Part shown: positions 1-64,000 of the stretch, piece by piece
Numbering within the stretch: position 1 is the stretch's first letter
How the letters are laid out: each line of letters begins with the position of its first letter
Virus record (IMG/VR): IMGVR_UViG_3300044638_009648
DNA from: a virus
Lineage: Duplodnaviria > Heunggongvirae > Uroviricota > Caudoviricetes
Reading direction: 5' to 3' (one strand)
DNA: 64,000 nt
Made by a program: the position numbers and the translations under genes
The notes under the pieces: model-generated
Databases searched by the model: none
Told to the model about the DNA's origin: nothing
Seen by the model: only the letters and a program-made list of their open reading frames with translations

Positions 1-1700
1 GTACACAAACGCCAACCCCAACTCCAACAACCACACCAATTGTGTGTGGTTCTGGTATAACAACTGGAAATTATTATTACTATGATTGTTGTGGTAACTT
101 TATAAAAGGCTCCGGTCAAGAAACCTTAATCAATCTAAATTATAATTTACCATATTCTGGCGTTGACATCCTAAACGTACCTGCTACAACATTTTGTTCT
201 ACACCTACAAATACACCAACACCAACAACAACTCCTACCAACACCGCTAGTAATACACCAACGCCAACTTTAACTAGAACTCCTACAGCAACCCCAACAA
301 ACACCCCAACACCTTCTAGGGTAGTAAGTTTTGTTACCAAAAATGATTGTGATGTAATTACATTATTTCCTTTGGGGGTAGAGTGCCAGGGTATTAATCC
401 TTCAGCACCAGATGCTTTTGATGGTAAACTTCTTCTTAAAATAACTGGGGGGACAGCACCTTATAACATCAGTTGGGAAGGTGGTCAAAAAACCCCTTAT
501 TTGTTCAATTTGGGTGCTGGATTTTATGGCGTGACAGTAGTTGATTACTGGGGTGATTATACAGCAATTACCAATTGTCAATTAATCGGCCCTTCACAAA
601 CACCAACCAATACCCCAACACCAACCTTAACTCCAACTGCATCACCAACTATTCCAGGATTATGCTTGAATATCGTATGGCAAGACGGAACTGTTGTTCA
701 ATTAGAATTTGTATTCAACGGATACCTGAATGGAAAAGCATCATGGTTGAATATTGCAAATGGTTACGTATTGAAATGGACCCCAATCCTAGGATGGAGA
801 GTTACTGGTTACAGTTATCAAAATGGAATACTTGCAAGCAGCACAACTTCACCTATACCTTTGAGTGGATGGTTCGCTATCGGTGGTACTTACACAGCCA
901 ATATCAATGTAAATGAAGGAAATTGTACGACATTTGACTCCTTGTATTTTACACTAAGAACTAGCCCTGCAACTTGCGAAAATTCATGTAATGGTTCAAT
1001 AATTGTCACGCCATTCGGTGGTGTTGCGCCTTACACATATTCTCTAAATAATGGCGCGACAACACAAACCAGTAATATTTTCAGTAATGTATGTGGCGGC
1101 ACTTATGGGGTCACATTGATTGATTCAAATAATGATACTTATACACAAGCAGTTGTGGTTAGCAACGCTGCAATCATAACAAATTATTCCGTTGGGCTAC
1201 AAGTTGTAAACACAACTACACAGGGAAATACAAGACAACAACGCTGGCAAGTTTCTGTAACACCACCATTACCTTTTGGAGTTACACTTTCTTATAATTT
1301 AAACATTGCAATTGACCAACTTGAACAAGAACCAGGTGGAGGTATAATTGATTATCAAACAATTGTTAGGAAAAATACAACAAGTCAGTTTACTACTGCC
1401 CAATCAACTTCAAATATTAATCCTAGACCAGGCTGTTCTCCACAAACACAAACAGAAACTTTGCTCAACGAAACTTATCCTTTGACAATGACTGCTGGAG
1501 ATACCGTTAGTGGAACAAGTATTTCTCAAATTTTTGTTGATAACCCTCAAAATGTCGACGGGTGTTCAACTGTATTACGACAATCCATGATTGTGTCACT
1601 AAGTAATGTAAATATTCAAGGATGTGTCTGCTGTGCAGCAACATTCAACCAGGGTACGGCAACATTAAATCATACTGGACAAGCACAAAATTTTAACTAA
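1..1700 (+). CDS. 5'-truncated modular protein with repeated Pro/Thr-rich linkers; candidate virion or host-recognition protein
   Basis: The reading frame stays open back to base 1 (TQTPTPTPTTTP...), so the gene starts upstream of the window. It has three PT-rich linker tracts (TPTNTPTPTTTPTNT..., SQTPTNTPTPTLTPTASPT) separating Cys-containing globular segments. No enzyme motif was recognised. Confidence 0.5.
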   Translation, partial: TQTPTPTPTTTPIVCGSGITTGNYYYYDCCGNFIKGSGQETLINLNYNLPYSGVDILNVPATTFCSTPTNTPTPTTTPTNTASNTPTPTLTRTPTATPTNTPTPSRVVSFVTKNDCDVITLFPLGVECQGINPSAPDAFDGKLLLKITGGTAPYNISWEGGQKTPYLFNLGAGFYGVTVVDYWGDYTAITNCQLIGPSQTPTNTPTPTLTPTASPTIPGLCLNIVWQDGTVVQLEFVFNGYLNGKASWLNIANGYVLKWTPILGWRVTGYSYQNGILASSTTSPIPLSGWFAIGGTYTANINVNEGNCTTFDSLYFTLRTSPATCENSCNGSIIVTPFGGVAPYTYSLNNGATTQTSNIFSNVCGGTYGVTLIDSNNDTYTQAVVVSNAAIITNYSVGLQVVNTTTQGNTRQQRWQVSVTPPLPFGVTLSYNLNIAIDQLEQEPGGGIIDYQTIVRKNTTSQFTTAQSTSNINPRPGCSPQTQTETLLNETYPLTMTAGDTVSGTSISQIFVDNPQNVDGCSTVLRQSMIVSLSNVNIQGCVCCAATFNQGTATLNHTGQAQNFN

Positions 1701-1714
1701 AATATTTAATATAG

Positions 1715-3919
1715 ATGGGATACATTATCAAAAATACTTCTGGGTTAATTAACACTCGAATTACCGACGTGGGTAGAAGATATATTTCACAAGGAAATTT
1801 CAACATCGCATATTTTTCCTTGGGTGATAGTGAAGTAAATTATACTGCAGTTCCAAATTATTCTCAACCGAGAAATAATATTTTGATGCCAGCATATAAT
1901 GCTCAAAATGACACAGGAGTACCTGAATCAAACAAACAAAATATAAAGTACCCATTGTATGTGGAGGGTATCACAGGAAATACCTATGGAATTCCTTTCA
2001 TGGATGCTCAAGTTCAACCCATTTACAATTCTCAATCACCATTTGGGTTTTTTGAAAGCGGCAGTACTTATCCATTTTCAGTCGAAACGAGTTCAGCGTA
2101 TACCGTAACCTCGAATTATTATTTGGAAATGAACACCTTATCGGGGCAAACAAATCCTGTACAATTAATATATGATTCCTCCTCACCAATTCCAACTACA
2201 GGGACCCCAAACATAGGTGATTTAGTTGTAATTTATTTAGATAAAATTGGTTCAAAAAATTCTTTTTTGACTTCATCAGTTTTGACATATCAAATTCAAT
2301 CACTTTCGCCAAGTACAGGAACTGTAACCCAACCAACCTGGGATTTAACCCTCGATAGGCCAGTTCCAAATTTCACAGCATTAACTGCTGGTAATTTAGC
2401 TAGAGTTTATGTTTATCCTGCTGGAATGACTCAATTGTATGACTCTATAACACCAGCACCATATTGGCAAGATGATACTATAAATTTTGAATCCCCATGT
2501 GATATTTCTAACCGTGAGAACACTTTAATTTGGAACATGAATATTCCATGGAGTGAAAACCCTGCAGGTTTATTCAGTAATGTTTATTTGGATTATACAC
2601 AATATGGTTCAGTAACGTACATAGGCACAAAAGAATATCTAGGTTACCAAGAACCAAGTGGCCAAACCGATACTAGTCAAACATTTTATTATAATTCTTT
2701 TGACGAGAAAATAGTTGTTGAACCACAAGACCAAAAATTGATTTCTATTGTTCATTACACAAATCAATCAATTGATAATGTATATGGGGAAAAATTTGCA
2801 ACTTTACCCTTTGACCCACAAAATCCTACAAATCAAACAGGATTAGCCAGAAATTTCAAAATAAGTTTACCAACTTTAATGTGGCATAAATCTACCGGTA
2901 ACACAATTGGTGAAACATTTTATATTGACCCTCCTGGTTATGATTTGTGCGAACCTTTCTATATTCAATCTAAGGTCAATACAGACATGAATGACCCTGG
3001 AATAAGATATTATCATTTGTATGATACGAATCCAGATTCAAACAATAATTTGAACAGAGTTGGAAAAGTTTTTCCTGACCAAGAAATTGTTGTATTTGAT
3101 GACGAAGAAATATGTGCAGCATTGTCCTACAAGTCCAACAGAAATTGGACTTTACCTGCACCTCAATTGAGTTTATTGACACCTAACTCATGTTCTCCAG
3201 GTGAATTAATCCAAACGGGTATTCTTAAAAACTCCGAGGAAAAATTATGGGTGACCTATCTTTTTACAAATACTGGGTTTACTAATTCATTGCACTGTAA
3301 TTATTATTCAGTAATTTCGGGGCAAGATAATAGAAATGGTAATGTGCCGCAAAATGTTGGAATAAGATTTGGTGATGAGTTTCCTTTTCTAACTTCGGGG
3401 TCAACTTCAGGATTTACAGCGACTGGTCTGAAAATTCTTTGTCAATTCGTATCCGGTAATACAAGACCTACGTCAACTCAATGGAAAGAAATTGATGTAA
3501 CAAGTCAATTTACAGGTACATTAGTGAACGGGTATATTGTACCATCCGGGGTAACTTCCCAAGTATTCCAAGTAACCCTCAACGATTATTCTGGAGCAAC
3601 AACTTACAATTTAGGAAACTATTTGGACATACCTACTTTAGCTGAACCTAGTGTTTTAAATTTCGGTGATGAGTATTTTTTCTATGGAAATTTAGAGACA
3701 GATATAATGGCCACAATTTATGAAATGAGATACCTTGTGAATTTAGGAAACAATCAATTTACAACGACGTCAAACCCAACATTCCAACCAGGAACAAATC
3801 CATTCATAACTGAAATAGGGCTTTACAATAGTAACAAAGACCTTATGGTTATATCAAAATTGCAGTCACCAGTTAAAAGGCAAGGTGTACAACAATTTGT
3901 GGTAAAGTTAGATTTTTAA
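1715..3919 (+). CDS. Large hypothetical protein (734 aa), probably structural
   Basis: Long uninterrupted ORF with S/T/N/Y-rich beta-like composition, directly downstream of the PT-linker protein. No catalytic motifs seen. Confidence 0.5.
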   Translation: MGYIIKNTSGLINTRITDVGRRYISQGNFNIAYFSLGDSEVNYTAVPNYSQPRNNILMPAYNAQNDTGVPESNKQNIKYPLYVEGITGNTYGIPFMDAQVQPIYNSQSPFGFFESGSTYPFSVETSSAYTVTSNYYLEMNTLSGQTNPVQLIYDSSSPIPTTGTPNIGDLVVIYLDKIGSKNSFLTSSVLTYQIQSLSPSTGTVTQPTWDLTLDRPVPNFTALTAGNLARVYVYPAGMTQLYDSITPAPYWQDDTINFESPCDISNRENTLIWNMNIPWSENPAGLFSNVYLDYTQYGSVTYIGTKEYLGYQEPSGQTDTSQTFYYNSFDEKIVVEPQDQKLISIVHYTNQSIDNVYGEKFATLPFDPQNPTNQTGLARNFKISLPTLMWHKSTGNTIGETFYIDPPGYDLCEPFYIQSKVNTDMNDPGIRYYHLYDTNPDSNNNLNRVGKVFPDQEIVVFDDEEICAALSYKSNRNWTLPAPQLSLLTPNSCSPGELIQTGILKNSEEKLWVTYLFTNTGFTNSLHCNYYSVISGQDNRNGNVPQNVGIRFGDEFPFLTSGSTSGFTATGLKILCQFVSGNTRPTSTQWKEIDVTSQFTGTLVNGYIVPSGVTSQVFQVTLNDYSGATTYNLGNYLDIPTLAEPSVLNFGDEYFFYGNLETDIMATIYEMRYLVNLGNNQFTTTSNPTFQPGTNPFITEIGLYNSNKDLMVISKLQSPVKRQGVQQFVVKLDF

Positions 3920-3920
3920 T

Positions 3921-4520
3921 ATGGCAAAACTTCAGAAAAATTCACCCAAGGTTTTAGGTCTTGATGTGAGTACAAAAACAACTGGTATAGCATTGTTTGA
4001 TGTTGCAACAAGACAGTTGCTTGAATTAACTCACGTTTCACCATTACCTAAACCAAAGCCCGAAAGTAAAATTGAAGAACTTATATTAAAAAGTGGTATT
4101 TTTCGTCAGAAGTTGATGGAATATCAAGATTTAGGAATTACCAATGTTGTGATTGAAGAACCGCTACTTAATTCCAATAACATCAATACGGTAGGTACTT
4201 TAATGCGGTACAACACTTTAATTTGTAAAGAGGTTTTTGACGTTCTAGGAATCGTGCCTGAGTTTATCACAACCTATAATGCAAGGAAATTTGCATTTCC
4301 CGAACTTGTTCAACAAAATGATAGAGGAAAATTTGTTTTGTTTGGAGGTTATCCAAAGACAATTGACAAAAAAGAAATTATTTGGGAACACGTTGCAAAA
4401 AAAGAGCCACAAATTACCTGGCTTTATACAAGAAACAACACCCTGAAGAAAGAAAACTACGACATGACTGACAGCTATACCTGCGTTCTTGGTTATATGA
4501 GGTCAAAAAAGATTTGGTAA
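3921..4520 (+). CDS. RuvC-like Holliday junction resolvase (putative)
   Basis: N-terminal VLGLDVSTKTTGIALFD resembles the RuvC / phage resolvase motif around the first catalytic Asp (xLGIDPGxxxTGxAl). Size (199 aa) is typical. Confidence 0.5.
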   Translation: MAKLQKNSPKVLGLDVSTKTTGIALFDVATRQLLELTHVSPLPKPKPESKIEELILKSGIFRQKLMEYQDLGITNVVIEEPLLNSNNINTVGTLMRYNTLICKEVFDVLGIVPEFITTYNARKFAFPELVQQNDRGKFVLFGGYPKTIDKKEIIWEHVAKKEPQITWLYTRNNTLKKENYDMTDSYTCVLGYMRSKKIW

Positions 4521-4548
4521 TTCAAAAAAACTTTTCTACCTTCGTGGT

Positions 4549-4911
4549 ATGAAAATCAATGAACCACATTTTAAGGAACTTAACAAGTGCCTAAAATATT
4601 CTCCTCTGAAAATTGTTAACTCTAACATTAGGGGGGCAATAGAGGTTAAAAAATTTCGGGTCTATGCTATGCATGGATATAAAGAAAAGAAAATTGAGGT
4701 TGATGTTGTTTTTAAAGGCCAAATGCGTGCCTACCACGATAAATTTGGTACAATTTGGCATAATTCTATGGTTCTCAAAGAACCTTCCACATCGAAGATT
4801 AGAGTTTACAAGAATATTAGAACTAAAACCTACTTGTCAGTTGTCAATTTTCTCACAATTTTTCTTGGTGATGGACATTATTATGAAATCAAGAAAGTAT
4901 CCTGGGAATAA
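4549..4911 (+). CDS. Hypothetical protein
   Basis: ORF of 120 aa fitting tightly between its neighbours. The overlapping 4664..4921 ORF is taken as the alternative-frame artefact. Confidence 0.35.
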   Translation: MKINEPHFKELNKCLKYSPLKIVNSNIRGAIEVKKFRVYAMHGYKEKKIEVDVVFKGQMRAYHDKFGTIWHNSMVLKEPSTSKIRVYKNIRTKTYLSVVNFLTIFLGDGHYYEIKKVSWE

Positions 4912-5822
4912 TGGAAGATAAAAACGAAGTTTTAGTTGACCTCATCCGGGATGTTCTCGGAGATGAAAAGCAGCATTATGAATCCAAGGGACAGATATCT
5001 TTCGATTGTCCTGTTTGTGCCGCAGAAAAAGGTGTAGAAGGTGATGGTAAGGGAAACCTTGAAGTAAATTATTTCCGTGGGGTCTATAAGTGTTGGGCTT
5101 GTTCTGAAACTAGTGGCACCCAAGGAGTATTAGGTAAACTTTTCGACCAGTTTGGTAACAAAAAACAACGTCAATTATGGGAACTTCTTAAACCCGAAGA
5201 CGAAAGTGAAAAGGAGAAACCTAAAATCAAAGTTCGTTTACCCCAAGGCTATACCAAATTTAAAGACTCTAACATAAGGTTTATCCCCCACCGTGAGGCA
5301 ATTAATTATCTTTATTCACGAGGCATTACAGATGAGATGATTGATAAATATGACATTGGTTACACGGTTACGGGTGACTACGCCTATCGCATTATTGTAC
5401 CATCGTATGATATTGAAGAGGAGCTTAATTACTTTGTTGGTAGAGCTTGGGTGCCTAAGAAGATGAAATACAAAAACCCTGCTGTCCCTAAGGACGAAAT
5501 TATTTTTAACGAGAGTAGGATTGATTGGGAAAAAGATGTTTATCTTTGCGAGGGTGTTTTTGATGCCTTCTTTTTACCTAATCCAATTCCCATGCTGGGC
5601 AAGATGCTGTCGAACAAGTTGTTCGAAAACCTATACGAAAAAGTCCAGGGGGACATTCATATTTGCCTTGATGGTGATGCCTGGGATAACGCCCTTAGAT
5701 TATACCATAACTTGAATGGGGGTAGGTTGTACAATCGCATTAAAATCTTGAAGCTTCCAAAGGATAAAGATGCTTGCGATTTGAGGGGTGATATTGCTAA
5801 TTATTATTTTGAAATTAAATAA
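4911..5822 (+). CDS. DNA primase (zinc-ribbon plus TOPRIM)
   Basis: N-terminal Cys4 zinc ribbon (CPVC...x22...CWAC), TOPRIM glutamate motif YLCEGVFDAFF, and DxD motif CLDGDAWDNA. Confidence 0.72.
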   Translation: MEDKNEVLVDLIRDVLGDEKQHYESKGQISFDCPVCAAEKGVEGDGKGNLEVNYFRGVYKCWACSETSGTQGVLGKLFDQFGNKKQRQLWELLKPEDESEKEKPKIKVRLPQGYTKFKDSNIRFIPHREAINYLYSRGITDEMIDKYDIGYTVTGDYAYRIIVPSYDIEEELNYFVGRAWVPKKMKYKNPAVPKDEIIFNESRIDWEKDVYLCEGVFDAFFLPNPIPMLGKMLSNKLFENLYEKVQGDIHICLDGDAWDNALRLYHNLNGGRLYNRIKILKLPKDKDACDLRGDIANYYFEIK

Positions 5823-5823
5823 A

Positions 5824-6681
5824 ATGGATTTACATGAAATAGCTAAGGACATCAGAAATGTCGTTGAGCAAAAACGCCAAGAGCTCGGTCTTCAATTTTT
5901 TGAAGATGAACACAAATACTTGATGAAAGATTCGGATGGAAACATTCGTGAAAATTTCCCATCGGTATCAAAAATTCTTAAACATTTCTATACCCCTTTT
6001 CCAACGGAGGAAGCTGCACTAAAAAAAGCTGGAGGTGATTACATTGAGGCAGAACGTTTGATGGCTGAATGGGCTCAAGCAGGTAAAGAATCGACTAATT
6101 TAGGTAGTAGGGTACACTTTTATTTAGAAAAAGAACTTATCTCGCGTTATGGTGCTTACAAGGATGTTCGACAACCTATTTACGAATGTGATATTTTTGC
6201 TGAGGCAAAAAGTGATGCTATGATTCAAGCAGGCCATTCCTATCTTAATTTGTGTAATGAGCGCAATTTAGTGTTGCTTGATACTGAAATGGTTCTGGGT
6301 CATCCAGAATTAGGTTATACTGGTCAACCTGACAAGGTTTGGCTTACCTCTAATGCAAGTGGCACAGACTTTGGTTTGCTGATAACTGACTGGAAAAGCA
6401 ACAAGGAAAAAAATTTTCAAGTTAACTCCTACACAAAACCAATGCTACCACCATTTGAAGAGTATCCTGATAATGCCCTAGGGCATTATTACCTTCAACT
6501 ACCATTTTATGGTAAACTTCTAATCAAAATGCTTGAAGGTACCAAGTATGAAAACATCAAACTTTTAGGGTCTATTGTTGTATTACTCAAGGAAACTGAA
6601 GAATATCAAGAATTTCGTGTCCCTCGCCCCATAATCGATAGAATAATGACTATGGATATGTCCCTTGTTTTAAAAAAATGA
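5824..6681 (+). CDS. PD-(D/E)XK-type nuclease (putative recombination exonuclease)
   Basis: GQPDKVWL ... LLITDWKSNKEK matches the D...(D/E)xK core of the lambda-Exo/YqaJ/Cas4-like fold. Start set at the first ATG after the primase stop. Confidence 0.45.
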   Translation: MDLHEIAKDIRNVVEQKRQELGLQFFEDEHKYLMKDSDGNIRENFPSVSKILKHFYTPFPTEEAALKKAGGDYIEAERLMAEWAQAGKESTNLGSRVHFYLEKELISRYGAYKDVRQPIYECDIFAEAKSDAMIQAGHSYLNLCNERNLVLLDTEMVLGHPELGYTGQPDKVWLTSNASGTDFGLLITDWKSNKEKNFQVNSYTKPMLPPFEEYPDNALGHYYLQLPFYGKLLIKMLEGTKYENIKLLGSIVVLLKETEEYQEFRVPRPIIDRIMTMDMSLVLKK

Positions 6682-6717
6682 TTTGCCTATTTAGTTCATT
6701 TTTATTATCATTACATC

Positions 6718-7614
6718 ATGTCAAAATTTGAAAAAGTAAAAGAACAGTATCCAAATGTTGGTAACGCAATCTTTACCAAAATTTACAACGAAGATTGGAC
6801 ACCAACCAAAAAGTATTTTCCATATATGATAAAGCTTTGGGATTCAAAAAAAACCAATGGTTTTAATTTTACTAGCGCCAACCTTGTAAAGTTAATGAGG
6901 CAGTTTGATGAATTGTTACCATACATAGATGATAAAGATATTTCTTCGGCAAAATATCGTACCTACGGTGATATCGAACGAGCTATTCTAAAAGCAGAGG
7001 TAGTAAAAGAGGAGAAGACCTTTGTTAGAGATGAGCACGTTATGGTTTTAGAAGAAACTGATGAGTATATTTACCTAACACCAATAACGCACCGAGGCTC
7101 TTTAAAATATGGTGCAAATACCCGTTGGTGTACCGCATCCAAACACGATGAAAGTACTTTCAATAGATATAAAAATAATGGTTTTTTGACTTACTTGATT
7201 TCCAAGAATGATAAAACTCATAAGAATTATACAAAAATTTCATTCTGGTCAGAAGAAATTTCATCACCATTTTCTGGTGAAGTAATGATTTACAATGTTA
7301 TTGATGATGCGGTTGTCGATTCTCAAGTCATTGATGCTGGATGGGACATATCTGTTATATTTAAGTTGATTACTAAATTTCGTGAAAAAGCTTTCCTAAA
7401 GTTTAAAACTCAACAAGCGGAATCCAATGTCAAGCGAAAATTACAAGTTATGGGTGGTTTTGATTTTGCTGGGTTAGCATCAGATATTCAGTTTTTGGGT
7501 GATATGACTAATCAGTTCGCAACCCAATCTGCATTGGCTGCTGAAGCTGAGCTTGTGATTCAAGCATTCGTGGACAACATTAAACGACAATTAGTAGAAA
7601 CAACATTAAACTAG
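6718..7614 (+). CDS. Hypothetical protein; member 1 of an intragenomic paralog family (WC-[TI]-[AG] core motif)
   Basis: Segment HRGSLKYGANTRWCTASKHDESTFNRYKNNGFLTYLIS is shared in pattern with the proteins at 22781 and 24237 (see findings). Confidence 0.5.
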   Translation: MSKFEKVKEQYPNVGNAIFTKIYNEDWTPTKKYFPYMIKLWDSKKTNGFNFTSANLVKLMRQFDELLPYIDDKDISSAKYRTYGDIERAILKAEVVKEEKTFVRDEHVMVLEETDEYIYLTPITHRGSLKYGANTRWCTASKHDESTFNRYKNNGFLTYLISKNDKTHKNYTKISFWSEEISSPFSGEVMIYNVIDDAVVDSQVIDAGWDISVIFKLITKFREKAFLKFKTQQAESNVKRKLQVMGGFDFAGLASDIQFLGDMTNQFATQSALAAEAELVIQAFVDNIKRQLVETTLN

Positions 7615-7647
7615 TAAAAACAACATTAAACAACAAAGTATTAGCAA

Positions 7648-7854
7648 ATGGATAACGGATTAAAAATTGATTTAAAATCGGCTGAAACAGTCGTGTGCGA
7701 GCAATGTGCTAACACCACCTTTGGTGAGGTATTTTCATTTAAGAAGGTATCCAAACTCTTGACTGGCTCAAATCAAGATGCTTTGGTACCATTTCCAATG
7801 TATAAGTGTGAGGCTTGTGGTCACATAAACGATGAGTTTCTGATGCCAGAATGA
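7648..7854 (+). CDS. Small zinc-ribbon protein
   Basis: 68 aa with two CxxC pairs (CEQC ... CEAC). Confidence 0.4.
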   Translation: MDNGLKIDLKSAETVVCEQCANTTFGEVFSFKKVSKLLTGSNQDALVPFPMYKCEACGHINDEFLMPE

Positions 7855-8630
7855 TTAAACGACTAGTTCACTTCTCGGATTTACACATTCGTTTATTCAA
7901 GGACCACGACCTTTATCGAAGCATTTTGACTAATGCTTTATCTGAATGGGAGGTTTTGAAACCCGACCGTATTGTCTTTACGGGTGATTTGGTGCATTCA
8001 AAAAATCAGATGACACCAGAGCTCATTGAGTTCGTGGCTTGGATTCTTAGCGAGTGTTCCAAAATCGCTAAGACAGTGCTGATTATTGGTAACCATGATT
8101 TTTTGGAAAACAACATGGCTCGCCTTGATGCATTAACACCCATTATTGAGTCATTGAACGAAAACAACATTGTTTACTACAAAGACCGTGGTGTATACCA
8201 AGATGAAAACATAATGTGGGTGGTATATTCCCTTTTAAGCCATAACATTCCACCAGAAATTCCGACCACTGATTTGAAAAAAATTGGTTTGTTTCATGGT
8301 CCAGTCGTTGGTTTAACAACAAACATTGGTTACAAGTTTGAAGACGGTTTTGAGGTTTCGAAGTTTGAAGGGTGTGATTTGGTGCTCTGCGGTGATATTC
8401 ACAAACGTCAAGTATTTGATATCCCAGGGGGTAAGAAAGCATATATGATAGGTTCAACCGTACAACAAAATTTTGGTGAAAGTATTACAAAACATGGCTA
8501 TGGAGTATATGACGTAGAATTTGATGAATATACCTTTGTAGACCTGCCTAACACCAAACCATTTCTGTCGTTCAAGATTACATCATACCAGGATTTAGAG
8601 ACTGGCTCGGAAAAACTATTGAATCTATAA
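7851..8630 (+). CDS. sbcD: SbcD/Mre11-family metallophosphoesterase nuclease
   Basis: Calcineurin-like motifs in canonical order: HFSDLH, FTGDLVH, IGNHD, CGDIHK. Confidence 0.82.
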   Translation: MIKRLVHFSDLHIRLFKDHDLYRSILTNALSEWEVLKPDRIVFTGDLVHSKNQMTPELIEFVAWILSECSKIAKTVLIIGNHDFLENNMARLDALTPIIESLNENNIVYYKDRGVYQDENIMWVVYSLLSHNIPPEIPTTDLKKIGLFHGPVVGLTTNIGYKFEDGFEVSKFEGCDLVLCGDIHKRQVFDIPGGKKAYMIGSTVQQNFGESITKHGYGVYDVEFDEYTFVDLPNTKPFLSFKITSYQDLETGSEKLLNL

Positions 8631-8631
8631 A

Positions 8632-9471
8632 ATGAGCTCCAAAGCTGAAAAGAATATAACCCTCACATCACAGGAACTAAAAGACCTTGAATCCTATTGC
8701 AAACTCAATGGTTTCGAAGTTGAAAAAGTGGTGAAGGAGTCCTATCTTCAAGGCTTTAGAATTGAAAAATATGGGTTATTGGGAAATCCAGGCGCAGTTC
8801 ATGAAAAACAAGTGCTAAAAGAGGTAATTGTTGAAAAACGGGTGGAAGTCCCAGTAGAAGTTATAATCGAAAAAATTGTTATAGAATATGTCGAAATTGA
8901 AAAAGAAATCATCCGAGAAGTCCCTAGGGAAATTGTTGTTGAAAAAATCATTGAAGTCGTTAAAGAAATCCCAGTTGAGAAAGTTATTGAAAAAACTGTG
9001 GAAGTCATTAAAGAAATACCGGTCGACAGGATTGTTATACAAGAAGTCATCAAAGAAGTTCCGGTTGAAAAAGTCGTCACCCGAACCGAGTATATTACAG
9101 ACGAGTCAAAAGTCGCTGAACTCTTGGAGGAACTTGAACAACTTAGGAATTTATCCCCAACCATTATCGATAGGGAGGTCATCAAAGAAATCCAAGTTCC
9201 CTACGAAGTTGTTAAAGAAATTCAGGTGGTTAAAGAAGTCATAGTAGAAGTGCCCGTCGAGGTCATTAGGGAGGTTCTAGTTGAAAAAAAAACTTCTGAA
9301 GATACGCAACGACTGCATGAAACACTTGGCAAACTTCGTCAAAAATCTATTGATAAGGATGTTAAGATAAAAGAACTCGAGGATGAAATAAATTCGCTAA
9401 AGAGCTTACAACAGCAACAAAAGGCTGTATATTTAAGAGGTTCAAATTTGGACAATAAACTTTATAAATAA
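8632..9471 (+). CDS. Acidic repeat protein with about 11-residue EV(I)KE(I/V)PVEKV periodicity plus a C-terminal coiled coil
   Basis: Repeated KEIPVEKVIEKT / VEVIKEIPVDR / IVIQEVIKEVP units. It is inserted between sbcD and sbcC. Confidence 0.5.
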   Translation: MSSKAEKNITLTSQELKDLESYCKLNGFEVEKVVKESYLQGFRIEKYGLLGNPGAVHEKQVLKEVIVEKRVEVPVEVIIEKIVIEYVEIEKEIIREVPREIVVEKIIEVVKEIPVEKVIEKTVEVIKEIPVDRIVIQEVIKEVPVEKVVTRTEYITDESKVAELLEELEQLRNLSPTIIDREVIKEIQVPYEVVKEIQVVKEVIVEVPVEVIREVLVEKKTSEDTQRLHETLGKLRQKSIDKDVKIKELEDEINSLKSLQQQQKAVYLRGSNLDNKLYK

Positions 9472-9476
9472 AAAAA

Positions 9477-9815
9477 ATGGATATTTTAATTTGGTTTGTT
9501 CTAGCTTATGGCTTCACAAACATAATGGTGTGGGGCTCAATCTTTGCTGGCATGAGAAATAAAATTGCTTTGATGGGTGATGACATTCTTAATCCCTTGT
9601 TCCCAATTTTCAAGTTTATCTCAGGAATTTTGTCCTGTGTAATGTGCTTCTCAACTTGGGCGGGGTTCTTCTTAGGCTTGTTGATTTACTCGCCAACACA
9701 CGAGTATTTTCAACTAACGAAGGACATTTCATGGTTCTTTGATGGACTCCTCGCCTCGGGAGCTGTATGGGCAATAAACGCCATTATTGAATGGTTTGAA
9801 AATAACAGAAACTAA
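9477..9815 (+). CDS. Small integral membrane protein
   Basis: Three or four hydrophobic segments (ILIWFVLAYGFTNIMVWGSIFAG ...). Confidence 0.4.
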   Translation: MDILIWFVLAYGFTNIMVWGSIFAGMRNKIALMGDDILNPLFPIFKFISGILSCVMCFSTWAGFFLGLLIYSPTHEYFQLTKDISWFFDGLLASGAVWAINAIIEWFENNRN

Positions 9816-9816
9816 A

Positions 9817-9996
9817 ATGGGAAAAAAAACAAAGGAACACCGCAAGAAGGTAGCTGCTCGTAACGCTAAATTGAAAGGCGAAGAGCGTGCATACCAAAAA
9901 ATTATGAATGAAGCTTACCAGAAATATATTGAGCAACTCAAAGAAGCTCAAATGTCTGGGGAGACCAAATCTGAAGAAAGTTTCACTGCTCAGTAA
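9817..9996 (+). CDS. Small basic protein
   Basis: MGKKTKEHRKKVAARNAKLKGEER...; start moved to the first ATG after the upstream stop. Confidence 0.3.
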   Translation: MGKKTKEHRKKVAARNAKLKGEERAYQKIMNEAYQKYIEQLKEAQMSGETKSEESFTAQ

Positions 9997-10008
9997 TCTG
10001 GGTCTGAA

Positions 10009-12381
10009 ATGGACTTATTCAATCAACCCCCCCTTTTCGACTTAATTACTATGGAAGAAGATATCAAAAATATAGAGCTCGATAACCCCTACCTGCAGGT
10101 GGTTTGGGAGGATTTTGCTGAGAATTTTACTCAAGAGCGCATCAAGAGTGTCAAGCAATATTTCGGTAAGAAGTATTCAACTACCAATGTCAACATCATC
10201 ACCAAGACAAAGCAAACGCAAGAGATAAATCACACGGTGGATGTGTCCATGAATATTATGGACAAAAACTACCAGAGAGAACTTATGCGAGGATTTTTGG
10301 TGTCCAAAGACAACGGGGATTATTTCGATGAGATTATCAAGATAGACGATGTGGTTGACAATAAGTTGGCTCAGGGAGATTTTGATGTAAATCCGTTTCA
10401 AAAGTGGTATATCAAAAAAATCCACTTCTCAAATTTCCTTTCTTATGGTGAGAACCAGACCTTGGATTTTGAGAAGTGCAATGGAATTACGGTTGTCGAA
10501 TCTGACCCCCCTAACTTTGGGGGCAAGACCGTTTTGACCGTTGACCTATTGTTGTTCTTGTTTTTCAACACAACTACCAAGACGCAAAAAGCTGAAGAGA
10601 TTTTCAACAGGTTTAGAAATGATGATAAGGTATCGGTCCGAGGTGAAGTTGTTATCGATGGTGATGACTATGTAATTTCAAGAACCATTGAACGTAAGAT
10701 GTCCAAGAAGGGGGAATGGAATGTCAAGACCGATTTGGACTTTGTTAAAAAGCTAGCTGATGGAAGTTACCAGAATTTTGTTGGCGAGCAGCGACGAGAA
10801 ACCGAGAAGTTTATCAAGAACTCCATTGGTGAGATGGATGACTTTTTGATGACCATTCTAACAACATCCAGCAACCTGGAAGAACTCATTGACGCAAAAC
10901 CTACAGCTCGTGGTCAGGTATTATCAAGATTTATGGGATTGGAGTTTCTAAAGCGAAAGGAAGAAGCTGCCAAAGAGGTGGTATCGGAATTTACCAAAGG
11001 GATGCTAAGCAATGTGTACAACACCGAAACCCTCAAACAGGATATTGAAGATAATCAAGCTCTTATTAAGGTAACTCAAGAAGATACCGAAAAGACAACT
11101 GGGGAGCTTAAAGATGTTGATGATAGATTAGCAACTGGTCAGGAGTTTAAGGATGGATTGCTAAATGCAAAACATACCGAAATTGACCAGGAGCTGGTGA
11201 AACTAAATCCCTTGAACCTAAAATCCGATATCACAAACCTTGAGGGTGAAAAAGAACGCATCGAGGGTCAGATTAAAGGGATGGTTGTTAAAGAACCATC
11301 ATCCTATTACCATGAAGACCATCACGATAAAATCCGCCGGGAAATAAGTGATAAAAACATTGAGAAATCCACCATTCAGATAAAGCTCGAAGGCATTGAG
11401 TCTTTGGTGAAATCATTAGAGGGGGGGGTTAAGTGTGAACACTGCGGTATTGAGCTAATCAATGCTGAGTTAAACAAAGCTAAGATTGCCCAGAAGGATG
11501 AGCTTCTGGCAAGTCTGGAAAAAGTTTCTGTAGAACTTGTGGCTTTGGAAGAGAAGGAAAAATCATTCACCCAACTCAAAAAAGATTTCGAGGAGTACGA
11601 AAAAAACAAGCTTATCAAGGAAAAATTGGAGGTAGGTTTAGAAGCTCAAGTTTTGAAAATTGAACGAGCAAAAGATAACTTGAAACGATATGAGCAATCT
11701 CAAGAAAAGATTAAATCCAACCAGGAGATTGATGCGAAGTTGATTAAAGCTCAAATGCGTATTGACGAGCTTATCAACAAAAAGCGCGAGCTTGACCGCA
11801 AGATTACTCAAAATGGTAATGTTGTGAATAATGCAACTGATAAGATTGCTAAAAACCAAGACTTGATTGAAAAAATTAAATTGGAGTTTGAACGTGAGAA
11901 GTTGTTCAAGATTTACTTGGAGCTTTATGGCAAGAATGGTATCAGTAAGATTATCATGAAAACCATGATGCCAATTATCAACGAGGAACTCCAGCGTCTT
12001 TTGCAAGATTCCAGTTACTTCAACTTGGAGATTCGCATCAATGACAAGAATGAGGTTGAGTTTATTATGATTGATAATTCCACCGGTATTGAAAAACTGA
12101 TGTCTTCTGGTTCGGGTTATGAGCGTACCATCGCTAGTATGGCTTTGCGAGCTGTATTAAGCAAGATTTGTTCGCTTCCAAAGCCCAATTTAGTTATATG
12201 GGACGAAGTCTTTGGTAAGATATCAAATGACAACTTAGAGCTTGTTGGAGAATTTTTTAACAAAATTAAGGAGTACTTCGAAAAGATTTTTGTTATCACT
12301 CACAATCCTTTGGTATCAAACTGGGCAGATAACATTGTGAAAATCAAAAAAGAAGAAAATATTTCGAAAGTTTATCAGTGA
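10009..12381 (+). CDS. sbcC: SbcC/Rad50-family SMC-like ATPase
   Basis: Long central coiled coil with a CxxC zinc hook (KCEHCG). C-terminal signature-like SSGSGYERT, Walker B LVIWDEVFG and H-loop VITHNP are present. The N-terminal P-loop is degenerate (PPNFGGKT). Confidence 0.72.
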   Translation: MDLFNQPPLFDLITMEEDIKNIELDNPYLQVVWEDFAENFTQERIKSVKQYFGKKYSTTNVNIITKTKQTQEINHTVDVSMNIMDKNYQRELMRGFLVSKDNGDYFDEIIKIDDVVDNKLAQGDFDVNPFQKWYIKKIHFSNFLSYGENQTLDFEKCNGITVVESDPPNFGGKTVLTVDLLLFLFFNTTTKTQKAEEIFNRFRNDDKVSVRGEVVIDGDDYVISRTIERKMSKKGEWNVKTDLDFVKKLADGSYQNFVGEQRRETEKFIKNSIGEMDDFLMTILTTSSNLEELIDAKPTARGQVLSRFMGLEFLKRKEEAAKEVVSEFTKGMLSNVYNTETLKQDIEDNQALIKVTQEDTEKTTGELKDVDDRLATGQEFKDGLLNAKHTEIDQELVKLNPLNLKSDITNLEGEKERIEGQIKGMVVKEPSSYYHEDHHDKIRREISDKNIEKSTIQIKLEGIESLVKSLEGGVKCEHCGIELINAELNKAKIAQKDELLASLEKVSVELVALEEKEKSFTQLKKDFEEYEKNKLIKEKLEVGLEAQVLKIERAKDNLKRYEQSQEKIKSNQEIDAKLIKAQMRIDELINKKRELDRKITQNGNVVNNATDKIAKNQDLIEKIKLEFEREKLFKIYLELYGKNGISKIIMKTMMPIINEELQRLLQDSSYFNLEIRINDKNEVEFIMIDNSTGIEKLMSSGSGYERTIASMALRAVLSKICSLPKPNLVIWDEVFGKISNDNLELVGEFFNKIKEYFEKIFVITHNPLVSNWADNIVKIKKEENISKVYQ

Positions 12382-12408
12382 TGGTAGATTTATATCATAT
12401 TAGGATTG

Positions 12409-12423
12409 TATATTTGCAGAATG
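12409..12423 (+). promoter_or_regulatory. TATATTTG-N4-ATG: Bacteroidetes -7-type promoter element abutting the start codon
   Basis: Motif at 12409-12416, ATG at 12421. Confidence 0.45.
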
Positions 12424-12972
12424 GAAAACGATAACAACATGAAAGATTTTATTGCAATTATTTTCGGTGACTTTAACACCTCAAGAAAGGTTTATGATGC
12501 TATGTTAACAATAACACCGGTTGTTGAATCTGAAAATTTGAAATTTCAGTACAATGATTTGTCAATTATTTGTCATTTCCAGAGTAAGGAATCCCAACAA
12601 GAAATTCAAGAATTTTTTACAGTGGCTTTGTTTGAATTATGTGGAATGTTTTTTATTTCTGAAACAAAAAATATGTCAATTTTCATGGACCAACAAATGA
12701 CACAACATTTGATGAATCTCGAAGCCAGTGAAAACGTAAACATGGCAATCGATATGGACAAAGTTCGAAATGGACAAGATATATTTTTGGAACAAGATTT
12801 GCTTAATATTCCAATTGTATTTGACCAAGAAGATGAAGAGGATGATATTAAATTATTACAGAAAAAGCCCATGGAACCTTCCCTGGACCAACTTTTGGAG
12901 AAAATTCATATTTACGGATACAAATCACTTTCAGCGCATGAGCTCAAAATTCTTAATACCTACAGCAATTAA
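12421..12972 (+). CDS. Acidic hypothetical protein upstream of the sigma factor
   Basis: Start placed at the ATG 4 nt after a TATATTTG motif (ORF track start 12406). Confidence 0.45.
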   Translation: MENDNNMKDFIAIIFGDFNTSRKVYDAMLTITPVVESENLKFQYNDLSIICHFQSKESQQEIQEFFTVALFELCGMFFISETKNMSIFMDQQMTQHLMNLEASENVNMAIDMDKVRNGQDIFLEQDLLNIPIVFDQEDEEDDIKLLQKKPMEPSLDQLLEKIHIYGYKSLSAHELKILNTYSN

Positions 12973-12975
12973 TCT

Positions 12976-13776
12976 ATGAAAGACAAAATTACATCAATTC
13001 CCTTCAATCAAGAAGAAATCGCAACTTATCTCAAAGATATTCGCAAAATAAAAGTTATGACTCCTGAGCGTGAGCGCGAATTAGCTCAACGAATTTTATC
13101 AGGAAATATCTCTCTCGTAGAAAAACGAGAAATCGAACGTGAATTGCTTATTGGTAATCTTAGATTTGTTATTACTGTTGCAAAACAGTACCAAAACCAA
13201 GGTTTGGAATTGGCCGATTTAATTGCAGAAGGTAATTTAGGTTTACTTAAAGCTGTTGAAAAGTTTGATTGGTCGCAACAATTGCGATTTATTTCTTATG
13301 CGGTATGGTGGATTCGTCAAGCTATATTGCAATCGTTGAACGAAAATTCTAGAACAATTCGACTTCCGGTCAATGTTGTTCAAGAATTGCAAAAAGCAAA
13401 AAAACTCGTTGAAAATAACGGTCAAGACCTGCCCGATAAATTTGCGACTTTACCATATACAATAAATTATGATTCTCCATTAAATGAAGAAGGAGATACT
13501 TTGTTGGATGTATTAAAAAACCCAGATGCGGCAATGCCTGACTCTATTTTTGATACTAAAGAAATGTTGAAAGATAAGCTTTTAAACGTAATGAATATTT
13601 TAGATAATCGTGAACGAGTAATTATTGAGGATTACTTTGGTATTTCAGGTCAAACAAGAACTTTGGAGGACATCGGAAACGATTTTCAACTAACGAAAGA
13701 AAGGGTCCGTCAAATTAAAGAAAAAGCTTTACGAAAACTTCGTAATGAATCTGGACAATTGTTTGAATACCTTTAA
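12976..13776 (+). CDS. Sigma-70 family RNA polymerase sigma factor (regions 2-4)
   Basis: Region 2: DLIAEGNLGLLKAVEKFD and FISYAVWWIRQAI. Region 4: LEDIGNDFQLTKERVRQIKEKALRKLR. Confidence 0.85.
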   Translation: MKDKITSIPFNQEEIATYLKDIRKIKVMTPERERELAQRILSGNISLVEKREIERELLIGNLRFVITVAKQYQNQGLELADLIAEGNLGLLKAVEKFDWSQQLRFISYAVWWIRQAILQSLNENSRTIRLPVNVVQELQKAKKLVENNGQDLPDKFATLPYTINYDSPLNEEGDTLLDVLKNPDAAMPDSIFDTKEMLKDKLLNVMNILDNRERVIIEDYFGISGQTRTLEDIGNDFQLTKERVRQIKEKALRKLRNESGQLFEYL

Positions 13777-13827
13777 TTACTATTAATTACTATTTATTAG
13801 AATAAAACAAAAAAAAATAGTTTTATC

Positions 13828-14097
13828 ATGAAAGAATTTATAAAAAAGAATTTTACCATAATTGTTTTGATAATTGCGGTATTAAGCTTCTTCAAAAGCT
13901 GTGGGGACGCTAGAACTCTTGCTAACATCAATAAAAAAATGGAAACCTTGGTTACCAAAGAAGTTATGATGAAAGAGCTTAAAAAAGAAGGTTTGAAATC
14001 TGAAAAGAGAATGATTCAATCAACAGACAGGAAAATCCTAGACGTAAATAGACAAACACAAATTGATGAGGAATTAAAAAAATTAGAAAACGAATAA
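13828..14097 (+). CDS. Small membrane-anchored coiled-coil protein
   Basis: N-terminal transmembrane segment (FTIIVLIIAVLSFF) followed by a charged helical tail. Confidence 0.4.
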   Translation: MKEFIKKNFTIIVLIIAVLSFFKSCGDARTLANINKKMETLVTKEVMMKELKKEGLKSEKRMIQSTDRKILDVNRQTQIDEELKKLENE

Positions 14098-14098
14098 G

Positions 14099-14806
14099 AT
14101 GAATTGGTTTCAAAAAAATTTCAAAACAATCATTTATCTAGCATTTTTGATTCCAATATTAACGGTGGCATTTGTTTCTATTTCTCACGTTACTGCGTGG
14201 TATGGAATTACTAATCCATTCAGCTGGGCTATCTATCTTTCTATTGGTATTGAGATAGCTGCTTTGTCAGCATTGGCGGCAATTTCGGCAAATATGGGTA
14301 AAGTTGTATATGTCCCATTTGGAATTGTTACTTTTATTCAATTTTTGGGTAATATATTTTTTGCATATCAATTCATTCAAATTGATTCAAAAATTTTCTT
14401 GGATTGGGTGGAAATGGTTGACCCGGTTGTTAGTTATCTTGGTGTAGAATCTGGAAATCTAATTTCACATAAAAGATTTTTAGCTTTATTTGCTGGAGGT
14501 ATGCTTCCTTTGATTTCTTTATCTTTCTTACACATGCTTGTTAGATTTGAAGATGAGGAAAAGAAAAAAACACCAAATATTATAGATAATTTGGATTTAG
14601 ACGAATTATCAAAAAAAGCTGGAAAACAGGAAGCTCAAAATTTTGAGGAAAAATATACACCAACTTTGGAAGACTTAGAAAAACTACAGTCGGTTCTGGA
14701 TAAAATGCAATCAAAAACACCAGAAATTCCAGAAAATGAGATTTTATCCGAAGAAACTGAAGACAATCCAACAAAGATAAATCGGTTAACATATACTAAA
14801 GTTTGA
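14099..14806 (+). CDS. Integral membrane protein (holin/spanin neighbourhood possible)
   Basis: Several transmembrane segments; located directly upstream of the amidase. Confidence 0.45.
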   Translation: MNWFQKNFKTIIYLAFLIPILTVAFVSISHVTAWYGITNPFSWAIYLSIGIEIAALSALAAISANMGKVVYVPFGIVTFIQFLGNIFFAYQFIQIDSKIFLDWVEMVDPVVSYLGVESGNLISHKRFLALFAGGMLPLISLSFLHMLVRFEDEEKKKTPNIIDNLDLDELSKKAGKQEAQNFEEKYTPTLEDLEKLQSVLDKMQSKTPEIPENEILSEETEDNPTKINRLTYTKV

Positions 14807-15423
14807 TGGACGACATTATTTTTTATGGTAAATTTAAAACAGCTGGTAAGAACAAGAAAAAAAATCAAATAGTTCTTTGTCACAGTTCGAGAGAGGTTGG
14901 AGAATATCTAACCTCTTTGCGCTTAAGATACCTCGGAAAATATGAAAAAATTCCCCATTTTATTATAACCAGAGAAGGGAAGGTTTTACAATTGCTATCG
15001 TTAAATTCCAACACCAAATTTCTTGGTGATAGTAGGCTACAAAAGGAAAGTATTGTTGTTTGTTTGGAAAATTTGGGTTGGCTTACCAAAAAGCCGCTAA
15101 GTGCTACCTATTTGAATTGGATTGGTAATATTTATAAACAAGAGGTTTATGAAAAAAGGTGGAGAGATTACGGATTATGGCAACCATATACTGACGTTCA
15201 AATACAGAAAACATCTGAATTATGTCAGTGGTTGTGTGATGAGTTATCAATCCCCCGGAAGTTTGTAGGACACAATACTAAAATTGAAGGTATTGAGTTA
15301 TTCAGTGGAGTATGTTCACGTAGTAACTTTGACCAAAGGTTTACAGATTTAAGTCCTGCGTTCAATTTTAATAACTTCAAAAAAATATTTGAATATGAAG
15401 AATTTGATGAACGAAAGATATGA
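14803..15423 (+). CDS. N-acetylmuramoyl-L-alanine amidase, T7-lysozyme/PGRP (amidase_2) type (putative endolysin)
   Basis: VLCHSS ... HFIITREGKV ... SIVVCLEN parallels T7 lysozyme IFVHCSAT ... YHFIIKRDGTV ... SIGVCLVG. Confidence 0.55.
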   Translation: MMDDIIFYGKFKTAGKNKKKNQIVLCHSSREVGEYLTSLRLRYLGKYEKIPHFIITREGKVLQLLSLNSNTKFLGDSRLQKESIVVCLENLGWLTKKPLSATYLNWIGNIYKQEVYEKRWRDYGLWQPYTDVQIQKTSELCQWLCDELSIPRKFVGHNTKIEGIELFSGVCSRSNFDQRFTDLSPAFNFNNFKKIFEYEEFDERKI

Positions 15424-16009
15424 TGAAATAAAAAGCTTAGTTAAGAAAGCTAGGCTTTTAAATGAAGCCCTAAATGCTGAAAAATTAGGGCAATTGGATG
15501 TCGCAACTGATATCGAAGATAAAATCCAAGATGATGTTGCTACAACAAACACATCAACACTGGGAACTGGCGGTGAGTCCCAGTTAACTACTTTAAACGC
15601 TAAGGAAGCAAAAGAAGAATTTGAAACGAAATACAGAATTTCCGGAAACATATTTGCCATCCATGGACCGACCAAAGCCTCTACAGATATAACAACAGAT
15701 GATAAAAATGCTTTTCAAGACACCATAGAAGAGTTCAATAATGAAGTTTCCGATTTTGCTGAATTCAATCAATTGAACGTTTACTCGAACACAGTTGAAT
15801 GGTCTGGAAAATTGATTGATAAAGATTTCGAGTTTCTTTTCACAATTGGAGAAAGTTCTGGTGTCTATATTGACGGCATTTTGATAAAATTGGACGAGGA
15901 AACAAAAACTACAATTGATAAGTTGTATGATTATTACGCTAAATTCAAAGCCAGATGGGCAAAAGTTTTAGCTACACGAAAACAAGTTGGTTATGAAGAA
16001 GAACTTTGA
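15389..16009 (+). CDS. Hypothetical acidic protein
   Basis: ORF only; the start is uncertain because it overlaps the amidase 3' end. Confidence 0.4.
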   Translation: MNMKNLMNERYDEIKSLVKKARLLNEALNAEKLGQLDVATDIEDKIQDDVATTNTSTLGTGGESQLTTLNAKEAKEEFETKYRISGNIFAIHGPTKASTDITTDDKNAFQDTIEEFNNEVSDFAEFNQLNVYSNTVEWSGKLIDKDFEFLFTIGESSGVYIDGILIKLDEETKTTIDKLYDYYAKFKARWAKVLATRKQVGYEEEL

Positions 16010-16379
16010 AAATATTTTAATTTTTTTAAGTAAAAATTTTAACAAAATTGGTATAACACTTTTAATTTTATTCGGTTTATATTGGATAATTTTTATACTC
16101 ACACCTTCGATAAAAATGTCGAGTGTTGCTGTAGAAGAAATAAAAAAATTGGACGAAGAAATTGGAACCATCAAATTGGAACAAAACATTCTTTATACGG
16201 AAATTCAACAATACGAAGAAAAAATTGAAGGTCTTGATGAAAACATTACAAAAATAAACACAACACAAAATAAAATCGCAGGTCAATATGGCGAAAAAAT
16301 TAATGCTGCTAGGAGTTATGATTATCAGCAGCTTGTCTCTTTTCTCTCAGAACGTTACTCCGACCCAGGAGTTCATTAA
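15987..16379 (+). CDS. Hypothetical membrane/coiled-coil protein
   Basis: TM segment ITLLILFGLYWIIFIL followed by a coiled coil. Confidence 0.3.
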   Translation: MVMKKNFENILIFLSKNFNKIGITLLILFGLYWIIFILTPSIKMSSVAVEEIKKLDEEIGTIKLEQNILYTEIQQYEEKIEGLDENITKINTTQNKIAGQYGEKINAARSYDYQQLVSFLSERYSDPGVH

Positions 16380-16704
16380 AATTCCAGTTCCAACTGTACG
16401 AAAAATTGTTGTAGACCTTGTTAAAGGTGATTCAGCAATTGCTCAACTTGAACAATCTAATCTCATGGTGACTGAACTTGAGAAAAAAACAACTTTACAA
16501 GATAATTTGATTACAAATTATAAGCAGATTGACGCTAACAATAAAATTATAATTACCAATTTAGAACGCAAAGTTGATGTTGTTGAAAAGGAATTTAAAA
16601 CTGTGGCAAAAGAACTGAAAAGACAAAAAGTAAAATCTAAAATTACAAATCTTGCAGGTTCAGCTGTCATTTTGACCTTAACGTTTTTTTTAATCACCAA
16701 ATAA
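16288..16704 (+). CDS. Secreted or membrane-anchored coiled-coil protein
   Basis: Signal-peptide-like MAKKLMLLGVMIISSLSLFSQ and a C-terminal TM segment. Confidence 0.4.
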   Translation: MAKKLMLLGVMIISSLSLFSQNVTPTQEFIKIPVPTVRKIVVDLVKGDSAIAQLEQSNLMVTELEKKTTLQDNLITNYKQIDANNKIIITNLERKVDVVEKEFKTVAKELKRQKVKSKITNLAGSAVILTLTFFLITK

Positions 16705-16949
16705 TGGCACTTAATAACTCAGACATGAAAGAAATTGAAGTTTTAATTCGTAAAGAAATTAAAACTTTTTTCGATAATCAAACCGTAAAACAGTTTGAGG
16801 ATAAATTTATGGAAAAAATTGCTAAGGAAATAAAAAGAGGTAAGTTAGAAGGTGAAGTAAAAGAACTTGTAATTAAAATGTTTCGAGAATTCTACCAATT
16901 CATGTGGATGAATAGGAGCTACTGGGAACCAAAACTAAAAAATGCATAA
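16704..16949 (+). CDS. Small hypothetical protein
   Basis: 81-aa ORF packed between neighbours. Confidence 0.3.
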   Translation: MALNNSDMKEIEVLIRKEIKTFFDNQTVKQFEDKFMEKIAKEIKRGKLEGEVKELVIKMFREFYQFMWMNRSYWEPKLKNA

Positions 16950-17728
16950 TGAGAAATATTAAAGATGTATTTAAAAAAGCGATAGATGACGCTTATACGA
17001 AACAAACAAATATAAAGCTTAACTCCAATATTGTTGGGGATGCTTTAAAATACCAACAAGATATGAAAGAGGATAAGAAAAAAATTGAATCTCAGGAAGC
17101 TACAGGAGCTTCGTCTGCTGGTCAGTATTCGGCACCATTATTTACAAAAGAAGAAACTAAAGAAAGTGAAAAACTCAAAGGTGGCTTAGCGGATACCTCT
17201 TCCTTATATGACATCGCTGCAAAACATGTTGAGGATAAAACTGTGAAAAAACAAAGCCCGGAAAGAATATCAAAAATGTTGTCCCATCTGACGCAACAAT
17301 TAATCAAGGGCATTAAAGTTGAAATGGAACATACCGACGATGTTAAAGTCGCTAAGGAAATTGCAATGGACCACTTGGCAGAGGACCCAAATTATTATAC
17401 AAAACTTAAAAGAATTGAGGAGGGTAAAGTTGAAGCTACAGAAGCTACAACAACAGCTTCTACCGGAGCTTATTCCACACCAGCATTTATTGCAAAGGGA
17501 AGTAAAAATTGGAGAGGTGGTAAGAAACCTATTTACAAGGGGGGTAAATTTGTTCAAATTAAAAAAAAGTGTTTGACTTTTCCATATTGTAATCAAGGAG
17601 CTGGTGCTGTAGATTACCCAAAAAAATTAAAGGAAAGTCAAGCATTTAGGAATGCAAGTCAAAGACTCGGGTTGTCTGAAGAAGTTGTTTTGAATATTTT
17701 GAATAAAATAAGTAACAATAAAAAGTAA
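16949..17728 (+). CDS. Hypothetical protein
   Basis: 259-aa ORF with no recognisable motif. Confidence 0.45.
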   Translation: MRNIKDVFKKAIDDAYTKQTNIKLNSNIVGDALKYQQDMKEDKKKIESQEATGASSAGQYSAPLFTKEETKESEKLKGGLADTSSLYDIAAKHVEDKTVKKQSPERISKMLSHLTQQLIKGIKVEMEHTDDVKVAKEIAMDHLAEDPNYYTKLKRIEEGKVEATEATTTASTGAYSTPAFIAKGSKNWRGGKKPIYKGGKFVQIKKKCLTFPYCNQGAGAVDYPKKLKESQAFRNASQRLGLSEEVVLNILNKISNNKK

Positions 17729-17775
17729 GCTGCTCTATTTCATAAAAAAAGATATTTATTAAGAAAACCATACTA

Positions 17776-19110
17776 ATGGAAAATTTTGAAAAGAAAATTA
17801 ACAAGATTGTTGAAAAAGCTTTAAAAGAAGCTATAGATGAAAGAGGCAACAACGTTGCTACTGAATTATTAAGAAAAGCTTTGATTGAAAGTGCTGAAAT
17901 AGGCGAAAAGCTAAAAGGAAATCAAGATAAGTTGGATGTCGCAGCCCCCAAAGGGAAGTTGACCTCCGCCGATTTCAAAAAACTGCGTGATATGAAAGAG
18001 GTAACTTTTGGTGATGATGAAGATGATGAGGTCGAACCTTACGGAGATTTCAAAACTGAAAAACCAAAAGTTCATGATATGAAGGAAAATAAATATGGCG
18101 AAAACAAAGCTGCTAAATTTATTGAATATTTGAAAAATTATCCTAAAGATACTGAAGAAAGAGATACTTTTGATAGAAAACCAAGTAAAGTTATTGGGGT
18201 TTATTCTGATATAGATAAACAAAGAATGGAAGAAGATGAAACCATGGAAGGTAATGCTTTTACCGGTGCCCTTGCAAAAGCTAAGGAAGAAGGTAAAGAT
18301 TCATTTGATTTCGAAGGTAAAAAATATTCTGTTAAAGAATCTAAAACTACAAAAGGTTCTAAAGCCGCTAAAGTAGATAAGAAAATTTTAAGAATGTCTG
18401 AATCTGAGGTTGTAGATATGATTGAAAAAATCGTGATGGAAGAAAAATCTAATATGCAAAAAAAGAGTTCTGCTGTTGAACCTGATTTCAATAAAGTTTC
18501 ATCTAAGAATAAAGAATTTGGTAGCGAACATCTTAAAGATGTGATGAAGAAAATGAAAGACTATCTAAAAACTGGCTCGGAAGGGGAATATGAAATGAAC
18601 CCTGAAAATTTTCCAGTGGGAAATGGTGAAATGAAAGAAATGCCCAAAAAAGCTTACACACCATCTGATGCTGTTGATGAGTATATTGATGCATTTGCTT
18701 ATCCAGGTCAAACAAATTTAGTTTATGATGAAATTAAACCAAATGATGAGTGGATTGAAGCAAACTTAGTGGGTTCATCAAAAACTGGTAATGCTCAGGT
18801 TGATGAAGACGGCAATGCTTTAGGTAATGTTGTTCCATCTAAGACTGGAGAAAAATTCTATAAGAATTACAAAGACAATCTTTATGGTGCGGAGCAAATG
18901 AATGCTTCATATAAGCGTTATCCACAACCTGTTGACCAAGCTGGTGAAGATACTGAAGATGGTGCTTTAGCGTTAAAAAAAGGTGCTGCAAAAGCGCAAA
19001 AAGTGTTGAACCAATTAGAATCCACAAAAAAGGTTAAAACCGAAAAAGTTTTGAGTGAAGAATTTGAAAGAATGAAAAAAATTATTTCTTACAATTCAAA
19101 GACTCAATAA
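17776..19110 (+). CDS. Highly charged hypothetical protein (scaffold or internal-protein-like composition)
   Basis: 444 aa, very K/E/D rich. Confidence 0.45.
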   Translation: MENFEKKINKIVEKALKEAIDERGNNVATELLRKALIESAEIGEKLKGNQDKLDVAAPKGKLTSADFKKLRDMKEVTFGDDEDDEVEPYGDFKTEKPKVHDMKENKYGENKAAKFIEYLKNYPKDTEERDTFDRKPSKVIGVYSDIDKQRMEEDETMEGNAFTGALAKAKEEGKDSFDFEGKKYSVKESKTTKGSKAAKVDKKILRMSESEVVDMIEKIVMEEKSNMQKKSSAVEPDFNKVSSKNKEFGSEHLKDVMKKMKDYLKTGSEGEYEMNPENFPVGNGEMKEMPKKAYTPSDAVDEYIDAFAYPGQTNLVYDEIKPNDEWIEANLVGSSKTGNAQVDEDGNALGNVVPSKTGEKFYKNYKDNLYGAEQMNASYKRYPQPVDQAGEDTEDGALALKKGAAKAQKVLNQLESTKKVKTEKVLSEEFERMKKIISYNSKTQ

Positions 19111-19155
19111 CCTGGAAAAAAAATAAAAAGTAATTATAATTCTCCATAGGAAACT

Positions 19156-19626
19156 ATGGAGAATTTTTTTAACTGGATGTCTAAACCTATCCCGAGCCAC
19201 GAAGTAGAAGTATGGTTTCAAATCCATAACATTTTCCCTGAAAAGGTTGAATTATATGGCGATATATTTCAATCGCTGTCAATTGTAATTAGAGAAACCT
19301 ACTTAGGGGATTCTGTTAGTGAGACTAGAATAGTTTTAACTACTGAAGACATTACTAATCATTTTGACTGGTGCTGGAAAAAAACACTCAAGGATTTTGA
19401 ATTGGAAAATTTATCTATAGACGCTGAGGGAAATCATAAAGATTATTTTAAAAATTTTTTTAATGACAGTTTCTATCGTCAAAATTCTGGTGATGTAAGA
19501 AATTCTATACCAAAATTTATAAATGAGCTTTTTGATTTGAATAAACCATTTGCAAAATCGGATTTAGACATTTTAACTGAAATTTATAAACTATTAGATA
19601 AACACGTAAGTTATTCTAACTCTTGA
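19156..19626 (+). CDS. Hypothetical protein
   Basis: 156-aa ORF. Confidence 0.4.
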   Translation: MENFFNWMSKPIPSHEVEVWFQIHNIFPEKVELYGDIFQSLSIVIRETYLGDSVSETRIVLTTEDITNHFDWCWKKTLKDFELENLSIDAEGNHKDYFKNFFNDSFYRQNSGDVRNSIPKFINELFDLNKPFAKSDLDILTEIYKLLDKHVSYSNS

Positions 19627-19694
19627 CCCATATAATATGCTTGATTATATTCTAGTATATTGTTTATAAACATAAAATTAATTAAAAGAAAAAA

Positions 19695-19868
19695 ATGGAA
19701 ACATTAGAGCAAATTAAAGCCCTTACTGAATCCTTGACAGTTGACGCTGAAAAGTTTTATAAAGGCAACAAAAGTGCTGGAACAAGAGCACGTAAATCAG
19801 CTCAAGAATTGAAAGCTTTGCTTCAACAATTCCGTCTCGAAATTCTTGAGGAAGGTAAGAAAAAGTAA
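19695..19868 (+). CDS. Histone H1-like small DNA-binding protein (Bacteroidetes type)
   Basis: 57 aa (below the ORF-track cutoff): METLEQIKALTESLTVDAEKFYKGNKSAGTRARKSAQELKALLQQFRLEILEEGKKK. It matches the short 'histone H1' family of Bacteroidetes (xxxDAEKFYxKxNxAAGTRxRKxxQExKxL). Confidence 0.55.
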   Translation: METLEQIKALTESLTVDAEKFYKGNKSAGTRARKSAQELKALLQQFRLEILEEGKKK

Positions 19869-20046
19869 AAATGTTACAAATAGAGGCTTTATTCCTTTTT
19901 ATATTCATTTTTACTACTCAAATAATATTGAAAAATATTATTAAAATAACGGGTACCCTACTCGGAAAAGAATTTTTTTTTTCTGGTAGGGACCTTTTAT
20001 TTCTTTATCTTTGCTTAAGCTATTTTATAACTTATTTATATTACAT

Positions 20047-20475
20047 ATGAATTTTTACACTGTTTTAGAACCTTTTATGGAATATTTTTTTTCCATAAGA
20101 AAATTAGAAAATTACTTATCATTTGATTTGGTTATCCCCAAAAGTTGGGGTATGCCTAAATCAGTTTCTCAAGATAATCAAATAGTTCCTTTTGAATCTT
20201 CAAGTTCTGAAAATATGAGGGGAATTAGTTTAGTTTGTGAAGCTACCCCTGAAGAAACTGATAAAGCGATTAAAGCTATTCTTAAAATTATTAGGGTGAA
20301 TAAGGAAAGAGAAGAAAAGGAAATTCTATTTAACGATGTTGTATTAACTCTGAAAAAAACATTTGAAAGTTCAGATTTAACACATCTAAAAAAACTCCAA
20401 TTTCACTTTGAAACTGACAAACCAAAAGAACTAGAAGAAGATGGACAAACAAAAACTATTGGATTGGCTGAATAA
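20047..20475 (+). CDS. Hypothetical protein
   Basis: Start moved to the internal ATG, downstream of a TATCTTTG motif at about 20003. Confidence 0.35.
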   Translation: MNFYTVLEPFMEYFFSIRKLENYLSFDLVIPKSWGMPKSVSQDNQIVPFESSSSENMRGISLVCEATPEETDKAIKAILKIIRVNKEREEKEILFNDVVLTLKKTFESSDLTHLKKLQFHFETDKPKELEEDGQTKTIGLAE

Positions 20476-20583
20476 TGAAAAGAAAAAAGATTCCGCCGAA
20501 ATTGAAAAACAAAAAAGAGATTTCGCAAATCAAATGCGAGCAATTAAAAAAGAAGATTTATTTAAACAAAGAAAAAAAACATT

Positions 20584-20838
20584 ATGGATGAGAATCAAAA
20601 ACCTGATTTGGGGCATTTAGAAAAGTTGGCAATCTTATCAGACAGTTTCCAAGATTTATTCCCTAATGGTAGTAGTTTAGTGGTATTCGAACTGTTTGAA
20701 GATGATTATCGAAAAATGCAGAAACACTTTAGAAGTGTTGACCACCATCATGAACAATTCACCGTGGAAATATCAGGGGTAGATTTTCACTTCATGTTAA
20801 AAAAAGAGGTGATTTCTACGGACGAGGAGAAGTCGTAA
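20584..20838 (+). CDS. Hypothetical protein
   Basis: 84-aa ORF. Confidence 0.3.
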   Translation: MDENQKPDLGHLEKLAILSDSFQDLFPNGSSLVVFELFEDDYRKMQKHFRSVDHHHEQFTVEISGVDFHFMLKKEVISTDEEKS

Positions 20839-21460
20839 ATCTTTGGTAAAGTGTTTTTTTATCAAGACCCAACTCAGAAAGTAAATTTAGTAAATATTTT
20901 TTTTGGGCTGTAGATTCATCTTTTATGAACATACAGTCCTTTCTTTTTATAATGTAAAAGTATTGGGATATTGAATCTATAAATCTTTTAGCTTCATCAA
21001 TATTTTTCACGGTAAACAAACTTAGATTTGCTTCAATTTGTACTATGATTTTATTATTGAGGGAAGAAATCATTTTTAACCCGTCTCCCTTCAAATAATT
21101 TTTTATGAAAAATTGTATATCAATTTTTTCATTTTTTTGGGTATCGAAAATTTTTTCAGGAACTTTATAATCCGTAATTTTCAAAAAATCGTAGGAGTCG
21201 TTTTCAAGAACTACTCTGATGTTTCTACCTAACTCATCTGTTTTATAAACATCAAAAAAATCTACAGATTTATTTTGTAGAAGAGCCAGCTCAAAGTTAC
21301 ATAATTTAGCGTTTTCAATTTTTTTATCAAAAATAATTTCTTTGGATTCATCAATCAACGTTTTATAGAATTTTTCAGCATTTTTCAAATTACTAAATTT
21401 CTTTATTATTTTTTGTCGGGTCTTATTTTTAAACAACACAACATAATATTTGGGTACCAT
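20816..21460 (-). CDS. Hypothetical protein (minus strand)
   Basis: 214-aa ORF convergent with upstream genes and divergent from dnaJ. Confidence 0.45.
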   Translation of the reverse strand: MVPKYYVVLFKNKTRQKIIKKFSNLKNAEKFYKTLIDESKEIIFDKKIENAKLCNFELALLQNKSVDFFDVYKTDELGRNIRVVLENDSYDFLKITDYKVPEKIFDTQKNEKIDIQFFIKNYLKGDGLKMISSLNNKIIVQIEANLSLFTVKNIDEAKRFIDSISQYFYIIKRKDCMFIKDESTAQKKYLLNLLSELGLDKKTLYQRFTTSPRP

Positions 21461-21464
21461 TTGA

Positions 21465-22388
21465 ATGAAAAATTATTTTGAAATATTAGGCGTCTCAGAA
21501 GATGCTAACGATGATGAGATTAAGAAACAATATAGATTATTATCAAAAAAATACCACCCTGACATAAATCCTGGCGGGGCAGATAAATTCAAAGAAATTG
21601 CCGAAGCTTACGATGTTTTATCTGACCCAGATAAAAAAATAAGATACCAACAACAAAAAAACAACCCTTTCAACGGTGGACCATTTGAAGAATTCTTCAA
21701 AAATGTTTACTCCAGTGGGCCTGAATTTCACCACAAAAGAAAAGTTGCTGATAAAATCATAAAACTACCAGTAAGTGTTTCAGAATCTTATAGAGGGATT
21801 TCTAAACAAATTAATTATCAAAGAAACATCGCCTGTACGGATTGCAATGGAAATGGCGGTGAAAACATACCATGTAGTCAATGTCAAGGTTCAGGATTCT
21901 TTTTTCAAATTTTGGGCTCAGGATTTTTCCAACAAAAGCTAAGAGTGGCGTGTCCATCTTGCCAGGGAAAGGGAAAAATCATAGTGTCTTATTGTGGCAC
22001 GTGTTCCGGAGTTGGTACAAAGTCAAATTTTGAAACTATAAATGTTAATCTACCCAAAGGTATTGATGACGGGCAATTTATGAAACTTGAAGGTAAAGGA
22101 GATTTTATCCAGGGAATGTACGGTGACCTAGTTTTACAAACCACAATGCAACAAGATGGTGAGTTCCAAAAAATGGGCGTTGATTTGATTTATAATTTAA
22201 TTTTAGACTTAGAAACTATTAAGGGTGAAATATTTCAAATCCCTCATCCTGATGGTGAATTGAAAATTGGTGCGCCGCAAATTATTGACACAAATAAACC
22301 GCTAAGATTAAAAAATAAAGGTTTCCCCGGGGGGGACATGTATGTCAAGATTAATGTCGTATATGATAAATCAAAACAGGTTGACTAA
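21465..22388 (+). CDS. dnaJ: DnaJ/Hsp40 co-chaperone (J domain, CR zinc finger and C-terminal domain)
   Basis: J domain with YHPDINP (HPD motif), followed by four CxxCxGxG zinc-finger repeats (CTDCNGNG, CSQCQGSG, CPSCQGKG, CGTCSGVG). Confidence 0.85.
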   Translation: MKNYFEILGVSEDANDDEIKKQYRLLSKKYHPDINPGGADKFKEIAEAYDVLSDPDKKIRYQQQKNNPFNGGPFEEFFKNVYSSGPEFHHKRKVADKIIKLPVSVSESYRGISKQINYQRNIACTDCNGNGGENIPCSQCQGSGFFFQILGSGFFQQKLRVACPSCQGKGKIIVSYCGTCSGVGTKSNFETINVNLPKGIDDGQFMKLEGKGDFIQGMYGDLVLQTTMQQDGEFQKMGVDLIYNLILDLETIKGEIFQIPHPDGELKIGAPQIIDTNKPLRLKNKGFPGGDMYVKINVVYDKSKQVD

Positions 22389-22464
22389 GTAATTAAACAA
22401 CTTATAGGTTGTGTAAATTACTGAAGCTAGACCATAGACACTAAAAATTAACATCCAACTCCAT

Positions 22465-22725
22465 GTGTTGGAAATATTTAAGATAGATTTGTTTTTACAA
22501 CTTGAGCATGCCATAATATTTATAAATATGAAAAGTTTAATTCGAAGATTTCTTTTAGAATATATTAAAGAACAATCTATGAATCAATCTTTTGAGGTTG
22601 ATGAAGAAAAAAAATTTGTTAAACCTAGAAAATGGTCTGCTTCTTATTGTAAGAAAACTTCTTGTGATAAAATGGGTTTTTCTCAAAAGGCATCTTGCAG
22701 ACCCTACAAAAACTGCTACAAATAA
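22465..22725 (+). CDS. Small hypothetical Cys-containing protein
   Basis: 86-aa ORF. Confidence 0.3.
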   Translation: MLEIFKIDLFLQLEHAIIFINMKSLIRRFLLEYIKEQSMNQSFEVDEEKKFVKPRKWSASYCKKTSCDKMGFSQKASCRPYKNCYK

Positions 22726-22780
22726 TTTCTAAGGATATTGCACATTTCATTTTGGTGACGTAAGTTTGCACCACTTATAA

Positions 22781-24202
22781 ATGATTTCGATGGTAACCAT
22801 GACAAAATCAAAAAATGCGCTCTCTCGTTTTGAGTTCTTGTTCAACAAGTATGTCAACCTTGAGAAATGGATGAGTTCTGAATATGAACTAAACTTTTTC
22901 CCTTATTATAATAGCGTGTTTGAAACAATCACATCCAAAGTGAATGTTGCAGATTTTTTTACCATCATTTTGTTTGACCCTACAACCCGTTTAAATGGTA
23001 TTACAGAACTTTACATCCAAAAGATGCTCGAAAATAAGACTCTTAATTTATCAGACTTGTGTGGTAAAATAAAAGTTGGTGAATATTCCGAGTGGTTAAT
23101 CAAACAGTTTTTGAATGTAGTATCCAACCAATCTAATGATAGTTCCGGTCAAGCTCGTGAAACTCTTTTACTGCGTGTTCGTTTTATTGAAGACCTCTAT
23201 AAGGTGCAAGAAAACCTTACGAAGTTTCATAGGTTCAAAAACCGTCTTATTGAAGATAATAGAGACATTAATAAACTTACGATTGGGGATTTGGAGTTTC
23301 TGATGTCGGAGTATTCTCTGGAAAAAACTAAGGCTACGGCAGAGGAGAAAGAGTCGGCAAAGAGTTCGTATTCATATCCTGGTTCGGAAATCGTTTTCAA
23401 AGGACTTAAATGGACAGTTGTCAAAATTAGTCAATTGAACGACTTGGCCAAAGATGCTGCATGTTTCTTTGGGGGTTATGATTTGAAACCAACAATGGGT
23501 GAAACAGCCTGGTGCACAGCCTCTCCTGGAACTTACAACCGTTACAACTATCATGCAGAAAAAGGTCCTTTGTATGTAGTGCTCCCTAATGAATGTGATA
23601 CGTTTGGAAAAAAAACAGGACTACCGTCAGTTAGGTATCAATTTCACTTCTCCACAAATCAATTCATGGACAAACACGACAAGAAAATTATTTTGACGGA
23701 TTATCTCAATGGTCCTATGTTGGAGCTTAAAGAATTTTTCAAACCTGAATTCGCTGCTGGATTGATAGGTAATGGTGGTGAAGAACTTTTGATTGATGAT
23801 TTTGAAAACGGTTCGGTTGGTAAGTACATTAAGTTGTATGGTCTTGATGATTTGTTTGATATTATTCCAGATACCTTGACCAAGATACATGTTAAAAATA
23901 GCAAAGCTGGTGTATCTCTGATTTTACCGGCCTCAATCACCCGGTTTAAAAATCTAACATCAATTTACTTCAAGAACTGTCTGTCAGAAATCCCTGAAGA
24001 AATCTGTTCACTTGAAAATCTTGTTTTTATAGCATTAGAGGGTAATCAAAATCTCAAGCAACTACCTGAAAAAATTATCGACTTACCAAAACTCTTATTC
24101 TTAAATCTAAAGGGTTGCTCTAATCTCACTCTCTCCGATTACTTTAAATCTAATAGTTTTGAGTTTGGTCCTGGTCTATGGAAAGGAAAAGCTATGATAT
24201 GA
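22781..24202 (+). CDS. Paralog family member 2: N-terminal WCTAS-motif domain fused to C-terminal leucine-rich repeats
   Basis: ETAWCTASPGTYNRYNYHAEKGPLYVVL core. C-terminal LRRs: LTSIYFKNCLSEIPEEICSLENLVFIALEGNQNLKQLPEKIIDLPKLLFLNLKGC. Confidence 0.55.
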   Translation: MISMVTMTKSKNALSRFEFLFNKYVNLEKWMSSEYELNFFPYYNSVFETITSKVNVADFFTIILFDPTTRLNGITELYIQKMLENKTLNLSDLCGKIKVGEYSEWLIKQFLNVVSNQSNDSSGQARETLLLRVRFIEDLYKVQENLTKFHRFKNRLIEDNRDINKLTIGDLEFLMSEYSLEKTKATAEEKESAKSSYSYPGSEIVFKGLKWTVVKISQLNDLAKDAACFFGGYDLKPTMGETAWCTASPGTYNRYNYHAEKGPLYVVLPNECDTFGKKTGLPSVRYQFHFSTNQFMDKHDKKIILTDYLNGPMLELKEFFKPEFAAGLIGNGGEELLIDDFENGSVGKYIKLYGLDDLFDIIPDTLTKIHVKNSKAGVSLILPASITRFKNLTSIYFKNCLSEIPEEICSLENLVFIALEGNQNLKQLPEKIIDLPKLLFLNLKGCSNLTLSDYFKSNSFEFGPGLWKGKAMI

Positions 24203-24236
24203 GTGTAATATAAGCTACAACAACATATTTATTATT

Positions 24237-26096
24237 ATGAAATTACTTAATATCTTAAATGGTACTCTTATAGTAGAGGTTTCTGAGAGCCTTAAGAAAA
24301 AGCTTTTGGATAAATTTAAACTTGAAACTCAAGACACTGAGAAAGATATTCTCGAATATATTGAGAGCTTCGAAAAATACCAACGGTCGCTTCCAGCTGA
24401 CCAGCGAGACATCACGCGTTACGATTTCAAAACTCTGAAGTCCTTAATTGACTCGATAGAAAATGGTAAAACTCGTAAAGCTGATGTGAATTCTGCGATT
24501 ACTAGTATAATCAAAAAAACACAGGAAAAAAAAGAAGTTTTTTCGTTACCAGAGTTACAGTTAGCGGTAAAAAAGTTTTTTGAAATTCAATCTGAAATAA
24601 AAGATGCTAACAAAGATATTAATAAGTTCAGTTATTTAAAACTCATACAATTTCTGGAAAAAAATTACGAGGACTTATTAACTCAGAAATTATTAAACAA
24701 ATTCAAACCGGAAAACCAAATTCTCACAAACGAGCAAATTTTATCTTATATTTCAGAATATATTGAAAATTTTAATGATATACCCTTTGATACGCCAGGT
24801 GCTGATTTAATGTCCTTTACCCAATTTGAACATTTAATTGATGCGATGATTGCAAAAAGAGGTCTTGGAAAAAAAACCAAAACTGAATTAAAAGATATTC
24901 CTCCTATCTATGATGATGGCGAAGACTTCAAAATTTATGCACCAACAGGAAAGGAACACTGTATCAAACTAGCCCATGGGCGTACTTGGTGTATTGGCTG
25001 GCTTGGTGGTCGAAACTTGTATTACAATTATCGAATAGGGAATGAAAGAACCATTTATTATGTTATAGACGAATCTTTAGACTACGAAGACCGTTATTTC
25101 GCAAATGTGATTTTGGTTGACCCAAGGGGTGGTACTTCTTTTGCTGACAAGACCAATTCTAGACCATTTGATGGCAGTGTGAATTTGCCTTGGGACGAAA
25201 TCTCTGGTTTCATTCCAAAGTTAAAAAATCTAAAAAATTTATTCGTTTCTAGACCCCTTAGCGAGGATGAAATCGAAATGCGGGACAGATATCAAAACAT
25301 AGAGTATGATAGACGTGGCAATAGAAGATTACCCAATAATCAAACCCCGATGGAATATTTTGATTCTCCAGAAAAGATTGCACAATGGATGGAAATTAAA
25401 GGGCCTGAGTTATTTGATGAAGATTACGCTAGTTTACCCCAAGAATTGAAAAAGAAGTACGTTGCTCTTGGATTTGATTTAACACCCGGTCAAATTGCTA
25501 CCTCTGAAGCTTCTGTTTTGAATTATTACGCTAAGAGAAAAATTGAGAATATTAAACAGAGCACTTTAAATAAGCTTGATGATGGTGATATTGCTTTATT
25601 AAATTCCCCAATTTTTAAGCAATTGAAACAGGAGTTGAAACCTCGTTTCAGTCAAGGTCTTTCAAGAAACTCAGACCCATCTGAATTTGAAGTACTTGGT
25701 TTTAGTAGAAACAGTGAAGTGGGTAAGTTTTTAAAGTTGTACAGTTTGGAAGACTTTATTGAATTCATCAATCCCAATGTAGAATCTATAACAATTCAAG
25801 GTGACGATTCTAATGTTAAAATCAAAATACCTAGAGCTATAGTTGAATTTAAAAATTTGGGAAGTTTAGTTTTGTCGAATGGTGTTATCGATGAAATACC
25901 GGACTACATTTGTGAACTCAAAAATTTGAAATTCTTAGGTTTACAGAATAATCCCGGAATCACTAGATTACCTGATTGTGTTGCAGATTTACCTTTACTT
26001 GAAATTCTAAATTTGCAAGGTTCGGATAATGTTGTTATTCCTGAATCAGTTAAAAATAGATTCTCAGAGGACTTAGGTCCTGGCATTTGGACGTAA
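24237..26096 (+). CDS. Paralog family member 3: WC-motif domain fused to C-terminal leucine-rich repeats
   Basis: HGRTWCIGWLGGRNLYYNYRIGNERTIYYVID core. LRRs: LGSLVLSNGVIDEIPDYICELKNLKFLGLQNNPGITRLPDCVADLPLLEILNLQG. Confidence 0.55.
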   Translation: MKLLNILNGTLIVEVSESLKKKLLDKFKLETQDTEKDILEYIESFEKYQRSLPADQRDITRYDFKTLKSLIDSIENGKTRKADVNSAITSIIKKTQEKKEVFSLPELQLAVKKFFEIQSEIKDANKDINKFSYLKLIQFLEKNYEDLLTQKLLNKFKPENQILTNEQILSYISEYIENFNDIPFDTPGADLMSFTQFEHLIDAMIAKRGLGKKTKTELKDIPPIYDDGEDFKIYAPTGKEHCIKLAHGRTWCIGWLGGRNLYYNYRIGNERTIYYVIDESLDYEDRYFANVILVDPRGGTSFADKTNSRPFDGSVNLPWDEISGFIPKLKNLKNLFVSRPLSEDEIEMRDRYQNIEYDRRGNRRLPNNQTPMEYFDSPEKIAQWMEIKGPELFDEDYASLPQELKKKYVALGFDLTPGQIATSEASVLNYYAKRKIENIKQSTLNKLDDGDIALLNSPIFKQLKQELKPRFSQGLSRNSDPSEFEVLGFSRNSEVGKFLKLYSLEDFIEFINPNVESITIQGDDSNVKIKIPRAIVEFKNLGSLVLSNGVIDEIPDYICELKNLKFLGLQNNPGITRLPDCVADLPLLEILNLQGSDNVVIPESVKNRFSEDLGPGIWT

Positions 26097-26133
26097 AATT
26101 TCAATTTGAGCTTTATGTGCTCTTAGTTTATCG

Positions 26134-26148
26134 TATCTTTGTTTCATG
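26134..26148 (+). promoter_or_regulatory. TATCTTTG-N4-ATG promoter/start arrangement
   Basis: Motif at 26134-26141, ATG at 26146. Confidence 0.45.
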
Positions 26149-26418
26149 GAAGTTGATGTGAAAATTTACGTATCAAATTTGAAAAAATTTTTTAGTGAAA
26201 ATCCTAAGGACTTAACTAATCTGATTCCGATTAGCATGTCTGATGAGTTTTTCAATCAGATTGAACAAATTGCTTATTCAAATCACGAAGAAGGTAAAGA
26301 AATTGGTTTGACACGCCAACAATTAATAGACCTCTGTGTAAAGCTTAACGGTAACCCCCCAAAAAAAGGGGATGAAGTTTTTGTAGAGCTACCCTACGGA
26401 AAATTTTTTCTTAATTGA
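26146..26418 (+). CDS. Hypothetical protein
   Basis: ATG 4 nt after a TATCTTTG motif. Confidence 0.4.
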   Translation: MEVDVKIYVSNLKKFFSENPKDLTNLIPISMSDEFFNQIEQIAYSNHEEGKEIGLTRQQLIDLCVKLNGNPPKKGDEVFVELPYGKFFLN

Positions 26419-26484
26419 AAAAAAAAGTTTGCAGGAATAAAAATTTGTTTTATCTTTGAAGTGTAATTCAAAAACAAAAACAAA

Positions 26485-27240
26485 ATGAACTCACTCTCTC
26501 TCCAAAACCTCGGCAGCAAAGTGCCCTCACTTTTTGCCAACACAGCATCACCCAAAGTATCTGACAAATATGCTTTTGTTCCGACTTTGGAAATTATCGA
26601 GAAGTTTGAACAAGATGGTTGGAAGATTGCCAGCGCTATCCAAAAGGGAAAATCGCAATTCCATGCTCACGAAATTCGTTTAAGCAACGGTCAACTACCT
26701 GCAGTTGGTGATTCATTGATTCAGGCTGTAATCCAGAACTCCCACGACGGCACCAAGCCTTTGCACATTCAAGCTGGACTGTTCCGCCTCGTATGTTCAA
26801 ACGGTCTTACGATACCTACTGCGGCTGCTGTAGATTTTAAACTCCGCCACAAAGGGTTGGAAATGGGAGATATTCGTCGCATCACTGATGAATTTGCTAA
26901 AACCATCCCACAACTTCAGACTAAGGTTGAGATATTCGAAACAAAGGTTATGACTGAACAGGAGAGCGTAGATTTTGTTAACAAGGCTATGATGCTTCGT
27001 TGGAACCAGGGTTCGCTTCCTAAAATCGATGTTGAGTCTTGGTTGGAACCTTTGCGTAAAGAAGACCAGGACCCTACCATGTGGAAGGTGTTTAACCGGG
27101 TCCAGGAGAAGTTTGTTCGTGGTGGAGAGCAGGTTCAAAACCAGAAGGGTCGTTTTATCAAGATGCGTGAACTTAAGAACTTCGATGTTGTAAACCGTAT
27201 TAATACCGACCTTTGGGAGCTTGCTGAATCTTACTGCTAA
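26485..27240 (+). CDS. DUF932-like phage/plasmid protein (putative)
   Basis: NSHDGTKP ... RLVCSNGLT resembles the NSxDGS / VCxNG pattern I associate with DUF932. It is followed by an intrinsic terminator. Confidence 0.45.
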   Translation: MNSLSLQNLGSKVPSLFANTASPKVSDKYAFVPTLEIIEKFEQDGWKIASAIQKGKSQFHAHEIRLSNGQLPAVGDSLIQAVIQNSHDGTKPLHIQAGLFRLVCSNGLTIPTAAAVDFKLRHKGLEMGDIRRITDEFAKTIPQLQTKVEIFETKVMTEQESVDFVNKAMMLRWNQGSLPKIDVESWLEPLRKEDQDPTMWKVFNRVQEKFVRGGEQVQNQKGRFIKMRELKNFDVVNRINTDLWELAESYC

Positions 27241-27260
27241 TAATAAACTTAATAAAACAC

Positions 27261-27287
27261 GGGGGATGGGAAACCATCCCCTTTTTT
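27261..27287 (+). terminator. Intrinsic terminator
   Basis: GGGGGATGG-gaaa-CCATCCCC followed by TTTTTT. Confidence 0.75.
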
Positions 27288-28914
27288 GACTATGGAAAAA
27301 AAAGAAATTTACAAAATAGTAAACGAGCGTTACGAGGTTATTTTGCACCAAGATAATTCAGAAATTAATTTACCGAACTACATCGACTATAAATCAAAAA
27401 TAAAAAAAACGGGATTAGCATGGTACCAAAAAGAAAAGTTTATTAATTCTCAAGAAAAGTTTGTAGAACATTTTGCTAATAAATTAGCTTCTGTTCATTC
27501 TAATATTAGCACAGCTGTAATTGAAAAAACTGGTGATAAAGTTTCATTAAAATTTTTTCATAACGAAAAGTACAGGATTGTTGGGAATCACTGGTTTCAA
27601 AAAAATCGGTCTATGATGTTTATCACTCTTAATATAAAGACTGGTATTTTATATTCTGGTTCAATTTTTGGCTTACATAATAAAAAACGCAAAAAGAAAA
27701 TTCATACCAATAAATTTTGGGGTTCCCTTGAGAATATTTTTGAAACTGTGGCACTTGAAATGGCTGACAAGTCCAATTTTCAAAACCGTAAAATTTTTTT
27801 AGATAACCTAATAAAATTGTTCTTCGAACAGATTCCTGATTGGCCATGTAATCAAAGCTCTCCAGAAAATTTTACAATACATCAATTAAAGGGTATGAAT
27901 TTTTACCGGTACTTTCTTTCAAAAAAGGGAGTCAAAATACCTGATAACTTTAATACTTTTGATGGTTATGATTTTTATGTGCCAAGCAAATACTTTAAAA
28001 AAACCGACAACAAATATATTGATGCTCTGCTCTTATTTAGAAATCTCACTGGAGATAAGTTTCGTAAAGCATTTCATGAACTAGGTACCCATCGTCCAAC
28101 CCTGTATGCATTGAAGTTTGTTGTTGATTTGGTTGGTAAGACTAGGATTGAACAAAACTATGAATACCTTAAAAAATACCTTAAGTATAAACACGACGTG
28201 CATCCCATTGAAGACACTTCTTTTCTTACTGATACAGAGCGCAAAAACATATGGTTGATATTAACCAAAACTACCCATGAACTTGCAACTATCAGAGACC
28301 ACGTCAAGTTTCTGGCTTTTTTAAGGGAAAAAGGGCTAAACTTCAAATGGAAGGCCAAAAATGAAACTGAGTTTGCCATAGAACATAAATTGTTATCTGA
28401 CAATTATGCTAAGATTCTATACGGGGTCACACATCGTGTCTACCCTGAGAAATACCATGAATGGTTCAAGGAGCCAGTAGAAGTGGGGGGTAAAAAATAT
28501 GTGGTTCAAATTCTTGATAAGCATGATGAGTTTTATCATGAAAGTGATTTCCAGCAAAACTGCGTGAAGACTTATATTAGTAATCCTGGTAGTTTTATCA
28601 TTTCAATTCGTTATGATAAAGAACGAGCAACGGTTGAATATAACATTAGTCAATCAGAAACTCTTTGGCACATCGATAGAATTCAAGCATTGGGTAGGTT
28701 TAATAAAATTCTTTCCAATAGTTGGGATGTTGTCTTAGAAGCCGTAGACAAAATGGTTGTTGAAATGATTGGTGAGTATGGGTACAATATGACCCTTAAC
28801 ATAGAGAAATTTGGTAATACTCGAGAATTCGAATTAACTTTTAATACCTCCGGTAGACCAATTTGGGATAATCCTCTTGAATTGGTTGAAATTGATGATT
28901 ATTTTCCTTTTTAG
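27286..28914 (+). CDS. Large hypothetical protein (542 aa); possible distant member of the WC-motif family
   Basis: QQNCVKTYISNPGSFIISIRYDKERATVEY loosely echoes the C-x-x-x-Y...G-x-x-[YF]-[VIL]-[VIL] pattern of the paralogs. Confidence 0.45.
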   Translation: MTMEKKEIYKIVNERYEVILHQDNSEINLPNYIDYKSKIKKTGLAWYQKEKFINSQEKFVEHFANKLASVHSNISTAVIEKTGDKVSLKFFHNEKYRIVGNHWFQKNRSMMFITLNIKTGILYSGSIFGLHNKKRKKKIHTNKFWGSLENIFETVALEMADKSNFQNRKIFLDNLIKLFFEQIPDWPCNQSSPENFTIHQLKGMNFYRYFLSKKGVKIPDNFNTFDGYDFYVPSKYFKKTDNKYIDALLLFRNLTGDKFRKAFHELGTHRPTLYALKFVVDLVGKTRIEQNYEYLKKYLKYKHDVHPIEDTSFLTDTERKNIWLILTKTTHELATIRDHVKFLAFLREKGLNFKWKAKNETEFAIEHKLLSDNYAKILYGVTHRVYPEKYHEWFKEPVEVGGKKYVVQILDKHDEFYHESDFQQNCVKTYISNPGSFIISIRYDKERATVEYNISQSETLWHIDRIQALGRFNKILSNSWDVVLEAVDKMVVEMIGEYGYNMTLNIEKFGNTREFELTFNTSGRPIWDNPLELVEIDDYFPF

Positions 28915-28917
28915 AAT

Positions 28918-29247
28918 ATGTTTATTAAACCTCACCCCTACATAAAAAAAGTTGAAAGCAACTTAGATTTTATGTTCTCACTTTTCAGAGTGACCAATGT
29001 AAAAATTGAAAATACCCCAAGCTCAAAACACGAAATAGTTTATATTAATTCTGCTTATCCAGCCAAAGATTATAACGAAATTATTTACAAAACAGAGGGT
29101 GGAATCTATTTATTGTATAAGACAACAGGAAGTCCTGGCTATTATTCTCTGGAATGTTATTTTCCTGCTGATAAACATAACCAGGTTAAAATATTCCTTA
29201 ATTCAATTATTAAAAAAAATGACACAGTTAACAGCACAAGAAGTTAA
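28918..29247 (+). CDS. Hypothetical protein
   Basis: 109-aa ORF whose 3' end overlaps the thioredoxin start. Confidence 0.3.
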   Translation: MFIKPHPYIKKVESNLDFMFSLFRVTNVKIENTPSSKHEIVYINSAYPAKDYNEIIYKTEGGIYLLYKTTGSPGYYSLECYFPADKHNQVKIFLNSIIKKNDTVNSTRS

Positions 29248-29530
29248 AGAAAAAATTGAAAATAAAGAATCTTTCGTTTTGGATTTGTTTGCCACATGGT
29301 GTGGTCCATGTAAAGTATTGATGGGAAATCTTAACGCATTGGAAAAAAATAATAATGACCTTTCAATGCCAATTTATTCCTTAGATATTGATACTGATAG
29401 AGATTTTGTAATGGAGCTTGGTATTCGCTCTGTGCCTACACTTAAGATGTATAAGGGGGGGGAAGAAGTTTTCTCGAACGTTGGTGTTTTGAGTCAATCG
29501 CAACTCCTTGAAGTAATGGGTAGGTATTAA
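29219..29530 (+). CDS. trxA: Thioredoxin
   Basis: WCGPC active site (FATWCGPCKVL) and thioredoxin length. Start placed at the internal ATG (MTQLTAQEV). Confidence 0.8.
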   Translation: MTQLTAQEVKEKIENKESFVLDLFATWCGPCKVLMGNLNALEKNNNDLSMPIYSLDIDTDRDFVMELGIRSVPTLKMYKGGEEVFSNVGVLSQSQLLEVMGRY

Positions 29531-29812
29531 ATGGAAACCCATGTTATTGTCTTCACAATGAAAGGTTGTCCGCATTGTGATGATTTCAAAGAAATGTTAA
29601 AAAAAGAGGGTGTTGAGTTTATTGATAGAGATATTGAGATTCATAAAGAAGAGTATGATGTATTCGTTGAAGTAACTGAAAACGATTACGTTCCCGCTTT
29701 GCTTATTATTGAAGAAGAGGCAGAAAATCATAAATCTTTTTTGTATGCACCAGACCGTGATTACAACGAGCTCACGGAAGCTGTGGATATAATCAAGAAG
29801 CACATTAAATAG
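29531..29812 (+). CDS. Glutaredoxin/NrdH-like redoxin
   Basis: CPHC active site near the N-terminus (FTMKGCPHCDDFK); about 93 aa. Confidence 0.65.
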   Translation: METHVIVFTMKGCPHCDDFKEMLKKEGVEFIDRDIEIHKEEYDVFVEVTENDYVPALLIIEEEAENHKSFLYAPDRDYNELTEAVDIIKKHIK

Positions 29813-29889
29813 AATTTTAGGTTAATTCCAATTGTTTAAATTGGTTTGAAACCTATTAAATTAGTATTTATAGTATCCAAAGAAACTGA

Positions 29890-32800
29890 ATGCCTAGCAA
29901 TATAACTATATTTCCTAGTAACTTAGTTCCTCAACCTTTAAGGAGACCGAATATTGTTTTTGAATATTCAGTGTCAACGATGAAGCTTGAGGTTCTTTTT
30001 GCTGCGGCTATTCAAATTGCAAATCAACTCCTTATAGCACCACAATCTGGTTGTACTGAATTTTCAATTGCTGCGACGAGTAGTCCAAGTGCTACTGTTC
30101 AATATACTGATTGTAATACTGGAGAATCAAAATCTATTGTTGTTCCTAATGGTTCTACATGGTACCGATGCGCAAGAACTGGAACTGTTTCAACAACATC
30201 TGGAACTTCAACAAATACCAGCTTAGGTGCGTGTTACCCGAAAGTCCAAATTTATAGTGGTCTTACCGTTAACAATTATCTTAGCATTGGCGGAGTTCAA
30301 GTTTTAAACGGTACGGGAAATTGGTTAGGTCCGGGAACAAATATTACTGGAGCTCAAGGGGCTCAAGGAGCAACTGGCGCACAGGGAGCAACCGGCGCTC
30401 AAGGAGCACAAGGAGCTACAGGCTCACAAGGGGCAGTTGGGGTCCAGGGTGCTCAGGGGGGCACCGGAGCACAAGGCCCCAGGGGTAATCAAGGTGCTCA
30501 AGGCGCTATCGGTTCACAAGGAGCTACGGGAGCCCAAGGACTTCTAGGGACTACAGGCGCTCAAGGGGCAACTGGCTCCCAAGGAGCTACTGGAGCCCAA
30601 GGTCCTCGAGGGCCTCAGGGAGCAATTGGTGCACAAGGTGCTGTTGGTGCGCAAGGGACCCAAGGACCTAGAGGTAACCAAGGAGCTCAGGGTGCTGTGG
30701 GGTCTCAAGGTGCTACTGGAATCCAAGGTAGTAGAGGACCTCAGGGTGATTCAGGAGCCCAAGGTGCGCAAGGTGGTACAGGAGTACAAGGTCCTAGAGG
30801 TAACCAAGGTGTGCAAGGTGCTACTGGAGATTTGGGTGGACAAGGAGCCCAAGGTGCTGCTGGACCAAAAGGGGATGGTGGTGCGTCTGGAGCGCAAGGA
30901 GCTACAGGAGGTCAGGGTCCACGAGGTCCTCAAGGTGCTGTTGGTTCACAAGGTGCACTCGGAGCTCAGGGAGCTCAAGGAACTGTCGGCCCACAAGGAG
31001 CCCAAGGTGCCACGGGTGCACAAGGAGCCACCGGAGCCCAAGGTTCCAGAGGACCCCAGGGTGCCCAAGGAGCCCAAGGAGTGCAAGGTGCGGTCGGTGC
31101 CCAAGGCGATAAAGGGAATACAGGTGCTCAAGGTGCTCAAGGTGCCACTGGTGCTATTGGCTCACAAGGAGCTAGAGGACCGCAAGGAGCCCAAGGAGCA
31201 ATAGGTTCTCAAGGAGCCACAGGAGCACAGGGACCTAGGGGTCCTCAGGGTTCTATTGGCGCACAAGGAGCAACTGGACCAACTGGTGCCCAAGGCACTG
31301 TTGGACCTAAAGGAGAAGGTGGTGCCTCAGGAGCTCAGGGAGCCACAGGAGCACAAGGCTCAAGAGGAAATCAAGGGGTTCAAGGAGCCACAGGTTCTCA
31401 AGGAGCTACTGGAGCTCAAGGACAATTAGGTCCCCAGGGTGTACAAGGAGCAATCGGTTCCCAAGGTGCGACAGGAGCACAAGGTGCAAGAGGACCTCAG
31501 GGAGCTCAAGGCGCAACTGGAGCTCAGGGAGCAACTGGAGCGCAAGGGGCCAGTGGACCCCAGGGAGCTATAGGTATACAAGGAGCCACAGGAGCCCAAG
31601 GAGCTCAGGGAGCTCGAGGTCCACAGGGTTCTGTTGGTGCTCAAGGAGCACAGGGTGCTTTAGGTGCTCAAGGTGCTGCCGGTCCAAAGGGAGACGGCGG
31701 CGCAACTGGTTCTCAAGGAGCTACTGGAGCTCAAGGACAATTAGGTCCCCAGGGTGCACAGGGAGCAATCGGTTCGCAAGGTGCCACAGGAGCACAGGGT
31801 GCAAGAGGACCACAAGGAGCTCAAGGAGCTACGGGAGCTCAAGGAGCCACAGGAGCCCAAGGTTCAAGAGGACCCCAAGGAGCTATCGGTGCTCAAGGAG
31901 CACAAGGAGCCACAGGTGCTCAAGGTTCAAGAGGTCCGCAAGGTCCTGTCGGAGCCCAAGGAGCACAAGGAGCCACAGGTGCTCAAGGTTCAAGAGGTCC
32001 GCAAGGTGCCATTGGGTCTCAGGGTGCTACCGGCGGACAAGGGGCTCAAGGTGCTGCTGGTCCCAAAGGCGATGGTGGTGCATCAGGCGCAACTGGAGGC
32101 CAAGGAGCACAAGGTGCTAAAGGTCCTCAGGGTTCTAATGGCGCTCAAGGAGCCCAAGGAGCAACTGGTGCCCAAGGACCAAGAGGTCCCCAAGGAGCTA
32201 TCGGAGCCCAAGGTGGTACTGGTAACACAGGAGCTCAAGGAGCCAAGGGTCCGCAGGGTCCATTAGGCTCTCAAGGAGCAACGGGTAATACAGGAGCTCA
32301 AGGCGCTAGAGGACCTCAAGGAGCAACTGGTTTTGAGGGAGCAACTGGCTCAACAGGTGCTCAAGGTCCACGCGGACCTCAAGGTGCTGGCGGGTTTCAA
32401 GGTGCTACCGGAAATCAAGGAGCACAAGGGGCTGTTGGTCCAAAAGGCTCGGCCGGCGCTCCTGGTAATCCAGGTGCAACTGGCGCACAAGGAGCTAGAG
32501 GACCACAAAGTGATGCTGCCCCCGTTGCTGGAGCTCAAGGAGGTACTGGTGCGCAAGGCAGCAGAGGCCCCCAGGGCGCTCAGGGGGCCCAGAGTGGTAC
32601 AGGATTCCAAGGGGCACAAGGCGCTAGAGGTCCACAAGGAGCACAAGGAGCACAAGGTGCCACAGGGAACACAGGGGCTCAAGGGGCTCGAGGCCCTCAA
32701 GGAGGTAAAGGTGGCACAGGTCCAGTAGGAGCAATAGGTGCTCAAGGTTCCCGTGGTCCTCAAGGCCTAGTGGGTGCTCAGGGTGCTACTGGATTTTCAG

Positions 32801-33771
32801 GTGCACAAGGGGCAAGAGGTCCCCAAGGAGCAACAAATGGAGCTTTACAAGGTGCTACAGGAGCTCAAGGTTCCAGGGGACCACAGGGAGCTACAGGTTT
32901 TCAAGGTTTTCCTGGTTTTACTGGATTTCCGGGTGCCAATGGACCCCAGGGTGCTCAGGGAGCCCAGGGTGCTAGAGGTCCACAAGGAGCTCAAGGGGCA
33001 CGAGGTCCTCAAGGTGCACAGGGTGGCACGGGTCCTGTGGGTAACACTGGAGCAAGGGGTGCCCAAGGGGCAACGGGTAGTCAAGGATTCCAAGGAGCAC
33101 AAGGTTCTTTAATTCTTGGACCTCAAGGGGCACAGGGTGCCACAGGAGCTACCGGTGCTCAGGGACCCACTGGTCCAACCGCACCAAGTTGTGTTGCACA
33201 TTTTGTGTCTAACTGTTATAGTAGTGACGTGGATGCTTGTGGTGCGAAATCTCCAGGCGATTATCAAACGATTTATTCCCCTTGTGCTGTTTTGGCAAAC
33301 GGTTGCCGCCTTTGGGCAGACTCTTTATGTACAACTGGTTGCCCTTGTGACCCTGGGTTTGAATACATATCTGACGGTGTTAATGTTTGGTTAGTAGACG
33401 CTAACTGCGAATTAGCTAATGAGACACCCTGTACCTCTGTTTCTGATGGTAGATTAAAAACAAACGTGTTAACCATTGATAATTCTTTGGAATTATTGCT
33501 GAAGTTGGAACCTGTAGAATTTGATTGGAAAGAAATAACTCCGGAATACAAATATTTTGTGGAGAAAGGTATTACCCACTCTGTTGGGTTTATTGCTCAG
33601 CAAGTAAAAACTGTTGTTCCCGAAATTGTTCAAATGCGACCAAACGGATATTATACGGTTGATTACCCCCGAGTTAACGCTTTACTTGTTGAAGGTATAA
33701 AGGAACAACAAGTATTTATTGAGGACTTGGAAAAAGACATAACTGAACTTGAAAAATTATTTGAATTGTAA
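29890..33771 (+). CDS. Collagen-like fibre protein 1 (1293 aa) with Cys-rich module and C-terminal peptidase S74 intramolecular-chaperone domain
   Basis: About 940 residues of uninterrupted Gly-X-Y ([16 protein letters not shown]...). The C-terminus SDGRLKTNV ... [16 protein letters not shown] matches the endosialidase / tail-fibre auto-cleaving chaperone domain (S-D-x-R-L-K-x-N). Confidence 0.85.
30349..33180 (+). repeat. Gly-X-Y (GGN-GCN-CAR) triplet-repeat tract of fibre 1
   Basis: Direct 9-nt periodicity visible in the sequence. Confidence 0.9.
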
Positions 33772-36700
33772 TGGCTATTGATGTCATCATTTATCCCACT
33801 GGTGTGACTGGTAATGCAATCCCTCAAATTATTTTTGAGGATGCTGCTGGTGCCAAAATGGGTTTGATATATGAGGGGCCAAATTTAAGGTTTTCAGCTT
33901 CAACATCCATATCCTTGGTAACGGTAAGCCCAACGTCTGTTATTACTTCGGGTACTAGCGTTAGTAACGCCACAACTGGTATTTGGGCTGGGGAAACTTT
34001 GATGATTAACACCATTGGTGAATGGGTGGGACCACCCTTTAATATTCAAGGTTCTCAAGGAGCTCAAGGAGCAATAGGTTCCCAAGGAGCCCAAGGTGCT
34101 CAAGGAGCTCAAGGTGCTAAAGGAGCGCAAGGTGCCATAGGACCTCAAGGCGCCCAGGGTGCTCAAGGTGCTCAAGGCGCCCAAGGCGGTGTACAAGGTG
34201 CGCAAGGAGGCACTGGCGCTCAAGGAGCACAAGGTGCTCAAGGAGCACAAGGTGCTGTACAAGGAGCCCAAGGAGCTACCGGTGGCCAGGGAGCTCAGGG
34301 AGCACAGGGAGCACAGGGAGGTGTCCAAGGAGTCCAGGGTGCAACCGGAGCTCAAGGTGCCCAAGGAGCCGCTGGAACCCAAGGAGGAGTTCAAGGGGTG
34401 CAAGGTGCCACAGGAGGTCAAGGAGCTCAAGGAGCTACCGGTGCTCAAGGAGCAACTCAAGGTGCTATCGGTCCCCAAGGGGCACAAGGAGCACAAGGTG
34501 CCGCGGGAACTCAAGGTGGTGTCACTGGAGCTCAAGGAGCAAAAGGATTTCAAGGAGCACAAGGAGCACAAGGTGCCCAAGGTGGCGTCACTGGAGCCCA
34601 AGGAGCTCAAGGAGCGCAGGGGGCACAAGGTTCCCAGGGAGCTCAGGGTGCACCTCAAGGTGCTACAGGAGGTCAAGGTGCCCAAGGTGCACAAGGTGGA
34701 ATTGGTGCTCAGGGTGGAACTACTGGTGCCCAAGGTGCTCAAGGTGCTACAGGAGCTCAAGGTGCTACAGGAGCTCAAGGAGCAACTCAAGGTGTCCAGG
34801 GTGCCACAGGTTTTACAGGAGGTCAAGGTGTCCAAGGCGCACAGGGTGGTGTTCAAGGAGCCCAAGGTGCCATAGGAACACAAGGTGCTACTGGAGGTCA
34901 AGGAGCGCAAGGGTCTCCCACAGGAGGTCAGGGAGCTACAGGCTCACAGGGTGCACAAGGTTCTCAAGGGGCCCAAGGACTAGCAACAGGCTCTCAAGGG
35001 GCACAAGGTGCCCAAGGAGGACAAGGAGCTCAGGGAGCCCAAGGTGGCGTAACTGGAGCTCAAGGAGCTCAAGGAGCTCAAGGCGCTCAAGGTGCTATTG
35101 GTGCCCAGGGTGGTGTTGTCGGAGCCCAAGGTGCTATAGGAGCGCAAGGTGCTACGGGAGCTCAAGGTGCACAAGGTGGTGTTACAGGTGCTCAAGGAGC
35201 TACAGGCGGACAAGGAGCTCAAGGAGCAACCGGTGCTCAAGGATTACCTACAGGAATTCAAGGCACAACAGGCGCTCAGGGAGCTCAAGGTGCTACTGGT
35301 GCCCAAGGTTTACCCACAGGAGCCCAAGGTGCTCAAGGAGCCACTGGAGCTCAAGGTGCTACTGGTGCCCAAGGATTGCCCACGGGAAACCAAGGTGCTC
35401 AAGGTTCCCAAGGAGCACAAGGGGCTCAAGGTGCACAAGGTGGTGTAACAGGCGCTCAAGGAGCCCAAGGTGCCCAAGGTGCCACTGGTGCCCAAGGTGC
35501 ACAGGGTGGTGTCACTGGAGCCCAGGGCGGGACAGGTGGACAAGGAGCACAAGGCGCTCAAGGAGCCACAGGTTCTCCCCAAGGAGCTCAGGGAGTTCAA
35601 GGGGCTACTGGTGCCCAAGGACAAGTTGGTGCGCAAGGTTTACCCACAGGAGATACCGGAGGTCAAGGAATTCAAGGGTCACAAGGTGCCACTGGTGCCC
35701 AAGGCTCCGTACAAGGAGCCACAGGCTCTCAAGGTATTACAGGAGCACAAGGTGCCGTAGGAGCCCAAGGTGGTCCAACTGGAGCTCAAGGAGCCACAGG
35801 AGCACAAGGTGCACAAGGAGCCACAGGAGCTCAAGGAGGTATAACAGGTGCTCAAGGAGCACAAGGAGCCCAAGGAGCTCAAGGCGCAACGGGTGCTCAA
35901 GGAGGTCCAACAGGTTCTCAGGGTGCCCAGGGAGCTCAAGGCGCTCAGGGTGCCACAGGTGCAACTGGAGGTATTACTGGGGCCACAGGGGCACAAGGTG
36001 CTCAAGGACCCCAAGGTGCTCAGGGTGCCACAGGGGGCGTTACTGGAGCTACTGGAGCTACTGGTGCACAAGGACCACAAGGTGCTCAAGGTGCTGCTGG
36101 ATTACCCCAAGGCGCACAAGGACCACAAGGTGCTCAAGGTGCTCAAGGTGCTAAAGGAGCGCAAGGTGCCATAGAAGGTGCCGATGGTCTTCAAGGTTCT
36201 CAAGGACCCCAAGGAGCTCAAGGAGCTCAAGGAGGCGGAACAGGTGCTCAAGGCGCACAGGGACCCCAAGGAGCACAAGGAGCTACTGGTGCTCAAGGAG
36301 GACCTATGGGTGCCACAGGAGCACAAGGAGCACAAGGAGCACAAGGTGCCACAGGAGCGCAAGGTGCTGTCGTAGGTGCTCAAGGAAACACACCGTTTCC
36401 AGGCGCTACAGGAGGAACTGGAGCACAAGGATTGCCAACTGGAGGTCAAGGATTTCAAGGTAGCCAAGGATTTCAAGGAGCTACTGGTGCCCAAGGAGGT
36501 GCACAAGGAGCACAAGGAGCAATAGGAGCCCAAGGGGCTCAAGGAGCCACAGGGGCTCAGGGAGGCGTAACAGGTGCTCAAGGTGCACAAGGCGCACAAG
36601 GACCACAGGGTGCCACAGGTGCTCAAGGAGGCCCAACAGGAGCCCAGGGTTCTTTAGGTCCCCAGGGTGCACAAGGAGCACAAGGAGCGACAGGTGGTGT

Positions 36701-37358
36701 GACAGGTGCACAAGGTCCCCAAGGTGCACAGGGAGCACAAGGCCCCCAAGGGGAAAATAGTGCAACCCCTGGCTCACAAGGAGCTCAAGGTCAAGTAGGT
36801 GAATTACCTGGAGCACAAGGTGCATCCAATGCAACAACAGGAGCCCAGGGGGCTACACCTGGAGCAGGACCACAGGGAGCTCAGGGAGCACAAGGTTCTG
36901 AAGGTATAAAAGGACCCCAAGGTGCGCAAGGACCTAGTACAGGAGGGCCTCCAGGACCCCAAGGTGCCCAAGGAGCCCAAGGTGCACAAGGACCAACTGG
37001 ACCAACTGGACCACCCTCAGATTATAGATTAAAAACTAATGTTATCCCATTGACAAATGTTACAAGTAAAGTTATTGACATGCGAGGGGTCAAATTTGAA
37101 TGGCTAGAAAATATCCCCCAATTGGAACATATACCAGAAGCCCAACATTTTTATCTCAAGGGAAAAAGTATTGGATTTATTGCCCAAGAAATTGAAAAAA
37201 TATTTCCAGAATTAGTTTTGGAAGATAGATATGGGTATAAGAACATTCAGTACGATATTTTAGTTGCCATTGGCGTTGCTGCTGTAAAAGAAAATAATGA
37301 AAGAATTATTCTATTGAAAAATAAAATCAAACCCTTAAAATCATTTATAGGTGGCTGA
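33771..37358 (+). CDS. Collagen-like fibre protein 2 (1195 aa) with C-terminal S74 chaperone domain
   Basis: Gly-X-Y repeats with frequent one-residue register interruptions (GGVTG, GLPTG, GATQG). C-terminus [14 protein letters not shown] ... [16 protein letters not shown]. Confidence 0.85.
34048..37016 (+). repeat. Gly-X-Y triplet-repeat tract of fibre 2
   Basis: Seen directly in the sequence. Confidence 0.9.
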
Positions 37359-40300
37359 GAATATCATTATTTTTCCCGGAAGTGCTATGTTTGAATTTGT
37401 TGACTCTGGGTCAACAACTTCGAACTGGACTTTTATTGATTCAGGAACAGGATTGAGATTTCAGAATAATTCCTATGATTTATTAGACATTGTTGATAAT
37501 AGTATCAGCTTTAGAGTTAGATATGCCAATTTGTATGTAGATTCCATAACAAACAATTTTGGAAAAATTATTGATGGAACTGGATGGTTAGGAAACCAAA
37601 ACGCTGGGCCCCAAGGTGCACAAGGTGCTAAAGGACCAACTGGTGCAACTGGAGCAACTGGTGCGATAGGAAATATAGGTGCTCAAGGTGCTCAGGGGGC
37701 TACTGGTCCAACCGGAATCCAAGGGGCTACAGGAGCTCAAGGTGCTCAAGGATTTCAAGGAGCTCAAGGAGCTCAAGGTGCTAATGGAGCTCAAGGAGCT
37801 ACAGGACCACAAGGCGCTCAAGGGTTTCAAGGCGCTCAAGGGGCACAAGGAGCAATTGGTGCACAAGGTGCTCAAGGATTTCAAGGAGCTCAAGGAGCTC
37901 AAGGTGGTATTGGTTCCCAAGGAGCCCAGGGGGGTCAAGGATTTCAAGGAGCTCAAGGTGCTCAAGGCGCGGTAGGAGCTCAAGGAGCCCAAGGTGGTCA
38001 AGGATTTCAAGGTATAACCGGAAGCCAGGGAGCAGTTGGAGCACAAGGTGCTCAAGGAGGTCAAGGATTTCAAGGTGCCCAAGGAGCACAAGGTGGAACG
38101 GGAGCGCAAGGAGCGCAAGGAGCGCAAGGAGCTCAAGGTGTTTTGGGTATACAAGGGGCAGTCGGAGCCCAGGGCGCACAGGGAGGTCAAGGATTCCAAG
38201 GTGCTCAAGGAGCCCAAGGTGCAACTGGTGCCCAGGGAGCACAAGGAGGTCAAGGATTTCAAGGAAATATAGGTTCTCAAGGTTCAACTGGAGCACAGGG
38301 TGCTCAAGGTGGACAAGGATTTCAAGGAGCTCAAGGTGGTCAAGGATTTCAAGGAGCTCAAGGAGCCCAAGGAGCCCAAGGAGTCCAAGGTTCTGTGGGT
38401 GGACAAGGAGCGCAAGGAGCACAGGGTGCACAAGGAGGTCAAGGATTTCAGGGAGCAACTGGTGCCCAAGGAGCTATTGGTGCCCAGGGCGCACAGGGAG
38501 GTCAAGGATTTCAAGGAGCAACTGGTGCTCAAGGAGCTGTTGGTGCCCAAGGAGCACAGGGAGGTCAAGGAGCACAAGGAGTTTTAGGAACACAAGGTTC
38601 CGTTGGGGCACAAGGTGCCCAAGGTGCTCAGGGATTTCAAGGGGCTCAAGGAGTGCAAGGTGCTACAGGCGCCCAAGGAGCACAGGGAGGTCAGGGATTC
38701 CAAGGGGCACAAGGAGCGCAAGGTGCAGTAGGAGCACAAGGCGCACAGGGCGGTCAAGGATTCCAAGGTAATGTTGGTGCTCAGGGTGCGGTAGGAGCTC
38801 AAGGAGCTCAAGGTGGTCAAGGATTTCAAGGTGCTACTGGAGCCCAAGGTGCGGTAGGAGCTCAAGGTGCCCAAGGTGGTCAAGGATTTCAAGGAGCGCA
38901 AGGAGCAAATAGTGTAACTGGCGCACAAGGCGCACAGGGTGGTCAGGGTGCTCAAGGTATTCCTGGATTCCAAGGAGCCCAAGGCGCCACAGGAGCTCAA
39001 GGAGCTCAAGGATTCCAAGGCGCCCAAGGAGCTCAAGGAGCCGTCGGAGCACAAGGAGCACAAGGTGGACAAGGTTTCCAAGGTGGTACTGGAGCCCAAG
39101 GAGCAACAGGGGCACAAGGAGCCCAAGGTGGTCAAGGATTTCAAGGAGCCCAAGGGGCTCAAGGAGCAACAGGGGCACAAGGAGCCCAAGGTGGTCAAGG
39201 ATTTCAAGGAGCCCAAGGAGCCCAAGGAGCAACTGGAGCTCAAGGCGCTCAAGGAGGTCAAGGATTCCAAGGAGCCCAAGGAGCTACGGGGGCACAAGGT
39301 CCCGTTGGGGCACAAGGTGGTCAGGGAGCTCAAGGTGTGTTAGGTACTCAAGGTACTGTTGGTGCCCAGGGAGCACAAGGTGGTCAAGGATTTCAAGGTG
39401 TTGCTGGAAATACAGGTGAAGTTGGAGCACAGGGTGCTCAAGGCGCTCAAGGATTCCAGGGAGCCCAAGGAGCAGGCGGTGGTACTGGACCACAAGGTGC
39501 TCAAGGCGGTCAAGGATTCCAAGGAGCTCAAGGAGCTACAGGAGCTACAGGAGCGCAAGGGGCACAAGGTGGACAAGGTTTCCAGGGAGGTACTGGCTCA
39601 ACAGGTTCACAAGGTTCACAAGGAGCTCAGGGTGGACAAGGATTCCAAGGTCCTCCAGGTGATTCGGGAGGAACTGGCTCAGTTGGAGCTCAAGGTGGTC
39701 AAGGAGGGCAAGGACTTCCAGGAGTTACAGGACCACAAGGTTCACAAGGAGCTCAGGGTGGGCAAGGTTTTCAGGGAGCACAGGGGCCTATTGGTTCACA
39801 AGGTTCGCAAGGAGCTCAAGGTGGTCAAGGTTTTCAGGGTAATGTAGGTGCAACAGGCGCTCAAGGCGCTCAAGGTGCTCAAGGAGGTCAGGGATTCCAA
39901 GGAGCAACTGGAGCAGTGGGTCCACAAGGTGCGCAAGGTTCCCAGGGTGGACAAGGATTTCAAGGGGCTATAGGTTCCCAAGGGGCGACTGGAGCTCAAG
40001 GAGCCCAGGGAGCTCAAGGATTCCAGGGTCCACTGGGTGCTCAGGGTGCTACCGGGGTTCAAGGGGCTCAAGGTGGGCAAGGATTCCAAGGAGCACAGGG
40101 CACTCTAGGTCCGACAGGAGCTCAAGGAGCCACGGGTGCCCAAGGATTCCAAGGTGCCACCGGAGCCAAGGGTTTAGCGGGGTCAACCGGAGCACCAGGT
40201 TCACCAGGTCCTCAGGGAGCTCAAGGAGCTCAGGGAGCACAAGGATTCCAAGGTGCTCAAGGTGGCCAAGGATTTCAAGGTGCTGCTGGTGCAATTACTA

Positions 40301-40770
40301 TAGGAGCACAAGGCCAACAAGGAGCGCAAGGAGCCAAAGGAAGTGTAGACGGGGCTCAAGGTGCCTCTGGTGGTACAGCAACGGGTTTTCAGGGCGCGCA
40401 AGGAACAACAGGTCCAAGTGGAGCTCCAGGCCCAACGGGTCCCTCAGATTACAGATTGAAAAAAAATGTCGAAAATATTACTTCAGCACTAGACTTGGTT
40501 CAAAAACTTAGGGGTGTAAGATATAATTGGATACCTGGTATAAACAAAGATACTAGTGCTGTTGAAATTGGGTTTATTGCCCAAGAAATTGGTGAATATA
40601 TTCCTGAAGTTTTATTTGGTTCAGAAAATACACAATATGGTGTGAGATATAAGGAAGTTGTTGCTGTTACAATTGAAGCTATCAAAGAGCAAGAATCCAA
40701 AATCAGTGAACTTGAAAAGAGATTACAAGCAGTTTTGGATAAAGCACAACAAAAAGGTCTGATTATTTAA
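37351..40770 (+). CDS. Collagen-like fibre protein 3 (1139 aa) with C-terminal S74 chaperone domain
   Basis: Gly-X-Y repeats organised as a 7-triplet (21 aa / 63 nt) higher-order unit ...[13 protein letters not shown].... C-terminus [13 protein letters not shown] ... [16 protein letters not shown]. Confidence 0.85.
37603..40443 (+). repeat. Gly-X-Y triplet-repeat tract of fibre 3 (63-nt higher-order periodicity)
   Basis: Seen directly in the sequence. Confidence 0.9.
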
Positions 40771-41762
40771 AAATAATCTGGGAAAGAACTATTAATATTT
40801 TTTTCAGTTTTACTCCAATCAGGATAATCTGGAGCGAATGCTCGAAAACACTCTTCTTCATCTTGGAGCATAGAAAGATAATATCCATAAAATTCAAAGT
40901 TTGTTGAATAATACTTTCTGTTTTCATAGACAAAATCTTTCAAGAAATCAAAAAATTTGGATTTATCTAGTTTCAATTTTACATGACCGCTTTTATAATT
41001 TTTAGATGGTGGCACATATTCTGGTCTACTCCCGAAATAATCTTCTAACTCACTCATCACATTTTCATAAACCTCAGCATGATATGCATTGTTGTATGAA
41101 CTCTCATGAATGTAGTATAATTTACTTTTAATTTCGCTTGCTTGGTCTTCAAGTTGACTTAGGACACTTTTAGCACTTTCCTCGTCTTTGAAAATTTCAG
41201 GAAGATTTTCTAAATTCAATTTTAAATTTTCATTATTGTTCTGCTCTTCGGCAATTTCTTCAAGCAATTCTGTATCTGCATTTATTATTTTTTGTTCCGA
41301 AATTATTGCTTCAAAAAGTAATTGTAAGTTTTCAGATGTTAAAACTTCAATAACATCTCGATACAAATCATCAGTTGTATAATCTGACCAATCAACCATT
41401 TCACCATCCAAAATAGTTTCAACGGTTTTTGGTGACAAAGAATTTCTACTCTCACAAAATAACTTAGCAAAATCTGAAAAATCGGGAACACTAATATAAT
41501 ATTCCATATCCTCAGTATTTTTTATGTCCACAAAAGAATCGGATGCGATTTCCAAAAATCTTTCAGGATTCAAATTTGACAAAAAATATAGATACTGATT
41601 GTAGTATTCTTCTGTTTCCGAAGTGTTAAAATCCAAACTTTCGAATTTTCCTTTCTTATCTATAAATTTGTAGAAAAGTTGAATATCATTACTAAAAATA
41701 GTAAGATAGTTTTCAACTTCTCCGTTATTATATTTTTCTATAATTTTATCTGATGCATTCAT
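40767..41762 (-). CDS. Acidic hypothetical protein (minus strand)
   Basis: 331 aa, D/E/Y/F rich; convergent with the fibre genes. Confidence 0.5.
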
Positions 41763-41823
41763 ATTTTATAAATACAAAAAAAGGGTGGATTTCACCACCC
41801 TATAGAGTTGAGAATGTTTTTGA

Positions 41824-41964
41824 TTATTTTTTATTATAATATTTTTCAACCGTTTTTTTTATGGCATCTTTAACATTCTCCTGAACAGTAACACGTTGAG
41901 CCGCAGCTTTGGCAGCAACCTGCTCTGGTGTTTGATTTCCTTTGTGCTTACATCCACAACCCAT
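41824..41964 (-). CDS. Candidate small protein (46 aa) beginning MGCGCKHKG
   Basis: Hand-translated minus-strand ORF below the track cutoff, in an otherwise empty 280-nt gap. Confidence 0.2.
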   Translation of the reverse strand: MGCGCKHKGNQTPEQVAAKAAAQRVTVQENVKDAIKKTVEKYYNKK

Positions 41965-42040
41965 ACTTTATATCTATTTTGAAGTTTATATCAATAAATA
42001 TAAGATTAGTTTTATATTTATCAATTAGAACATTATTAAA

Positions 42041-43048
42041 ATGGATACAGATTATTTAAGATATCATAAAGAATGGGAATTAGGTCCTGATTTAAGCGAA
42101 TTGGGAAAACGTGCAAATGCTTTATTTCAATTTCTTATTGAAAGTGGCGAGCTGAAACAAGCAGATGATGATACCCAGGAAGAGATTAACAGATTACAAA
42201 AAAGAAAATTCGAGCTAGAAAAAGAAATCGAAAAATCTGATTCACCAACTCCAGAATTAGTATCGCAACTTGGTCAAATTGAACAAGAATTAGAAGCTTA
42301 TTATGAAGAATATTCAGATGTGTATGATATTGAACTGGATGATGAAACCTACTATGACCATGTTCATCTTTTCAATATCCCTAAAATAGAACAATCTTAT
42401 ATGGTTGGGGAAGATTTCGAAATGGAAGATGCGGCAACCGAATATTTGAAACAACTTTTTGATGATATTGGTTACAGCCATTTACCAGATTGGCTTCTCG
42501 AAAGTGCAATAAATGAAGATGATGTTGTATCTACCTTTAAAGAATCGTTTGAGCAATCGGTTCGTGAAGAACCCGAAAATTATTTAGATGATAGTGATAA
42601 AGAATTAACCAATTTACAAAAAAGATATTTTCAAAGTTACTCAAAACAACTAGAAAATCTAAATAAAAAAATTAGTGCTATCCAAGAAATTTTGAAGAAT
42701 ACTAAAGATGATGAAAAAAAAGAAATGCTCAAAAATTTTTCAGAAAGTCTTGATAGAGAGTTTGAATATTTAGATGAAAAGATAACAGAAATTACTGATA
42801 ATCCAGAGGGTGATTATAAACCAGAAGCTATAGAAGATTTGATTGAGTTAATGGTTGACCGTGCGAAAGATGATGTAATAGGTACTATGAAAGAATATGA
42901 TTTAGAAATGGAAAATTATATTGATAAAGATGAAGTTGTTCGTTTGGTTCTCAGAAATGATGGTTTAGAAACTATGTCAAGTTATGATGGTCAAGTGAAT
43001 GAAGAAATTGTTGATGGTACGGTTTTCTACATAATTCGTGTTGAATAA
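42041..43048 (+). CDS. Highly acidic hypothetical protein
   Basis: 335 aa, D/E rich, coiled-coil-like. Confidence 0.45.
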   Translation: MDTDYLRYHKEWELGPDLSELGKRANALFQFLIESGELKQADDDTQEEINRLQKRKFELEKEIEKSDSPTPELVSQLGQIEQELEAYYEEYSDVYDIELDDETYYDHVHLFNIPKIEQSYMVGEDFEMEDAATEYLKQLFDDIGYSHLPDWLLESAINEDDVVSTFKESFEQSVREEPENYLDDSDKELTNLQKRYFQSYSKQLENLNKKISAIQEILKNTKDDEKKEMLKNFSESLDREFEYLDEKITEITDNPEGDYKPEAIEDLIELMVDRAKDDVIGTMKEYDLEMENYIDKDEVVRLVLRNDGLETMSSYDGQVNEEIVDGTVFYIIRVE

Positions 43049-43075
43049 AAAAAAAATATATGCTATATTTTATTA

Positions 43076-43849
43076 ATGAGCAGAAAAAAACAACATTTTA
43101 AACTTAAACCAGATTGGATGTTTTCTCAACCAATCGATTTTGAGTTTAACAAGTATACACTTTTGGATTACATACAAAAATGCGAGACCAGTTTTGATAA
43201 TTTTAAAATTTATCCCGACTTCGTTGAAGTTTCTCTGCATTTGGCAAATTTGCAATCTTTGATGAAAGAAAGAACTCTATTACTTACTAATAAAAAATTT
43301 GAACACCCTGATGATGAAATTTTAGTAAAAGAATTGTACCCAAAAAGGATTACAGGTTTGACCGAAGATGAATTTGTTGAAATTGAAAAAACAATTATGT
43401 ATTCAGGAAATAGATTATTGGATACTTTCAACATTGGTAAATCAATTTGGTCAATAGTATATGAATCCACAGCAATCAATTTGAAAAAAAACAAAAAAAC
43501 TTTGAACTCTGGGAGAGGTTTTGTTTATTTGCCAATTAAAGATGATAAAAAAGTTTTAGTTTGGGAATTTTTTTTAAAAAAATATAAAGGTGATACAAAA
43601 ATGTATTTGAAACTCATCTGGGAAGGAGACCCACAAGGATTAAAGATTTTTGACATATGTTTAGAAAAAACAACTTGGTTGGACCAAGAAATTTATAAAT
43701 TACCAATGTTCGAAGTCATAAGTAATAATAAATTTCCATTGGAAGAAACTCTAATACCTATAATTAAACGAAAAGTTTTTGGGTACATATACCAAACGGT
43801 ACCTACCAAAGAAATTTTACATTTTGATAGTTCCAAATTAATTTCTTAA
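43076..43849 (+). CDS. Hypothetical protein
   Basis: 257-aa ORF. Confidence 0.45.
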   Translation: MSRKKQHFKLKPDWMFSQPIDFEFNKYTLLDYIQKCETSFDNFKIYPDFVEVSLHLANLQSLMKERTLLLTNKKFEHPDDEILVKELYPKRITGLTEDEFVEIEKTIMYSGNRLLDTFNIGKSIWSIVYESTAINLKKNKKTLNSGRGFVYLPIKDDKKVLVWEFFLKKYKGDTKMYLKLIWEGDPQGLKIFDICLEKTTWLDQEIYKLPMFEVISNNKFPLEETLIPIIKRKVFGYIYQTVPTKEILHFDSSKLIS

Positions 43850-43858
43850 ATTTGTTCC

Positions 43859-44056
43859 ATGGGATTCACAAAACGATTTATTAGCAAAGAAGAAACAAAA
43901 ACAAATCTTATTAACAAATCAATTTCATCTCTTTTCAAAAAAGGAGACGTTTTTGTTTTTTATGACGATTTGTCTCTTAGAGTTTATGAAAGTTACCTTT
44001 TAGGTTTGACAGACCAAGAATTATTTAATATGTTTGAAAAAGAAATAATAAATTAA
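43859..44056 (+). CDS. Small hypothetical protein
   Basis: 65-aa ORF. Confidence 0.3.
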   Translation: MGFTKRFISKEETKTNLINKSISSLFKKGDVFVFYDDLSLRVYESYLLGLTDQELFNMFEKEIIN

Positions 44057-44058
44057 TT

Positions 44059-44268
44059 ATGAAATGCATCAAAGCCCTCCGGGACAACAACAGTTATAAA
44101 AAGGATTACATTACCCGAGTTGAAAATAAAGAAGCAGATTTAAAAGTTTCAACTGGATATTGGACATTTATCCCTAAATTAGAATGGAAGATTGAAACTC
44201 GTGGTGAGACAATTTCTGCACCACCAAAAACTTCCACCAAAAAAAACAAAACAAAAAAACAGAAATGA
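44059..44268 (+). CDS. Small protein with basic KKNKTKKQK tail
   Basis: 69-aa ORF. Confidence 0.3.
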   Translation: MKCIKALRDNNSYKKDYITRVENKEADLKVSTGYWTFIPKLEWKIETRGETISAPPKTSTKKNKTKKQK

Positions 44269-44462
44269 TGGAAGTTGACCAGCAAACCCTGAAAATCTTG
44301 TTAGACAAATTGAATCGTCCAGTCCATATAAGTTACATTGCTAGATATATTTTGAAGCAGGAGGTTGATTTGACTATGAAAGTGATTAATCAATTGATTG
44401 CTCAAGGTCAAGTTGAAGAAAGTCAATCCGGAAAGGAGTATTATGTTCGTAAGTCAAGCTAG
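44265..44462 (+). CDS. Small hypothetical protein
   Basis: 65-aa ORF. Confidence 0.3.
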   Translation: MMEVDQQTLKILLDKLNRPVHISYIARYILKQEVDLTMKVINQLIAQGQVEESQSGKEYYVRKSS

Positions 44463-44657
44463 TATTTTCAATAAACATCATTGGGCTTTTTCTCTCAGAG
44501 TATTCAAATTACCAGTATTTGCATTTCAACTTTCAAAAGAATCTTTTTGGTTTAGAATTTTTGGTCATGGTTTGTCAGCAACATCTAAACCTTTGTTTAG
44601 TGTTAGAAACGGGTATAAAAAATATTTGAAACTGGGTAAATTTTATTTTGTATTTTT

Positions 44658-45824
44658 ATGAAGATTAAATTAGAATATGTATGGCTTGACGGTTATTCCC
44701 CGGAGCCTAATCTTAGAAGTAAGGTTAAAGTAATAGACACACCTCACCAGGAAGGTAGAATTACCTTGGATGATTGCCCTGAGTGGAGCTTCGATGGTTC
44801 GTCAACGCGACAAGCTGAAGGCAAGTTTTCTGACTGCATTTTGAAACCGGTGAGAGTTTATGAAAATATCCTTAACAAAGGGTATTTGAAATCATACTTT
44901 GTTTTGTGTGAGGTTATGAACCCTGATGGTACGCCTCACATTACCAACACCAGAGCAAATGTGGGTGAAGAAGAAGTAGGTCTTTGGTTCGGTTTTGAGC
45001 AAGAGTATACCATCTACCAAAACGGTAGACCTCTAGGATTTCCCAAGAACGGTTATCCCGAACCCCAGGGCAAATACTACTGCGGTGTGGGCAACGGACA
45101 GGTTCACGGACGAGAGTTTGTTGACAATCACATGGAGATGTGCATCAAAGCTGGAATTGAAATCACCGGAACCAACGCAGAAGTGTTGCTAGGTCAGTGG
45201 GAGTTCCAGGTTTTCAGCAAAGGAAAACTCAAAGCTGGTGATGACCTTTGGATGGCTCGTTATATTCTCCTGCAGATGAGCGAAGAGTACGGATTCAAAA
45301 TCGAATTCCACCCCAAACCAGTACAAGGTGATTGGAATGGTTCTGGACTTCACTGCAACTTCTCTAATGATAGAATGCGTGAAGAGGGGGGTGAAGAATA
45401 CTTCAATAACATCTTCCGTTCTTTTGATGTGCGTCACCAAGAACACATCCAAAACTATGGTTCGGAAAACAACCTTCGTTTAACTGGTAAACATGAAACG
45501 CAATCCATTGACACATTCAGTTGGGGTGTTTCGGACCGTGGTGCTTCAATCCGTGTTCCACTAGCTACTTCTAAGGAATGGAAAGGATATGTTGAAGACC
45601 GTCGTCCAGCATCGAATGGTGACCCTTATAAGATTGTTCGTGTAATTGCTGAGGCTTTGGACTTTGCTCTGCAGTTGGACAAAATAAATCACACAATAAA
45701 CAGCAAGATTGATGTTGAAAAAGCTAAGGAAATGCTTGCTTTTCTTGGTATTAACTACAATTTAGATAACCGTCATGATTACGACGAAGAAGAGCGTACC
45801 ATTGATAATATTGGAAAGGAATAA
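44658..45824 (+). CDS. glnII: Glutamine synthetase type II (eukaryote-like GSII)
   Basis: Near-colinear match to GSII over the whole length: FDGSSTRQAEGKFSD ... LCEV ... FEQEYT ... GFPKNGYPEPQGKYYCGVG ... GTNAEV ... QWEFQ ... RLTGKHETQSIDTFSWGVSDRGASIRVP ... KGYVEDRRPASNGDPY. Confidence 0.9.
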   Translation: MKIKLEYVWLDGYSPEPNLRSKVKVIDTPHQEGRITLDDCPEWSFDGSSTRQAEGKFSDCILKPVRVYENILNKGYLKSYFVLCEVMNPDGTPHITNTRANVGEEEVGLWFGFEQEYTIYQNGRPLGFPKNGYPEPQGKYYCGVGNGQVHGREFVDNHMEMCIKAGIEITGTNAEVLLGQWEFQVFSKGKLKAGDDLWMARYILLQMSEEYGFKIEFHPKPVQGDWNGSGLHCNFSNDRMREEGGEEYFNNIFRSFDVRHQEHIQNYGSENNLRLTGKHETQSIDTFSWGVSDRGASIRVPLATSKEWKGYVEDRRPASNGDPYKIVRVIAEALDFALQLDKINHTINSKIDVEKAKEMLAFLGINYNLDNRHDYDEEERTIDNIGKE

Positions 45825-46453
45825 TGAGTAAACCTTATATTCAACAACATTTAACCTATACAGAAGACGGTAGGTTGATGGACGAGACCGGACAAGCGGT
45901 CATGATGGAATGGGAACGTCCCATAATGGCACAAGCCGCTGAGGTTATCTGCAGAAAAGGTGGTAGAGTATTGAACGTAGGTTTTGGTATGGGTATTATC
46001 GATACCGAAATTGAGAAGTATGAAATTCAAGAACATTGGATTATTGAACCTCACTTGGATGTGTTTACCAAGATGATGAATGATGGTTGGCATTTGAAAC
46101 CCCATGTGAGAATCCTGCATGGTGACTGGCAGTGGTTTATGAAATACCTTCCAGAGTTTGATGGGGTTTACATTGACACCTGGAACGAGGAGATTTATGA
46201 TTTTCTTCGCAACTCACCAGCATTTTTGAAAAAAGATGGTATTCTGTCGTTCTTCAACAATCCAAGAGCTGATGAGAAAGGTCTGCACATGACCCAGGAG
46301 CACTATGATATTTTAAACCCAATTTTCAATATTGAGTTTGAAACAATTCAACTTGAAGATATCGATGGACCTGAAATGCAAACTGCTGATGGTAGATACT
46401 ATTGGCATCCCGATTGGAAAACCTATTACTGTCCCATTTTAACTTTGAAATAA
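45824..46453 (+). CDS. Class-I SAM-dependent-fold protein with spermidine-synthase-like (aminopropyltransferase) architecture
   Basis: VLNVGFGMGIIDTEIEKYEIQEHWIIEPHLDV ... ILHGDWQWF ... FDGVYIDTWNE parallels vLiiGgGDGGvlREv ... EID ... gDg ... FDVIIvDSSDP. The Asp of the GGGDGG motif is absent. Confidence 0.45.
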   Translation: MSKPYIQQHLTYTEDGRLMDETGQAVMMEWERPIMAQAAEVICRKGGRVLNVGFGMGIIDTEIEKYEIQEHWIIEPHLDVFTKMMNDGWHLKPHVRILHGDWQWFMKYLPEFDGVYIDTWNEEIYDFLRNSPAFLKKDGILSFFNNPRADEKGLHMTQEHYDILNPIFNIEFETIQLEDIDGPEMQTADGRYYWHPDWKTYYCPILTLK

Positions 46454-46454
46454 T

Positions 46455-46754
46455 ATGTCTGAAAACAAAGGAAATTTTGAACTGAAAACTATTTTAAGGT
46501 CAGATGTTAAGAAAATGTCTGAAAACCAACAAAATTATGAATATGTAAATCACCCTAACCATTATGGAGGAGCATCGAATGTTTATGAAGTCATCAAGGT
46601 TATTGAAGCCCTTGAAATGGATTTTCATCTCGGCAACACTTTTAAGTACATTGCTAGAGCAGGAAAAAAAGAAACTGATAGAGAAATTCAAGATTTAAAG
46701 AAAGCTCTCTGGTATCTTCAACGAAAGATTCAACTTTTAGAATCGAAACAATGA
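46455..46754 (+). CDS. DUF3310-family phage protein (putative)
   Basis: VNHPNHYGG ... VIKVIEAL ... GNTFKYIARAGKK ... DLKKALWYL resembles the DUF3310 consensus. Confidence 0.45.
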   Translation: MSENKGNFELKTILRSDVKKMSENQQNYEYVNHPNHYGGASNVYEVIKVIEALEMDFHLGNTFKYIARAGKKETDREIQDLKKALWYLQRKIQLLESKQ

Positions 46755-46918
46755 TAGTATACCTTCTATGGGGTGTAATATTTGGTATGATGTTTCATTT
46801 AGCAATGTTAACATCCAAGCAAGAAGTAGTTTTCACTGAAATTCTTATAGTCATTTTGGCTTGGCCAGTAATGTTATTGTTCATTGCTATCGGTGTTATA
46901 AATGAATTGATGAAATAA
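46751..46918 (+). CDS. Small two-TM membrane protein (55 aa)
   Basis: Hand-translated ORF whose ATG overlaps the upstream stop (ATGA); hydrophobic throughout. Confidence 0.3.
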   Translation: MIVYLLWGVIFGMMFHLAMLTSKQEVVFTEILIVILAWPVMLLFIAIGVINELMK

Positions 46919-46984
46919 ATATTTTTTTGGTGGATAAGAAATTTTGTTGTAGCTTTGAGGTGTTGAATCATTAAAATTAAAAAA

Positions 46985-47296
46985 ATGACCCAATCACAAC
47001 AAATTGAGGTAGTCCGAAAAGTCGTAGAGGATTACTGCTCGAAAGAAATGTACCTCACCCATGGTTTTATGCCATCGGACGAGGAGTATCAACACATTCT
47101 CAGCATTGGAGAGAGTATCCTTTGTACAAAATGGAATGTCGGACACCCTGGTGGTGGATTTGTGAAAGCCGTAGTTGATAACAATTTACAACTAGCTTAC
47201 AATAGGGCTGATTTTATTAATCGCAAATATTTGCAATTATACGTTGGCCTTATCCAAAGTGTTTCGTATCCGCAAGAACTAACTTCTAAATCTTAA
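46985..47296 (+). CDS. Hypothetical protein
   Basis: 103-aa ORF. Confidence 0.4.
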   Translation: MTQSQQIEVVRKVVEDYCSKEMYLTHGFMPSDEEYQHILSIGESILCTKWNVGHPGGGFVKAVVDNNLQLAYNRADFINRKYLQLYVGLIQSVSYPQELTSKS

Positions 47297-47300
47297 ATCA

Positions 47301-47564
47301 ATGCCTGATTTTACTGCTGAAATTGATATTGACCCGGATGAGTTTGTGTCCGAATGTTCATCATCTGAAATCAAACGTCTTATCAAAGTTCTGATTGAAG
47401 ATGGTCACATCATGCCTCACATGATAAAAACCGATGAAGACCCAAATCTACCAAATATCCTCGATGAAGAGTGGGATGTGATTTGTGAAAAGATTCGTAA
47501 GTCTCGATTGGTTATACCTCAGAGTGATGAGGAAACAATTCGTGAAATATTTAAAAAATTGTAA
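47301..47564 (+). CDS. Hypothetical acidic protein
   Basis: 87-aa ORF. Confidence 0.4.
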   Translation: MPDFTAEIDIDPDEFVSECSSSEIKRLIKVLIEDGHIMPHMIKTDEDPNLPNILDEEWDVICEKIRKSRLVIPQSDEETIREIFKKL

Positions 47565-47565
47565 A

Positions 47566-47748
47566 ATGAATGATTTACAATGGTGGGGTTATCTTCATGT
47601 TGAGGGTTCTCTACAAGTAAAACGATACTTTGGTCCTGAAGACGTTAAGGAAGCTATGGAAAGCCCCTTCGTAGCTTTAGTTTATGGACCCTTCATAGCG
47701 GACGGTATAGAACAAGCTCTGCAGATTTTATCGGAACACTTGGGTTAA
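47566..47748 (+). CDS. Small hypothetical protein
   Basis: Start moved to the ATG after the upstream stop (MNDLQWWGY...). A terminator follows. Confidence 0.35.
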   Translation: MNDLQWWGYLHVEGSLQVKRYFGPEDVKEAMESPFVALVYGPFIADGIEQALQILSEHLG

Positions 47749-47774
47749 GTGTGTTTTTGTTTTTCATGGGAAAC

Positions 47775-47801
47775 CTCCATCTGCAAAGGTGGGGGTTTTT
47801 T
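47775..47801 (+). terminator. Intrinsic terminator (weaker stem)
   Basis: CCTCCA ... TGGGGG (one G-U pair) followed by TTTTTT. Confidence 0.45.
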
Positions 47802-47818
47802 ATTTCAGTAATTTTTAA

Positions 47819-47833
47819 TATCTTTGTACTATG
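47819..47833 (+). promoter_or_regulatory. TATCTTTG-N4-ATG promoter/start arrangement
   Basis: Motif at 47819-47826, ATG at 47831; immediately downstream of a terminator. Confidence 0.5.
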
Positions 47834-48451
47834 ATTGACAACCTATATCAAATCAAGTCCCTGCTTAACTTCGAAAAGGATGGGGACTTTTACATGCTTT
47901 ACGTTTTGAAGCGTAAGAAAGACCAAACCACTGACAAGTCCAACCACCAATCCGTTAGGACAATTAAGACTTATTGTGTTGAAAGTGTTGAATACCTTGA
48001 GAAACGATATGATGAGATAAAAGAACTTTGTGAGATGTTCAAAGCCAGGGCATATATTCATGTTCAAAAGCAAAGTCACCACGACGTATCATTGAATATG
48101 TTGGTTGCTCTAGCAGAGCGTATTCGTAATGGTCAACACCGCCAGCAACACTTATTTGATTCTGTTGTGGGTCAATTGAAAACTTTGGAAAAGCGATGGA
48201 TTATTGATATCGATGGAATATCAATTGATGGTTTTGCTCATGCTCCTTTCTATAAGGAAATGCGTCGGTACATAAGTGAACTGCAAGATGAAACTGGTAA
48301 GGAAGTTGAGATGACTTTCATCCCAACTAGGGCTGGGTTTCATATTATTGCCTCACCTTTTAATCTACAAAAGTTCAAAGAGCGTTATCCCGAGGTTGAA
48401 GTGCATAAAAAAAATCCGACACTTTTGTTTCTTCCAGATAGTTTAAATTGA
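47831..48451 (+). CDS. Hypothetical protein; first gene of the RNA repair cassette
   Basis: ATG 4 nt after a TATCTTTG motif; function unknown. Confidence 0.45.
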   Translation: MIDNLYQIKSLLNFEKDGDFYMLYVLKRKKDQTTDKSNHQSVRTIKTYCVESVEYLEKRYDEIKELCEMFKARAYIHVQKQSHHDVSLNMLVALAERIRNGQHRQQHLFDSVVGQLKTLEKRWIIDIDGISIDGFAHAPFYKEMRRYISELQDETGKEVEMTFIPTRAGFHIIASPFNLQKFKERYPEVEVHKKNPTLLFLPDSLN

Positions 48452-48452
48452 T

Positions 48453-48467
48453 TATCTTTGTAAGATG
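48453..48467 (+). promoter_or_regulatory. TATCTTTG-N4-ATG promoter/start arrangement
   Basis: Motif at 48453-48460, ATG at 48465 (RNA ligase). Confidence 0.5.
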
Positions 48468-49538
48468 AATATTGAAACACTCAATCGGTATCACGAAGAT
48501 GGATTGCTGTATAAACAAACCCATCCCACACTCCCTTTGACTATATGGAACTATAATGAAAAAGTCCAGTACGAAGGGTTGTGGGATGAGGTGACTCTGC
48601 AATGTCGAGGTTTAATTACTGAAGATACTACCGGTACGATTTTGGTTCGCCCTTTCAATAAGTTCTTTAATTACGAGGAGGTTGTTGGAAAGGGTATGAT
48701 ACCTACAAAAGGTGACTATGTGTACATCCAAGAAAAGATGGATGGGTCCTTGGGTATTCTTTTCAACTACAAAGATGAATGGATTATGGCAACTCGTGGT
48801 TCATTTACCTCTGAACAAGCCATAAAAGGTCTTGAGATTGTTAAATCTAAGTATTTCTTGGTTTCATGGGCTAAGGAATATGCTTACTTGGTAGAAATCA
48901 TCTACCCTGAAAACCGTATCGTTGTTGACTACGGTGAGGAAAAGGTAACTTTTTTATCTGTGGTTTTGAATGAGAGTTGGAAATGGAAACCAACGGACGA
49001 CACTGAACTACACTGGACTACCGCAAAGATGATTCTACATGCTAACGGTGTTAAAGATAATTTGGTAAAAACCGAACAACACTTCAACTTCTCTGATGAG
49101 TTATACAAGTCGTTGAAAGAAAAGAACGAAACCAACAAAGAAGGTTTTGTTCTTAGATTCCAACCTGGTAACTTCAGGATGAAAATTAAGTTTGAAGAAT
49201 ATGTTCGTCTCCATAAAGTTATGACCAACCTGTCGACAACTGCGGTTTGGGAGGTATTATCCAACGGTGGTAATATTGATGACTTGTTGAAGGATGTGCC
49301 TGATGAGTTTTATTCCAAAATCAATGACTATGAGAAATCTTTGATTATTCAGTTTAACAACTTGGAAGAGGAATACCAAAACCACTTTGATTCTATCAGA
49401 AGATTGGGTAATAGAAAGTTATTTGCTCAGTGTGCGGTCATGTTTCAACACCCATCAATATTGTTTGGTATGTTGGATGGTAAAAACATTTCTTCTATAA
49501 TTTGGAAGATTATCAAGCCGGAATTTCGTAAGTTGTAA
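48465..49538 (+). CDS. ATP-dependent RNA ligase, Rnl1-like
   Basis: Nucleotidyltransferase motif I VYIQEKMDGSLGILF (compare T4 Rnl1 KEDGSL); 357 aa. Confidence 0.62.
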   Translation: MNIETLNRYHEDGLLYKQTHPTLPLTIWNYNEKVQYEGLWDEVTLQCRGLITEDTTGTILVRPFNKFFNYEEVVGKGMIPTKGDYVYIQEKMDGSLGILFNYKDEWIMATRGSFTSEQAIKGLEIVKSKYFLVSWAKEYAYLVEIIYPENRIVVDYGEEKVTFLSVVLNESWKWKPTDDTELHWTTAKMILHANGVKDNLVKTEQHFNFSDELYKSLKEKNETNKEGFVLRFQPGNFRMKIKFEEYVRLHKVMTNLSTTAVWEVLSNGGNIDDLLKDVPDEFYSKINDYEKSLIIQFNNLEEEYQNHFDSIRRLGNRKLFAQCAVMFQHPSILFGMLDGKNISSIIWKIIKPEFRKL

Positions 49539-49547
49539 AACAATTCG

Positions 49548-49562
49548 TATCTTTGTTGTATG
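49548..49562 (+). promoter_or_regulatory. TATCTTTG-N4-ATG promoter/start arrangement
   Basis: Motif at 49548-49555, ATG at 49560 (phosphoesterase). Confidence 0.5.
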
Positions 49563-50207
49563 AAAATCGTATTAGAAAAAGGACAGGGTCTGTTTTTCAC
49601 ATCAGACACTCACTACAACCACGGGAACATTTGTCGTGCCACCACCAAATGGGTGGGTGCTGACAACCTGACCCGTGATTATAAGTCCTTGGACCATATG
49701 AACGATACGTTGGTGAATCGAATCAATGAGATGGTGGGTGAGAACGATATCTTGGTTCACTTGGGTGACTGGTCGTTCGGTGGATTTGAATCTATTGCTG
49801 AGTTCCGTAGTCGGATTCTTTGTAAGAACATTCACCTGACTTTCGGTAACCACGACCACCACATCCGTAGAAACAAGGGTGATATCCAAGACATCTTTTC
49901 ATCTTGTCAGGACTACCTTCACTTGGATATTCGCAAGCCCATGGGCAAAGAGGTTTTGAAATATTCGATGGTGTGTATGCACTATCCGATTGCCTCATGG
50001 GACGGAATGAATGACGGTGTTGTTCACCTTCACGGACACGTTCACCTTCCACCCAACCTTCGTATCAACGAGGGTAGAGCCATGGATGTTGGTGTTGATG
50101 GAAACGACCTTTACCCAATTTCTTTTGAGGAAATCCGAAACATTATGAAAGACCGTCCTTGCCGAAAATTGACTTTACCTAAAGACCACCACGAAAAAAG
50201 ATTGTAA
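49560..50207 (+). CDS. Calcineurin-like metallophosphoesterase (candidate 3'-phosphatase / 2',3'-cyclic phosphodiesterase)
   Basis: DTHYNHG, HLGDWSFGG, FGNHDHH, HLHGHVH motifs. Confidence 0.7.
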   Translation: MKIVLEKGQGLFFTSDTHYNHGNICRATTKWVGADNLTRDYKSLDHMNDTLVNRINEMVGENDILVHLGDWSFGGFESIAEFRSRILCKNIHLTFGNHDHHIRRNKGDIQDIFSSCQDYLHLDIRKPMGKEVLKYSMVCMHYPIASWDGMNDGVVHLHGHVHLPPNLRINEGRAMDVGVDGNDLYPISFEEIRNIMKDRPCRKLTLPKDHHEKRL

Positions 50208-50211
50208 AATT

Positions 50212-50631
50212 ATGATACCAAAAATATTAACGTTAGTAAGGGGATTGCCAGGAAGTGGTAAATCAACATTTGCAAATTTTATTTGGAATGAGTATGCAAT
50301 ATGTGAAGCTGATAAGTTTTTTTATGATTCGGAAGGACATTATGTATTTGATGCAAGTAAATTAAGGGAAGCTCATAAGTGGTGTAGAGATGAAGTTGAA
50401 ACCCGTATGAAGGATAATGAAGTAAACCCACAATACTATCCTGAAATTGTAGTATCCAATACATTTACTCAAGAGTGGGAAATGGAAGAGTATTTTAAAT
50501 TAGCTGAGAAGTATGGATATATGGTATTCACTATTGTAGTGGAAAACCGACATGGTGGAGTAAATCAACATGGAGTACCTGAAGAAAAGTTAGAGCAAAT
50601 GAAAAATAGGTTTGAAATCAAAATAATTTAA
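50212..50631 (+). CDS. Polynucleotide 5'-kinase (T4 Pnk kinase-domain-like P-loop kinase)
   Basis: MIPKILTLVRGLPGSGKSTFANF parallels T4 Pnk [22 protein letters not shown]. Confidence 0.7.
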   Translation: MIPKILTLVRGLPGSGKSTFANFIWNEYAICEADKFFYDSEGHYVFDASKLREAHKWCRDEVETRMKDNEVNPQYYPEIVVSNTFTQEWEMEEYFKLAEKYGYMVFTIVVENRHGGVNQHGVPEEKLEQMKNRFEIKII

Positions 50632-50632
50632 A

Positions 50633-50968
50633 ATGGAAAAAAAACTAGGAAAAATTGAATCGGTGAGATTCGGACATGGTGGTTACCAAGACGCATGTAT
50701 TGGTTTGTCGGTCACTCTAGGCGGTACTGGTTGGGGTGTGGGAGACTTTAAAGGGAGTTGGGACCCAGAGATGATTAAATCCTCTGAGCACACCCAATGG
50801 ACAGAAAAGGATAGAACAAACAACATCGATGAAACAGTTCGTTTTGTATCAAAACTTTTGAGTAATGCAAAAGTTAACAGTGTGGATAGACTTAAAGGCG
50901 TACCAGTTGAAGCAACTTTTGATGGTAATCTTTTGAAAGAGTGGCGAATTTTAACTGAAGTGCTATGA
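50633..50968 (+). CDS. Hypothetical protein
   Basis: 111-aa ORF. Confidence 0.4.
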   Translation: MEKKLGKIESVRFGHGGYQDACIGLSVTLGGTGWGVGDFKGSWDPEMIKSSEHTQWTEKDRTNNIDETVRFVSKLLSNAKVNSVDRLKGVPVEATFDGNLLKEWRILTEVL

Positions 50969-51210
50969 TTGATATTTTAAAACTTAAAATTGGTGACAGA
51001 GTTCATTATGTGAGGGACAACGACCCAAACCATTTTGAAAACGGTATGGTAAAAGAAATTCCTGACCACACCAATACATCAGTTAGGGTTGTTTACAACT
51101 GTGCCGGAAAGTGGAATAATTTTATGAACTATACCTCGGCTCTTACTCATTTGAGTAATTTAAGATTGGGTTGGAAACACGATAAAACCTTTAACACTAA
51201 AAAGAAATGA
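50965..51210 (+). CDS. Hypothetical protein
   Basis: 81-aa ORF. Confidence 0.35.
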   Translation: MIDILKLKIGDRVHYVRDNDPNHFENGMVKEIPDHTNTSVRVVYNCAGKWNNFMNYTSALTHLSNLRLGWKHDKTFNTKKK

Positions 51211-51418
51211 AATATAATCGATGTGAAATCTATGCTCAGTATTATATCTTTCCCACCATTAAGGTAACCCACGACAGACTTCTTAACGGAGACAAAGAGA
51301 TTATTCTCTGCTGGTTGAAATGGGAATGGATTTTGGCTTGGTAAATATCTTAATTAACCACCCCCCCTTGAAAGAGTGGAATTTTTTTATTAAATTTTTA
51401 TTATCTATTTATTTAATA

Positions 51419-51667
51419 ATGAAAAAACTATTATTTTTATTTTTACTTGTGTCTTTCACAAGTTTATTTTCTCAGGAAAGCAAAATAACTTACTTAAGAG
51501 CTCACCAAGCATCGATGGGCGTCAGACCTGATGAAAACAGTCCTGTAACGGAGTGGATTTTTGATGGTAGGGGTGTCCCGGATGGTGTTTATTATGGTGT
51601 TGTTAGCATCATTTTGAACAATGAGGTGGTATCTTATCCATTTCATGTTTCAATTTTTCACAAATAG
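51419..51667 (+). CDS. Small secreted protein
   Basis: Signal peptide MKKLLFLFLLVSFTSLFSQ; start placed at the internal ATG. Confidence 0.4.
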   Translation: MKKLLFLFLLVSFTSLFSQESKITYLRAHQASMGVRPDENSPVTEWIFDGRGVPDGVYYGVVSIILNNEVVSYPFHVSIFHK

Positions 51668-51690
51668 GCATTTGACCCTTTCATTCAAGT

Positions 51691-51951
51691 TTGTTATTAT
51701 TTAACAAAATCAATACAATGAAAATGAATTTACCACCAATTCTGGATTGGGGGGTTAGGCTGATAAGCTTATTCCTTATCCTATTTCTCTCAGTTGAAAT
51801 AGACAAGTTTGCTTTTGGAATGATGAACTCGAAGAACACAATTTCTTTTGGACTTGGAGTTTCGTTGTTCCTCGGAAGTAATATTCTTGCCTTTTTTACC
51901 CTTTATGAACTTTATAAATCAACTCTTAACAAACACTTCAAAAACAATTAA
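51691..51951 (+). CDS. Small membrane protein
   Basis: Two hydrophobic segments. Confidence 0.35.
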   Translation: MLLFNKINTMKMNLPPILDWGVRLISLFLILFLSVEIDKFAFGMMNSKNTISFGLGVSLFLGSNILAFFTLYELYKSTLNKHFKNN

Positions 51952-51954
51952 AAA

Positions 51955-52827
51955 ATGAATCCAATTGCTAAAATTATCTTGTGGGGCGGTATTGCCCTTG
52001 TTGCCATTCTTTCATTCTTCGGATGTGAGCGTATCGACGCTGGACATGTCGGCGTTAAAGTTGACATGTACGGTGATGGTAAAGGTGTAAACGATGTTAC
52101 TGAAGTAACTGGATGGGTATTTTACAACCCCTTGAGCACCAAAATTGTAGAGTTCCCAACCTATGTTCAACATATTGAATACACTCGCAAAGTTGATGAA
52201 TACGGTGAGGTGATTAGCGACGAATCTTTTGTTGTAAACTCTAAGGATGGTTCTGAATTCCACGTGTCACCAATTCTGAACTACTCAGTAAAACGTGAAA
52301 AGGTACCATATATCTTCAGTAAGTATCGAGTTGAACTCCCACAAGTTGAGCAAGGATTTCTCAAAACTGCTGTTTACGATGCATTCCGTATTGTAGCGAA
52401 CTCATATACTGCTGATGAACTTATCGGTAACCGTGAGAAGTTTGAACTTAAAGTTCGTCAGGTGCTCCAAAAGCAACTTGAACCCGAAGGTTTCATACTT
52501 TCTCAGTTCACCTCAAACCTGGTCTATCCTGAAACTTTTAAGAAAGCAATCGAAGCGAAGAACAACGCTGTGCAAGCCGCACTTCGTGCAGAAAATGAGG
52601 TAAAGACCGCAGAAGCTCAAGCAAAAATCAAAATTGCAAAAGCTGAAGGTAACGCTCAAGCTATGCTCACATCAGCAAAGGCAGAAGCTGAAGCTAACCG
52701 ACTCAAGCAACAAACCATTACTCCAATGCTGCTTCAGTTAGAGTGGATAAACAAATGGGATGGCCGTGTTAGTCAGTATTCTTTGGGTAATGGAGCTTCC
52801 CCGATGATAATGTTACCAAACAAGTAA
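51955..52827 (+). CDS. SPFH/Band-7 (stomatin/prohibitin/HflC-like) membrane protein
   Basis: N-terminal TM segment, SPFH-like core, and a C-terminal Ala/Glu-rich helix AEAQAKIKIAKAEGNAQAMLTSAKAEAEANR typical of this family. Confidence 0.65.
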   Translation: MNPIAKIILWGGIALVAILSFFGCERIDAGHVGVKVDMYGDGKGVNDVTEVTGWVFYNPLSTKIVEFPTYVQHIEYTRKVDEYGEVISDESFVVNSKDGSEFHVSPILNYSVKREKVPYIFSKYRVELPQVEQGFLKTAVYDAFRIVANSYTADELIGNREKFELKVRQVLQKQLEPEGFILSQFTSNLVYPETFKKAIEAKNNAVQAALRAENEVKTAEAQAKIKIAKAEGNAQAMLTSAKAEAEANRLKQQTITPMLLQLEWINKWDGRVSQYSLGNGASPMIMLPNK

Positions 52828-52845
52828 TTATTCAAAATACCTCCA

Positions 52846-53061
52846 TTGAAAATAGAAGGCATGCTTTCTATCCCATCGAAAATTTTGTATTCCCAAATCT
52901 TTTTTTCTCATTTATCTTTTGTGATATTTATAGATATGACACTAGAGCAAGCAAAACAAATCCTTAGGGACCACGGAAAACCATCATGCACTTGCAAATA
53001 CGGTGGTAGTGCCGAGGTTATGATTGAAGAAGCTAAGAAATTAGTTGGGCAATCAAACTAA
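52846..53061 (+). CDS. Small hypothetical protein
   Basis: 71-aa ORF followed by a terminator. Confidence 0.3.
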   Translation: MKIEGMLSIPSKILYSQIFFSHLSFVIFIDMTLEQAKQILRDHGKPSCTCKYGGSAEVMIEEAKKLVGQSN

Positions 53062-53067
53062 ACAAAG

Positions 53068-53096
53068 ACCCTCACTTTAAAAGTGGGGGTTTTTTC
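53068..53096 (+). terminator. Intrinsic terminator
   Basis: ACCCTCACTT-taa-AAGTGGGGGT followed by TTTTT. Confidence 0.7.
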
Positions 53097-53130
53097 TTTA
53101 TTCAGGTATTTATATTAAAAGAAATTTTAT

Positions 53131-53499
53131 ATGAACTCAGAAGTAATTGCAAAGTTGGTTCAAATACAAAACCAGTTCCGTTTTATGCACTGGCAGACCC
53201 AATCTTATGCAAAACATAAAGCGTATGGGAAAATTTATGAAGACCTTACGGATTTAATTGATGGTTTTGTCGAATCTTGTATGGGTAAACATGGTAGACC
53301 AGAGTATATCGGTGGTTTAACACTTGAATTCGAAGACCTATCAGAGATAAGTCTTCAGCAATTTGTTGATGACACAGTGGATTTTTTAATTAGCTTTGAC
53401 CAACTTTTTGATGAAGTTACCGATTCAGATTTATTAAATGTCAGAGATGAAATGCTCCAACTTATAAACAAAGGAAAATATCTATTCACACTAGAATGA
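53131..53499 (+). CDS. Hypothetical protein
   Basis: 122-aa ORF. Confidence 0.4.
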   Translation: MNSEVIAKLVQIQNQFRFMHWQTQSYAKHKAYGKIYEDLTDLIDGFVESCMGKHGRPEYIGGLTLEFEDLSEISLQQFVDDTVDFLISFDQLFDEVTDSDLLNVRDEMLQLINKGKYLFTLE

Positions 53500-53882
53500 A
53501 AAAAAACATTAGAATTACCGAAAAAGCTTTGAGTCATTTAATTGACAACGTCATCAATGAGAAAAAAGTTGTCAAAGAATTTAAGAAAAAAGACGTTGAT
53601 AAAGTAATCGAAGAACAATTTTCAAGATACCAGCTTAGTTCTGGAGAAGTATTTGAAATTCAACATGCATTGAATGATTATTTCAAAATGAAAAAGGTAC
53701 CTATGAAAGTTACTATCGATGAAAGATGGGGACCTGATTCGGTCAAAGCTCTGAAGAAATTCCAAGAAATGGAAAAAATGGAAGTTGATGGTATTCCTGG
53801 TCCAGATGTTTACGACAGAATGGTTGAATTAGGCGTGAGAGGTAATTTCTTCACGAGACTATTAAAGAATTTCGGTGTGTAA
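53496..53882 (+). CDS. Protein with a peptidoglycan-binding (PG_binding_1-like) domain
   Basis: DERWGPDSVKALKKFQEMEKMEVDGIPGPDVYDRMVEL matches the G..T..A...FQ...GL..DG..G..T pattern. Confidence 0.5.
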   Translation: MKKNIRITEKALSHLIDNVINEKKVVKEFKKKDVDKVIEEQFSRYQLSSGEVFEIQHALNDYFKMKKVPMKVTIDERWGPDSVKALKKFQEMEKMEVDGIPGPDVYDRMVELGVRGNFFTRLLKNFGV

Positions 53883-53889
53883 TAATTAA

Positions 53890-53943
53890 ATAAAAAAAAA
53901 TAAAGGGGACTAAAGTAATAATTTTACTTCGTCCCCTTTTTTA
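53890..53943. terminator. Bidirectional intrinsic terminator between convergent genes
   Basis: A-run, AGGGGAC, 20-nt loop with inner stem, GTCCCCT, T-run. Confidence 0.7.
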
Positions 53944-54257
53944 ATTTCTAACTCTTTAGCGGAACCACCCTGAATCTCAAGAATGAGTCTGCCTTCACCA
54001 CAGTAATTTTTACAATTTTCTTCTTTACAAGGTGGGCAATCATGAAAAATTTTAGATATTGTTGTTCCCTCGATGAAAATAATATCTAATGGAATGATGC
54101 ATTTTTTCATCCAAAAACAATTTTCATCCTCATCCATCAAAAACAACATTCCGTTGAACTCGTCTGTAAATCTTCTATTCATCATTCCTTGAGCTTTCTC
54201 GAACTTGCTCGTGACGACTTTGACATGGAATATATTTTCCCCTATTTTTAACCTCAT
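53910..54257 (-). CDS. DUF192-family protein
   Basis: GMLFLMDEDENCFWMKKCIIPLDIIF matches the DUF192 core (GMLF ... FWMKNT.IPLDI.F). Confidence 0.55.
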   Translation of the reverse strand: MRLKIGENIFHVKVVTSKFEKAQGMMNRRFTDEFNGMLFLMDEDENCFWMKKCIIPLDIIFIEGTTISKIFHDCPPCKEENCKNYCGEGRLILEIQGGSAKELEIKKGDEVKLLL

Positions 54258-54270
54258 AGTAATTATAAAT

Positions 54271-54696
54271 ATGAAGGAGAAAATTTATGTTGGAGTAATA
54301 GTCAAAGTAAATGATGAAGTTTTACTTTGTAAAAGGTCTACCAAGGGCTCACTTCCTGGTATGTGGTCTGTTCCAGCTGGAGGTGTTGAAGAAGGTGAAA
54401 CGACTAAAGAAGCCGCTGTTAGAGAGTTTCACGAAGAAACTGACATAATAATTGCATCAGATGATTTAAACTTTGTTGGTCTAGTGCCTAGGACCTCACG
54501 AGACGGAAAGTTTATTAAGGGTTGGATGTATGTTTATCTTTTAGAAAGTAACGCTTTCCTTTATCCAGATTTAGAAAATGCTAAAGACGGTTCAGAACAT
54601 TCTGAGTGTGGTTATTTTACTTTTGAGGATATGTTAGAGTTGAACACTGAAAAGTTTTTTAAAAAGTTATTAGAAGCAATTTTAAATAAGGTTTAA
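54271..54696 (+). CDS. Nudix hydrolase
   Basis: Nudix box GGVEEGETTKEAAVREFHEETDI. Start placed at the internal ATG to avoid overlap with the minus-strand gene. Confidence 0.8.
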   Translation: MKEKIYVGVIVKVNDEVLLCKRSTKGSLPGMWSVPAGGVEEGETTKEAAVREFHEETDIIIASDDLNFVGLVPRTSRDGKFIKGWMYVYLLESNAFLYPDLENAKDGSEHSECGYFTFEDMLELNTEKFFKKLLEAILNKV

Positions 54697-54793
54697 CTTT
54701 TTGGAAGTTAGCATATATTTATTATCTTGACCGAGAGGTTGAAACACCCCCACAAAAAGTTCTACAAGCCATTTGACAAATCCTATATTTGTT

Positions 54794-54801
54794 TTATCTT
54801 T
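54794..54801 (+). promoter_or_regulatory. TATCTTTG -7-type element upstream of the tRNA/ncRNA block
   Basis: Motif in the intergenic region after the Nudix gene, about 40 nt before a hairpin and about 110 nt before the candidate tRNA. Confidence 0.35.
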
Positions 54802-54839
54802 GTGGAACGCTCGGAAGAAGGACTAAGGTCCCTTTCACA

Positions 54840-54887
54840 TCCCACAACGAGTGCTCGAGAGAACATGGTAGTTGTGGGATTTTTTTC
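54840..54887 (+). terminator. Hairpin plus T7 run (terminator or leader structure)
   Basis: TCCCACAAC ... GTTGTGGGA followed by TTTTTTT. Confidence 0.6.
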
Positions 54888-54911
54888 CGGGGGTCGTTCT
54901 TAAAAATATAG

Positions 54912-54985
54912 TGCGGATTAGAGTTCTGGTGAACTCGGAAGTCTCATAAGCTTTCTTCAGGGTTGTTCGATTCAGCCATCCGCTA
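54912..54985 (+). tRNA. Candidate tRNA-Met(CAU)
   Basis: Hand-folded cloverleaf: acceptor TGCGGAT / ATCCGCT (1:72 mismatch); D stem GAGT / ACTC; anticodon stem GAAGT / GCTTT (two G-U pairs) with loop CTCATAA (U33, CAU anticodon); T stem GGTTG / CAGCC with T-loop TTCGATT. The variable loop is 6 nt, one longer than usual. Confidence 0.4.
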
Positions 54986-55860
54986 CAAAAAAAAGTTTGA
55001 TAAGGTACTTGACAAAATCAAAACCGTTATTATACTTTAACAACAAGTCAGGGAAACTTGACGAGTTCTTTGAATTACAAAATAGGCGGTTTAGCGTCTT
55101 TAGATAACCCCAGCGATGGGACTAAAAGGGATGAAGGGTTTAGCGACCTTGGTAATCTCGCAGGACTTCGGTCTTGACAACTAAACAAAGTACCTACGGT
55201 TGAAACCCTGACGGCAAGTGCTGAGGGGATGATGCCACACCGATTTCGTGGAGAGTCGGGGTTGCGGTGGAGACACCAATAGGAAAAGGTACAGGTGACG
55301 GTTTGAGACATCCCGCCGGGTGTTGTAAAGCTGGGTACCAGTCCGAAGGGTTACCACGGGGTTAAACCTACCGTAGTCCTGAGTGACCGTGAACTGGCGG
55401 GTTCACAGAGAGGTGTGAAGCATTTTGTTCCCAAAAGGAGCGGAACTTCTCCCGAAGCACATCTTTCATTCTTCCACAAAGCTACATATCAATGAATGAT
55501 ATTCTAAGATACAAGCAAAAGTCTTCGGGCGTTGATACTGAAAGGTGTCTAATCCTTCAGGTCATCGGACCAATGAAGGCATCAATCGGACCGCAAGTCC
55601 CTTGGTGTTAATTGTGAAACTACTCGTGGGACGGCCATCCCTTAGTGAGCTCGCAAGGCTCAAGAGATAGGAGTATCAGTTGAGTTGGTGTCAACGAAAA
55701 GAGTGGTAGACTCAAATTACCGACACTGGTTGGATACAACAGGCAACTGTTGTGGACCGAGTGGGGAAAGGATAATCCCACTAAAGACTGACCATCTAAG
55801 CTCGTAGTCTCAGAGCATTAGCCGAACCCCCTTCCGTAAGGTTGGGGGTTTTTTTATTTT
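54986..55860 (+). ncRNA. Candidate large structured non-coding RNA (unclassified)
   Basis: About 0.9 kb with no plus-strand ORF. It is markedly GC-enriched relative to flanks (hand count of one 128-nt stretch is about 57% G+C). Many local hairpins, and it ends in a strong intrinsic terminator. Confidence 0.3.
55825..55857 (+). terminator. Intrinsic terminator closing the GC-rich RNA block
   Basis: AACCCCC-ttccgtaagg-TTGGGGG followed by TTTTTTT. Confidence 0.7.
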
Positions 55861-55888
55861 AATATTTGGTAATATAAAAACTCTTTCG

Positions 55889-55903
55889 TATATTTGTTGT
55901 ATG
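55889..55903 (+). promoter_or_regulatory. TATATTTG-N4-ATG promoter/start arrangement
   Basis: Motif at 55889-55896, ATG at 55901. Confidence 0.45.
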
Positions 55904-56215
55904 AAAAAACAAACCACTATGAAATTCAGTTTTCACCAGGTTCAGGTCGAACACGAAAAGTTTGGTTCGCTTGTTCAGGAAAGCTTTTTGAACTTTACCC
56001 AGTTCAAGCTCTTTTTGATGCAAATTCATGGTGCCTTGGAAATGAAAGAAGCCCTTTCGTTTTACAATGGTAGTGACATGTTAATTTACATCCCATACAA
56101 GTTTCTGGTTGATTCAATTATTTTGACTAAGAGCCAAGAAGCGGATGGTGAAACCAACATCTCTGAACACTTCCGCTCGAAAATTGAAGCCTTGGTTACT
56201 AAAGAAGAGTCCTAA
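55901..56215 (+). CDS. Hypothetical protein
   Basis: ATG 4 nt after TATATTTG; terminator downstream. Confidence 0.4.
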   Translation: MKKQTTMKFSFHQVQVEHEKFGSLVQESFLNFTQFKLFLMQIHGALEMKEALSFYNGSDMLIYIPYKFLVDSIILTKSQEADGETNISEHFRSKIEALVTKEES

Positions 56216-56262
56216 CCTCTCTGTTAGGTGGTGGAGCGTCTAACAACCTGTTAGGCCCATTG

Positions 56263-56289
56263 AAGGCCGGATTATTCCGGCCTTTTTTA
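56263..56289 (+). terminator. Intrinsic terminator
   Basis: AAGGCCGG-attatt-CCGGCCTT followed by TTTT. Confidence 0.7.
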
Positions 56290-57081
56290 GTCAAACAAAT
56301 CAGTTATAATAAAACTACGCTTCTGCAAAAGATATAATTTTAATAAATTACCAATTCTTTCTCTATCTCCCCACACATCTTTTACATGATGGCCGATATT
56401 ATCTTCAAGGATTTCATAGTCAAGATTATTAACTATTATTACCCTATCGAAAATATTTTCATATTTAGGTAGTGCCTTAATTTCCTCATCATTTTCTTCT
56501 TTGTTGCGGTATAGTTCATTTAAACCTGGTTCAGTAAAAAAATCAGCATAAATTGCAATTTCGATTTTGTCGTAACTATCAATACTTCCAGCACCGTCAC
56601 ATTCATCACAGTTAAGACGACCCTCTCCCATGCAAATTTCGCACTCAATTTCACCTTCTCCATAACATTTTGGACATTCTATTTCATCTCCCACATAACC
56701 CGAACCATCACATTCATAACACTCTACCTTCCCTCCATCACAATTACCGCAATCATCAGTACCACTTCCATCGCACTCACCACACTCAATTACAGTCTCA
56801 TCGTTGTGTAAAGCATATGAAAATACCATTCCAACATCCGGTATCATTGAATTAACTTCCTCTAAAGTTAAATTTGATTCCAAATTTTCAGAGATAAAAT
56901 AAGTGTAGAAATATAAATAAAAAAAAGCTTCGTCGGGAAATAAATTTATCACAGATGCCATATGGCGAATTTTTCTTAAAAAAATATCAGAAAAAGGGAG
57001 TCGCCCATTTGTTGAATATTTTTCCTTAGCAACCTGTGGTGCCATACCGCCGGCAATTCTGAAAATTTTTTCTTTTGTCAT
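56287..57081 (-). CDS. Cysteine-rich protein with DnaJ-CR-like CxxCxGxG zinc-finger repeats
   Basis: CGECDGSG, CGNCDGGK, CYECDGSG, CPKCYGEG, CEICMGEG, CDECDGAG. Confidence 0.55.
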   Translation of the reverse strand: MTKEKIFRIAGGMAPQVAKEKYSTNGRLPFSDIFLRKIRHMASVINLFPDEAFFYLYFYTYFISENLESNLTLEEVNSMIPDVGMVFSYALHNDETVIECGECDGSGTDDCGNCDGGKVECYECDGSGYVGDEIECPKCYGEGEIECEICMGEGRLNCDECDGAGSIDSYDKIEIAIYADFFTEPGLNELYRNKEENDEEIKALPKYENIFDRVIIVNNLDYEILEDNIGHHVKDVWGDRERIGNLLKLYLLQKRSFIITDLFD

Positions 57082-57165
57082 TGTAATTATTCAATAAATA
57101 TTCGAAAAAAATAAATGATAATATTAACTTTTTGAAGAAACTTTTCTACATTTAAATAAAAAACC

Positions 57166-57576
57166 ATGGAAGTCACGGTAACCAAAGAAGAAATTTTAAA
57201 AAATTCAAATAACTATGAGCTCGGGAAATTGGTCAGACAAAAGTATTGGGACCTTTACAAGAACGAAATTGAAGAGAATCCAGACGAACACGTAGGTTTA
57301 GTAATCGGTCCAGACGGTAAAATAAAAAGGGTTGTCAAAGCCGAAGAAATGAACCAATCATGTGAAATTTGTGGTGAACCAACCTACATGATTTCAACAG
57401 AACACTTGATTGGTAACAACCATTTAGCTTGTTCCCTCAATGATGAAAATTCCTATGATTTATGTATTATTTGTGGTAATCCAACTTCATACAAAAAAAA
57501 CACACACATTGATTTAAGAGTTGGTTTCATCGAAGGTGCTGGTCAAAGTTGTGATGAGAGTTGTAGAAAAAAATAG
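57166..57576 (+). CDS. Hypothetical Cys-containing protein
   Basis: 136 aa with CEICGEP ... CIICGNP pairs suggesting a zinc ribbon. Confidence 0.4.
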   Translation: MEVTVTKEEILKNSNNYELGKLVRQKYWDLYKNEIEENPDEHVGLVIGPDGKIKRVVKAEEMNQSCEICGEPTYMISTEHLIGNNHLACSLNDENSYDLCIICGNPTSYKKNTHIDLRVGFIEGAGQSCDESCRKK

Positions 57577-57612
57577 TTTGAAATTAACTTTTTTTTGATT
57601 ATATTTTGATTC

Positions 57613-58860
57613 ATGAATACAAAGAAACCATCAGCTATTGTATATGGTTGGCACACATCAGGGGAAACAGTATTAATATCAGACATTTATTGGGAAGAAG
57701 GTCTTCATGATGAAGTTAACATATATTCCTTACCATACACAAATAATGTAATTGAAGATTATACCAAATTCAAACCTGATTTGATAATTAGTTTCGGTGA
57801 AGAAATTGAAATTCCTCATTTTCATTTAACAAGATTTCACATTCATTATGATGAACTCATTCCGGATATTATCCTTGCTAATGTAATTGTTTGTCAATCT
57901 GTTTTTAGAAGCTCAACTAACTTCAGACCACGGTTTTCAATATTTACACCAACCTATAAAACTGGTGAAAGAATTTTTAGAACATACGAAGGTTTGAAAA
58001 ACCAATTATACAATAATTGGGAATGGGTTGTTGTTGACGATTCTCCTGATAATGAAACTTGGGAAAAATTAAGGGAAATTGCATCGAAAGATTATAGAGT
58101 TAAACTTCATAGAATATATCCTTTAACTGGTGGAAATGTTGGCCTAGCTAAAAATAGGGCTGCGCATCTTTGTGACGGGGATTGGATTGTTGAACTTGAC
58201 CACGATGACACATTGACAAGTGAATGCTTATCTACAGCAAATGATGCCATTGCCGCTTACCCCGACGCTGGTTTTATTTATACGGATTGTGCGGAAATGT
58301 ATGATGATGAAGAACCTAAATATTACGACCACGATTGGACAGGTAATTGGTATGCTAGGGAAGATAATTTTTTTGATTTCGGTTATGCTGGGCACACCTG
58401 GGTTGAAGTCGATGGTGAAACTAGACTGGCACACCATTACCCAGATATTAATCCATTAACAATTAGATTTAACATTTCTATGCCTAACCATGCTAAAATG
58501 TGGGATAGAAAGGTTTATCTGGAAATGGGGGGGCACAATAAATTCATCCCTGTTGCCGATGATTTGGAGATTAATATTCGCACTTTTTTGAATACTAAAA
58601 TGATTCACATAAAAAGGGTATTGTATTTGCAGTTCAATAACAGAAACAGTACCGTGGATAATAATTCAACAGATATTAATCGTCGTGCCAGATTAATCAA
58701 AGACCATTATGACAAAGCGGTTCATGACAGAATCGAAGAGTTAGGTTTTGAGGATTGGAATTGGGATAGTGAAAAACTTCACTCCCAAAAATTTCAAAAC
58801 TCCGGTGGTCCTCGCCGTTATTTTGAGGATGAACAAGTAATGAATTACATTTATGAATAA
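57613..58860 (+). CDS. Family-2 (GT-A fold) glycosyltransferase
   Basis: FSIFTPTYKTGERIFRTYEGLKNQLYNNWEWVVVDDSPDNET, the canonical GT2 N-terminus with DxD. Confidence 0.7.
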   Translation: MNTKKPSAIVYGWHTSGETVLISDIYWEEGLHDEVNIYSLPYTNNVIEDYTKFKPDLIISFGEEIEIPHFHLTRFHIHYDELIPDIILANVIVCQSVFRSSTNFRPRFSIFTPTYKTGERIFRTYEGLKNQLYNNWEWVVVDDSPDNETWEKLREIASKDYRVKLHRIYPLTGGNVGLAKNRAAHLCDGDWIVELDHDDTLTSECLSTANDAIAAYPDAGFIYTDCAEMYDDEEPKYYDHDWTGNWYAREDNFFDFGYAGHTWVEVDGETRLAHHYPDINPLTIRFNISMPNHAKMWDRKVYLEMGGHNKFIPVADDLEINIRTFLNTKMIHIKRVLYLQFNNRNSTVDNNSTDINRRARLIKDHYDKAVHDRIEELGFEDWNWDSEKLHSQKFQNSGGPRRYFEDEQVMNYIYE

Positions 58861-60013
58861 CAAAAAAGCAAAAATTGTACTTAATGCAATGGTGGCCAAT
58901 GAGGCCAGAACCATTACCAGAATGTTGGAATCTGTATATCAATACATTGATTATTGGGTTATACAGGACAATGGTTCTAAAGATGGTACACAGGACATAA
59001 TTAGAAACTTCTTTGAGGAAAAAGGAATACCAGGTTTTTTATATGAAACCGAATGGTTGTTTCCTGGATTCAACAGAGACCATGCTTTACAAGAATGTTT
59101 GAAAGCTGACCATGGTTGTGATTGGATTTTGCGAATGGATGCAGATGAAAGATTGGAAGTGGACTCTGATTTTGATTGGTCAATATTGGAAGATACAAAT
59201 ATTGATTCTTTTAATATCATTGTCAGAAGTTTCAACACTAGGTATTTCAGGACCTGGATGTGGAATGCCCGCAGACCTTGGTTTTTTCAACATGACAAAC
59301 GGCATGAAACAATTCATCTGCCAGAGGTTGGTGAATCATTCCAACGAATTACACTACCTGAAAGTTTTAGACACATTGTTACCAATGATGGACAAACTTG
59401 GTTTGCACCCAGGAAGTTTCTAAGAGATGCCCTGGAACTTGAAATTGATAAAGTTGTGGGTAACACCATACTTGAAGACCATTATCATTTATGGTATGTC
59501 GGGAAAAGTTATGCTGATTGTTACGGAAAACCTGATGAATTAGCTTTTGGAAAAGACCACTCTGATGAATATGCTCGTAGGGCAATTTATTACTTTAAAC
59601 ATTTTCTTAGGGTATCTCATAATTATTGGGAAACCAAAAAACCTGCAAGACATGATGAAATGGCTTACATGACTTTCATTCTTATTGCTGCAGCAATGGA
59701 TTTTCGTGGAGAAACTGAAGAAGCGTTGGGTATGTTTCCACAAGCCAAAGCATTTGCTCCTGAACGAAATGAACATTTGTTGTATTGGGCTATAATGTTG
59801 GAAAAACATGGAAAACATGATAAAGCATTAGAATTGGTTGATATGATGATGGTACCGGAAAAGAAAAATCCATTCCCTAATTTATGTTTTCTGATTGAAA
59901 ATCGTGCTTATACTGACACCTCAAATTTTTTGGTGGAGTGGAAAGAACACTTATTAAAAAGAATCAATGAACCTATTTTAAGTAACGAAGGTGTTGTCTT
60001 TGATTTCGAATAA
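58853..60013 (+). CDS. Glycosyltransferase family 2-like protein
   Basis: KIVLNAMVANEARTITRMLESV ... WVIQDNGSKDGT. Confidence 0.55.
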   Translation: MNNKKAKIVLNAMVANEARTITRMLESVYQYIDYWVIQDNGSKDGTQDIIRNFFEEKGIPGFLYETEWLFPGFNRDHALQECLKADHGCDWILRMDADERLEVDSDFDWSILEDTNIDSFNIIVRSFNTRYFRTWMWNARRPWFFQHDKRHETIHLPEVGESFQRITLPESFRHIVTNDGQTWFAPRKFLRDALELEIDKVVGNTILEDHYHLWYVGKSYADCYGKPDELAFGKDHSDEYARRAIYYFKHFLRVSHNYWETKKPARHDEMAYMTFILIAAAMDFRGETEEALGMFPQAKAFAPERNEHLLYWAIMLEKHGKHDKALELVDMMMVPEKKNPFPNLCFLIENRAYTDTSNFLVEWKEHLLKRINEPILSNEGVVFDFE

Positions 60014-61103
60014 AAAATACGATTTTGTTATTGTAGGTTCTGGATTTTTTGGGGCAACATGTGCTTATGAACTTTCTAAAAAGTACAAGTGTTTAGTAAT
60101 CGACAAACGTTCTCACGTTGGTGGTAATTGTTACACTGAAAATTTAGAGGACATCCACATCCATAAGTATGGTGCTCACATTTTCCACACTTCAAATAAA
60201 GAAATTTGGGATTGGGTAAATCAATTTGCAGAATTTAAGCAGTTTGTTAACTCTCCAATTGCAAATTATAATGGCGAGCTTTATTCTCTCCCTTTTAACA
60301 TGTGGACCTTTTACCAACTTTGGGGTGTAAAAACTGCTGAAGAAGCTAAAGCTAAAATAGAAAGTCAAAAGTATACTGGTACAATAACTAATCTTGAGGA
60401 GCAAGCCCGAAGCATGGTTGGTGATGACATATACTACAAGCTTATAAAAGGTTATACTGAAAAACAATGGGGAAAAAAATGTACGGAACTTCCAGCGTCT
60501 ATTATAAAAAGATTACCTGTAAGATTTACTTGGGATAATAATTACTTTAACGACAAGTATCAGGGAATTCCAATCGGTGGGTACACTCAGATTTTCGAAA
60601 AATTACTTTCTGGAATAGAAACTCACCTCAACGTAGATTTTTTTGAAAAGAGAAATTACTATGAGTCCATCGCCCACAAGATTATTTATACTGGACCAAT
60701 TGACCAGTTCTTTGATTATGAATTTGGAAGATTGGAATATAGGAGTTTGCGGTGGGAAAATACATACATTTATACTGACAGTTTTCAAGGTCACCCTGTT
60801 GTTAATTACACTGACGAGCAAACTCCATTTACCAGGATATTAGAGCATAAGTTTTTTGATTATCAAAATCAAAAACGAAGTTATGTGAGTAAAGAATTTC
60901 CTTGTGATTATACTGGAGATAATGAACCTTACTATCCGATTAGAGATAATCACAACGTAGAGGTTTATCAAAAGTATAAAGAGCTTGCAGAAAAAAAATC
61001 TCAATATCTATTTGGCGGTAGGTTAGGAACTTATGCTTATTACGACATGCATCAGGTTATTGCCCAAGCATTAAATACGGTTAGTAAGCTGACTCAAACT
61101 TAA
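59991..61103 (+). CDS. glf: UDP-galactopyranose mutase
   Basis: FAD-binding YDFVIVGSGFFGATCAYEL ... VIDKRSHVGGNCYTE ... IHKYGAHIFHT and overall colinearity with Glf. Confidence 0.88.
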   Translation: MLSLISNKKYDFVIVGSGFFGATCAYELSKKYKCLVIDKRSHVGGNCYTENLEDIHIHKYGAHIFHTSNKEIWDWVNQFAEFKQFVNSPIANYNGELYSLPFNMWTFYQLWGVKTAEEAKAKIESQKYTGTITNLEEQARSMVGDDIYYKLIKGYTEKQWGKKCTELPASIIKRLPVRFTWDNNYFNDKYQGIPIGGYTQIFEKLLSGIETHLNVDFFEKRNYYESIAHKIIYTGPIDQFFDYEFGRLEYRSLRWENTYIYTDSFQGHPVVNYTDEQTPFTRILEHKFFDYQNQKRSYVSKEFPCDYTGDNEPYYPIRDNHNVEVYQKYKELAEKKSQYLFGGRLGTYAYYDMHQVIAQALNTVSKLTQT

Positions 61104-61377
61104 TGTCTGTGGCGCACAGAGTATCTTTGCTTATTAAAGATATTGTCTTGCTGATGGTTTGTGTAATAATGTTGGATATTGCGCCTTGATTTACCTCAGG
61201 GTTTTTTGTTACGACATTAACACCATAAACCCAGTCGCACATAGCGGTCTTAATTGGCGCACTAAAAATAAATGTAAGAGTAATTGAATCTACTTCATTC
61301 AACGAAGAATTATTTTTCAAAAGATTTGACAAAATCTTTTCTACAGATTTTTTCATTATCAAATTTTTGTCTGCCAC
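61081..61377 (-). CDS. Hypothetical protein (minus strand); possible GTG start
   Basis: ORF only. Confidence 0.25.
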   Translation of the reverse strand: MADKNLIMKKSVEKILSNLLKNNSSLNEVDSITLTFIFSAPIKTAMCDWVYGVNVVTKNPEVNQGAISNIITQTISKTISLISKDTLCATDIKFESAY

Positions 61378-61437
61378 TTTGCATAATTTTCTACAAATAT
61401 AAATACTTTGTTTGTTGTTTACATAAAAATTTTTTTA

Positions 61438-61452
61438 TATCTTTGAACTATG
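61438..61452 (+). promoter_or_regulatory. TATCTTTG-N4-ATG promoter/start arrangement
   Basis: Motif at 61438-61445, ATG at 61450 (umuD-like). Confidence 0.5.
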
Positions 61453-61767
61453 AATTTTGTAGAAGCAGCACTTAAAATAAAAGCTCAGACAACTGGATTT
61501 GCCTCACCGGCAGAAAGCTACGTGGACAAACGATTAGACCTCAACGATTTAATCGTTAGGGATGCGTATTCTACTTTTTATTTTAGATATAAGGGACCCA
61601 AAACTCTTGGTGTTGAAACCGATGATGTGTTGGTAATTGACAGGTCAATTCAACCTGAGATTGGAGATTTAGTTGTATTGACGGATAAATTATGTTTTAA
61701 AATCAGACCCTACGAAGGTCAAACCAATCTTTGGGGTAAAGTTTCGTGGGTTTTAAAGAAAAAATAA
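61450..61767 (+). CDS. umuD: UmuD-like protein (peptidase S24 fold) apparently lacking the catalytic Ser and the Cys/Ala-Gly cleavage site
   Basis: GFASPAESYVDKRLDLNDL versus E. coli GFPSPAADYVEQRIDLNQL. ASGDSM is replaced by YKGPKT, and the cleavage-site CG by TG (hand alignment). Confidence 0.65.
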   Translation: MNFVEAALKIKAQTTGFASPAESYVDKRLDLNDLIVRDAYSTFYFRYKGPKTLGVETDDVLVIDRSIQPEIGDLVVLTDKLCFKIRPYEGQTNLWGKVSWVLKKK

Positions 61768-62011
61768 TATGGTTGTTATTGGAATTATTATTATCTTACT
61801 CTTGATTGAGATAAATCATAATGTAAAAAAATCAAATGAAAAAAATTCTAGATAAATTTGACCAAATCAGATTGGGTCACAAACTACATCAGTTGCAAAA
61901 ACGTCACAATCGAGCTGAAATGAATGGTTATGGTGATAAGTTAGAAATTTATACTCGTAGAATTGAGGAAATTCAAGAAAAGCTTCGACACATTAAAAGT
62001 GATAAACACTA

Positions 62012-63214
62012 ATGAATCGGAAAATTGGAATTATTGATTGCGATTCATTTTATGTGAGTTGCGAGAGAGTATTTAATCCAGTATCAATCGGTAGACCAAC
62101 AGTGGTTCTTTCAAATAACGACGGTTGTGTAATCGCTCGTAGTAAAGAAGCCAAAGCACTTGGTATTAAAATGGGTGAACCCTTCTTTCAAAAAAAGGAT
62201 TTTATGGAAGAGCATCGCTTTTGTGTTTATTCTTCAAACTACAATCTATATGGTGATATCTCAGACAGAGTTATGGCTGTCATTAAGGAGTTTGCTAGAG
62301 AGGTTGAGGTATATTCTATTGATGAAGCGTTTGTTGATTTTTCAAATATTCAAGATAAAGACCTTAAACATACTTTAGAGGTTATCCGAGAACAGGTTTG
62401 GCAGAGAGTTGGAATTCCGGTTTCAATAGGAGTTGGTCCTAACAAAACATTAGCTAAATTAACTTCACATATTGCAAAACAACAACCATCCTATCATGGA
62501 ATATGTAGTTATTGGGAGTTTGATAACTTTAGGAACGACCTTTATGAAATACCTTTAGAAGAAATATGGGGAATTGGTAGAAAATGGACTAAAAAATTCA
62601 AAGAGATTGGGGTTGAATCGATTGGTCAATTTGTTATGTTAAGTGATAATCACGTTAGAAAAATAACAAATGTTAATGGTGTCCGAGCTAAAGCCGAAAT
62701 ACTAGGCATGTATTGTCACCCAGTAAGGCCCATACCAAAGTTTAAAAGAAACATTGCATCAACACGTTCTTTTGGGCAAGACGTGGAAAACTTAAATGAA
62801 ATTGAGCAAGCAATGTATTCTTATATTCAGAATGGTGTAAGAAAGCTGGAAGAGAATGGTGCTGAAACTAATCGTGTGACAATATTTGTAAACGGCAACG
62901 TAAACAAAGGAGACAATCATTTTGCTTCCAAACAATTCAACCTTCAAAGCCAAACCAAAAACACGATTGAAATTTGGAGTCAAGTACATCCTTACTTAAA
63001 AGATTTGTTTCGGACTGGAAACAAATATAAAAAGTGTGGAATAATTTTTCACAATTTAGTTCCGGAAAACCAATACCAGACATCTTTATTTTCCCAAGAA
63101 ATAGAGCCAGTAAAGCCACCGTTATTTAATAGTATGAAGTGGGAGATGAAACAAGATTTTAAAACTCAACACTATACAACTTCCTGGGATGAAATTCCTG
63201 AGGTTTTTGTTTAA
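62012..63214 (+). CDS. umuC: Y-family translesion DNA polymerase UmuC
   Basis: [19 protein letters not shown] ... [29 protein letters not shown] is near-identical in pattern to the UmuC N-terminus. Confidence 0.85.
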
Positions 63215-63246
63215 AATGTTGTGATATTTATAGAAATAATTTTGTT

Positions 63247-63981
63247 ATGAAAAAAGTTTTACGAGAGGAAATTGAAAAACAAAAAAGATTGATGAATATT
63301 AGAGAACAAAGTAGTATTGTTGATTACATTGTCTCTAGTCTGGGTTCGATTTTTTCCTCTGATGAAGAAGGAAAGGTAAAAGAAAAAAAAGAAAAAGAAA
63401 AACCGATACAAGCTTTTTCAACTGTCTTTAAAGAAATTATTGATAATATAGAAGGTGGGTATTATCACCCAAACATGGTTAAAGATGGTAGGTTATCTAA
63501 AAAAGGTGGTATGGGTGATTCCGGAGAAACTATGTTTGGAATTGATAGAAAACATGGTGGTGACTTGAATAAATCAATATATGGGCAAAACTTTTGGAGT
63601 ATTATTGACAAATCAGGTGCCAAAAAAAAATGGCCTTGGAATTATAGGGGGGGACAGTATGAAGCAAGATTAGTCAACCTTGCAACGAGTATAATGAGTG
63701 ATGCCTACCAAACGTACTCAAGGAGATACTTAACCTCAGAGGCCAAAAATATTGTAGACAGAGATAAAGGACTTTTGCTCCACATGGGTTATGCTGCATG
63801 GAATGGGCCAGGTTGGTTTAAAAAATTCGCAAACTCAATAAACCAGGAAGTCGAAAGGAAAGTAAAAGACCCAAAAAAACTTTTCAAAAAAGGTCTCGAA
63901 GATAGAAAGAACTCAGGTTCTGCTACAATAAGTAATTCTGCTGAAAAAATCAAAAAAATTTTAGGAAATACTTCTGTTTAA
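63247..63981 (+). CDS. GH108-like lysozyme/muramidase (putative)
   Basis: IEGGYYHPNMVKDGRLSKKGGMGDSGETMFGID matches the GH108 N-terminal motif (EGGY ... DPGG.T.yGI). Confidence 0.5.
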   Translation: MKKVLREEIEKQKRLMNIREQSSIVDYIVSSLGSIFSSDEEGKVKEKKEKEKPIQAFSTVFKEIIDNIEGGYYHPNMVKDGRLSKKGGMGDSGETMFGIDRKHGGDLNKSIYGQNFWSIIDKSGAKKKWPWNYRGGQYEARLVNLATSIMSDAYQTYSRRYLTSEAKNIVDRDKGLLLHMGYAAWNGPGWFKKFANSINQEVERKVKDPKKLFKKGLEDRKNSGSATISNSAEKIKKILGNTSV

Positions 63982-64000
63982 TTATTTTCTGTAATACTGT

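Follow-up and report, generated by a model that had tools for sequence, protein, structure and literature searches.

A phage-borne UmuDC pair with an apparently non-cleavable UmuD'-like subunit and a partner UmuC lacking the RecA-NT motif

The viral DNA considered here, from a large freshwater phage (IMG/VR record IMGVR_UViG_3300044638_009648, Caudoviricetes), a stretch of 64,000 nucleotides hereafter called the window, encodes a small UmuD homologue of 105 aa, designated mini-UmuD (61450..61767), and a 400-aa Y-family polymerase, UmuC (62012..63214); all features described below lie on the + strand of the window. With a probability of roughly 0.6, the pair is considered to be an error-prone, Pol V-like translesion polymerase of the phage which has lost, in the course of evolution, both of the known activation steps that depend on RecA. 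Mini-UmuD, apparently protease-dead and non-cleavable, would act as a permanently "on" UmuD'-like subunit. As the self-cutting switch of the small subunit and the RecA-docking motif of its partner are both lost, the polymerase probably works without the host DNA-damage alarm. Pol V is a textbook example of a dangerous polymerase held back by several RecA-dependent locks: LexA and UmuD must both be cleaved, and UmuC must receive a RecA monomer. The role of RecA-ATP inside its mutasome is still debated.

Every test run identified the 105-aa product as a genuine homologue of UmuD, as had been predicted originally from the sequence. It matched the NCBIfam UmuD model NF007621 (E 7e-17), the 'UmuD-like' PHROG 811 (6e-18) and, in phmmer searches, UmuD and UmuD' chains of the PDB (~1e-8), while profile-profile comparison of its family with canonical UmuDs by hhalign gave a probability of 99.8 % (E 4e-28). 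The score obtained with Pfam PF00717 (Peptidase S24) was below the gathering cut-off (17.2 vs 23.3). The AF2 core model displayed a pLDDT above 87 over residues 41-105, and the best PDB matches found with Foldseek were UmuD' (1AY9/1UMU, TM 0.64-0.66), followed by LexA C-terminal domains.

The features required for self-cleavage are missing from this otherwise recognizable protein. In HMMER as well as in profile-profile alignments, Thr15-Gly16 (61492..61497) occupied the position of the scissile bond Cys24-Gly25, and Lys51 (61600-61602), within a degenerate nucleophile loop reading YKGPKT for ASGDSM (61588..61605), occupied that of Ser60. Among 120 family members, residue 15 was Thr in 113 and Ser in seven, always followed by an invariant Gly16; residue 51 was N, K, D or E and never Ser, nor did the loop contain any further Ser, Thr or Cys that was invariant. 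Both replacements had been proposed from a hand alignment and were recovered here. Two other details of that alignment had to be revised. The FKIR strand (61696..61707), thought to retain the core Lys, was out of register: its invariant K84 corresponds to Thr95, and the Lys97 column is filled by R86 (Arg in 118 and Lys in two of the 120 relatives). With the general base Lys97 represented by Arg and Ser60 by K51, both dyad members are gone, while basic residues are kept in the former active-site pocket. The C-terminus, believed to be some 35 residues short, possesses its last strand (NLWGKVSWVLKKK, matching DVFGVVIHVVKAM), and the shortening results from the internal deletion of a 23-residue hairpin (E. 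coli residues 103-125); the prepeptide is also reduced, to 15 residues vs 24 in UmuD. The profile alignments, with no Ser-Lys dyad in register and no Ala/Cys-Gly bond, support the view that Ser-Lys autoproteolysis would be impossible in mini-UmuD, and the originally proposed dead and non-cleavable state thus appears correct at the level of sequence.

Loss of the catalytic residues together with an internal deletion, the low Pfam S24 score and the existence of truncated or fused remnants in two contigs (L045, L046) could point to a functionless, decaying umuD relic. This explanation is hardly credible and is contradicted by the dN/dS values of 0.06-0.09, which were obtained against the orthologues of loci L008, L011 and L012 (~0.05 for umuC). 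The length of 105 aa was constant and 31 positions were invariant among sequences down to 63 % identity, and the same design was encountered in the most divergent member (L005, 49 % identical), whose partner UmuC was also devoid of RecA-NT. Mini-UmuD is not a decaying gene.

The family comprised 332 homologous metagenomic clusters, nearly all of 101-111 aa, and was found at 40 IMG/VR loci on contigs of up to 321 kb. Wherever the sequence of a related locus runs on past mini-UmuD (17 distinct phage loci and L005), this gene was situated directly upstream of umuC, and in most lineages the two genes overlapped by 1 or 8 nt. Searches of 185,579 species genomes returned one true match only, on a 7.7-kb MAG contig. 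No close relative was found among 50,697 deposited phage genomes, where the small protein reached at best 30-42 % identity and UmuC 35 %, all of these matches belonging to canonical temperate-phage umuDC or to humD.

Constraint was unevenly distributed along mini-UmuD. The UmuD'-type N-terminal arm GFASPAESYVDKRLDLNDLIV (residues 16-36, 61495..61557) was the most conserved segment, its pattern GF-x-SPA..Y..-LDLN being nearly invariant in the 120 relatives (pN 0-0.02 vs pS 0.55-0.78). The 15-residue N-terminal extension MNFVEAALKIKAQTT (61450..61494), homologous to UmuD residues ~10-24, was under weaker constraint (pN 0.11-0.30), with L8, I10 and T14 invariant and the other residues variable. 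Such a pattern could reflect a recognised segment, and it is conceivable that another protease, from host or phage, removes the prepeptide at or near Thr15-Gly16, so that control by cleavage would be kept while self-cleavage is lost. The invariance of Gly16 and the class-invariant Thr/Ser at residue 15 fit such a scheme, a free N-terminus at Gly25 matters in Pol V (PMC11791011), and many of the more distant dyad-less relatives have only two to four residues ahead of the Gly (MxTTGF...), which would fit a mature end at this point. We nevertheless regard processing in trans as unlikely: neither the operon nor its conserved neighbours included a candidate protease, the prepeptide evolves faster than the remaining protein, and TTGF is equally conserved in relatives without any prepeptide, which suggests that the Thr residues belong to the arm and do not act as a signal for cleavage.

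Besides the arm, the most conserved part of mini-UmuD was the pocket that would receive the tail of UmuC. In the published Pol V model, the UmuD' arm is inserted beside the UmuC active site, the C-terminal carboxylate of UmuC lies on UmuD' S36/T71/K73 and the side chain of K422 lies on E69 (PMC11791011); these residues are S60/T95/K97 and E93 of UmuD according to a renumbering made in this analysis. The mini-UmuD family conserves K84 in the column of T95 and R86 in that of K97, C82 is found at E93, and the terminal Lys of UmuC is changed into Val. Judging from the alignments, K84 and R86 would thus map onto the pocket which holds the UmuC C-terminus in that model, a correspondence newly drawn here. 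A wider sample of 106 single-domain representatives, of which 64 were dyad-less and 42 carried the dyad, placed mini-UmuD in a broader pattern. The Ala/Cys-Gly site was present in ten of the 64 dyad-less proteins vs 37 of the 42 others (Fisher 4e-14), the hairpin had a median length of 13.5 vs 30 residues (p 1e-8), and Arg was the commonest residue at position 97 of the dyad-less group (30/64).

The identity of the partner as UmuC, also proposed originally, was confirmed by the NCBIfam UmuC subfamily (7e-83) and by the Pfam domains IMS (5e-36), IMS_C (6e-15) and DUF4113 (3e-8). Catalytic residues D9, D104 and E105 and the steric-gate Y14 correspond to D6, D101, E102 and Y11 of E. coli UmuC, and the AF2 model, of modest confidence (pLDDT 68.6), displayed palm, thumb and little finger. 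The beta-clamp-binding motif QTSLF (63077..63091), equivalent to 357-QLNLF-361 in E. coli, was conserved as Q-x-x-[LM]-F in 120/120 close relatives. At the other end, the C-terminal tail (W-x-M...YTTSW...VFV, 63137..63211) was also conserved; the role of this tail in UmuC is the binding of UmuD' (PMC6511836, PMC11791011). What lies between them is strongly reduced: the gap from clamp motif to tail was 16 residues in the window and in all 120 nearest clusters, vs 38 in E. coli UmuC, and only positions 29-51 of the DUF4113 profile were matched by the window UmuC, vs 1-51 by that of E. coli. The expected RecA-NT site was occupied by a short proline-containing linker (63092..63136) in which the AF2 model predicted no helix or strand. 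By alignment, the UmuCs paired with this mini-UmuD clade have kept both the clamp motif and the tail for UmuD' binding and have lost the RecA-NT motif, a feature newly found here.

The original prediction had dealt with the small protein and had missed this loss in UmuC itself, which is the stronger point. A general association of RecA-NT loss with dyad-less UmuDs was considered and rejected, given that the UmuCs beside three other dyad-less UmuD-like proteins (L050, L053/L054 and L055/L056) retain a clear RecA-NT. The two losses are thus not generally coupled, and their combination is, as far as the compared sequences indicate, specific to this phage clade.

A partner UmuC devoid of its own RecA contact also bears on a possible action of mini-UmuD on RecA. 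As a dead member of the LexA family, it might bind RecA filaments as a decoy and damp the cleavage of host LexA or of repressors, its linkage to umuC being incidental. UmuD does bind the RecA filament, PDB entry 8gmt was among the matches of mini-UmuD, and the surroundings of the former cleavage site are highly conserved. This explanation appears very improbable, since the linkage to umuC is invariant, with genes often overlapping, the conserved parts are those which contact UmuC in the Pol V model (PMC11791011), the PADLOC defence and anti-defence models gave no match, and the state of the partner points away from RecA.

Mini-UmuD might alternatively be a brake, which would, as uncleaved UmuD2 does in E. 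coli, hold phage or host UmuC in a non-mutagenic or checkpoint state, or would titrate components of the replisome, for example the clamp or Pol III alpha. The uncleavable UmuD variant S60A suppresses mutagenesis in E. coli (PMC3901139), and a homologous part of the prepeptide is retained here. It is difficult to reconcile such a function with the partner, since in a permanently inhibited UmuC the catalytic residues, the clamp motif and the tail would not be maintained throughout a deep clade at a dN/dS of ~0.05. The 15-residue extension does not contain TFPLF, the clamp motif of UmuD, and the tight translational coupling of both genes argues for a stoichiometric working complex. A braking role is accordingly judged improbable. 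For an action on host Pol V or on the SOS checkpoint, which mini-UmuD may have had according to the original prediction, nothing in support was found here. The other possibility raised there, constitutive activity together with its own UmuC, is favoured by the gene linkage, by purifying selection on both genes and by the conserved arm and pocket. Homology, motif loss, conservation, selection and gene linkage are what the sequences show; complex formation, polymerase activity, RecA independence and a gain for the phage we infer.

No SOS operator was recognizable in the region upstream of the pair. A TAnnTTTG-like box was found four nt before the start codon of mini-UmuD in the window (TATCTTTG, 61438..61445) and at L012, L016, L024 and L035. 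We take it to be a candidate -7 promoter element of the Bacteroidota type, the presumed host being a member of the Bacteroidota. With its spacing of four nt to the ATG, the transcript would have no leader or almost none. A palindromic operator conserved upstream of mini-UmuD/umuC was not seen; the search for SOS boxes, made by way of palindromes, gave only A/T-rich low-complexity repeats and palindromes.

Two small ORFs separate the genes in the window, and the original prediction was silent on both. The first, a hydrophobic micro-ORF of 28 aa (MVVIGIIIILLLIEINHNVKKSNEKNSR, 61769..61855), starts one nt past the mini-UmuD stop codon. Similar hydrophobic peptides were encountered at the equivalent spot in L008, L011 and L012, with ~7 synonymous and ~6 conservative codon changes between window and L008 (counted by eye); L025 displayed a different hydrophobic ORF of 41 aa at this position, and the micro-ORF was missing from lineages whose mini-UmuD and umuC genes overlap. 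The second ORF (58 aa, 61836..62012) was considered as a third subunit and rejected. It occurred in no other mini-UmuD/umuC locus and belongs to an independent family of small phage genes (84 clusters), which is found at the same Glf-proximal locus in relatives without umuDC (L059-L061) and next to thyX in L062. Its match to the NCBIfam family 'UV-C upregulated' of Leptospira was faint (E 0.054). Elsewhere in the window, a GC-rich block at 28-40 kb was considered as foreign DNA and rejected, being composed of three collagen-repeat fibre genes.

Compared with UmuD/UmuD'-UmuC of E. coli (Pol V, with the composition UmuD'2C-RecA-ATP), the phage pair shares a small subunit which is homologous and displays both the arm motif GF-x-SPA..Y...LDLN and the C-terminal strand, a UmuC with the catalytic residues, the clamp motif and the UmuD'-binding tail, and the gene order D then C. 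It differs in that mini-UmuD is devoid of Ser60, Lys97, Cys/Ala-Gly and the 23-residue hairpin and carries a prepeptide of 15 instead of 24 residues, without TFPLF, while the window UmuC lacks RecA-NT and the pair is phage-borne, with no recognizable SOS operator. LexA, lambda CI, MucA and RumA of the S24 group have the same fold but are autoproteases of the Ser-Lys type, stimulated by RecA and cut at an Ala/Cys-Gly site; the Ser, the Lys and this site were each tested in mini-UmuD and are absent. The YqjX/YolD-type subunits of B. subtilis YqjW/UvrX are likewise non-protease partners encoded beside a Y-family polymerase, with an N-terminal arm modelled as inserting into it; their sequence family is, however, unrelated, a monomeric state is predicted for them, and RecA-NT is retained in their polymerases (PMC12926913).

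Mini-UmuD joins a known kind of cleavage-independent phage UmuD homologues, to which HumD of phage P1 (NCBIfam NF051876) can be compared. According to the P1 annotation and our own alignment, HumD is independent of RecA-mediated cleavage, displays the same arm motif and is annotated as complementing UmuD'. In contrast to mini-UmuD, it keeps a full-length C-terminal half and Lys at position 97, and moving the gap brings a Ser (ADSH) to position 60, which is a choice of alignment. HumD is encoded alone behind a LexA box, uses the host UmuC and starts at the Gly (MGFPSPA...), hence without a prepeptide, whereas mini-UmuD has 15 residues before this Gly. The window protein obtained 39.8 bits against the HumD family, for a cut-off of 120, and is not a member. 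A non-cleavable UmuD variant which retains its N-terminal residues was, as cited in PMC3901139, reported to be UmuD'-like (Beuning et al. 2006); as far as that account goes, cleavage as such would not be required. This variant is an engineered point mutant with a full-size protease domain, while mini-UmuD is natural and shortened, with its dyad replaced.

Under the preferred reading of a Pol V freed from its RecA-dependent activation steps, both proteins would be co-produced early in infection from a promoter without recognizable SOS operator. Mini-UmuD, an accessory subunit needing no self-cleavage and having kept the arm, the C-terminal strand and the basic K84/R86 pocket, would assemble directly with UmuC. 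The complex would then, together with a sliding clamp, bypass lesions such as UV photoproducts in phage DNA with no need to wait for the host SOS response.

Some points stand against this scheme. Uncleaved UmuD gives no support to mutagenesis in E. coli (PMC3901139), and the UmuD'2C complex of E. coli shows hardly any activity in the absence of RecA-ATP (PMC6511836), so that the loss of RecA-NT could mean a different activator rather than none. The phage genome measures at least 230 kb, of which the window covers 64 kb, and a phage RecA/UvsX homologue may thus lie elsewhere; the identical mini-UmuD was encountered on a 230-kb contig. The 15 extra N-terminal residues, three of them invariant, have no assigned place in the complex. 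A bolder version can be proposed tentatively, in which an entire clade of large freshwater phages would possess a self-sufficient, RecA-independent two-component Pol V, active once made; the only task left to the former protease pocket would be to clamp the C-terminus of UmuC, and the extension or the shortened domain would replace RecA-ATP.

If the enzyme needs RecA after all, the finding would be reduced to a HumD-like curiosity. If the bolder version is true, these phages would provide a minimal Pol V of natural origin together with a form of Weigle reactivation that is built in and independent of the host. Since the clade lacks both the UmuD lock and the UmuC-RecA contact and keeps the other elements of Pol V architecture, it constitutes a ready-made minimal system which bears on whether UmuC and UmuD' can function without RecA and whether the former protease pocket acts as a holder of the UmuC tail. 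It also suggests that sunlight-exposed phages may copy damaged genomes ahead of any host SOS response.

By every test, the 105-aa protein encoded at window position 61450-61767 on the plus strand (mini-UmuD) was a homologue of UmuD. It matched the NCBIfam models of UmuD (E 7e-17) and HumD (4e-10), both under the curated cut-offs, the PHROG 'UmuD-like' group (6e-18) and, by phmmer, UmuD/UmuD' from the PDB (about 1e-8). Profile-profile alignment (hhalign) of 35 mini-UmuD family members with 20 canonical UmuDs reached a probability of 99.8 % (E 4e-28). The AF2 model displayed pLDDT values >87 from residue 41 and <50 at residues 1-29; its top PDB matches were UmuD' (1AY9/1UMU, TM 0.64-0.66), followed by LexA C-terminal domains. 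All these matches agreed with the original prediction of a UmuD-like protein.

HMMER and hhalign aligned mini-UmuD to UmuD in the same register, with T15-G16 opposite C24-G25. KGPKT was aligned with SGDSM, which places K51 at Ser60, and CFKIR lay opposite EFTVK, so that C82 fell at E93, K84 at T95 and R86 at K97. Among 120 mini-UmuD relatives, the Ser60 column held N/K/D/E and never Ser, the residue preceding Gly at the former scissile bond was Thr in 113 and Ser in seven, the Lys97 column was Arg in 118 and Lys in two, and K84 was invariant. Judged from these alignments, mini-UmuD is homologous to peptidase family S24 but fails on all three catalytic counts (Ser, Lys and scissile bond). Replacement of the nucleophile by Lys, and Thr-Gly where the Cys-Gly bond was expected, had both been predicted and were borne out by the profile alignment, which displayed neither a Ser-Lys dyad in register nor an Ala/Cys-Gly pair. 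Two other details had to be corrected. The Lys of FKIR had been taken for the general base, a position occupied by R86 and not K84, and the C-terminus had been considered about 35 residues short; the last strand (NLWGKVSWVLKKK) was retained, and the missing parts were a hairpin of 23 residues from the interior (E. coli 103-125) and nine residues of the prepeptide.

Mini-UmuD was a live gene, as indicated by its dN/dS of 0.06-0.09 (orthologues at 77-89 % identity; ~0.05 for umuC of the same genomes), the constraint on its arm (residues 16-36; pN 0-0.02 vs pS 0.55-0.78), its 332 protein clusters of near-constant size (nearly all 101-111 aa) and 31 positions invariant down to 63 % identity. Faster evolution was limited to the first 15 codons. 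Forty loci were found in IMG/VR on contigs of 14-321 kb, and the identical protein was encoded on 42 contigs, the longest of 230 kb. Scanning bacterial and archaeal species, each represented by one genome, yielded a single true member, carried by a MAG contig of 7.7 kb; the two other matches were canonical UmuDs. No close relative was found among deposited phage genomes. Decayed cassettes were seen at two related loci. In L046 (5001-5220), a clean internal deletion had taken most of mini-UmuD and umuC, fusing the first 58 codons of the former to the last ~20 of the latter (…GINQ followed by DYITQKYTTSWNELPLVFI), and in L045 mini-UmuD was truncated past residue ~74.

The window covered 64 kb of the genome of a large phage; it was AT-rich, encoding SbcC/SbcD-like nucleases, a primase, DnaJ, thioredoxin, a sigma-70 factor, an RNA ligase and three collagen-repeat proteins, probably tail fibres. 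The host would be a member of the Bacteroidota, because a Por_Secre_tail domain was found in a neighbour gene of sister contigs and some relatives were labelled Flavobacteriaceae. The sigma-70-family factor, full DnaJ, a glutamine-synthetase-like protein and the T4 Rnl1-type RNA ligase were located at 12976-13776, 21465-22388, 44658-45824 and 48465-49538, respectively. The collagen-repeat proteins were encoded by three giant genes in a row (1293, 1195 and 1139 aa; 29890-40770, plus strand) ending with a Peptidase_S74 intramolecular-chaperone domain; GC content reached ~0.55 there, against ~0.35 for the genome, because of their Gly-X-Y codons. A perfect GC-containing hairpin (TCTGTGGCGCACAGA; 61106-61120), just 3' of the glf stop, where glf converges with a minus-strand 98-aa ORF, had a terminator-like score on both strands.

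In every related locus whose sequence runs on beyond mini-UmuD (17 distinct phage loci), umuC (58-100 % identity) lay directly downstream of mini-UmuD. Both genes overlapped by one or eight nt in most lineages; in others, small inserts separated them, either micro-ORFs for hydrophobic peptides or larger ORFs (126 aa in L023, 5294-5674; 189 aa in L017, 5320-6266), and this junction is a hotspot at which small cargo genes have been inserted. In the window, a hydrophobic 28-aa micro-ORF (61769-61855, plus strand) started one nt past the mini-UmuD stop codon, and a 58-aa ORF (61836-62012, plus strand) shared one base of its stop with the umuC start. Similar single-helix peptides occupied the micro-ORF position in L008, L011 and L012, where most codon changes were synonymous or conservative, and a different hydrophobic ORF (41 aa) did so in L025; the product may be a small membrane protein synthesised together with the polymerase. 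The 58-aa ORF family (84 clusters, 54-59 aa) varied in position between related phages: it occupied this Glf-proximal site in sister phages devoid of umuDC (L059-L061) and lay beside thyX in L062. As a junction insert also found in these settings, it was not counted in the polymerase system; its faint NCBIfam match (E 0.054) to a 'UV-C upregulated' family of Leptospira is probably due to chance. The umuDC-free sister phages identify the pair as an accessory cassette. A TAnnTTTG box (61438-61445) was separated from the mini-UmuD start codon by 4 nt in each of five lineages (the window, L012, L016, L024 and L035); we take it to resemble the Bacteroidetes -7 promoter element, in which case the mRNA would be leaderless. 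No conserved palindrome was found in the compared upstream regions of related loci.

The 400-aa ORF (62012-63214, plus strand) encoded a UmuC-type Y-family polymerase, as originally predicted, matching Pfam IMS (5e-36), IMS_C (6e-15) and DUF4113 (3e-8) and the NCBIfam UmuC subfamily (7e-83). When aligned with E. coli UmuC, D9/D104/E105 corresponded to D6/D101/E102, the steric-gate Tyr was kept and the clamp motif read QTSLF vs QLNLF. UmuC binds UmuD' through a tail made up of its last ~28 residues (PMC6511836; PMC11791011), and RecA-NT, in the C-terminal extension, was proposed to dock UmuC onto RecA, consistent with cross-links of UmuC R367, S370 and Q372 to RecA N113. DUF4113 was covered from position 1 to 51 in E. 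coli UmuC (residues 371-421) and only from 29 to 51 in the phage protein, where a proline-containing linker replaced E. coli residues 362-399 (DDNAPRPGSEQLMTVMDTLNAKEGRGTLYFAGQGIQQQ); AF2 predicted neither helix nor strand in this linker (modest confidence). Clamp motif and W-x-M tail were exactly 16 residues apart in 120 out of 120 nearest UmuC clusters, vs 38 in E. coli, and the gap was also short in L005, the most divergent member. Because UmuCs adjoining canonical UmuDs (L006, L007) and three other dyad-less UmuD-likes (L050, L053, L055) kept RecA-NT, its loss is specific to the mini-UmuD phage clade. In a survey of Y-family polymerases from bacteria published in 2026, only four small groups were listed as devoid of RecA-NT, the UmuC group not included (PMC12926913).

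The best 150 matches of a family-profile search of 1.84 billion representative proteins were sorted by their residues at Ser60 and Lys97; this set is biased to the query profile, and its proportions are not frequencies in nature. Single-domain proteins comprised 64 with neither of these residues and 42 with both. An Ala/Cys-Gly site was displayed by 10 of the 64 dyad-less and 37 of the 42 dyad-bearing proteins (Fisher 4e-14), Thr-Gly or Ser-Gly being the rule in the former, and median hairpin length was 13.5 vs 30 residues (Mann-Whitney 1e-8). Position 97 of the dyad-less group was most commonly Arg (30/64), and many members started just two to four residues ahead of the Gly (MxTTGF...). Loss of the dyad, loss of the cleavage site and hairpin shortening nevertheless clearly co-varied within this set. 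Some dyad-less UmuD-likes had bacterial-looking contexts, for example beside a divergent HTH-S24 repressor and a SRAP gene. The bacterial- or mobile-element-looking loci L053 (3226-6243) and L054 (550-3567) displayed a divergent HTH_3-Peptidase_S24 repressor, a dead 106-aa UmuD-like (P0207, MLTTGF...), UmuC with intact RecA-NT and a SRAP gene, in this order; control may have shifted there to the cleavable repressor. Tandem two-domain UmuD-likes of 239-285 aa (P0128, P0130, P0135, P0156, P0160, P0201, P0205, P0211 and P0228) usually displayed a degenerate dyad in the N-terminal copy and canonical GDSM in the C-terminal one, reminiscent of a UmuD heterodimer joined into a single chain.

The closest precedent was HumD of phage P1, a UmuD' analogue annotated as complementing UmuD'. 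Mini-UmuD remained under the HumD family cut-off (NCBIfam). HumD begins at the Gly, which 15 residues precede in mini-UmuD; its C-terminal half is full-size with Lys97 kept, whereas mini-UmuD displays a deleted hairpin and Arg at 97. HumD is encoded alone behind a LexA box and uses host UmuC, in contrast to mini-UmuD, which is paired with its own umuC.

In a published AlphaFold model of Pol V, the UmuD' sheet is extended by a strand from the final UmuC residues, the UmuC C-terminal carboxylate is hydrogen-bonded to UmuD' S36, T71 and K73, E69 is the partner of the K422 side chain, and the arm of the second UmuD' is inserted beside the UmuC active site (PMC11791011). Shifted by 24, these contacts would be S60, T95, K97 and E93, matching the E. 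coli UmuD residues exactly; the old protease active site is therefore the UmuC-tail socket in that model. In the mini-UmuD socket, the basic residues K84 and R86 were both conserved, Cys or else His, Phe or Tyr stood at the E93 position in the family, and the UmuC terminus had changed from Lys to Val (...VFV), a pattern as would be expected if the pocket served binding only. The extreme conservation of residues 16-36 likewise matches the modelled arm insertion. Uncleaved E. coli UmuD is inactive in mutagenesis (PMC3901139), which counts against mini-UmuD as an active full-length subunit; the exact UmuD' N-terminus also matters (PMC11791011), and mini-UmuD has 15 extra residues, with three positions invariant. 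Removal of this prepeptide by another protease was considered rather unlikely. We infer that mini-UmuD acts like UmuD', and it is best classified as a protease-dead UmuD' of reduced size, the partner of a UmuC devoid of RecA-NT; so far, this pair has been confined to one clade of large phages from freshwater.

In the proposed mechanism, mini-UmuD and UmuC would be translated together; mini-UmuD, probably as a dimer, would hold the UmuC tail in the K84/R86 pocket with one arm inserted into UmuC, and the complex would bypass lesions in phage DNA with a sliding clamp (Q-x-x-L-F motif). Neither self-cleavage nor RecA docking would be involved, which would render activity independent of the host SOS response; for RecA, this independence is suggested by a single feature, the missing motif. 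Such SOS-independent lesion bypass in a UV-exposed phage would presumably amount to built-in Weigle reactivation.
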